Below the pieces are notes generated by a model. The model was not told where the DNA came from. It worked only from the letters and a program-made list of their open reading frames with translations, and searched no databases. Positions 1-40,860 of a stretch of 40,860 bases of DNA are shown here, piece by piece; the first letter of the stretch is position 1, and each line of letters begins with the position of its first letter. The stretch lies in the NCBI GenBank assembly GCA_020051235.1, contig JAGVJG010000135.1:1-40860 (forward strand), written 5' to 3'. A program made the position numbers and the translations under genes. Source of the DNA: Parachlamydiales bacterium. Its GTDB lineage: Bacteria; Chlamydiota; Chlamydiia; Chlamydiales; Parachlamydiaceae.

Positions 1-1
1 A

Positions 2-1309
2 GATTCATTATTAAATGCATTAAAGCAGTTGGGCGCCAAAATCGAAGGATGGACCGTACAAGGGCCTATTAAAGGGGGACAAGCTACTGTTGAAGGATAT
101 GATTCCCAATTTGTATCTGCTCTTTTAATAGCTTGTTCATTAGCGGACGGAGATACCGTTTTAACAGTAACTAATCCGGGGGAAAAACCTTGGATCGATT
201 TAACGCTCGATTGGCTTGAAAAAAGAGGAGCAAAAATAAAGCGCGAAGGTTACGAAAAGTATTCTATCAAAGGAAATACGCGCTTCTTAGCACAACCCTA
301 TAAAGTTCCAACCGATTTAAGTTCTCTTGCCTTTCCCGTGGCTGCCTCTTTAATTGTTCCTTCTAATATTCATCTCGAAAATATGATTTGGGATCCTTTG
401 CAAGGGGATCAAAAAGTCTTTTCGTTATGGCAGGAAATGGGCGCGAAATTTGATTTTAAAACTTTGAAAGGTCCGCAAAAATTAAAAGGTATAAAAGCAA
501 ATTTGAACGACTGTATCGATGCGGTTCCCATATTTGCGACGGTAGCTTGTTTTGCGGAAGGTCAAACAATCATTATGGGTGTTGAAGGGGCGAGAAAAAA
601 AGAATCTAATCGTCTTCAAGCTATTTCCTCAGAACTCAACAAAATGGGCGGTGATGTTCAAGAAACTGTCGATGGACTCGTCATTAATCCTCGACCTCTA
701 AAGGGCACACAATTAGAAGCCCATCACGACCATAGAATCGCAATGGCACTTTATGTGGCTGCTTTAGGTGCTAAAGGAAATAGTGTTTTACGTGGCATTG
801 AGTGGATCAAAAAAACTTATCCCACCTTTATCCAAGATTTTAGTCGATTGAGAAGAATATTTTTGACCGGGGCGCCTAATAGTGGAAAGACAAGTGTCGC
901 AAGATTATTAGCGCAAAAATTAAATATGCCCTTTCTAGATACCGACAAAATGTTGGAAGAAAAATTCGGCCAAAGTGTTCGAGATTTACATAAAAGTTGG
1001 GGAGATGCTCGATTTCGTAAAGAAGAACAAATGATGGCTGATTCAATAGCTGATGCGGCGGTTGTGTCTGTTGGAGGAGGTCTAATGGGACCTTTAGATG
1101 GATATAGTATCTATTTGGATGTTCCTTTATCGTTTTTAATCGAAAGGGAAAAAGGAACAAGATCTTACGTTGATTCTGAGAATAGTTTTTCTGAAATCAT
1201 TCAGAATCGAATTCCTCGATATAAAGAAAGAGCGGATCTAACTTTGTCGGTTCATAATCAATCACCTGAGGAAATTACGAATAAAATCCTCGATAGTATT
1301 TATTCTTAA
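2..1309 (+). CDS. aroA: bifunctional EPSP synthase (3-phosphoshikimate 1-carboxyvinyltransferase) / shikimate kinase, 5'-partial
   Basis: The frame is open from the window edge (nt 2), so the 5' end lies outside the window. EPSP-synthase-like sequence (DSQFVSALLIA, HHDHRIAMAL) runs without a stop into a shikimate-kinase domain. That domain has Walker A GAPNSGKT (869-892), then FLDTD and VGGG motifs. Confidence 0.85.
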   Translation, partial: DSLLNALKQLGAKIEGWTVQGPIKGGQATVEGYDSQFVSALLIACSLADGDTVLTVTNPGEKPWIDLTLDWLEKRGAKIKREGYEKYSIKGNTRFLAQPYKVPTDLSSLAFPVAASLIVPSNIHLENMIWDPLQGDQKVFSLWQEMGAKFDFKTLKGPQKLKGIKANLNDCIDAVPIFATVACFAEGQTIIMGVEGARKKESNRLQAISSELNKMGGDVQETVDGLVINPRPLKGTQLEAHHDHRIAMALYVAALGAKGNSVLRGIEWIKKTYPTFIQDFSRLRRIFLTGAPNSGKTSVARLLAQKLNMPFLDTDKMLEEKFGQSVRDLHKSWGDARFRKEEQMMADSIADAAVVSVGGGLMGPLDGYSIYLDVPLSFLIEREKGTRSYVDSENSFSEIIQNRIPRYKERADLTLSVHNQSPEEITNKILDSIYS

Positions 1310-1331
1310 CATTTTATAAAGTGAAATTAAG

Positions 1332-2411
1332 GTGAGCAGCAATTCTTTCGGACGTTTATTTAAAATTACGACCTTCGGTGAGTCGCATGGAAAAGCCGTG
1401 GGTGTTGTCATCGATGGATGTCCGGCCGGTCTTTCCCTAACTCACGAAGAAATCGATTTAGAATTAAAAAAACGCTCCCCCGGCCAATCTCCCTTTACCT
1501 CTCCAAGAAAAGAAGAAGATAAAGTTGAAATCTTATCGGGTTTATTTGAAGGCAAGACAACGGGCGCGCCGATCGCACTGCTGATCGCAAACAAAGATGT
1601 TGACACGAGTAAATATGAGCCCATCAAAGATATTTTACGACCCGGTCATGCAAACTATACTTATTTAGAAAAGTACGGAATCTTCGATTATAGAGGTGGA
1701 GGTCGATCATCGGCCCGAGAAACAGCCGCAAGAGTGGCGGCAGGTGCGGTAGCAAAAAAATTTCTCAGACATTTTGATATTGACGTTCTAGCCTACATTA
1801 AATCGATAGGGCCTGTTACTTCATCTCCCATAGAATTTCAATCGATTGAAAAAAATAGAAATGAAAGTTTTGTCTTTTGCCCTGATAAAGAAGCTTCTAA
1901 GCAAATGGAGACGTTGTTAACAAATGCCAAAGAAGATTCGTTTGGAGGAATTGTTGAATTTCAAACCTCATCATTACCCATTGGTTTGGGCGATCCTATT
2001 TATGAGAAATTAGAAGCGCGACTTGGCTTTGCAATGTTAAGTCTCCCAGCGACTAAAGGTTTTGAAATAGGGAATGGTTTCAAAGCCGCTTCTATGAAGG
2101 GATCCGAACATAATGATGCTTTTGAAGTAAATGAAGGTAAAATTGGACTTTCGTCTAATCAAGCCGGCGGAACTTTAGGGGGCATTACTAGTGGAGAGCC
2201 GGTTATCGCGAGAGTCGCTTTCAAGCCCACCTCAAGTATTAGAATACCTCAAAAATCATCCACTTTAGATGGAAAAGAAACGATTTTTGAACTTCCTGCC
2301 GGATCACGTCATGATCCATGTGTGGCAATAAGAGGAGTTTTCGTCGTAGAAGCTATGGCTGCGCTCGTTCTTGCTGATTTTCTTTTATCACGTAGGCTTG
2401 ATCGTCTATGA
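1332..2411 (+). CDS. aroC: chorismate synthase
   Basis: GTG start. Canonical motifs are present (FGESHG, RPGHANYTY, GGGRSSARETAARVAAGA, GSRHDPCV), and the 359-aa length is typical. Confidence 0.92.
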   Translation: MSSNSFGRLFKITTFGESHGKAVGVVIDGCPAGLSLTHEEIDLELKKRSPGQSPFTSPRKEEDKVEILSGLFEGKTTGAPIALLIANKDVDTSKYEPIKDILRPGHANYTYLEKYGIFDYRGGGRSSARETAARVAAGAVAKKFLRHFDIDVLAYIKSIGPVTSSPIEFQSIEKNRNESFVFCPDKEASKQMETLLTNAKEDSFGGIVEFQTSSLPIGLGDPIYEKLEARLGFAMLSLPATKGFEIGNGFKAASMKGSEHNDAFEVNEGKIGLSSNQAGGTLGGITSGEPVIARVAFKPTSSIRIPQKSSTLDGKETIFELPAGSRHDPCVAIRGVFVVEAMAALVLADFLLSRRLDRL

Positions 2412-3325
2412 AATATGCGGTTCTAGCAGATAAGCAAGTAAGATCGATCGGCGATGAAATTGCAAAAAAATATGGCGCTCCTCTGATATTGTTTGAAGGG
2501 GGAGAAAAAAATAAAACTCGTGAACAAAAGGCTCTTCTTGAAGACGCTCTTTTCTTGAAAGGGTTAAGTCGTCAATCCACTTTAATTGTTGTAGGTGGAG
2601 GCGTAACTACTGATATCGGGGGTTTTATAGCGGCGACTTTTTGTAGAGGGATCCCTTGGATCTGTGTTCCCACCTCATTACTCGCGATGGTCGACGCTTC
2701 AATTGGCGGAAAAACGGGTGTAGATACCCCCTTTGGAAAAAATTTAATCGGCGCCTTTCATCCTCCTGAACAAATTATCATCAATCTCGAATTTTTACGC
2801 GCCCTCCCCAAAAAAGAAATCAGAAACGGCTTAGTGGAGATGATCAAACATGGCTTGATCCGTAGCCGTGAGCATTTTGATCTGATCCGCACCCATTTGG
2901 ATGATTTATTCGAAATAAAGCCCATCCTCGCTAAAGCGATTGAGCAAAGCATTGCGATCAAACAAAAAGTGGTTGATGAAGATCAGAGAGAGCAGGGGAT
3001 TAGCCGACATCTTTTAAACTTTGGTCATACTGTGGGTCATGCCATTGAGACGGAATCGGATTACAAAATTTCTCATGGTGAAGCGGTTGGAATAGGGATT
3101 CTCGCTGAGATTAAACTAGCCGGCCAAGATTATCCGGAAGTGAATGACTTATTTAAGAAATTAGACATTCAAATTCCTAAACTCAATCACGAAAAACTCT
3201 GGCAAATTATGCTCGCCGATAAAAAGACGAAAGAGGGCGTTCCACAAATGGTCAAGCTTAAGCAAATAGGGGAGGCCGAATCTTTCCTAGTCCCCATCGA
3301 TTTCGAATCCTTCAAAAAAATCTAG
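2408..3325 (+). CDS. aroB: 3-dehydroquinate synthase (compact, 305 aa)
   Basis: ATGA start/stop overlap with aroC. AroB motifs are present: GGGVTTDIGGFIAATFCRGIPWICVPTSLLAMVDASIGGKTGV, KNLIGAFHPP, FGHTVGHAIE, HGEAVGIG. It is shorter than the typical ~360 aa. Confidence 0.85.
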   Translation: MKYAVLADKQVRSIGDEIAKKYGAPLILFEGGEKNKTREQKALLEDALFLKGLSRQSTLIVVGGGVTTDIGGFIAATFCRGIPWICVPTSLLAMVDASIGGKTGVDTPFGKNLIGAFHPPEQIIINLEFLRALPKKEIRNGLVEMIKHGLIRSREHFDLIRTHLDDLFEIKPILAKAIEQSIAIKQKVVDEDQREQGISRHLLNFGHTVGHAIETESDYKISHGEAVGIGILAEIKLAGQDYPEVNDLFKKLDIQIPKLNHEKLWQIMLADKKTKEGVPQMVKLKQIGEAESFLVPIDFESFKKI

Positions 3326-3406
3326 AGACTCCGTATTCATTAGATTTTTTTGTACACAAAGAGCAACAGGAAGAAGGGCAACAGAAGAACACCAAGAGAC
3401 TCGCCA
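3326..3406. repeat. left arm of long inverted repeat (palindromic element, copy 1)
   Basis: About 85% reverse-complementary to 3830-3908 over ~78 nt. Core: AGACTCCGTATTC.TTAGATTTTTTGTACACAAAGAGCAACAGGAAGA. It starts 1 nt after the aroB stop codon. Confidence 0.8.
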
Positions 3407-3436
3407 TTCATTTCTTCAAAAAAGAGGTGTTGTAAC

Positions 3437-3730
3437 TTATAAAGAGGATGGTTTCATTATCTTAGCCTTTCGTTTAGCTAATCTAGGCTTTCTAGTATTC
3501 CATCCTGCATCTTCAATTGCTTGTTTGATTGGAACTAATTCTTGTTCATTAAGGTTATGAAGTCTATTGGCCGCTTTTTTAGCGAGCAACATGTCTTCTT
3601 CTTCGTTGATAGCTTTTTTAATAACTTCTTTCAGGAAGGAAGTGACAGTTATTCCTTTCTTTGCACAAAGCATTTTTAAGTATTTGATCTCAACAGATTC
3701 AAGATTTATTCTTAATCTATTTTTATCCAT
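3437..3730 (-). CDS. ribbon-helix-helix (CopG/RelB-ParD-type) antitoxin-like DNA-binding protein, no partner toxin
   Basis: The N-terminus looks like an RHH fold: RLRINL strand, then helices VEIKYLKMLCAKKGITVTSFLKEVIKKAI. The C-terminal segment EEDMLLAKKAANRL...AIEDAGW resembles antitoxins that partner RelE/ParE toxins. No downstream toxin ORF exists. The gene lies between the two repeat arms. Confidence 0.6.
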   Translation of the reverse strand: MDKNRLRINLESVEIKYLKMLCAKKGITVTSFLKEVIKKAINEEEDMLLAKKAANRLHNLNEQELVPIKQAIEDAGWNTRKPRLAKRKAKIMKPSSL

Positions 3731-3734
3731 AAGT

Positions 3735-3766
3735 ATTATATAAAATTTTGTGTTTTATTTTGACAA
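3735..3766 (-). promoter_or_regulatory. putative sigma70-like promoter of the RHH gene (near-leaderless transcript)
   Basis: On the minus strand, TTGTCA (3761-3766) is followed by an 18-nt spacer and TATATA (3737-3742), or TATAAT at 3735-3740 with a 20-nt spacer. The -10 lies only ~6 nt upstream of the ATG at 3730, and there is no SD sequence. Confidence 0.3.
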
Positions 3767-3829
3767 GAGAGAAGAGGTGATTCTTTGTATATTATATTCT
3801 TTGTGAATAACAACACATGTTATTGAACA

Positions 3830-3908
3830 GTGAATCTCTTAGTGCTCTTCTGTTGTTATCTTCCTGTTGCTCTTTGTGTACAAAAAATCTAAAGAATACG
3901 GAGTCTGC
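3830..3908. repeat. right arm of long inverted repeat (palindromic element, copy 1)
   Basis: Reverse complement of 3326-3406. It ends ~10 nt before the stop codon of the convergent methyltransferase gene. Confidence 0.8.
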
Positions 3909-3913
3909 TCCGT
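3898..3913 (-). terminator. possible short hairpin terminator after the methyltransferase gene
   Basis: ACGGAG-tctg-CTCCGT forms a 6-bp stem with a 4-nt loop, 4 nt after the stop on the minus strand. A U-rich tract follows (AUUCUUUAGAUUUUUU) but is not immediately adjacent. Confidence 0.25.
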
Positions 3914-3917
3914 GAGC

Positions 3918-4823
3918 TTACATTAAGCCGCCCATGGTGTGGGTGGAGATGCGGTGGTGGAGCACTTCGGCAGCTGGGACGTTTAAGTATACGCTGTTTC
4001 TTTGGAAGCGATAACGAGCGAAGAACTCTTCTTTTTGTTCGGTAATGCTATCGATGTTGGCTTTTTCTTTTGCATTCATGAATAGTTTACGGATGGCAGT
4101 AACGAATCGGTATTGGAAGTAGGAAACTATTCCGTTGTTGTTTGTAAGATCCTTATATTTTGCGATAAACTTTGTAACCATTTCAGCAGGGAAAGCGTTT
4201 AAGGGGAGTCCGGATACAACGTAGTCGTATTTACCCTTATGTTCTAAAATATCCCCTTCAATGATGGTAACATTTTTAATGTGACCATATCGTTTTCGAA
4301 GGATTTCACAGAACTTAGGATCGAATTCTACGACGGTAAGCGTGTCATGAGGGTTCATTCTTTTGAGGATTTTAGCTGTAAATACACCTGTTCCTGCACC
4401 AATTTCAATTATTTTTCTGGGAGCCGCGTTTAGATCTTTAGGGATATTATGAACTATTTCTTTGGCTAGGCCAGTTGAGCTAGGTAGAATTGCACCTGTC
4501 TCGATCGGATGGCGAATAAAATTCATGACAAATCCAAATTTTTCGGCAATAGATTCAAAGATAGTCTGATTTTTAAAATTCATGCCACTTTCAATTCTTA
4601 TGACTTTTCTTTCAACCGCACGACCTTGAACAAATTCACTTGCTTTTGCACTCGGCTTTGATGCGGCAAACTTGAAAAGAGCCTCTTCATCCACCCATAC
4701 GCCTGAAATAAAGTAATGAATTAAGCGGTTCATTTTACCTTGTAAACTGCCTTTTTCTTCTGGGAAAAAGGTGTTTAATTGCTCTTTATTGAACAATGAA
4801 AAATCTTTAATTATTGGGTTCAT
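3918..4823 (-). CDS. class I SAM-dependent methyltransferase (COG3963 / phospholipid N-methyltransferase-like) with ~100-aa N-terminal extension
   Basis: ETGAILPSSTGLAKEIV followed by motif I IIEIGAGTGVFTAKIL and VVEFD matches the COG3963-type pattern from memory. I prefer the ATG at 4823 (MNPIIKD). The ORF-track start (GTG at 4844) adds only an AT-rich FYNYYY stretch. Confidence 0.6.
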   Translation of the reverse strand: MNPIIKDFSLFNKEQLNTFFPEEKGSLQGKMNRLIHYFISGVWVDEEALFKFAASKPSAKASEFVQGRAVERKVIRIESGMNFKNQTIFESIAEKFGFVMNFIRHPIETGAILPSSTGLAKEIVHNIPKDLNAAPRKIIEIGAGTGVFTAKILKRMNPHDTLTVVEFDPKFCEILRKRYGHIKNVTIIEGDILEHKGKYDYVVSGLPLNAFPAEMVTKFIAKYKDLTNNNGIVSYFQYRFVTAIRKLFMNAKEKANIDSITEQKEEFFARYRFQRNSVYLNVPAAEVLHHRISTHTMGGLM

Positions 4824-4955
4824 ATAATAATAATTATAAAACACAAATTTTAAGATTATATTAATGTTTTGTATGTATAAAAATAATTTTAAAACATTTG
4901 TTGTTCGTCAAATATTAAGATTAAGTTAATATTTTACCTCTAGTGATCGAAGACA

Positions 4956-4964
4956 TGGTAAAAT
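4956..4964 (+). promoter_or_regulatory. putative extended -10 (TGgTAAAAT) promoter for the ten-gene array
   Basis: TGGTAAAAT lies 24 nt upstream of the ATG at 4988. An AGGTG RBS sits at 4979-4983. The -35 is poor. The motif lies in the 143-bp AT-rich divergent intergenic region. Confidence 0.25.
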
Positions 4965-4987
4965 GAGTTGTTTAAAACAGGTGTTTT

Positions 4988-5821
4988 ATGAAAGTTCAAT
5001 ATAGTCTATTTGCGGTTGTTAATGAGAAATATATAGATTTCAATGCAGGTCATGGAAAGGATGCGAACATCATTTCAGCTTTGGAGGCATTAAATCTAAC
5101 ATCAACAACTATTCAGAGTGCGGACAATTATTCCCTCGTAGCTAGGAAGCTGGTTCAAAAGTATGAAAGTAATAGAACCTGGAAAGAGAAAGTTGTAGAT
5201 TTCTTTAAACATTTGATTTGTATCACCACAGAATATGATTATGTTCAATCGCTTGAAAACTCCATCAGGAGAAATAAGCATGTAGAAGCTGTTCCTGTTG
5301 AAGAAAAAGCCCGCTCGTTATTAGTTGGAGCAAATCTCGCTCCTTCAACCGATGATGATGAAGCGGTCTATTTGGCTTATACTCATCAACCAAGTGAACA
5401 GTTATTATATCGTTTATCATCCCAGGGCAAAGATAAATACATTCCTGAGATCATAAACAATCGATTCCGTTATGATGTCGATGCAGCAAGAAAATTGCTT
5501 AACTTTATGAATCCAGGCAAAGCCCATACAAAGGCAGTAAAGGAAATTTTATCAGACAGATTTAGTTTTGAATATATGTATTGCTTGGCAAATGTCGAAC
5601 AGTCCGCTAGAGCTGAGTTGATAAACTTGTTTATTGATCAAGCAATTGCAGAAATAAAAATGTCAAGTCGGCCTAAGGATTCATTAACTAATACATTTTA
5701 TAAACTTAAAGAATTGGGCGCGACTAAAGACGGCCTTACTCTATTTGCTAAAGAAATCGAGATCGTAATTACTGATTACGATGCGAACCAACTCAAAACC
5801 TTTTTAGAGAAGTGGGTATGA
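4988..5821 (+). CDS. array gene 1: hypothetical protein, family 1 (N-terminal DFFKHLxCxTTEYD module)
   Basis: 277-aa ORF with an AGGTG RBS. The motif DFFKHLICITTEYD is encoded at 5198-5239. The C-terminus is helical and unassigned. Confidence 0.75.
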   Translation: MKVQYSLFAVVNEKYIDFNAGHGKDANIISALEALNLTSTTIQSADNYSLVARKLVQKYESNRTWKEKVVDFFKHLICITTEYDYVQSLENSIRRNKHVEAVPVEEKARSLLVGANLAPSTDDDEAVYLAYTHQPSEQLLYRLSSQGKDKYIPEIINNRFRYDVDAARKLLNFMNPGKAHTKAVKEILSDRFSFEYMYCLANVEQSARAELINLFIDQAIAEIKMSSRPKDSLTNTFYKLKELGATKDGLTLFAKEIEIVITDYDANQLKTFLEKWV

Positions 5822-7326
5822 CGCACTTATATCTGCATGCTACAGAAGGAAATATCACCCACTTAGTTTATAACAAGGTGCCCCTCAAAGGTGAGGGCCG
5901 CGCGCTTAAAACTTTGCAAACCCTTGCTAATGCCCGTATTTTAAATTACGACGATCTTAATCAAAAGCCGACTGCTTTAATGCAAAAGGCAGCAGAAGAT
6001 GTAAAAGGGTGGTATGAGGCGCGGCGTAGCTGCTTTTCGGTTATTCGTGACTTTTTTGCTCATTTATTTTGCATGACAACAGAATATGACAAGATCATTG
6101 ATTTAGTTGCTAAAATTAAAGCTTTCAATGCCTACACCATTCACGATTACGCAAATCGTGTTTTTGATCAGCTGATGGTTTGTCCGGCTTTTAATAGTTG
6201 TGATGAGAAAGTTGCAAAGTTAGACGATAGCATTAAAAAAGAAGTGGCTGAACGTCTATATGGTTTGGCGGTGATGGGAGGTAAATATAATATAGCTGAA
6301 AAGTTACTGAAATTTTGCGATCCCGATAAAGAAATCAATCTGATCAAAACTTATAGAAATTACAATGAGTTTGACCGAATTAATGCCCTTCTTCCTCGTT
6401 TAACTGTCGGTAAAGCAGAAGCTGAACAATGTCTTCTTGAAGAAATGGTGAGAAAAATTCATCAAAACCGCATTCCTTCTTACGAAGTGTTAGCAAATTA
6501 CGATGATAATCTCACAATAAAATACATAACTAAGAGAGTCGACGAACTAATTGCAAGGAAAGAATTCAAAGATCGTTTATTTGAGAATCCGATTTTTTAT
6601 TTGCGAAAAGAACTAGTTGCTAATCCTGAGTTTGTAAGACTTTTAGCTCGCTATAACGAAGCAAAACAGGTCGAAGAAAGAGTAATCAAAGAGAAAGAAG
6701 AGATAGCTCAAAATCGCGATTCGAAAGCTAAAGAAATTGTTAATTCATATGATTTTAATACGATTATTAATCTAATTGATGAATCCAATTTCATAGACAC
6801 TAAAGAATTGAAGGAAAGAGTCTGTTTTTTTGCCTTTAATAAAGCATTAACTGAAAAAGATCTTCACTCCGCTTATAGATTTTGGAAGATTAGTACAAGT
6901 TTACCATCGCTTCACTTGGAAGACGCGGTAATTGCTAATAATTTAGCTGTAATTCCGTTAGAAGATATAAGTAAGTTTATTGATAAAAGAAAGCTGAGTT
7001 GGCTTTTAGTCAAAGATAAATTGGCAAATGGTAAATACAATTACATTCTCCCGAAAGATTTGAATTTAATAGAAGTAAGAGATTATTTCGAGGCGCTTAT
7101 TTCCGATCCCTCGGTAAAGGGTTTGGACGATAAATCAAAGTCATTAGTTAAAACTCAATTAACAGCCTTTGTAGAAACTTTAAAAGCCTATAATGGACAA
7201 ATAGAGAAATATAGAGAGCTTTTCAAAAAAGATAAATACCATACGAGTATTCCTATGGATGTATGTAGCTATCTAAATAAAGAGCCAATTATCAATGTGT
7301 ACGAGGAATTTATACGCACTTTATGA
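5818..7326 (+). CDS. array gene 2: hypothetical protein, family 1
   Basis: ATGA overlap with gene 1 (ATG at 5818; the track start at 5812 is a GTG). The motif DFFAHLFCMTTEYD is at 6049-6090. The N-terminal ~95 aa are closely similar to gene 3. Confidence 0.75.
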   Translation: MTHLYLHATEGNITHLVYNKVPLKGEGRALKTLQTLANARILNYDDLNQKPTALMQKAAEDVKGWYEARRSCFSVIRDFFAHLFCMTTEYDKIIDLVAKIKAFNAYTIHDYANRVFDQLMVCPAFNSCDEKVAKLDDSIKKEVAERLYGLAVMGGKYNIAEKLLKFCDPDKEINLIKTYRNYNEFDRINALLPRLTVGKAEAEQCLLEEMVRKIHQNRIPSYEVLANYDDNLTIKYITKRVDELIARKEFKDRLFENPIFYLRKELVANPEFVRLLARYNEAKQVEERVIKEKEEIAQNRDSKAKEIVNSYDFNTIINLIDESNFIDTKELKERVCFFAFNKALTEKDLHSAYRFWKISTSLPSLHLEDAVIANNLAVIPLEDISKFIDKRKLSWLLVKDKLANGKYNYILPKDLNLIEVRDYFEALISDPSVKGLDDKSKSLVKTQLTAFVETLKAYNGQIEKYRELFKKDKYHTSIPMDVCSYLNKEPIINVYEEFIRTL

Positions 7327-9068
7327 CCCATAACTATTTACACGTTACGCACAACGGCAGCAAAACTTGTCTTCAATATTCTCATGAGAAAATTGAAGGA
7401 TCGGGACGGGCTTATAAAACCTTGAAAGCAATAGCCGAGGCGTCTGAAATCGAAGGGGATTCTATTACAGCTGCCGCTCAAGTGAAAAAGTGGTACGAAG
7501 AAAGAAGAACTTGCTTTTCAGCTATAAGAGATTTTTTTGCTCACCTTATTTGTCTAACGACGGAATATGACAAAATTCAAGTGCTTTTCAATACGATAAA
7601 GAAGAAACAGCCCGAAGTAAAAAAGCCTAATGTAGATTTAGACGGTGCTTTTCAGAACATCATTCAGGGAAAAGTAAGCACTTCTAGTGTTACTTATAAA
7701 CTTAATGATACTGAAAAACAGCAGTTGAGCACTCGACTCTTTTATCATTATATCATTACCAAAGATGTTGAGAAGGCTTATTCCTTCCTTTTAGACGAGC
7801 AAAGTCCCAAACTTCTCGAACCTTCTATAGAAACGGCAAGCGCTATCAATTCATTGTCTCAAGAACTTGCTACACTCATTATTAAAGATTCTTTCGTTCC
7901 TGAAGATAAAGTGCTTATAGAGATCATGTTTCTCTATTATTGTCATAAAGAAAGTTTTTCTGCTGCCTACAACCTCTATTGTCAAACTAAACTGAAGTTA
8001 ATTAGCCTCAAACTTGAGTTAGATTACCTAATGCTTGGAGATAAAGTTCTTAAGAAACGAGATGGATCCATCTTTGATTTAGAGTTCATGCAAAGACTAT
8101 TTAATACTGAACAACACTATCAACTACATATCGAATATCGATTTTCTAATGGCTGCAACTTTGAGTACCCAAGAGGAGAAGTGAATCGTCCTTTATATTT
8201 TAAACTTCTCAAAAAGTATTTAAGCGAGAGATTGGAACAAATTCAAAATGTTCGTTCTTTAATTGATCAGTTTAATCGATTTGCAGATGAGCTTAAGGAA
8301 TCAGACCAGGGAGAATATCGTGCCTTTGCAGCTTCTCTTAAACAGTTTGATAAAGAGCCCGTTCCAGTGCAAACGCCTGCACCTGAAACTAAAGCCAATG
8401 CCTCTGAAACATCATTTGATATTTGCCTAAGTTTTGATCGTTTAGAAGGGGCAGAAATATTATTGCGAAACAAGCAAGTGGGTGAAAATAAACGGATAGA
8501 ATTACTTGAGAAATATTTTTATAAAGGTGATGTCGAAAGAATAGAATTTCATTATTCTCAATTGTCTGATAACTCTAAAGCCCTTTATAAAGAGCGTTTT
8601 GAACTATATTTAAATGAATGTGCCTCAAACTTTGTTAAAAACACTGATGTATTAGGACCAATTAATAAATTAGAGAGCAGTCCCAGATTATATAATCGTA
8701 TTCTTCAAATATTTTTTAGCGAAAATTTGAAGGACGGTAAATATCTAATTAAAAATCCTCGTCCTGATTCAGGGGTTAATATTGTCATGTATAATGGAGC
8801 TTTACATGACTTTCTTTTGGAGAATTTAGATAAATTAACCGATTCTGAAAGTATATCCACACTTTCAAAACAATTTGGAACCTTAGGTGAAATCTTAAGG
8901 AGGAAGCATGAGCACCCCTTGTATCCCATCTACACATTAGGAAACACTCAGAATAAACAATCACTTTTAGATTTGAATCCTGATCTCGCTTCTTATTTAG
9001 AAATTGTAAAGCGTAAGGATGAGTTTTTATATCTCTCTGAGCAACTCAAGAAGAAAATCAAATCATAA
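7323..9068 (+). CDS. array gene 3: hypothetical protein, family 1
   Basis: ATGA overlap with gene 2. The motif DFFAHLICLTTEYD is at 7530-7571. A Pro-rich linker (EPVPVQTPAPE) lies mid-protein. 581 aa. Confidence 0.75.
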   Translation: MTHNYLHVTHNGSKTCLQYSHEKIEGSGRAYKTLKAIAEASEIEGDSITAAAQVKKWYEERRTCFSAIRDFFAHLICLTTEYDKIQVLFNTIKKKQPEVKKPNVDLDGAFQNIIQGKVSTSSVTYKLNDTEKQQLSTRLFYHYIITKDVEKAYSFLLDEQSPKLLEPSIETASAINSLSQELATLIIKDSFVPEDKVLIEIMFLYYCHKESFSAAYNLYCQTKLKLISLKLELDYLMLGDKVLKKRDGSIFDLEFMQRLFNTEQHYQLHIEYRFSNGCNFEYPRGEVNRPLYFKLLKKYLSERLEQIQNVRSLIDQFNRFADELKESDQGEYRAFAASLKQFDKEPVPVQTPAPETKANASETSFDICLSFDRLEGAEILLRNKQVGENKRIELLEKYFYKGDVERIEFHYSQLSDNSKALYKERFELYLNECASNFVKNTDVLGPINKLESSPRLYNRILQIFFSENLKDGKYLIKNPRPDSGVNIVMYNGALHDFLLENLDKLTDSESISTLSKQFGTLGEILRRKHEHPLYPIYTLGNTQNKQSLLDLNPDLASYLEIVKRKDEFLYLSEQLKKKIKS

Positions 9069-9165
9069 CTTTGGGTAGTAAGAAAATAAGTGCAAATATG
9101 GATGGTTTGTTAAGAACGCGTTAATTTTAGCCCTATAACCCCTTTTAAAATGTTAAAATATTATT

Positions 9166-16843: not shown

Positions 16844-17592
16844 TTTTCTTTTCTAGCTTTCCAAAGGTGGGCGATGCCCCCACTTTTGGAATTTACTTTA
16901 ATTTCCTTAAAGCCTGCTTTCAACATTTCCTCTTCAATAATCTTTGGATCCACGAATTGAGCGATGCTATTGGATAAATAGCGGTACGCTTTTGGATTCA
17001 TTGTAATTAAGCCCCCAATAGTGGGCAAAATTTGATTTAGATAAAAAGCGTGTAAGGGTCTTAATAGAGCTGAACGGGGTTCTGTTAAATCGAGTATTCC
17101 AATGGTGCCACCGGGCTTTAAAACACGATAGGCTTCTTTGAGGGCTTTCGATCTATCTTTAATATTTCGAATTCCATAAGCACAGGTAATTGCATCAACC
17201 GAGTTATTGGGAAGGGGTAATAATTGCGCGTCGGCTTCGAGCCAATCCACCTCATGATTTTTTGGTGCTCTTTGCTTGGCTTGAGCCAGCATTTCGGCTG
17301 AAAAATCAAGAATCAATGCTTTTTTAGGGTTTTTTTGTTTCTTTAACCACATATACGCTATTTCACCCGTTCCTCCACAAAGATCAAGAAGAACCGAGGC
17401 TGCTGGATCGATCGTGTTTATTAACGCGCGATTCCAGCCTTTATGCAGGTTAAACGAAAGAACTCGATTTGCTAAATCATATCGGGGGGCAATCGTATTA
17501 AATAACGATTGAATCGATTGGGGCTCTGTTTTGGAATAAGTGCTATTTTTTGTCATCGTCGCAGAGGGAGCAGTGGGTTGTTTTTGAATCAT
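16840..17592 (-). CDS. ubiE: demethylmenaquinone/ubiquinone C-methyltransferase
   Basis: FNTIAPRYDLANRVLSFNLHKGWNR, LDLCGGTGE and VLKPGG are typical UbiE/MenG motifs. An alternative start is the ATG at 17556. Confidence 0.85.
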   Translation of the reverse strand: MIQKQPTAPSATMTKNSTYSKTEPQSIQSLFNTIAPRYDLANRVLSFNLHKGWNRALINTIDPAASVLLDLCGGTGEIAYMWLKKQKNPKKALILDFSAEMLAQAKQRAPKNHEVDWLEADAQLLPLPNNSVDAITCAYGIRNIKDRSKALKEAYRVLKPGGTIGILDLTEPRSALLRPLHAFYLNQILPTIGGLITMNPKAYRYLSNSIAQFVDPKIIEEEMLKAGFKEIKVNSKSGGIAHLWKARKEN

Positions 17593-17731
17593 CGCAGGAT
17601 TTTGGATCTCGACCGCAAGCGCCGGGTTTAATCTTTGATCTTCCCGTTAATAACCAGCCGATAGCGAATCCAAAAAGGGCTAGAATGACAAGAACAGAGG
17701 AAATAATTATAGTGGTAAAGAGATCACCCAT
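17543..17731 (-). CDS. nqrM: small membrane protein, (Na+)-NQR maturation factor NqrM-like
   Basis: 62 aa with one N-terminal TM helix (IIISSVLVILALFGFAIGWLL). Four Cys follow (GACG...C...CSLC), which fits the NqrM/DUF539 description of a single TM plus four conserved Cys. This rests on memory, not a search. Confidence 0.5.
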   Translation of the reverse strand: MGDLFTTIIISSVLVILALFGFAIGWLLTGRSKIKPGACGRDPKSCDDSKTTHCSLCDDDKK

Positions 17732-17746
17732 AACTATAAGTGTATA

Positions 17747-18709
17747 ATGGTTTTAGGCTTCAAGTCAAATCACATCTTTAAAAACGGCTCCTTTCAAAAA
17801 GGATCGATTTTTTTTGATGAAAAGCAAATTCTTGCGAAAGGTAAAGTTACCGAAGATCTTAATGAAGCTTTTATTTTGCCAAGACTCATCGATCTTCAGG
17901 TTAATGGGGGATTCGGAATTGATTTAACCAGTGAACCGGAAAGAGTCGAAGAGTTAGCTAAGCATCTTTATGAATGGGGCTTGGGAGCTTTTTGTCCCAC
18001 GCTTATAAGCATGCCGCTTAACAAATATAAAGCCGCACTTAAGCATTTTAAACCTCGTAAGGTGCGCGGGGGCGCTGAAATTTTAGGCGCTCATTTAGAA
18101 GGGCCTTTTCTTTCGATCGCAGGTGCTCACAATGAAAAGTATTTGATTAATGAAACGGATATTCCCTTAGAAAACGTTAGATTGATTACTCTTTCTCCTG
18201 AAAAAGTTTCTCCTTCTTTTATCGCAAAATTAAGAAAAAAGGGGATTGTGATTGCGGCAGGTCATTCGAAAGCCGATATTTCTACCTTGATAAAGTTGAA
18301 AATCCCCATGGTTACCCACTTATTTAATGCGATGCCTTTTCATCATCGAGCGCCAGGTTTAATAGATTACGCTTTAACTCAACCTGTTTATTACTCCCTG
18401 ATTGCGGATAATAAGCACATTTCTGATTCCGCTTATGAAATAGCTAGAAAAGCTAACCCCGATGGATTAATTCTCGTTTCAGATCTCGCTCCTTGGTTTC
18501 AAACAAAAAACAAGAAATTTAGGTTAGGAGATAGAGAATTTAAAAAAGGGGAGCTGGCAGGAAGTGAAATGTCTCTTTTAGAGATGGTTCTTAGAACAGG
18601 CAATGTTGCCGCTGCTACCACCCGTCCCGCTCAATTATTAGGTCTGCCTCACTTAGGCAATTTAAATCCCAAAAGTTCATCCGATTTTTTAATCATTCGT
18701 CATGAGTAG
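17747..18709 (+). CDS. nagA: N-acetylglucosamine-6-phosphate deacetylase (compact, 320 aa)
   Basis: LIDLQVNGGFG (E. coli-type QxN metal site), HLEGPFLS, AAGHS, THLFNAM and PAQLLGL are present. Confidence 0.8.
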   Translation: MVLGFKSNHIFKNGSFQKGSIFFDEKQILAKGKVTEDLNEAFILPRLIDLQVNGGFGIDLTSEPERVEELAKHLYEWGLGAFCPTLISMPLNKYKAALKHFKPRKVRGGAEILGAHLEGPFLSIAGAHNEKYLINETDIPLENVRLITLSPEKVSPSFIAKLRKKGIVIAAGHSKADISTLIKLKIPMVTHLFNAMPFHHRAPGLIDYALTQPVYYSLIADNKHISDSAYEIARKANPDGLILVSDLAPWFQTKNKKFRLGDREFKKGELAGSEMSLLEMVLRTGNVAAATTRPAQLLGLPHLGNLNPKSSSDFLIIRHE

Positions 18710-19232
18710 TTATCAACTTACTGAAATTCGAGAAAAGTGTCCTATTTGTTTAGAGACAAACGATAGACTGATGGTTGCACACAATAAGCAACATCCTATT
18801 CATATTAAGTGTATAAAAATTTGGTATCGAACTGGGAAGCATTGTCCGATATGTCGAGAGCCATGCAATTTAGATGAGTTTATAACTTTAAAGGATCGTA
18901 TCTGGTCTATCTTATCCATAGAAGATATTCTTAACTGCATGGCTTTTATTTCATTCAGCAGTTTATTTGCGGAAACGGAATTTAGTTTAATCGGCGCACT
19001 TTTTGCAGTCGGACTTATGGGATGTATATATAGAGATACAGGTGAATTGACGATTATAAAAATTGGCCTGATTGCTGCCTATTTCTACTATTTAAGAACC
19101 CATCCTATGGTCTATTCAGGGATAACTTTATCTTCGGGGGTGGCAAGGTATAGTTTTGAACGAGCGGTGATTTCATTTAGAAATACCGCTCGTGAATTTC
19201 AAGCTATGTTAGAAATCCAACTTAACGAGTAG
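18702..19232 (+). CDS. membrane-anchored RING-H2-type zinc-finger protein (eukaryote-like E3 ubiquitin-ligase domain)
   Basis: CPIC-x10-H-x3-H-x2-H-x2-C-x10-CPIC (18738-18854), with the hallmark HxxCIxxW....CPICR signature. Two to three hydrophobic helices follow. 8-nt overlap with the nagA stop. Confidence 0.7.
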   Translation: MSSYQLTEIREKCPICLETNDRLMVAHNKQHPIHIKCIKIWYRTGKHCPICREPCNLDEFITLKDRIWSILSIEDILNCMAFISFSSLFAETEFSLIGALFAVGLMGCIYRDTGELTIIKIGLIAAYFYYLRTHPMVYSGITLSSGVARYSFERAVISFRNTAREFQAMLEIQLNE

Positions 19233-19233
19233 T

Positions 19234-21228
19234 TTATTCGTCATCTTCATCGAAATCATCAAAGTCATCTTCTACCTCTTCAACGGGCGCTTCAATGACT
19301 TTAGGGATAATCTTAACGGGTTTTTTACCTGTATGTTTAGAAACAGCTTTTGAAGGAACATAGTCAACCCAGATAGGGGAGGACCACGCCATATGTCCGT
19401 CTTCTTGTGTCACTCTTAGGTAATAATAGACAAAAGGAGGACGTTTATCTTTTGAAGGAATAACCACCTTTTGAAGTGATTCCATATCATCATATTCGAA
19501 ATCAAAGTCTTTTTTATTGGGTTCAAATGACTTCAAAACTTTGCCGTTACGAATAATTTCAATTTTGGCTAAAGGCTTTTTGCCCGCTGCAAAACCGGAA
19601 ATATGTCTGATAACATTTAAACCGTGCTTTTCTTGGGTGGAGAGCTCCTGACCCATTAAAGCGCCCGCAATGTTAAATCCGAGAATGATTCTTTCGCCGG
19701 TTGTCGCATAGCAAGAACGGTTATAAAGGGCATCGAATAAAGAGGAGCGGTTATACTCATTTGCGATAATGGCTGTTAAACCCGGAGGATATTGAACTTG
19801 GCCGCCTTCAAAGAAATCGTTGTAGAAGCCTCTATCATCTAATCCGCCTCCAACAAATCCAAAACGGCAGTTGCGATCAAGCGCTTTAATAAGTGCGCCT
19901 TCAGATGATTCAGTAACCCCTTTTTTGCCTTCGGTATCGATAGGCATCGGGTTTCCTTCTTTTTCGGTAGTCTCCGAGGATCCCCAAGAGTTGTAAATTT
20001 CTACCACTCTTTCGAAATCAGGATCGTAATCTTTAAAGTCATACTCAAGCCCTTTCGCCATCGTGAAAGTAGGAATAGCGATCATTTCCTTAGGGGAAAA
20101 ACCCTTATAGATTTTTTTGAGATTCGCTTTTGCATCTTTCTTACGGATAATGGGCTTATTTTCTTTTGAGAAGACTAAAACACGGTTTCCTTCTGTTTTG
20201 GCATCGCCTTGCCATTGGAAACCTAGGAAGGTTGCAAAACGATCTTCTTCGTTGAAATCCACGATATTTTGTGAAATGGATTTCCAAATATCGTTAGGAG
20301 TTTCTTCCTGACTTTCAAAAGGAGATACACCATAGAAGTTGTACGCTTTTTCATCACGGAAGTGTCTCATGCAACTTTCGATATTTTCTGTGGAGTCATA
20401 GCGCTCCGACTCTCCGTGCAAGGTTCCCCAGAATAAGCTTTTTACGTTTTCAGGGAAGCAACGGATAGGAGAGGATAGAAACTCTTCTTTCGTTCTCAAG
20501 TTTTTGAGTTTAATCGTATAGGTTCCGGGTTCGTTGAAATAGAGGTTTGGAACCGCTAAAAAGCCCGTTTCAGGAATGAAGAGTTTCCAGTTTAGATTTT
20601 CTCTTAAATTCTCGTAGGAAAGCTCGATTAAAGTGTCATCCGGTGCATTGTTAGTTAAATTGCCATGCTCATCTTCAAACCGTAGGACAATGTCGAATCT
20701 TTTATTTCTTGAGACGTATGAAGGAGTAATGATTTTAATTACTTTTAGCTCGGCCCCTTTCACATCCATTTGAAATTGTTCAGCTTCGCCATATTTTCCT
20801 TTTCCTGTCGGATCGATATGAAGGAAAAAGGGGCGACGTCTTTGTGAGACGAGCTGGGCAGAAGTTCCGTTAGTATGGACTTGATTTCCTACGGGTTTTG
20901 GAGCGCCCACATAGATAACAAGAGTATTACCGGCAGAAATCTGCTGAGGCAAGATAAATTCAAAATTAGGAACGACTGAATCTTTTGATTCAACCGCTTT
21001 TGCAGGAATAACTTTTTTGTTATCTATAACTAGGTAGATAACGTTTTCTTTTGCCTTTAAATTCGTTGTGGGAGTTTCCCAGTCAATATCGCGTCCTTTT
21101 GATCCAAGATCAAATAGAAGCTTTGTTCCTTTAGGCAAGTTTTGAGCCGGAGTAAAGTTAAAGGTCCAAGTGTTTTTTTCGCCGGCCTCGGCAAATTGGG
21201 GTTCGGTTACACAAATCGATCGTCGCAT
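19234..21228 (-). CDS. conserved hypothetical protein (beta-sandwich-like N-terminus, possible degenerate DUF3604/PHP-like core, acidic tail)
   Basis: Long uninterrupted 664-aa ORF. FWGTLHGESERYDS weakly resembles the DUF3604 YWGDLHxHTxxSxD motif but lacks the metal-ligand residues. The C-terminus is EEVEDDFDDFDEDDE. Confidence 0.6.
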   Translation of the reverse strand: MRRSICVTEPQFAEAGEKNTWTFNFTPAQNLPKGTKLLFDLGSKGRDIDWETPTTNLKAKENVIYLVIDNKKVIPAKAVESKDSVVPNFEFILPQQISAGNTLVIYVGAPKPVGNQVHTNGTSAQLVSQRRRPFFLHIDPTGKGKYGEAEQFQMDVKGAELKVIKIITPSYVSRNKRFDIVLRFEDEHGNLTNNAPDDTLIELSYENLRENLNWKLFIPETGFLAVPNLYFNEPGTYTIKLKNLRTKEEFLSSPIRCFPENVKSLFWGTLHGESERYDSTENIESCMRHFRDEKAYNFYGVSPFESQEETPNDIWKSISQNIVDFNEEDRFATFLGFQWQGDAKTEGNRVLVFSKENKPIIRKKDAKANLKKIYKGFSPKEMIAIPTFTMAKGLEYDFKDYDPDFERVVEIYNSWGSSETTEKEGNPMPIDTEGKKGVTESSEGALIKALDRNCRFGFVGGGLDDRGFYNDFFEGGQVQYPPGLTAIIANEYNRSSLFDALYNRSCYATTGERIILGFNIAGALMGQELSTQEKHGLNVIRHISGFAAGKKPLAKIEIIRNGKVLKSFEPNKKDFDFEYDDMESLQKVVIPSKDKRPPFVYYYLRVTQEDGHMAWSSPIWVDYVPSKAVSKHTGKKPVKIIPKVIEAPVEEVEDDFDDFDEDDE

Positions 21229-21240
21229 TCTAAATAACTC

Positions 21241-22800
21241 CTAAACTGCATATTCTACGGCTCGTTTTTCTCGAATCACCGTAACTTTTATTTTTCCTGG
21301 GTATTCCATAGTGCCCTCAACTCTCTTCTTAAGATCGCGGGCTAAATTGATTAAACCATCATCGTCGATCATGTCGGGAAGAACGACGACTCTAACTTCT
21401 CGTCCGGCTTGTAAAGCGTAAGCTTTTTCAACGCCGGGAAATTCATGTGCAATTTCTTCTAATTTTTTAACTCTTTTAACGTACTGTTCAACGGCCTCAA
21501 TACGTGCGCCGGGTCTTGATGCAGAAATGGCATCAGCCGATGAACATAAGCTGCCTTCGACCGTTAAGGCTTCCATTTCATAATGGTGACAGCCAATGCC
21601 GTTCGCGACCGATTTCGTTTCCCCATATTTAAGGGCAAGATCATGACCGATAACGGCGTGGGTTCCCTCGATTTCATGCGTAACGGCTTTGCCCATATCG
21701 TGAAGAAGGCCAATTCTTTTCGCGAGCTGAGAATCAAGTCCTAGCTCGCCGGCCATAATACCCATTAGATGGGCAACTTCTACAGAATGCTCAAGCACAT
21801 TTTGACCGTAGCTATAACGAAAGGCGAGCTTTCCAAGTAAATCAAGGATTTCTGGATGTAGATTAATGGCTCCCACTCGTAGAGCTGCATCTTCTCCGAG
21901 TTTTCGAATCTCTTTTTGAACTTTTGATTTGGCTTTCTCGACAGCTTCGTCAATGCGTGTAGGGTGGATACGGCCATCACTAATTAAATCTAAAATCGCT
22001 GTTTTTGCAACGTGGCGACGGATAGGATCAAAGCCTGTTAAAACAACGGCTCCCGGCGTGTCGTCGATAACTACATTTACACCCGTAGCTTGTTCAAGCG
22101 CACGGATGTTTCTTCCTTCACGGCCGATGATACGGCCTTTCATATCATCGTTTGGAATGGCAACGGTAGATACGGTGCAATCAGAGACCGTGCTGGATGC
22201 GATTCTTCCGCATGCAATCGAAATGATACGAGCGGCTTCTCCCTCTGCATTTTCTTTTGCTTCTTGAATAAGTCGTCTTGTTAAGTTGGCGGCATCGCTC
22301 TTAACTTCATGTGTAAGCTGATTGATGAGGGCTTCTTTGGCTTCAACCAATGTCAGGCCCGAAACTCTTTCTAAAGATTCTTTTAAAAGAATTTGATTTT
22401 TTTCGACGGTTTCACGATCTCTTTTTAGCTCTTCTTTTCTGGCGGCTAATATCGCTTCGCGTTTCTCGATGTCGGATAGTTTCTTTTCAACAAGGTTTAG
22501 ACGATTCTCTAGCTTGTCTTCACGTTGCTTGATTCGTTCTTCTTCGATTTGAAACTTTCTTCGTTCGTTTTGCCAATATCTTTCAGCTTCTCGTTGGAGC
22601 TCTATTTCTTTCTGCTTGTGATTTAGCTGTCCTTGAACTTTTAAGGCTTCAGATTCTTTATTGGCTTTTTCTAAAATTTCTTTTTTAATCGCTTCGAATG
22701 AGCCGACCTGAAAACGGTGATAAATCCATGACAAAAATGCGCCAGCAAGAAGGGATGCGCCTCCAGTCAAAAGCAATATGGATAAAATTTCGTCCGACAT
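21241..22800 (-). CDS. rny: ribonuclease Y
   Basis: N-terminal TM helix, long coiled-coil, KH domain (IGREGRNIRALEQATGVNVVIDDTPGAVVL) and HD domain (LLHDMGK, HH). Confidence 0.92.
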   Translation of the reverse strand: MSDEILSILLLTGGASLLAGAFLSWIYHRFQVGSFEAIKKEILEKANKESEALKVQGQLNHKQKEIELQREAERYWQNERRKFQIEEERIKQREDKLENRLNLVEKKLSDIEKREAILAARKEELKRDRETVEKNQILLKESLERVSGLTLVEAKEALINQLTHEVKSDAANLTRRLIQEAKENAEGEAARIISIACGRIASSTVSDCTVSTVAIPNDDMKGRIIGREGRNIRALEQATGVNVVIDDTPGAVVLTGFDPIRRHVAKTAILDLISDGRIHPTRIDEAVEKAKSKVQKEIRKLGEDAALRVGAINLHPEILDLLGKLAFRYSYGQNVLEHSVEVAHLMGIMAGELGLDSQLAKRIGLLHDMGKAVTHEIEGTHAVIGHDLALKYGETKSVANGIGCHHYEMEALTVEGSLCSSADAISASRPGARIEAVEQYVKRVKKLEEIAHEFPGVEKAYALQAGREVRVVVLPDMIDDDGLINLARDLKKRVEGTMEYPGKIKVTVIREKRAVEYAV

Positions 22801-22851
22801 TCGACTTATTATAGTGAGAATGGATTAAATGGGTAATTCTAAATGAAAAGC

Positions 22852-24279
22852 TTATCGATGTCTAACTTCAATTACACATTTCTTTTCAGCGATTTCATCA
22901 ATTAAAGAGGAAAGGCGCTCGCGGTTCTCACGGTCTAAATTAGCGTCCCATTCATCTAGAAGAAGAACGTTAACTTCCACTTTATCAAGGATTTCGGTTA
23001 AACGATTTTTTAAGTTTTCACCTGTTGAATATTTGTTCGTTTCTTTTGAAAAGTTAAGTTGGCTGTGTGTCGGAAGGATGAAGGCTTTTTCTGATAAACT
23101 TTTTTTGATTAACATAAGAGTAGTCGATTTGCCCGATCCATTTTCTCCTCGGATAGTAATCCGCCCCGGTTCCGAGATATGCTGGATTAAATCATGATGA
23201 GAAGATAAGGGTTCGGGAGGCTGGAATTTCCTTGATCCCATGAAGTCTTTATCACTATGTGATTCATTTTTAGTATATTGAATCTTTGCCCATTTGACCT
23301 TCTTAACCATATCGGCTTGCGAGTCCCGGCAGGGGAGAATCGCTTTATAGATGGCGACCAGTTTACTCTTATGCATACCCCACCTGAAAAAGTTCGCGAG
23401 AAGCTGATAGGTGTAGGATAAAATTAAAAATAAAATTGGAATCGTTACAAAGAAGGAGGCAAGAGCGGTCGTATTGTTTTGGTGTTTGACGACAAAGTAA
23501 AGCACAACCAATAAAGCCGGTATCATAGTCAATAAGGTGACAAAAATCGCCATGATTTGATCGAAGCGCTCAAGGTCCACATTTTTTTGCAGACAACGAT
23601 TGGTTCTTTGTTGGGTCCTTTCTTGCCAGAGCTTAAAGTTGTAATCATTACCTAAAAGGACATTGTCCCAAGCTGCAAGAAGGGATTGGCCTAAATCGAT
23701 GCGTGCTGTCAAAGCTTTTTGGGTAAGCTGTCTTTGGGCCGTCCTTCTTAATTTAATGACAACCGCAACGGCCACTAGGCTGGTTGAAAAGGCGACTAAA
23801 AAGAGCGGTTCGACGACGACCGAGAGCGCTATAATATTGAAAAGTACGGAAAGCGAGTAACTCGAAACATCAAAAGCGTAATCGATTAGCTGATTGATGG
23901 CTTGGGGACCCTCTGACGTTAAAATCGACATCTTTTGTTCTCTCATGCCTTTATTGCCCCACTCACCGATTTGGTTGCGGTTTGAGCTAACAAAAGCGTT
24001 GATAAAACCTCTTTGTGCTTCTTGACGCCAGCTAGTTCTAAATATAAAGGCAAAACCCCATGGAACACAGGGGAGTAAAAGTGAGCCTAAATATAGAAGT
24101 AGGTAAGAGAAAAAATCATTGCCCGAAGTTATTTCTTCCATAATCTTCACCAGCCATAGTGAAGAGGAGGCCGAAATAATCTCCATAATTGCGAGCATGA
24201 GGAAGCACAGCAGCGCCCACTTATGGGTTAGAAGGCCTAAAATCTGTTTACGCACCGATACGGTGCCCATGTTAAACAT
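22852..24279 (-). CDS. ABC-type half-transporter-like protein (TMD fused to an unusually short NBD)
   Basis: A ~340-aa multi-helix TMD (WRQEAQRGF, SbmA/ABCD-like feel) is followed by Walker A GENGSGKST. Next come a signature-like YSTGEN, Walker B LLLDEWD and a terminal H (VRHR). Confidence 0.6.
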   Translation of the reverse strand: MFNMGTVSVRKQILGLLTHKWALLCFLMLAIMEIISASSSLWLVKIMEEITSGNDFFSYLLLYLGSLLLPCVPWGFAFIFRTSWRQEAQRGFINAFVSSNRNQIGEWGNKGMREQKMSILTSEGPQAINQLIDYAFDVSSYSLSVLFNIIALSVVVEPLFLVAFSTSLVAVAVVIKLRRTAQRQLTQKALTARIDLGQSLLAAWDNVLLGNDYNFKLWQERTQQRTNRCLQKNVDLERFDQIMAIFVTLLTMIPALLVVLYFVVKHQNNTTALASFFVTIPILFLILSYTYQLLANFFRWGMHKSKLVAIYKAILPCRDSQADMVKKVKWAKIQYTKNESHSDKDFMGSRKFQPPEPLSSHHDLIQHISEPGRITIRGENGSGKSTTLMLIKKSLSEKAFILPTHSQLNFSKETNKYSTGENLKNRLTEILDKVEVNVLLLDEWDANLDRENRERLSSLIDEIAEKKCVIEVRHR

Positions 24280-24307
24280 GATTATCAGTTATCTGAAGAA
24301 GGTTATA

Positions 24308-25738
24308 TTAGCAAGCGATAGATTGTTTCTCAATAAATCGATCGGCTATTTTCACTTTATTTTGAAACTCCGTCGGACTGAACTTGTTTAAGTTCTTAAC
24401 CATCATAGAGAGACGAGGATTTTTCAGAAAAAATTCTTTGTGGCGATAGATGAAACGCCAGAATAAGGCATCCCAAATTTCGCACCAATGACCGGCCGGG
24501 TAATTGCTCATTTTGCGAATATAATTCGATCCGGAAAAGTAGGGCTTGGTGGTAATCATGCCCCCATCCGCATATTGACTCATTCCATAAACGTTCGGCA
24601 CCATGACCCAATCGTAGGCATCAATATAATTCTCCATAAACCAACGATAAGATTCGTGAGGCTCGATCTCTAAAAGCAGCATAAAATTGCCCATAACCAT
24701 CAGTCTTTCTATATGATGGGTATAAGCTGTTTGATGAAGGCGTTTGATTGTCGTGTCGACAGGTTCGATTCCCGTTGTTCCTTCATAAAAATGTTTTGAT
24801 AATTTGTTTTTATGATCAAAGAAGTTGGAATTTCGTTGTTCGACCCCTTTAACTAAATAGATCCCCCGCATAAATTCCCGCCAGCCGATTATTTGTCTTA
24901 CAAAGCCTTCGAGACTATTTAAGGGTACTTTATCGGTATATTTCAATGCTTCTTGAACAACCTGTGCAGGCGTAAGTAATCCAATATTTAAGGAAGAAGT
25001 TAACACGGAGTGAAAAAGATGGGCGTGATTTTTATCGATGGCATCTTCATATTCACCGAAATTGAGGAAGCGTTTAACTAAGAAGTCATTCAGCCATTGT
25101 TTCGCCTGAGCATGGGTGACGGGATAATTGAATTCCGTTAAATCACCCAAATTATTTTTAAAATGTGTATCGACCCATTTTTTTGAAGATTCAATGGACG
25201 CGTCTTTTATTTTAGGAAGGGGAGGCAGAACAATTGAAGAGGGAAGCTTTTTTCGATTTTCTGCATCAAACGACCATTTTTCTCCGATCGGTTTCCCATT
25301 TTTGACTAAGATGTTAAATCGCTTACGTTGGGAAATATAAAAAGAGGCCATCAAATAATGCTTCTTATCTCCCAACTCATCAATGGCGGTCTCCTTTCTT
25401 AAAAGAAACCCAGGATCTGGCAGCCAAGTTATCGGGATGTTCCATTTATTGATTCGTTTTTCAAGTATATAATCGGTGAGCTCACAAATAGAAGCTCGAT
25501 CTAATTTTTTTACAAAAGAGTAATCCGAGAATATTTCGACATGAAACCCTTTTGATTTCAAAAGAGTGGCGTAATGATCCATGCTAGCTTTATGAAGAAC
25601 CAGCTTCTGTTTATGAAAATTCACCGGATAGTGATCATCTAAAAAGAAGAGAGGATCTTCAACAAGAATAACTTTGCACCCCGTTTTTAATCCGGGATGG
25701 TTTTCATAAAGTTGATGGGGAAAAATGATTACGTTCAT
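24308..25738 (-). CDS. cryptochrome/photolyase-family protein (COG3046, PhrB/CryB-related)
   Basis: EGFVRQIIGWREFMRGIY, HHIERLMVMGNF, DAYDWVMVPNVYGMSQYADGG and ALFWRFI resemble the deoxyribodipyrimidine photolyase-related family. Confidence 0.75.
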   Translation of the reverse strand: MNVIIFPHQLYENHPGLKTGCKVILVEDPLFFLDDHYPVNFHKQKLVLHKASMDHYATLLKSKGFHVEIFSDYSFVKKLDRASICELTDYILEKRINKWNIPITWLPDPGFLLRKETAIDELGDKKHYLMASFYISQRKRFNILVKNGKPIGEKWSFDAENRKKLPSSIVLPPLPKIKDASIESSKKWVDTHFKNNLGDLTEFNYPVTHAQAKQWLNDFLVKRFLNFGEYEDAIDKNHAHLFHSVLTSSLNIGLLTPAQVVQEALKYTDKVPLNSLEGFVRQIIGWREFMRGIYLVKGVEQRNSNFFDHKNKLSKHFYEGTTGIEPVDTTIKRLHQTAYTHHIERLMVMGNFMLLLEIEPHESYRWFMENYIDAYDWVMVPNVYGMSQYADGGMITTKPYFSGSNYIRKMSNYPAGHWCEIWDALFWRFIYRHKEFFLKNPRLSMMVKNLNKFSPTEFQNKVKIADRFIEKQSIAC

Positions 25739-26217
25739 TTTACAGCATCAACGATAAAAGGAACGTATTGCTCGGCAAATACCATCATTTGAGTTTTAAA
25801 AGTGTAGGGATTTGCAACAAGATCTTTTAGTCCGCCCAATGTTTGAGTGTTGTCGTTTTCATCAAATAAGGTAACTTGAAAAAGCTCTTTATTTAGAAAG
25901 CTAAAAATAGCAATGCCCTTTTTGCCAATCGGCCTTAAAGTGACGTGGGTAATTTCAACTTTGCGACAGTACTCCATCTGATAATTGGCCGGAAGGCTTT
26001 TTGGATTATTCGTTGCCGACTTTGTTAGGTCGACTTTTTCCTTTTTTACACGGACTTGATAATCATAGGTTTTAAAGAGAGACGATATTTGAGGATCAAA
26101 ATAGGCAACTTTTTCAATTTGATCGCGTTTATTTAGGGCATTTTCAAGTTTGAAGGGGAGATTTGCGCCTAATGAAGATATTAAAAGGGTAGATAAGATT
26201 AAAAAAATATTTTTCAT
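25735..26217 (-). CDS. hypothetical exported protein
   Basis: N-terminal signal-peptide-like MKNIFLILSTLLISSLGA. ATGA overlap with the downstream photolyase-related gene. Confidence 0.6.
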   Translation of the reverse strand: MKNIFLILSTLLISSLGANLPFKLENALNKRDQIEKVAYFDPQISSLFKTYDYQVRVKKEKVDLTKSATNNPKSLPANYQMEYCRKVEITHVTLRPIGKKGIAIFSFLNKELFQVTLFDENDNTQTLGGLKDLVANPYTFKTQMMVFAEQYVPFIVDAVK

Positions 26218-26256
26218 AGGAATAGTCTAAAATAGTTTGATATACTATTCAATAAT

Positions 26257-27306
26257 ATGGTTCGAGTAGTAGTTGTTGGTGGAGGCGCTGCGGGTTTTTT
26301 TGCAGCCATCACATTTAAAGAAAATTATCCCGATAGTGAAGTGGTAATCCTTGAAAAGACAAGGCAGCCGCTTGCAAAAGTGAGAATTTCAGGCGGGGGG
26401 CGTTGTAATGTTACGCATTCTTGTTTTGATCCCAAAACTTTAGTAAAAAACTATCCAAGAGGTTTTCTTGAACTACTAGGACCCTTTCATAAATTTCAAC
26501 CCCAAGACACCATTCGTTGGTTTGAAACTCGTGGGGTTAAGTTAAAAGTGGAAACGGATGGAAGAATGTTCCCCATCACCGATTCTTCTGAAACAATTAT
26601 TCAGTGCTTCATGAAAGAAGTGAAAAGACATAACATCGATCTTAGGCTTGAGACCTCTGTAGAAAAGATTGAAAAAGGATTTCTCGTTCATTTAAAAGAC
26701 GGAAGCGTTTTGGAAGCAGATAAAATCATTTTGGCCACCGGCTCAAATCCTTTAGGACATGAGCTTGCAAAATCGTTAGGACACACTATCGTTAAGCCCG
26801 TCCCATCGTTATTTTCATTTAACTGTCCCTCTTCACCGCTCCTCGATATAAGTGGAATTTCATTACCAAAAGTGAAAGCAAAGCTTGAAAATACAACTCT
26901 TGAAACGGAAGGGCCTATTATTCTTACTCATTGGGGATTTTCAGGTCCTGCCATTTTAAGATTATCGGCTTTTGCCGCTCGCTATCTCCATGAAAATAAT
27001 TATCAGGCAAACGTTATAATTGACTGGCAACCGGATGAAGAGATACCCATCCCCAAAAATTTACTGAAGAAGTTATTGCCCGATGAAATTCATCGCTCCC
27101 GTTACAAAATCGAAGGTAAAACTACTTATAAAATGGAGTTTGTTACTGCCGGGGGAGTAGAACTAAAAGAAATTCATTTTAAGAACATGGAAAGCAAGCT
27201 GGTTCCAAACCTTCATTTTACAGGTGAAGTTCTAAATATTGATGGAGTAACGGGTGGCTTCAATTTCCAAAACGCTTGGACGACTGCATTCTTAGCAGCG
27301 TCTTGA
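26257..27306 (+). CDS. HI0933/BaiN-family FAD-dependent oxidoreductase (compact)
   Basis: VVVVGGGAAGFFAA dinucleotide-binding motif, ISGGGRCNVTH, HWGFSGPAIL and a C-terminal GGFNFQNAW are present. Confidence 0.8.
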   Translation: MVRVVVVGGGAAGFFAAITFKENYPDSEVVILEKTRQPLAKVRISGGGRCNVTHSCFDPKTLVKNYPRGFLELLGPFHKFQPQDTIRWFETRGVKLKVETDGRMFPITDSSETIIQCFMKEVKRHNIDLRLETSVEKIEKGFLVHLKDGSVLEADKIILATGSNPLGHELAKSLGHTIVKPVPSLFSFNCPSSPLLDISGISLPKVKAKLENTTLETEGPIILTHWGFSGPAILRLSAFAARYLHENNYQANVIIDWQPDEEIPIPKNLLKKLLPDEIHRSRYKIEGKTTYKMEFVTAGGVELKEIHFKNMESKLVPNLHFTGEVLNIDGVTGGFNFQNAWTTAFLAAS

Positions 27307-27484
27307 GAGACTCACTCTGTATGCATGAATTTTTTTTGTACACAAAGAACAACAGGAAGAAAGCAGCAGGAAGAGCACTAAGAAAATGTGTATGCATTTT
27401 TCTTCTCCTTCATATTCCAGAATAGTGAGTCTCTTAGCGTTCTTACTGTAGTTCTCTTCCGGCTGTTCTTTGTGTACAAAGAAA
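27307..27484. repeat. long imperfect palindrome (palindromic element, copy 2, no cargo)
   Basis: The left arm TTTTTTTGTACACAAAGAACAACAGGAAGAAAGCAGCAGGAAGAGCACTAAGA pairs with the right arm TCTTAGCGTTCTTACTGTAGTTCTCTTCCGGCTGTTCTTTGTGTACAAAGAAA. Both arms are clearly homologous to the copy-1 arms. The element fills the gap between convergent stops at 27306 and 27492. Confidence 0.8.
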
Positions 27485-27491
27485 CGTGTCC

Positions 27492-28112
27492 TTACACCCC
27501 TTTTGAAAGGAAAATTTTCGTTAAATCTTCCAATTTTTTTGTATCGTGAAATCGAATCACTAGAGGGTTTCCCATAAGTATCGAGACTTGAATATGTTTA
27601 TTTGTAGGTTGTTTATAGGTATAGACTCGGGCGTGTTTTAATTGATTGGCGATTGAGTGAGTGAACTCTGTGTCTTCATATTCGAGTACAACAGCATCTT
27701 TAATCTCATTAAGTGCATTTACGAGAAGTGTTGTATCGCCCGGTTTGAAAAAATGGGGCTCGGCTTTTATCCAACAGCTTAAAATAACATTGGTGGAATT
27801 TGCATCATTAATATTTCTTACAATGTCTAGAGGGGATTCAACTGTATAGTAGAGCGGTTGAATATGTACCTTTTTTAAAATATCAGCGAGATCTTTATCA
27901 ATGTTGAATCCACTATAGTTTTTGCTTTTAAAGACTAACGCGACCCTTTGATCATGAATTTTGCGAGGATCAAGTCCTCTTCGATAAGTGGCTTCTGTTT
28001 CCATTAAATCGAAAAATGTAAACGCAAAATAAGCCAGAGTAGCAAAGGAAAGTGTCCCTCCCACCAACACTTTTGTTGAATAAGGTGATTTGGTGAGAGA
28101 GTCAATTCCCAT
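27492..28112 (-). CDS. hypothetical membrane-anchored protein
   Basis: 206-aa ORF with one N-terminal TM helix (VLVGGTLSFATLAYFAFTFF). Last gene of a minus-strand operon. Confidence 0.6.
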   Translation of the reverse strand: MGIDSLTKSPYSTKVLVGGTLSFATLAYFAFTFFDLMETEATYRRGLDPRKIHDQRVALVFKSKNYSGFNIDKDLADILKKVHIQPLYYTVESPLDIVRNINDANSTNVILSCWIKAEPHFFKPGDTTLLVNALNEIKDAVVLEYEDTEFTHSIANQLKHARVYTYKQPTNKHIQVSILMGNPLVIRFHDTKKLEDLTKIFLSKGV

Positions 28113-28115
28113 TTG

Positions 28116-28418
28116 TTATCCTTTTTTATAAAGTAAAACAGCCGTTAATAAGCTAAAGAGCGCCATTGCAAGAGGAACGGGAGTTTGAGTGGCGAAATAT
28201 CGGTAAGTAAAAAAGAGTGTCATTAGTGTGGCGACGCTTAGGGATAAGGGATAGGCCCATGAAAGGTCTTTATAAAATCCAAAAGCGGCAATAGTTAGAA
28301 GGGTGGCAAAAATGGAAGAGGCAACGAGAGAAGGCACGCTACCGGCCATTAAAAATCCAATGAGGCCTCCCACAAATATGAGGGCAGCGTAAGAGGCGGT
28401 GATTGTAAGTGAGTTCAT
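28116..28418 (-). CDS. TMEM14/UPF0136-family small membrane protein
   Basis: 100 aa with about four TM helices. YAALIFVGGLIGFLMAGSVPSLVASSIF matches the TMEM14 signature (GGxxGYxKxGSxxSLxAG) from memory. Confidence 0.55.
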   Translation of the reverse strand: MNSLTITASYAALIFVGGLIGFLMAGSVPSLVASSIFATLLTIAAFGFYKDLSWAYPLSLSVATLMTLFFTYRYFATQTPVPLAMALFSLLTAVLLYKKG

Positions 28419-29143
28419 TTCAATACTTCCTTAAAAAAGGCATCCATTTTAGCGAATGCGCGGTTTGCAATTTTCGAATTATAAATTAACCCTTTTTCTG
28501 GATTATTCGCTTTTGGATTTGTGAATGCGTGAGAAGTATGACCATATAAATCAAATTCCCAATCGACTTTTGCGTCTGTTAATTCTTTTGCAAAACGCTC
28601 TAAATCTTGCCAGCTATTCATAGGATCATTAGCTCCATGTAAGAGTAAAAATGCTCCTTTCATAGGTTGGTTGGGAGCTAGATTGGCCGGTTTTCCGCCC
28701 ATAGAATTGGCGATGACTCCGTGAAAGGAGACAACCCCCTTTAAATTTACGCCTGATCTCAGGAGCTCGATAACAGATAAACCTCCAAAGCAAAAGCCGA
28801 TCGCTCCCACTTTTGAACGATCAACAAAGGGGAAGGTTTGTATTTTTTCAAGTGCAGCCACCATTCTCGTGCGTAATTCATCCCGATTAAGAAATAGGGG
28901 GCCTATGAGGGCTGAGGCTTCTGCATCATTGGTAGCTAATTTTGCGTCCCCGAAGTTGTCAACGGCAACGCCGACATACCCGAGTTTTGCTAAATTTTCA
29001 GCTTGCTGAATAGCAAAGTCATCTCGCCCATACCAGGCATGAGCGACTAATACGACCGGCCTTGCTTTATCTTTGTCTTGCGTAAATAAAATGGCTTCAT
29101 GGTTTGCGTGGGGAGACTGATAGTTGAACTTTTCCTTTATCAT
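28415..29143 (-). CDS. dienelactone hydrolase family protein
   Basis: VLVAHAWYGRDDF, the nucleophile-elbow region GAIGFCFGG, and a C-terminal HGANDP...H.F pattern are present. Confidence 0.8.
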   Translation of the reverse strand: MIKEKFNYQSPHANHEAILFTQDKDKARPVVLVAHAWYGRDDFAIQQAENLAKLGYVGVAVDNFGDAKLATNDAEASALIGPLFLNRDELRTRMVAALEKIQTFPFVDRSKVGAIGFCFGGLSVIELLRSGVNLKGVVSFHGVIANSMGGKPANLAPNQPMKGAFLLLHGANDPMNSWQDLERFAKELTDAKVDWEFDLYGHTSHAFTNPKANNPEKGLIYNSKIANRAFAKMDAFFKEVLK

Positions 29144-30455
29144 TTATAAACTCTTTTAATAAGGTTGCGTTGTAAATTTTATTATTTATTAAATCAGCGA
29201 CGGTATTTAATCCAAATGATTTTACCCGAGCTATTCCTTCCTTGAAGGTTCTAACTTCACTCGGCTTGAAAATTCCTGCTGCTGAATAATCATCTAATGA
29301 ATTGACCTTGATTTTGATTAAACCTTCTTCGATCGGATCATTTAGATGTAAGTTTTCTTCTACTTCCCCGGCAAGTATTTCTACCACATCTCCTGCACAT
29401 ATGGGTCCGAAGGCTCTTCTGGTTAAAATTACGTAGAGATTTCCTGCCACTTTACGATCGTTTAATAAGGGGGATAATCTGGCTAGATGGTTAGTTGTTT
29501 CTATTTTTACATCATTAGGTATATATAGCGTTTCGGTATCAAGGCCCATTCCTCGAATTAAAAGAGCAAACGTGTTAGCGACTTTTAAAACCCTTCTTCC
29601 TCTTTCAGCAAGAATTTCAATTCTTGTAAGATGATCTGTATTTATATCTGCAATCCAGGTCGTTCTAAAAACTCGAGCTAACTCATCGATCAAGTCTCGT
29701 ACTTTGTTGCATTCTGAAATGATTGTCTCACGTAACTCTACGAATTGATTTTGAAAATCAATGGGTTTCGTATGTTTCAAAAATTCACTTTTAATTGAAT
29801 CGATTTCAGTCTTATCCAGCAAGGCTAGAAAGTCAATGAGTACGAGTTGATTACCCGCAAAAAATAGAGCGGGGATTTGACTTCTATCCCCATGTTTTAA
29901 GATATAGCTAAACACACCGTAGAATTGCGTGAATGTTAGGCTTCTAACAGTTTTTACAAAGACCAGTTTATCTGCGCATTCAAACAGCATGGATGTCAAT
30001 TTCTCTTGCCATTCTTTAGTGTTAGGATTTAAGTGACTAATCCTTGCTGTAAGTAAATCAACAGTTGAAATTCCTGCAGAAAAGAAGTGAGGCTGAGTTT
30101 GTATAGGCTGCACTTCAAGAACTCGATTAATTAAAGTATTTAAGCGAGTCCATTTTTTTTCAATTTCTGGGTTCCAGATTTTTTCCTTTTCAAGGGTTCT
30201 TCTTAAAATAATGATTTTTTGGCCATGTATAATAGTATGAGCGGTAACTTTTAGCTGGATTAACTCATGTTTATTATTTAAAACTTTCCAAAGGTGTTCA
30301 TTTAATTGATAGTACCACTCTTCAAAACGTTGATTCATTACAGTTACATAATTCGTAAATACGCTTTGTGCTTGACTGAGCTCTTTCAGAGTCGTATCTT
30401 CTGTCAGCGTAAGAATAGGGCCTAAATAATCGGGATTTTCTTGCATAGCATTCAC
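29097..30455 (-). CDS. hypothetical protein
   Basis: Uninterrupted 452-aa ORF with no recognisable motif. 47-nt overlap with the downstream hydrolase start. Confidence 0.6.
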   Translation of the reverse strand: MNAMQENPDYLGPILTLTEDTTLKELSQAQSVFTNYVTVMNQRFEEWYYQLNEHLWKVLNNKHELIQLKVTAHTIIHGQKIIILRRTLEKEKIWNPEIEKKWTRLNTLINRVLEVQPIQTQPHFFSAGISTVDLLTARISHLNPNTKEWQEKLTSMLFECADKLVFVKTVRSLTFTQFYGVFSYILKHGDRSQIPALFFAGNQLVLIDFLALLDKTEIDSIKSEFLKHTKPIDFQNQFVELRETIISECNKVRDLIDELARVFRTTWIADINTDHLTRIEILAERGRRVLKVANTFALLIRGMGLDTETLYIPNDVKIETTNHLARLSPLLNDRKVAGNLYVILTRRAFGPICAGDVVEILAGEVEENLHLNDPIEEGLIKIKVNSLDDYSAAGIFKPSEVRTFKEGIARVKSFGLNTVADLINNKIYNATLLKEFINDKGKVQLSVSPRKP

Positions 30456-30491
30456 TTATAATTTTTACTATTCAAATGCAATAAGGAAATT

Positions 30492-31298
30492 ATGTTGTAT
30501 TATCTGCTTATAATTGTTCCCTCTATTTTGTCTTCGTTTTGTGTTGATAATTTATCTGTTGGTCTTGAATCGGGTTATCGGCAACAGCGTCTGCAATATA
30601 CTTCTATTGACGAAGACCGTGTGATTGGTTGGAAAAATATGAATGGCTGGCAAAACTTACTGAAAGCCACCGTATCGTCTGAACTAGGGTTGTATATTGA
30701 AGGGGATCTTTCCTATACCCGGATATTTGAGAGACAAAAATGTAATGGGAATTCGACTTTCGCAGAACTTATGCTGGGTTACTCGTTCACATGGAATTGT
30801 CTAACTTTTACACCTTTAGTCAGTTATGTATATGAAAAGGATCATATCCGTAGTCATGATGCAGGAACCTTTGTTCTTTCTACGGATGAACTTGCTCAAA
30901 TGAAAGGATTCTATTCCACAAGATTCCAAGGGCCATCGTTGGGAGGCAAGGTAGACACTTCTTGGAATGATTGGGATCTCTCCCTCTTAGGGCAGTATAT
31001 TTTTGCTGATTTTCTAGGTAGATCGAAATGGGTGATAGGGTCTGAATACCTTCATAAATTAAGACAGAAATCAGCTCATGCGTACGGCGTTTATTTAAAG
31101 GCTTCAATTCTATATAACTTAAACTGTAAATGGAAATTGGGATTGGTGGGAGATTTTACCTATTTTAAGGCAAATCGGGCATCTGAAAAGGGCTCCATTG
31201 ATCTTCTGATTGATAATGATGTGCATTATCATGCGAGCACAAAAGATGCGATTATGCGTGCATTTGCGGTAAGGGGAATAGTTGAATACGAATTCTGA
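30492..31298 (+). CDS. putative outer-membrane beta-barrel protein
   Basis: N-terminal hydrophobic leader. Repeated alternating-hydrophobic strands are visible (LGLYIEGDLSYT, LMLGYSFTW, WKLGLVGDFTYF). The C-terminal residue is Phe (VEYEF). Confidence 0.5.
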   Translation: MLYYLLIIVPSILSSFCVDNLSVGLESGYRQQRLQYTSIDEDRVIGWKNMNGWQNLLKATVSSELGLYIEGDLSYTRIFERQKCNGNSTFAELMLGYSFTWNCLTFTPLVSYVYEKDHIRSHDAGTFVLSTDELAQMKGFYSTRFQGPSLGGKVDTSWNDWDLSLLGQYIFADFLGRSKWVIGSEYLHKLRQKSAHAYGVYLKASILYNLNCKWKLGLVGDFTYFKANRASEKGSIDLLIDNDVHYHASTKDAIMRAFAVRGIVEYEF

Positions 31299-32271
31299 AA
31301 AAATACTCGAAGTTAAGAATCTAACGGTTCCTTTTTTGTTAGAAGGAAGAGAAGTTTCCATCGTAGACGACCTTTCCTTCGATCTTTATCCGGGTAAAAC
31401 ACTCGCCATTGTAGGGGAATCGGGGTCAGGAAAATCGACTCTCGCTTTAGCTTTAGTAGGCGCACTGCCAGAGCCCCCTGCATTAAAACCCCGAGGCCAA
31501 GCCCTTTACAAGGGTAAAAACTTACTTGATCTATCGCGAAGAGAGCTCAATAAAATAAGAGGCTCTAAGATTACGATGATATTTCAAGATCCCAATGCTT
31601 CCTTAAATCCTGTTTTTACCATCGGCGATCAGCTTGAAGAAGTGATAGATTTGCATATGGATTTAGATGAAGACGAGGCCTACGAACGAATCATCCATGC
31701 ATTAAGAGAAGTTAAGCTAAAAGATCCTGAAATCATATTAGATAAATATCCTCACCAATTATCAGGCGGACAAAAGCAACGGGTCATGATCGCGATGGCA
31801 ATTCTAGTTAAACCCGATATCTTAATTGCCGATGAGCCCACCACGGCTTTGGATGCAACAATTCAAATGGAGATTTTATACCTTATATCCGAACTACAGA
31901 AAACGCATCATATGGCAACCATGTTAATTACTCACGATATGGGAGTGGTAGCTGAGATTGCAGATGATGTGATGGTAATGTATGCTTCACAATCATTTGA
32001 AATAGGAAAGAAGCAGGCCATTTTAGAAAAACCTGCTCATCCCTATACCCAAGCCTTGATTGCGACATTGCCTTCAAGGAATAAAGATTTAAAACCTATT
32101 AAGGGGGCAATACCGTCTCCGCTTGCAAAACCTTCTGGATGTATATACCATCCCCGATGCCCTTATAAATGGGAGACTTGCGAAAGAAAGCAAGTCGAGC
32201 TTTATACCGTAAAGGAAAATCATCTAGCCAGATGTTTATTATATGACCCTACTGAAAGTAAAAAATCTTAA
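31282..32271 (+). CDS. oppD: oligopeptide/dipeptide ABC transporter ATP-binding protein
   Basis: Walker A GESGSGKST, signature LSGGQKQR and Walker B ILIADEPTTALD are present. The Opp/Dpp-type C-terminal Cys motif GCIYHPRCPYKWETC is also present. Confidence 0.85.
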   Translation: MNTNSEKILEVKNLTVPFLLEGREVSIVDDLSFDLYPGKTLAIVGESGSGKSTLALALVGALPEPPALKPRGQALYKGKNLLDLSRRELNKIRGSKITMIFQDPNASLNPVFTIGDQLEEVIDLHMDLDEDEAYERIIHALREVKLKDPEIILDKYPHQLSGGQKQRVMIAMAILVKPDILIADEPTTALDATIQMEILYLISELQKTHHMATMLITHDMGVVAEIADDVMVMYASQSFEIGKKQAILEKPAHPYTQALIATLPSRNKDLKPIKGAIPSPLAKPSGCIYHPRCPYKWETCERKQVELYTVKENHLARCLLYDPTESKKS

Positions 32272-32992
32272 AGTCTATTTTCCTGTTTACTCAGGAATAA
32301 TGAGAAAGGTGACGGGTTATCAAAAAGCGGTTGATGACGTCTCGTTTACCCTTAATGAAAATGAAATTTTAGCCATTGTGGGTGAATCAGGATCTGGAAA
32401 GACGACCACGGCAAGAGCGATAGCCGGGCTTGTTAAGCCAAGCGAGGGGACTATTGAGTTTCCCAAGCCTTGCCAAGTTCAAATGATCTTTCAGGATCCG
32501 GGAGCGGCTTTAAACCCGAGGCAGAAAATTCGAGAGGCCTTTATGGAGCCTCTTCTTTATTTTAAGTCCGAATCGCCCGAGCAAGCCTTAAAGAAAGCCG
32601 AAGAGGTCATTGAACTACTAGGCTTAAACAAGAATATGCTGGATCGTTATCCTCACGCTTTTTCTTTAGGACAAAAGCAGCGACTGGCCCTTGGAAGAGC
32701 TTTAATGATCGATCCTAAAATCATCTTATGTGATGAGCCGGTCTCGGCATTGGATGTTTCTGTTCAGGCTCAGATTTTGACTTTAATTTTAAATTTGAAA
32801 AAGTCCCTAGGTTTAAGTTTTTTATTTATAACCCACGACCTTAACGTTGTGCAGGCAATAGCCGATAGGGTAGTTGTGATGCATCAAGGTAAAATCGTTG
32901 AGGAAAAGACGACTCATAATCTATTTCTTAATCCTGAAGCCGATTATACTAAGAAACTATTGAATGCGATTCCCGGTAAAGAATATTTTTAA
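32243..32992 (+). CDS. oppF: oligopeptide/dipeptide ABC transporter ATP-binding protein
   Basis: Walker A GESGSGKTT, a degenerate signature FSLGQKQR, and Walker B ILCDEPVSALD are present. It overlaps oppD. Confidence 0.85.
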   Translation: MTLLKVKNLKVYFPVYSGIMRKVTGYQKAVDDVSFTLNENEILAIVGESGSGKTTTARAIAGLVKPSEGTIEFPKPCQVQMIFQDPGAALNPRQKIREAFMEPLLYFKSESPEQALKKAEEVIELLGLNKNMLDRYPHAFSLGQKQRLALGRALMIDPKIILCDEPVSALDVSVQAQILTLILNLKKSLGLSFLFITHDLNVVQAIADRVVVMHQGKIVEEKTTHNLFLNPEADYTKKLLNAIPGKEYF

Positions 32993-34200
32993 TGTTTAAT
33001 GATTTAGCCTTAAATAGAACGCGGTCGGCCTTTTTGTGGACACGAGTTTTATCCACTCCCTTTTTCGGCCTATTCATTCTTCTTCCCATGATCCTTTATA
33101 AAGATCTGAAAGAAGGGTTATTTATGGTTACTCTTCTTATTACCTTAAAACCGGCTATTTCGCTTCTTGCTCCTTATTGGAGCGTGTCTATTTATCGTCG
33201 CCCTGATCGACTTCGTGCGAATTTAATTTGGGCAAATATTTTTAAGTTTGTTCCCTTCTTGTTTTTACCGTTCAACGATTCGATTGAATACATCCTTTTC
33301 GCAAGCTTGATCTATTTATTTTTAGGAAGAGGGGTTATTCCCGCATGGATGGAACTTCTTAAAATCAATATTCCTGACGAAACACGAGTTCGGGTTTTTG
33401 CCTGGGGACAAGGACTTGATTATCTAGGAATCGCTTTATTTCCTATTCTTCTAGGATGGGCGCTTGATAATTACGAATTTGGGTGGAGATACCTTTTTCC
33501 CATAACGGCATTATTAGGAATTGCATCCACCTTATTTCTTTTGCGGATACCAAAACACATTGATCAGCTTAAAATTGAAGAGACCAAAGAAAATATAATT
33601 ACAAAACCTTGGAAAGCCTCTTACGATCTATTAAAACAAAGAGGGGATTTTAGCCGCTTCCAAATCGGCTTTATGTTTGGAGGAGGGGGATTAATGATTA
33701 TCCAGCCTGCTCTTCCCATCTTTTTTACTGATTCACTGCACTTGTCTTATCAAGAAATGTCCTTTGCCATTGCGTTTTGTAAAGGAATTGGATTTGCCGC
33801 CACCTCGCTTCTTTGGGCAAAACAGTTTGAAAAATCAAATATATTTGTCTTTTGCAGTGTCGTAACTCTGCTTGCGAGCATCTTCCCGCTCGTCTTGCTC
33901 ATGTCATCCTATGAAATTGCCTATCTCTACATTGCCTATCTTCTTTATGGAGTAATGCAAGGAGGCTCCGAGCTTGCTTGGCATCTTTCAGGCCCCACCT
34001 TCGCCCGTCACGAGGATAGCTCGGTCTATTCATCGACTAACATTCTCACACAAGGCCTGCGAGGCGTTTTTGTTCCTTACTTGGGAACGATCATATGCCT
34101 TACCTTTGGTGCAACGACTACCCTCTGGGCGTCTGCCGCTCTCTGCCTCATCGCGACCTATGCTATGCTTGCCTCCCGCAAACAGCTCGTCGAAACATAA
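32992..34200 (+). CDS. MFS-type transporter
   Basis: 402 aa with about 12 hydrophobic helices. The start abuts the oppF stop. Confidence 0.6.
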   Translation: MFNDLALNRTRSAFLWTRVLSTPFFGLFILLPMILYKDLKEGLFMVTLLITLKPAISLLAPYWSVSIYRRPDRLRANLIWANIFKFVPFLFLPFNDSIEYILFASLIYLFLGRGVIPAWMELLKINIPDETRVRVFAWGQGLDYLGIALFPILLGWALDNYEFGWRYLFPITALLGIASTLFLLRIPKHIDQLKIEETKENIITKPWKASYDLLKQRGDFSRFQIGFMFGGGGLMIIQPALPIFFTDSLHLSYQEMSFAIAFCKGIGFAATSLLWAKQFEKSNIFVFCSVVTLLASIFPLVLLMSSYEIAYLYIAYLLYGVMQGGSELAWHLSGPTFARHEDSSVYSSTNILTQGLRGVFVPYLGTIICLTFGATTTLWASAALCLIATYAMLASRKQLVET

Positions 34201-34540
34201 AACACCCGTGCCCGTGCCCGCGTAAAGTACCCGTGCCCGATTCCCGCTAAACATCGGAAGTATCGCTTCTATGATTTTCTTATTATTCTTTGGGTGTAAA
34301 ATTTTACACAGAGAGCAACACAGAGAGAACAGGAGAGGAACGCTGAGAGTTATCCTAATGCATTCAATTTAATAATGAAAATCGAATCTCTCGATCTGTT
34401 GTTCTCCCTTTGTTCTCTGTGTTGCTCTCTGTGTCAAAATTTTACAAGTAACGAATAATATATATATAAATTCGGCGGTACTTCCGAAGTTTGACGGGAA
34501 TCGGGCACGGGCACGCACGCGGGCACGGGCACGGGTGTTA
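34201..34540. repeat. 340-bp imperfect palindrome (palindromic element, copy 3) with GC-rich (CCCGTG)n outer arms
   Basis: The outer arms 34201-34266 and 34475-34540 are near-perfect reverse complements (AACACCCGTGCCCGTGCCCGCG...CCCGTGCCCGATTCCCG). The inner arms TTTACACAGAGAGCAACACAGAGAGAACAGG / complement are related to the copy 1/2 core ACACAAAGAGCAACAGG. The element spans exactly from the MFS stop to the stop of the convergent 515-aa gene. Confidence 0.85.

Positions 34541-40860: not shown

Follow-up and report, generated by a model that had tools for sequence, protein, structure and literature searches.

A eukaryote-type RING-H2-like domain with a hydrophobic tail in an environmental chlamydia: a candidate membrane-anchored ubiquitin-ligase effector

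A gene for a RING-finger, putatively membrane-bound protein (18702..19232, + strand; ATG start, 176 aa plus stop) is encoded in the window, the stretch of 40,860 nucleotides from an environmental chlamydia that was analysed as a whole. The protein combines RING homology and a RING fold, conserved zinc ligands and E2-contact residues, a hydrophobic tail and a chlamydial context. It is probably, with a good measure of reserve, a secreted, membrane-anchored RING E3 ubiquitin-ligase effector of the eukaryotic type.

The core of the RING domain (residues C13-R52; 18738..18857, + strand) is delimited by the Pfam zf-RING_2 match to residues 12-52, by ligand conservation and by the structural model. 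In translation it reads C13-x2-C16-x10-H27-x3-H31-x2-H34-x2-C37-x10-C48-x2-C51, followed by R52, with both Cys pairs in the form CPIC, and it agrees exactly with the Cys/His pattern that the first-pass annotation had written out for residues 13-51. Set against the general formula C-x2-C-x(9-39)-C-x(1-3)-H-x(2-3)-[CH]-x2-C-x(4-48)-C-x2-C every interval falls within the canonical range; a His takes the place of the Cys at ligand 3, and the ligand pattern is C2H3C3. That His27 is ligand 3, as assigned earlier, is supported by the invariance of this residue in 50 of 50 aligned relatives, and in the AlphaFold model H27 terminates the first beta-strand, which is the position of Cys3 in canonical RINGs. 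Zn site 1 is proposed from the sequence to consist of C13, C16, H34 and C37, and Zn site 2 probably consists of H27, H31, C48 and C51, a geometry suggested by invariance and by the position of the strand in the model. The E2-contact residues I15, W41 and P49 and the linchpin R52 are all present.

The RING-H2-like call made at first pass holds in profile searches. Searched alone, the protein matches zf-RING_2 with 27.2 bits (E 4.9e-6), which is 0.1 bit under the gathering score of 27.3, and zf-rbx1 with E 5.6e-6; the only Pfam families that it matches at E < 0.1 are RING/RING-H2 profiles. Likewise, phmmer against the PDB with this single sequence returns RING domains only (EHV-1 RING at E 6e-5, Arkadia, RNF24 and RNF38). 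As far as sequence comparison can tell, the family as a whole is unambiguously homologous to eukaryotic RING-H2 E3 ligases: zf-RING_2 is matched by all 50 aligned family members (best 1e-10), and the family profile run against the PDB finds RNF4 (7e-14), Ark2C/Arkadia/RNF165 (~1e-10) and gp78 and HRD1 (~2e-9). Membership of a different bacterial zinc-ribbon family had been named at the outset as evidence that would speak against a RING; no such family was matched, and readings as an anti-sigma factor (zf-HC2) or a zinc ribbon are ruled out by the lack of any such Pfam match for the query. Prok-RING_1 to Prok-RING_4 do not match the query either (Prok-RING_4 is matched weakly in 2 of 50 relatives only), and RINGv gives no query match at E <= 1, with weak matches in 10 of 50 relatives.

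The AlphaFold model, a check proposed along with the original call, contains a confidently predicted RING fold, with pLDDT 87-94 over residues 11-50 and a beta-beta-alpha layout (strands 24-27 and 31-34, helix 35-44). The top Foldseek matches of the modelled RING are RNF38, Ark2C, RNF165 and RNF12, most of these RING matches having a probability of 1.0; RNF165, RNF38 and RNF12 superpose with an rmsd of 1.6-2.7 Å over 46-54 residues and a TM score of up to 0.77.

The RING is followed by a short motif, EFITLKDR (residues 59-66; 18876..18899, + strand), that corresponds to the consensus S-L-x-S-W-K-E-R derived from two family alignments and at which a helix (63-70) is modelled. Of 84 family members, 50 carry a [WLFYM][KR][DEQ][RK] motif C-terminal to the RING. 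The two to three hydrophobic helices that had been predicted are present in the model, and their hydrophobicity is moderate (maximum Kyte-Doolittle 19-residue mean 1.62). Helices 73-89 and 95-109 are five residues apart (18918..19028, + strand) and form a candidate membrane hairpin; the third hydrophobic helix, 116-133, precedes a long C-terminal helix, 135-175 (19047..19226, + strand), as placed by the model and the alignment with an orthologue, in which 24 of the 25 residues at 111-135 are identical, L116 being the sole difference. Among the 76 family members with a length of 110 aa or more, 66 share a hydrophobicity window of at least 1.5 beyond residue 60. Whether the query inserts into a membrane, and with which topology, is nevertheless uncertain, the modelled helices being short (15-18 residues) and moderately hydrophobic.

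An exhaustive HMM search places the protein in a family of at least 84 clusters, of which 50 members were aligned; other family statistics refer to 83 or 84 members. One plan is kept throughout: an N-terminal RING, the short conserved motif and a hydrophobic tail. Across the 50 aligned relatives, at an overall identity of about 20-25%, C13, C16, H27, H31, C37, C48, P49 and C51 are invariant, and H34 and W41 are conserved in at least 90%. An I/V occurs just before the C2 ligand in 78 of 83 members, and the linchpin R/K directly after the C8 ligand in 67 of 83. This conservation of the ligands, I/V, W, P and R/K is a sequence pattern typical of active RINGs. Ligands 3 and 4 are spaced by 2 to 10 residues in the family, compared with 1-3 in canonical RINGs. 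The N-terminus is Ser-rich and semi-conserved, with MSVSF in 10 of 84 members.

Members of the family reside on bacterial contigs of up to 318 kb. One of them (P0015) overlaps an upstream recX by 4 nt, others lie in housekeeping surroundings (dnaJ, lon and feoB, for example), and the upstream partner gene varies between members. Taxon labels are attached to two members, both chlamydial (Chlamydiales bacterium SCGC AG-110-P3, and an entry named 'RING finger domain-containing protein [Rhabdochlamydiaceae bacterium]'); the other 28 that were looked up carry no label. Other names attached to members are few and say little; one of them, from JGI/IMG, 'trimethylamine:corrinoid methyltransferase-like protein', is evidently wrong. 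A word-indexed protein search with two family alignments retrieved 4 and 3 proteins, and a search of 185,579 species-representative genomes with a two-sequence alignment retrieved no relative, that is, relatives there are absent or too divergent for the patterns used. The family HMM detects no paralogue in the window or in related loci, and tblastn against plasmids gives no match to the RING gene. No paper describing the family was found in the literature; a mention in the prokaryotic-RING review of Burroughs et al. 2011 is possible.

Directly upstream of the RING gene, and overlapping it, is a gene for an amidohydrolase of 320 aa (17747..18709, + strand). The first-pass annotation had described an 8-nt overlap with nagA; the overlap stands by the ORF coordinates (18702..18709, + strand), where ATGAGTAG comprises the start of the RING gene and the stop of its neighbour, while the identity as nagA is less certain. 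The protein matches TIGR00221 nagA at E 8e-37 with 127 bits against a cut-off of 225.65, over model positions 45-280 of 380, and NF008371 with 114.7 bits against a cut-off of 483, and its match to Pfam Amidohydro_1 is weak. Since these scores fall below the NagA equivalog cut-offs, NagA-like is the fitting name for the gene. The overlap would be consistent with translational coupling of the two genes. Downstream, a convergent 664-aa gene (19234..21228, - strand; partial DUF3604 match, acidic C-terminal tail) ends, as had been noted and as the coordinates confirm, with its stop separated by the one base 19233 from that of the RING gene.

A sigma-70-like match (ATGACA-17-TATAGT, 10/12 consensus; 17685..17713, + strand) upstream of the NagA-like gene is a weak candidate for the promoter of a two-gene operon, promoter-like sites in the region being no more frequent than expected from shuffled sequence; none was found on the + strand between the NagA-like and RING genes. 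An Rfam scan of the window gave no match, PADLOC defence models matched neither the RING gene nor either of its neighbours, no type III secretion gene occurs in the 40-kb window, and no E1-, E2- or Ubl-like gene was found next to the RING gene. Recent horizontal transfer of the RING gene is unsupported, since its GC and GC3 resemble those of neighbouring genes (GC 36.2%, versus 38.1% for the window).

A full-length orthologue is 62% identical and has all eight zinc ligands identical. Both orthologous loci (L001 and L002), which come from two independent assemblies, keep the 8-nt overlap and the neighbouring genes. Between the query gene and this orthologue dN/dS is 0.26 (Nei-Gojobori), which indicates that the ORF is a real gene under purifying selection. 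In two related loci (L003 and L004) the RING gene is missing at the syntenic site: L003 has a NagA-like orthologue (56% identity, 329 aa) with no RING gene after it, and in both the convergent gene is conserved beside RNase Y (81% identity in L003, 61% in L004). Such accessory presence, as read from these sequences, is typical of effectors. The RNase Y of the window is 77% identical to that of an uncultured MAG and 55% identical to that of a Waddliaceae MAG, with synteny common to both. The chlamydial origin is borne out by this synteny, by a match to a Protochlamydia outer-membrane protein family inside the window and by the labelled family members.

The best matches in both sequence and structure are the eukaryotic RING-H2 ligases Arkadia/RNF111, Ark2C/RNF165, RNF38, RNF12, gp78/AMFR and HRD1. 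These share with the query the cross-brace spacing, the His residues at ligands 4 and 5, the I/V-W-P triad and the linchpin Arg, and gp78 and HRD1 are membrane-embedded, as is proposed for the query. The differences are that ligand 3 of the query is His and not Cys, that the loop between ligands 3 and 4 ranges from 2 to 10 residues in its family, that its RING lies at the extreme N-terminus of a protein of less than 300 aa (that of HRD1 and gp78 comes after the membrane domain), and that its gene sits in a putative bacterial operon. An N-terminal cytosolic RING placed directly before transmembrane helices is the arrangement predicted for the query and also that of MARCH proteins and of the viral K3-K5-MIR ligases, pathogen-encoded proteins that ubiquitinate membrane proteins. 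The weak full-length Foldseek matches, not significant over the membrane part, include MIR2 and MARCH-like viral proteins; the RING of MARCH/K3 proteins is moreover C4HC3 (RING-CH/RINGv), whereas that of the query is C2H3C3 and is without a RINGv match at E <= 1.

Among chlamydial proteins, the Inc proteins are similar in being small, in their paired hydrophobic helices with a short loop, in an N-terminus that possibly carries a type III signal, and in being accessory and lineage-specific. We know of no Inc protein that carries a RING, and the query differs from Inc proteins in its moderate hydrophobicity (KD19 max 1.62); its helix pair precedes a third hydrophobic helix (116-133), and its Inc-type bilobed character is a candidate feature only. 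SneRING (SNE_A12920) of Simkania negevensis, a chlamydia-like bacterium, belongs to a small Simkaniaceae family, has demonstrated UbcH5b-dependent ligase activity and is presumed to be a secreted effector that is partly membrane-associated in host cells (PMC12591485). It resembles the query in its N-terminal atypical RING and in a His at the third Zn1 ligand position; by its published description it is set apart by NxxC (Asn/Cys) for Zn2 ligands one and two, a Ser in the E2-contact position and an alpha/beta domain at the C-terminus (PMC12591485), where the query has H27/H31, Ile15 and an all-helical hydrophobic C-terminus. The NEX1b family of Neochlamydia, which is presumed to interfere with host ubiquitination, has an N-terminal RING/U-box, C-terminal LRRs and a conserved 50-aa linker, and no other RING proteins were reported from the chlamydial genome set of 2014 (Domman et al. 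2014, PMC4209131). NEX1b proteins are chlamydial and, like the query, carry this kind of domain at the N-terminus, but they are not small hydrophobic proteins.

The sequence of events that we infer for the effector, from secretion and membrane topology through zinc stoichiometry to ligase activity and substrates, is as follows. The RING gene would be co-transcribed with the NagA-like gene and translated by ribosomes re-initiating at its ATG, 5 nt ahead of the stop codon of the latter. By analogy with other chlamydial membrane effectors, the protein may be exported to the host cell by type III secretion through the N-terminal residues ahead of the RING. Helices 73-109, possibly together with 116-133, would insert in the vacuole membrane or a different membrane of the host, leaving the RING in the host cytosol. 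Here two zinc ions would be bound in a cross-brace (C13/C16/H34/C37 and H27/H31/C48/C51), and a host E2~ubiquitin would dock through I15, W41 and P49 and be activated by the linchpin R52. Ubiquitin could then be passed either to host proteins close by at the membrane or to the RING protein itself.

An operon-like setting that includes a metabolic gene is not what typically points to an effector, and it counts against this reading. It can instead be taken to suggest a bacterial-intrinsic inner-membrane protein whose zinc finger serves bacterial protein-protein or regulatory contacts unrelated to host ubiquitin, possibly in connection with the NagA-like enzyme of the proposed operon or with cell-envelope metabolism. 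The tight overlap conserved in the orthologue, the recX overlap of another family member and the housekeeping surroundings of others fit such a protein, as does the analogy with bacterial anti-sigma factors, in which transmembrane helices come after an N-terminal zinc finger; secretion of the query protein is, besides, hypothetical. Yet the query matches neither zf-HC2 nor Prok-RING profiles, its closest domains are those of eukaryotic RING-H2 ligases, and no ubiquitin-like, E1 or E2 gene of bacterial type is adjacent. Furthermore, the E2/ubiquitin-contact surface is kept across a very divergent family, and to our knowledge these residues have no role in bacteria, which lack E2 enzymes. The upstream partner differs among family members, so that a functional pairing with NagA is not conserved, and a bacterial-intrinsic role is judged unlikely.

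We hold it equally improbable that the protein is a secreted but catalytically inert RING-like decoy or adaptor that sequesters E2 or binds another host factor, its inertness stemming from the His at ligand 3 and a widened loop between ligands 3 and 4. That His is present in every family member, the loop does exceed the canonical range in the family, and ligands have been lost in some chlamydial RING-like proteins (SNE_A08690 and SNE_A19470; PMC12591485). The x3 spacing of the query itself, however, is inside the canonical range, and most family members retain the linchpin Arg/Lys (67 of 83). In the established RING mechanism the linchpin matters for E2~Ub activation, beyond mere E2 binding. 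SneRING, moreover, is active despite even less canonical ligands, with Asn at ligand 3 (PMC12591485). Practically no credence is given to a third explanation, in which what looks like a gene is a spurious ORF with a Cys/His pattern due to chance, a pseudogene in decay or mis-assembled eukaryotic host DNA. The ORF is indeed short and squeezed between two genes, and its single-sequence Pfam score falls slightly under the cut-off; but artefact, pseudogene and host DNA are already refuted by the full-length orthologue with identical ligands and gene order in two independent assemblies, by the dN/dS value, by the many related clusters on bacterial contigs and by a GC content close to that of the window, and a chimera is excluded because the start/stop overlap of the RING gene is with a bacterial gene.

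Manipulation of ubiquitin is central to the survival of intracellular bacteria, and the known ubiquitin toolkit of chlamydiae consists mostly of deubiquitinases and F-box proteins. SneRING is reportedly the first active chlamydial RING ligase, described in 2025. Bacterial and chlamydial RING effectors are therefore already known (SneRING, NEX1b), and the putatively membrane-tethered family would be an addition to these. More tentatively, and with rather more doubt than confidence, the family as a whole may represent a widespread, previously unrecognised group of chlamydial membrane-anchored RING E3 ligases, characterised by C2H3C3 ligands, a loop of expandable length from ligand 3 to ligand 4 and the S-L-x-S-W-K-E-R motif, that would reside in vacuole or host membranes and, in the manner of MARCH/K3 proteins, ubiquitinate host proteins in or near membranes. 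With its invariant His at ligand 3 the family provides a natural test of how far a RING zinc site tolerates variation, and the small, modular nature of these proteins makes biochemical testing easy. If the reading is true, the divergent clusters, at least 84 in number, would constitute a second class of chlamydial E3-ligase candidates, far larger than the first, tethered at membranes, the site of host defence ubiquitination and of autophagy targeting of the vacuole.

The RING gene (18702..19232, +) starts with ATG and encodes 176 aa between a NagA-like ORF upstream (17747..18709, +; 320 aa) and a convergent ORF of 664 aa downstream (19234..21228, -). Its start codon lies 5 nt ahead of the upstream TAG, so that the two genes overlap by 8 nt (ATGAGTAG at 18702-18709), and the convergent stop codons of the RING gene and the 664-aa ORF are 1 base apart. 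The translation contains C13-P-I-C16, H27, H31, H34, C37 and C48-P-I-C51-R52. The position, overlap, 1-nt gap and Cys/His residues reported in the first-pass annotation were all confirmed in the ORF list, raw sequence and translation, and every factual element of that finding was correct; the upstream neighbour, which it called nagA, is adjacent and overlapping as described but is only NagA-like. Ahead of this NagA-like gene there is a promoter-like site, and no other was detected between it and the RING gene, a pattern that is compatible with co-transcription and points weakly towards it. The upstream neighbour varies between family members, which leaves no functional link to NagA.

The assignment of the protein as a RING is secure and near certain. 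RING families are the only Pfam families with E below 0.1 for the query alone, the best being zf-RING_2 (E 4.9e-6) and the RING-H2 model zf-rbx1 (E 5.6e-6), followed by weaker matches to zf-C3HC4 and related models; the zf-RING_2 score of 27.2 bits nevertheless falls just short of the gathering score of 27.3. A phmmer search of all PDB sequences returned RING domains only, including those of EHV-1 (6e-5), Arkadia, RNF24, ARK2C and RNF38. The AlphaFold2 model, built on a 50-member family alignment, has a pLDDT of 87-94 over residues 11-50, where strands 24-27 and 31-34 and helix 35-44 form the RING beta-beta-alpha core. In a Foldseek search of the PDB with this model the RINGs of RNF38, Ark2C, RNF165 and RNF12 rank first, with rmsd 1.6-2.7 Å over 46-54 residues, target-normalised TM up to 0.77 and probability 1.0 for most, the E-values of only 0.01-0.05 being due to the tiny size of the domain within a 176-residue query. 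The proposed RING-H2-like zinc finger is thus borne out by Pfam, PDB, family-profile and structural searches alike.

To collect relatives, 1.84 billion cluster representatives were searched exhaustively by HMMER with a two-sequence profile, which matched 259 proteins at E <=1e-3. Among the best 150 of these, 84 carry His at ligand 3; they are 83 to 301 aa long, and in 81 of the 84 the RING begins within the first 32 residues. A strongly hydrophobic window follows residue 60 in 66 of the 76 members at least 110 aa long. The 50 aligned members are about 20-25% identical to the query, yet M1, C13, C16, H27, H31, C37, C48, P49 and C51 (query numbering) are invariant and H34 and W41 at least 90% conserved. 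All 50 match zf-RING_2 (best 1e-10) and 49 match zf-rbx1, and the profile of the alignment finds the PDB RINGs of RNF4 (E 7e-14), Ark2C (7e-11), Arkadia and RNF165 (about 2e-10), and gp78/AMFR and synoviolin/HRD1 (about 2e-9).

Two members carry a taxon label: one belongs to Chlamydiales bacterium SCGC AG-110-P3, the other to a Rhabdochlamydiaceae MAG and is already named 'RING finger domain-containing protein' at NCBI. Further members are single genes in housekeeping surroundings; their contigs are bacterial and reach 318 kb, and one of these members overlaps recX by 4 nt. Member P0033 lies on a 232-kb contig in a region (1-12564 of its locus, L011) dense in IS630/DDE transposase and integrase fragments, which suggests that some members are located in mobile or degraded regions. 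The strongest matches outside the family (P0003, P0004, P0009 and P0010) are long, each of them with 5 to 8 matched RING stretches. Ligand 3 is Cys in P0003, P0004 and P0010. P0009 departs from that pattern; its N-terminus resembles a signal peptide and its repeat units are nearly identical.

When aligned by HMM with canonical RING-H2 domains, the query has Lys29 at the Cys3 position (two residues ahead of His4), and throughout the family this position holds residues that are not ligands. His27, which is invariant, sits three residues ahead of His31 where the first strand has its C-terminal end, and in the predicted structure it occupies the position of Cys3, in agreement with its earlier reading as ligand 3; this invariance and position suggest that His27 binds Zn2. 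The spacing between the ligand-3 His and ligand 4 ranges from 2 to 10 residues across the family (3 in 24 members, 6 in 35 and 7 in 11). Given an invariant His and variable spacing, the family can be described as a C2H3C3 variant with an expandable loop between ligands 3 and 4, a ligand formula for which a literature search on RINGs found nothing relevant.

In active RINGs (compare the complexes of RNF38 and RNF165, which are among the top Foldseek matches), four residues bind the E2 and prime E2~Ub. All four are present in the query as I15, W41, P49 and R52. Across the family, I or V precedes C2 in 78 of 83 members and R or K follows C8 in 67 of 83; the Trp is at least 90% conserved and the Pro invariant in the 50-member alignment. 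That these surface residues persist when overall identity is down to 20-25% would be hard to explain unless the partner were an E2.

Behind the RING, the family shares the consensus S-L-x-S-W-K-E-R (E-F-I-T-L-K-D-R at residues 59-66 of the query), past which the alignment has no conservation. The two to three hydrophobic helices noted earlier are found in the AlphaFold2 model at 73-89 and 95-109, five residues apart, and at 116-133, followed by a long C-terminal helix (135-175); the query's hydrophobicity is moderate, with a maximum of 1.62, and most relatives have stronger values. The predicted layout, a cytosolic N-terminal RING with membrane helices directly behind it, is similar to that of MARCH and viral K3/MIR ligases, but their RING subtype differs, and MIR2 and MARCH-like viral proteins are only weak full-length structural matches to the model.

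The source organism is an environmental chlamydia. The window encodes a member of the Protochlamydia outer-membrane protein (Pom) family (30492-31298, +) and a PDZ_4 plus peptidase S41 protease (37936-39567, +), both of which support its chlamydial origin. Its RNase Y shares 77% identity with the enzyme of the closest related MAG, which is uncultured (locus L003), and 55% with that of a Waddliaceae MAG (L004), and in both RNase Y adjoins the 664-aa DUF3604-like gene, with a UbiE-like gene beyond. Between the DUF3604-like and NagA-like genes, at the site of the window's RING gene, L003 has three unrelated ORFs (13509-15733; 280, 155 and 305 aa) that lack homologues in the window, and L004 has neither the NagA-like nor the RING gene. 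The RING gene is therefore accessory and in a variable spot, and this junction is a hot spot for lineage-specific genes.

Several other genes of the window deserve mention. The 664-aa protein (19234-21228, -) matches DUF3604 over only ~40 residues, ends in a strongly acidic tail (…EEVEDDFDDFDEDDE) and is conserved in L003 (81% identity) and L004 (61%). Two tandem arrays of paralogous hypothetical genes (4988-15791, +), of six ORFs (4988-12684) and three ORFs (12681-15791), share blocks of 27-64% identity and have no Pfam match except a weak LRR_8 in 13862-14878; the syntenic region of L003, where aroB almost adjoins ubiE, lacks the entire block, which has the look of a gene family expanded in one lineage and may be an effector island. 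A 62-aa ORF (17543-17731, -) without a Pfam match consists of a single hydrophobic helix with a tail rich in Cys; by eye, a 'G-x-C-G-R-D-P' stretch in it recurs in a 104-aa ORF of the Waddliaceae MAG (L004 6880-7194), which occupies the equivalent position immediately upstream of ubiE. The ORF at 29-1309 (+), truncated by the start of the window, joins the C-terminal part of EPSP synthase to a shikimate kinase domain and is apparently an aroA-aroK fusion; chorismate synthase and 3-dehydroquinate synthase follow it.

That the RING gene could be an artefact is less likely in view of its orthologue and the selection on it. A search of 5.8 billion proteins found one close relative (P0002; 62% identity, full length) on two independent short assemblies, both with the order UbiE-like (reverse), NagA-like, RING gene and both retaining the 8-nt overlap. 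All eight putative ligands are identical, as are 24 of 25 residues at 111-135 (L116 is the sole difference), and the overall dN/dS (Nei-Gojobori) of 0.26 divides into 0.37 for residues 1-60 and 0.22 for the remainder of the protein. GC (36.2%) and GC3 (31.1%) resemble those of the neighbours (window average GC 38.1%). With shared synteny, this dN/dS and matching composition, the gene is real, selected and compositionally at home. A zinc-finger membrane protein serving the bacterium itself is likewise less probable, as the conservation pattern speaks against it.

In chlamydiae, RING/U-box domains were reported only in the Neochlamydia NEX1b family, joined to LRRs (Domman et al. 2014; PMC4209131). 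SneRING of Simkania, an atypical N-terminal RING followed by an alpha/beta domain, has since been described as an active UbcH5b-dependent E3, alongside three further RING-like candidates of Simkania (Horner et al. 2025; PMC12591485), a precedent that makes an inert decoy less likely. The in silico evidence supports the first reading of a RING E3-type membrane protein, and the query is most likely a secreted, membrane-tethered E3 ubiquitin ligase effector, with secretion, topology and catalysis as predicted properties. Literature searches that did not extend to the Burroughs 2011 survey of prokaryotic RINGs found no description of a small N-terminal RING family with a hydrophobic tail. The protein is not new in category, nor does it simply repeat a characterised one; the RING gene stands for a chlamydial family that is large and uncharacterised and is set apart by its ligands and its architecture.
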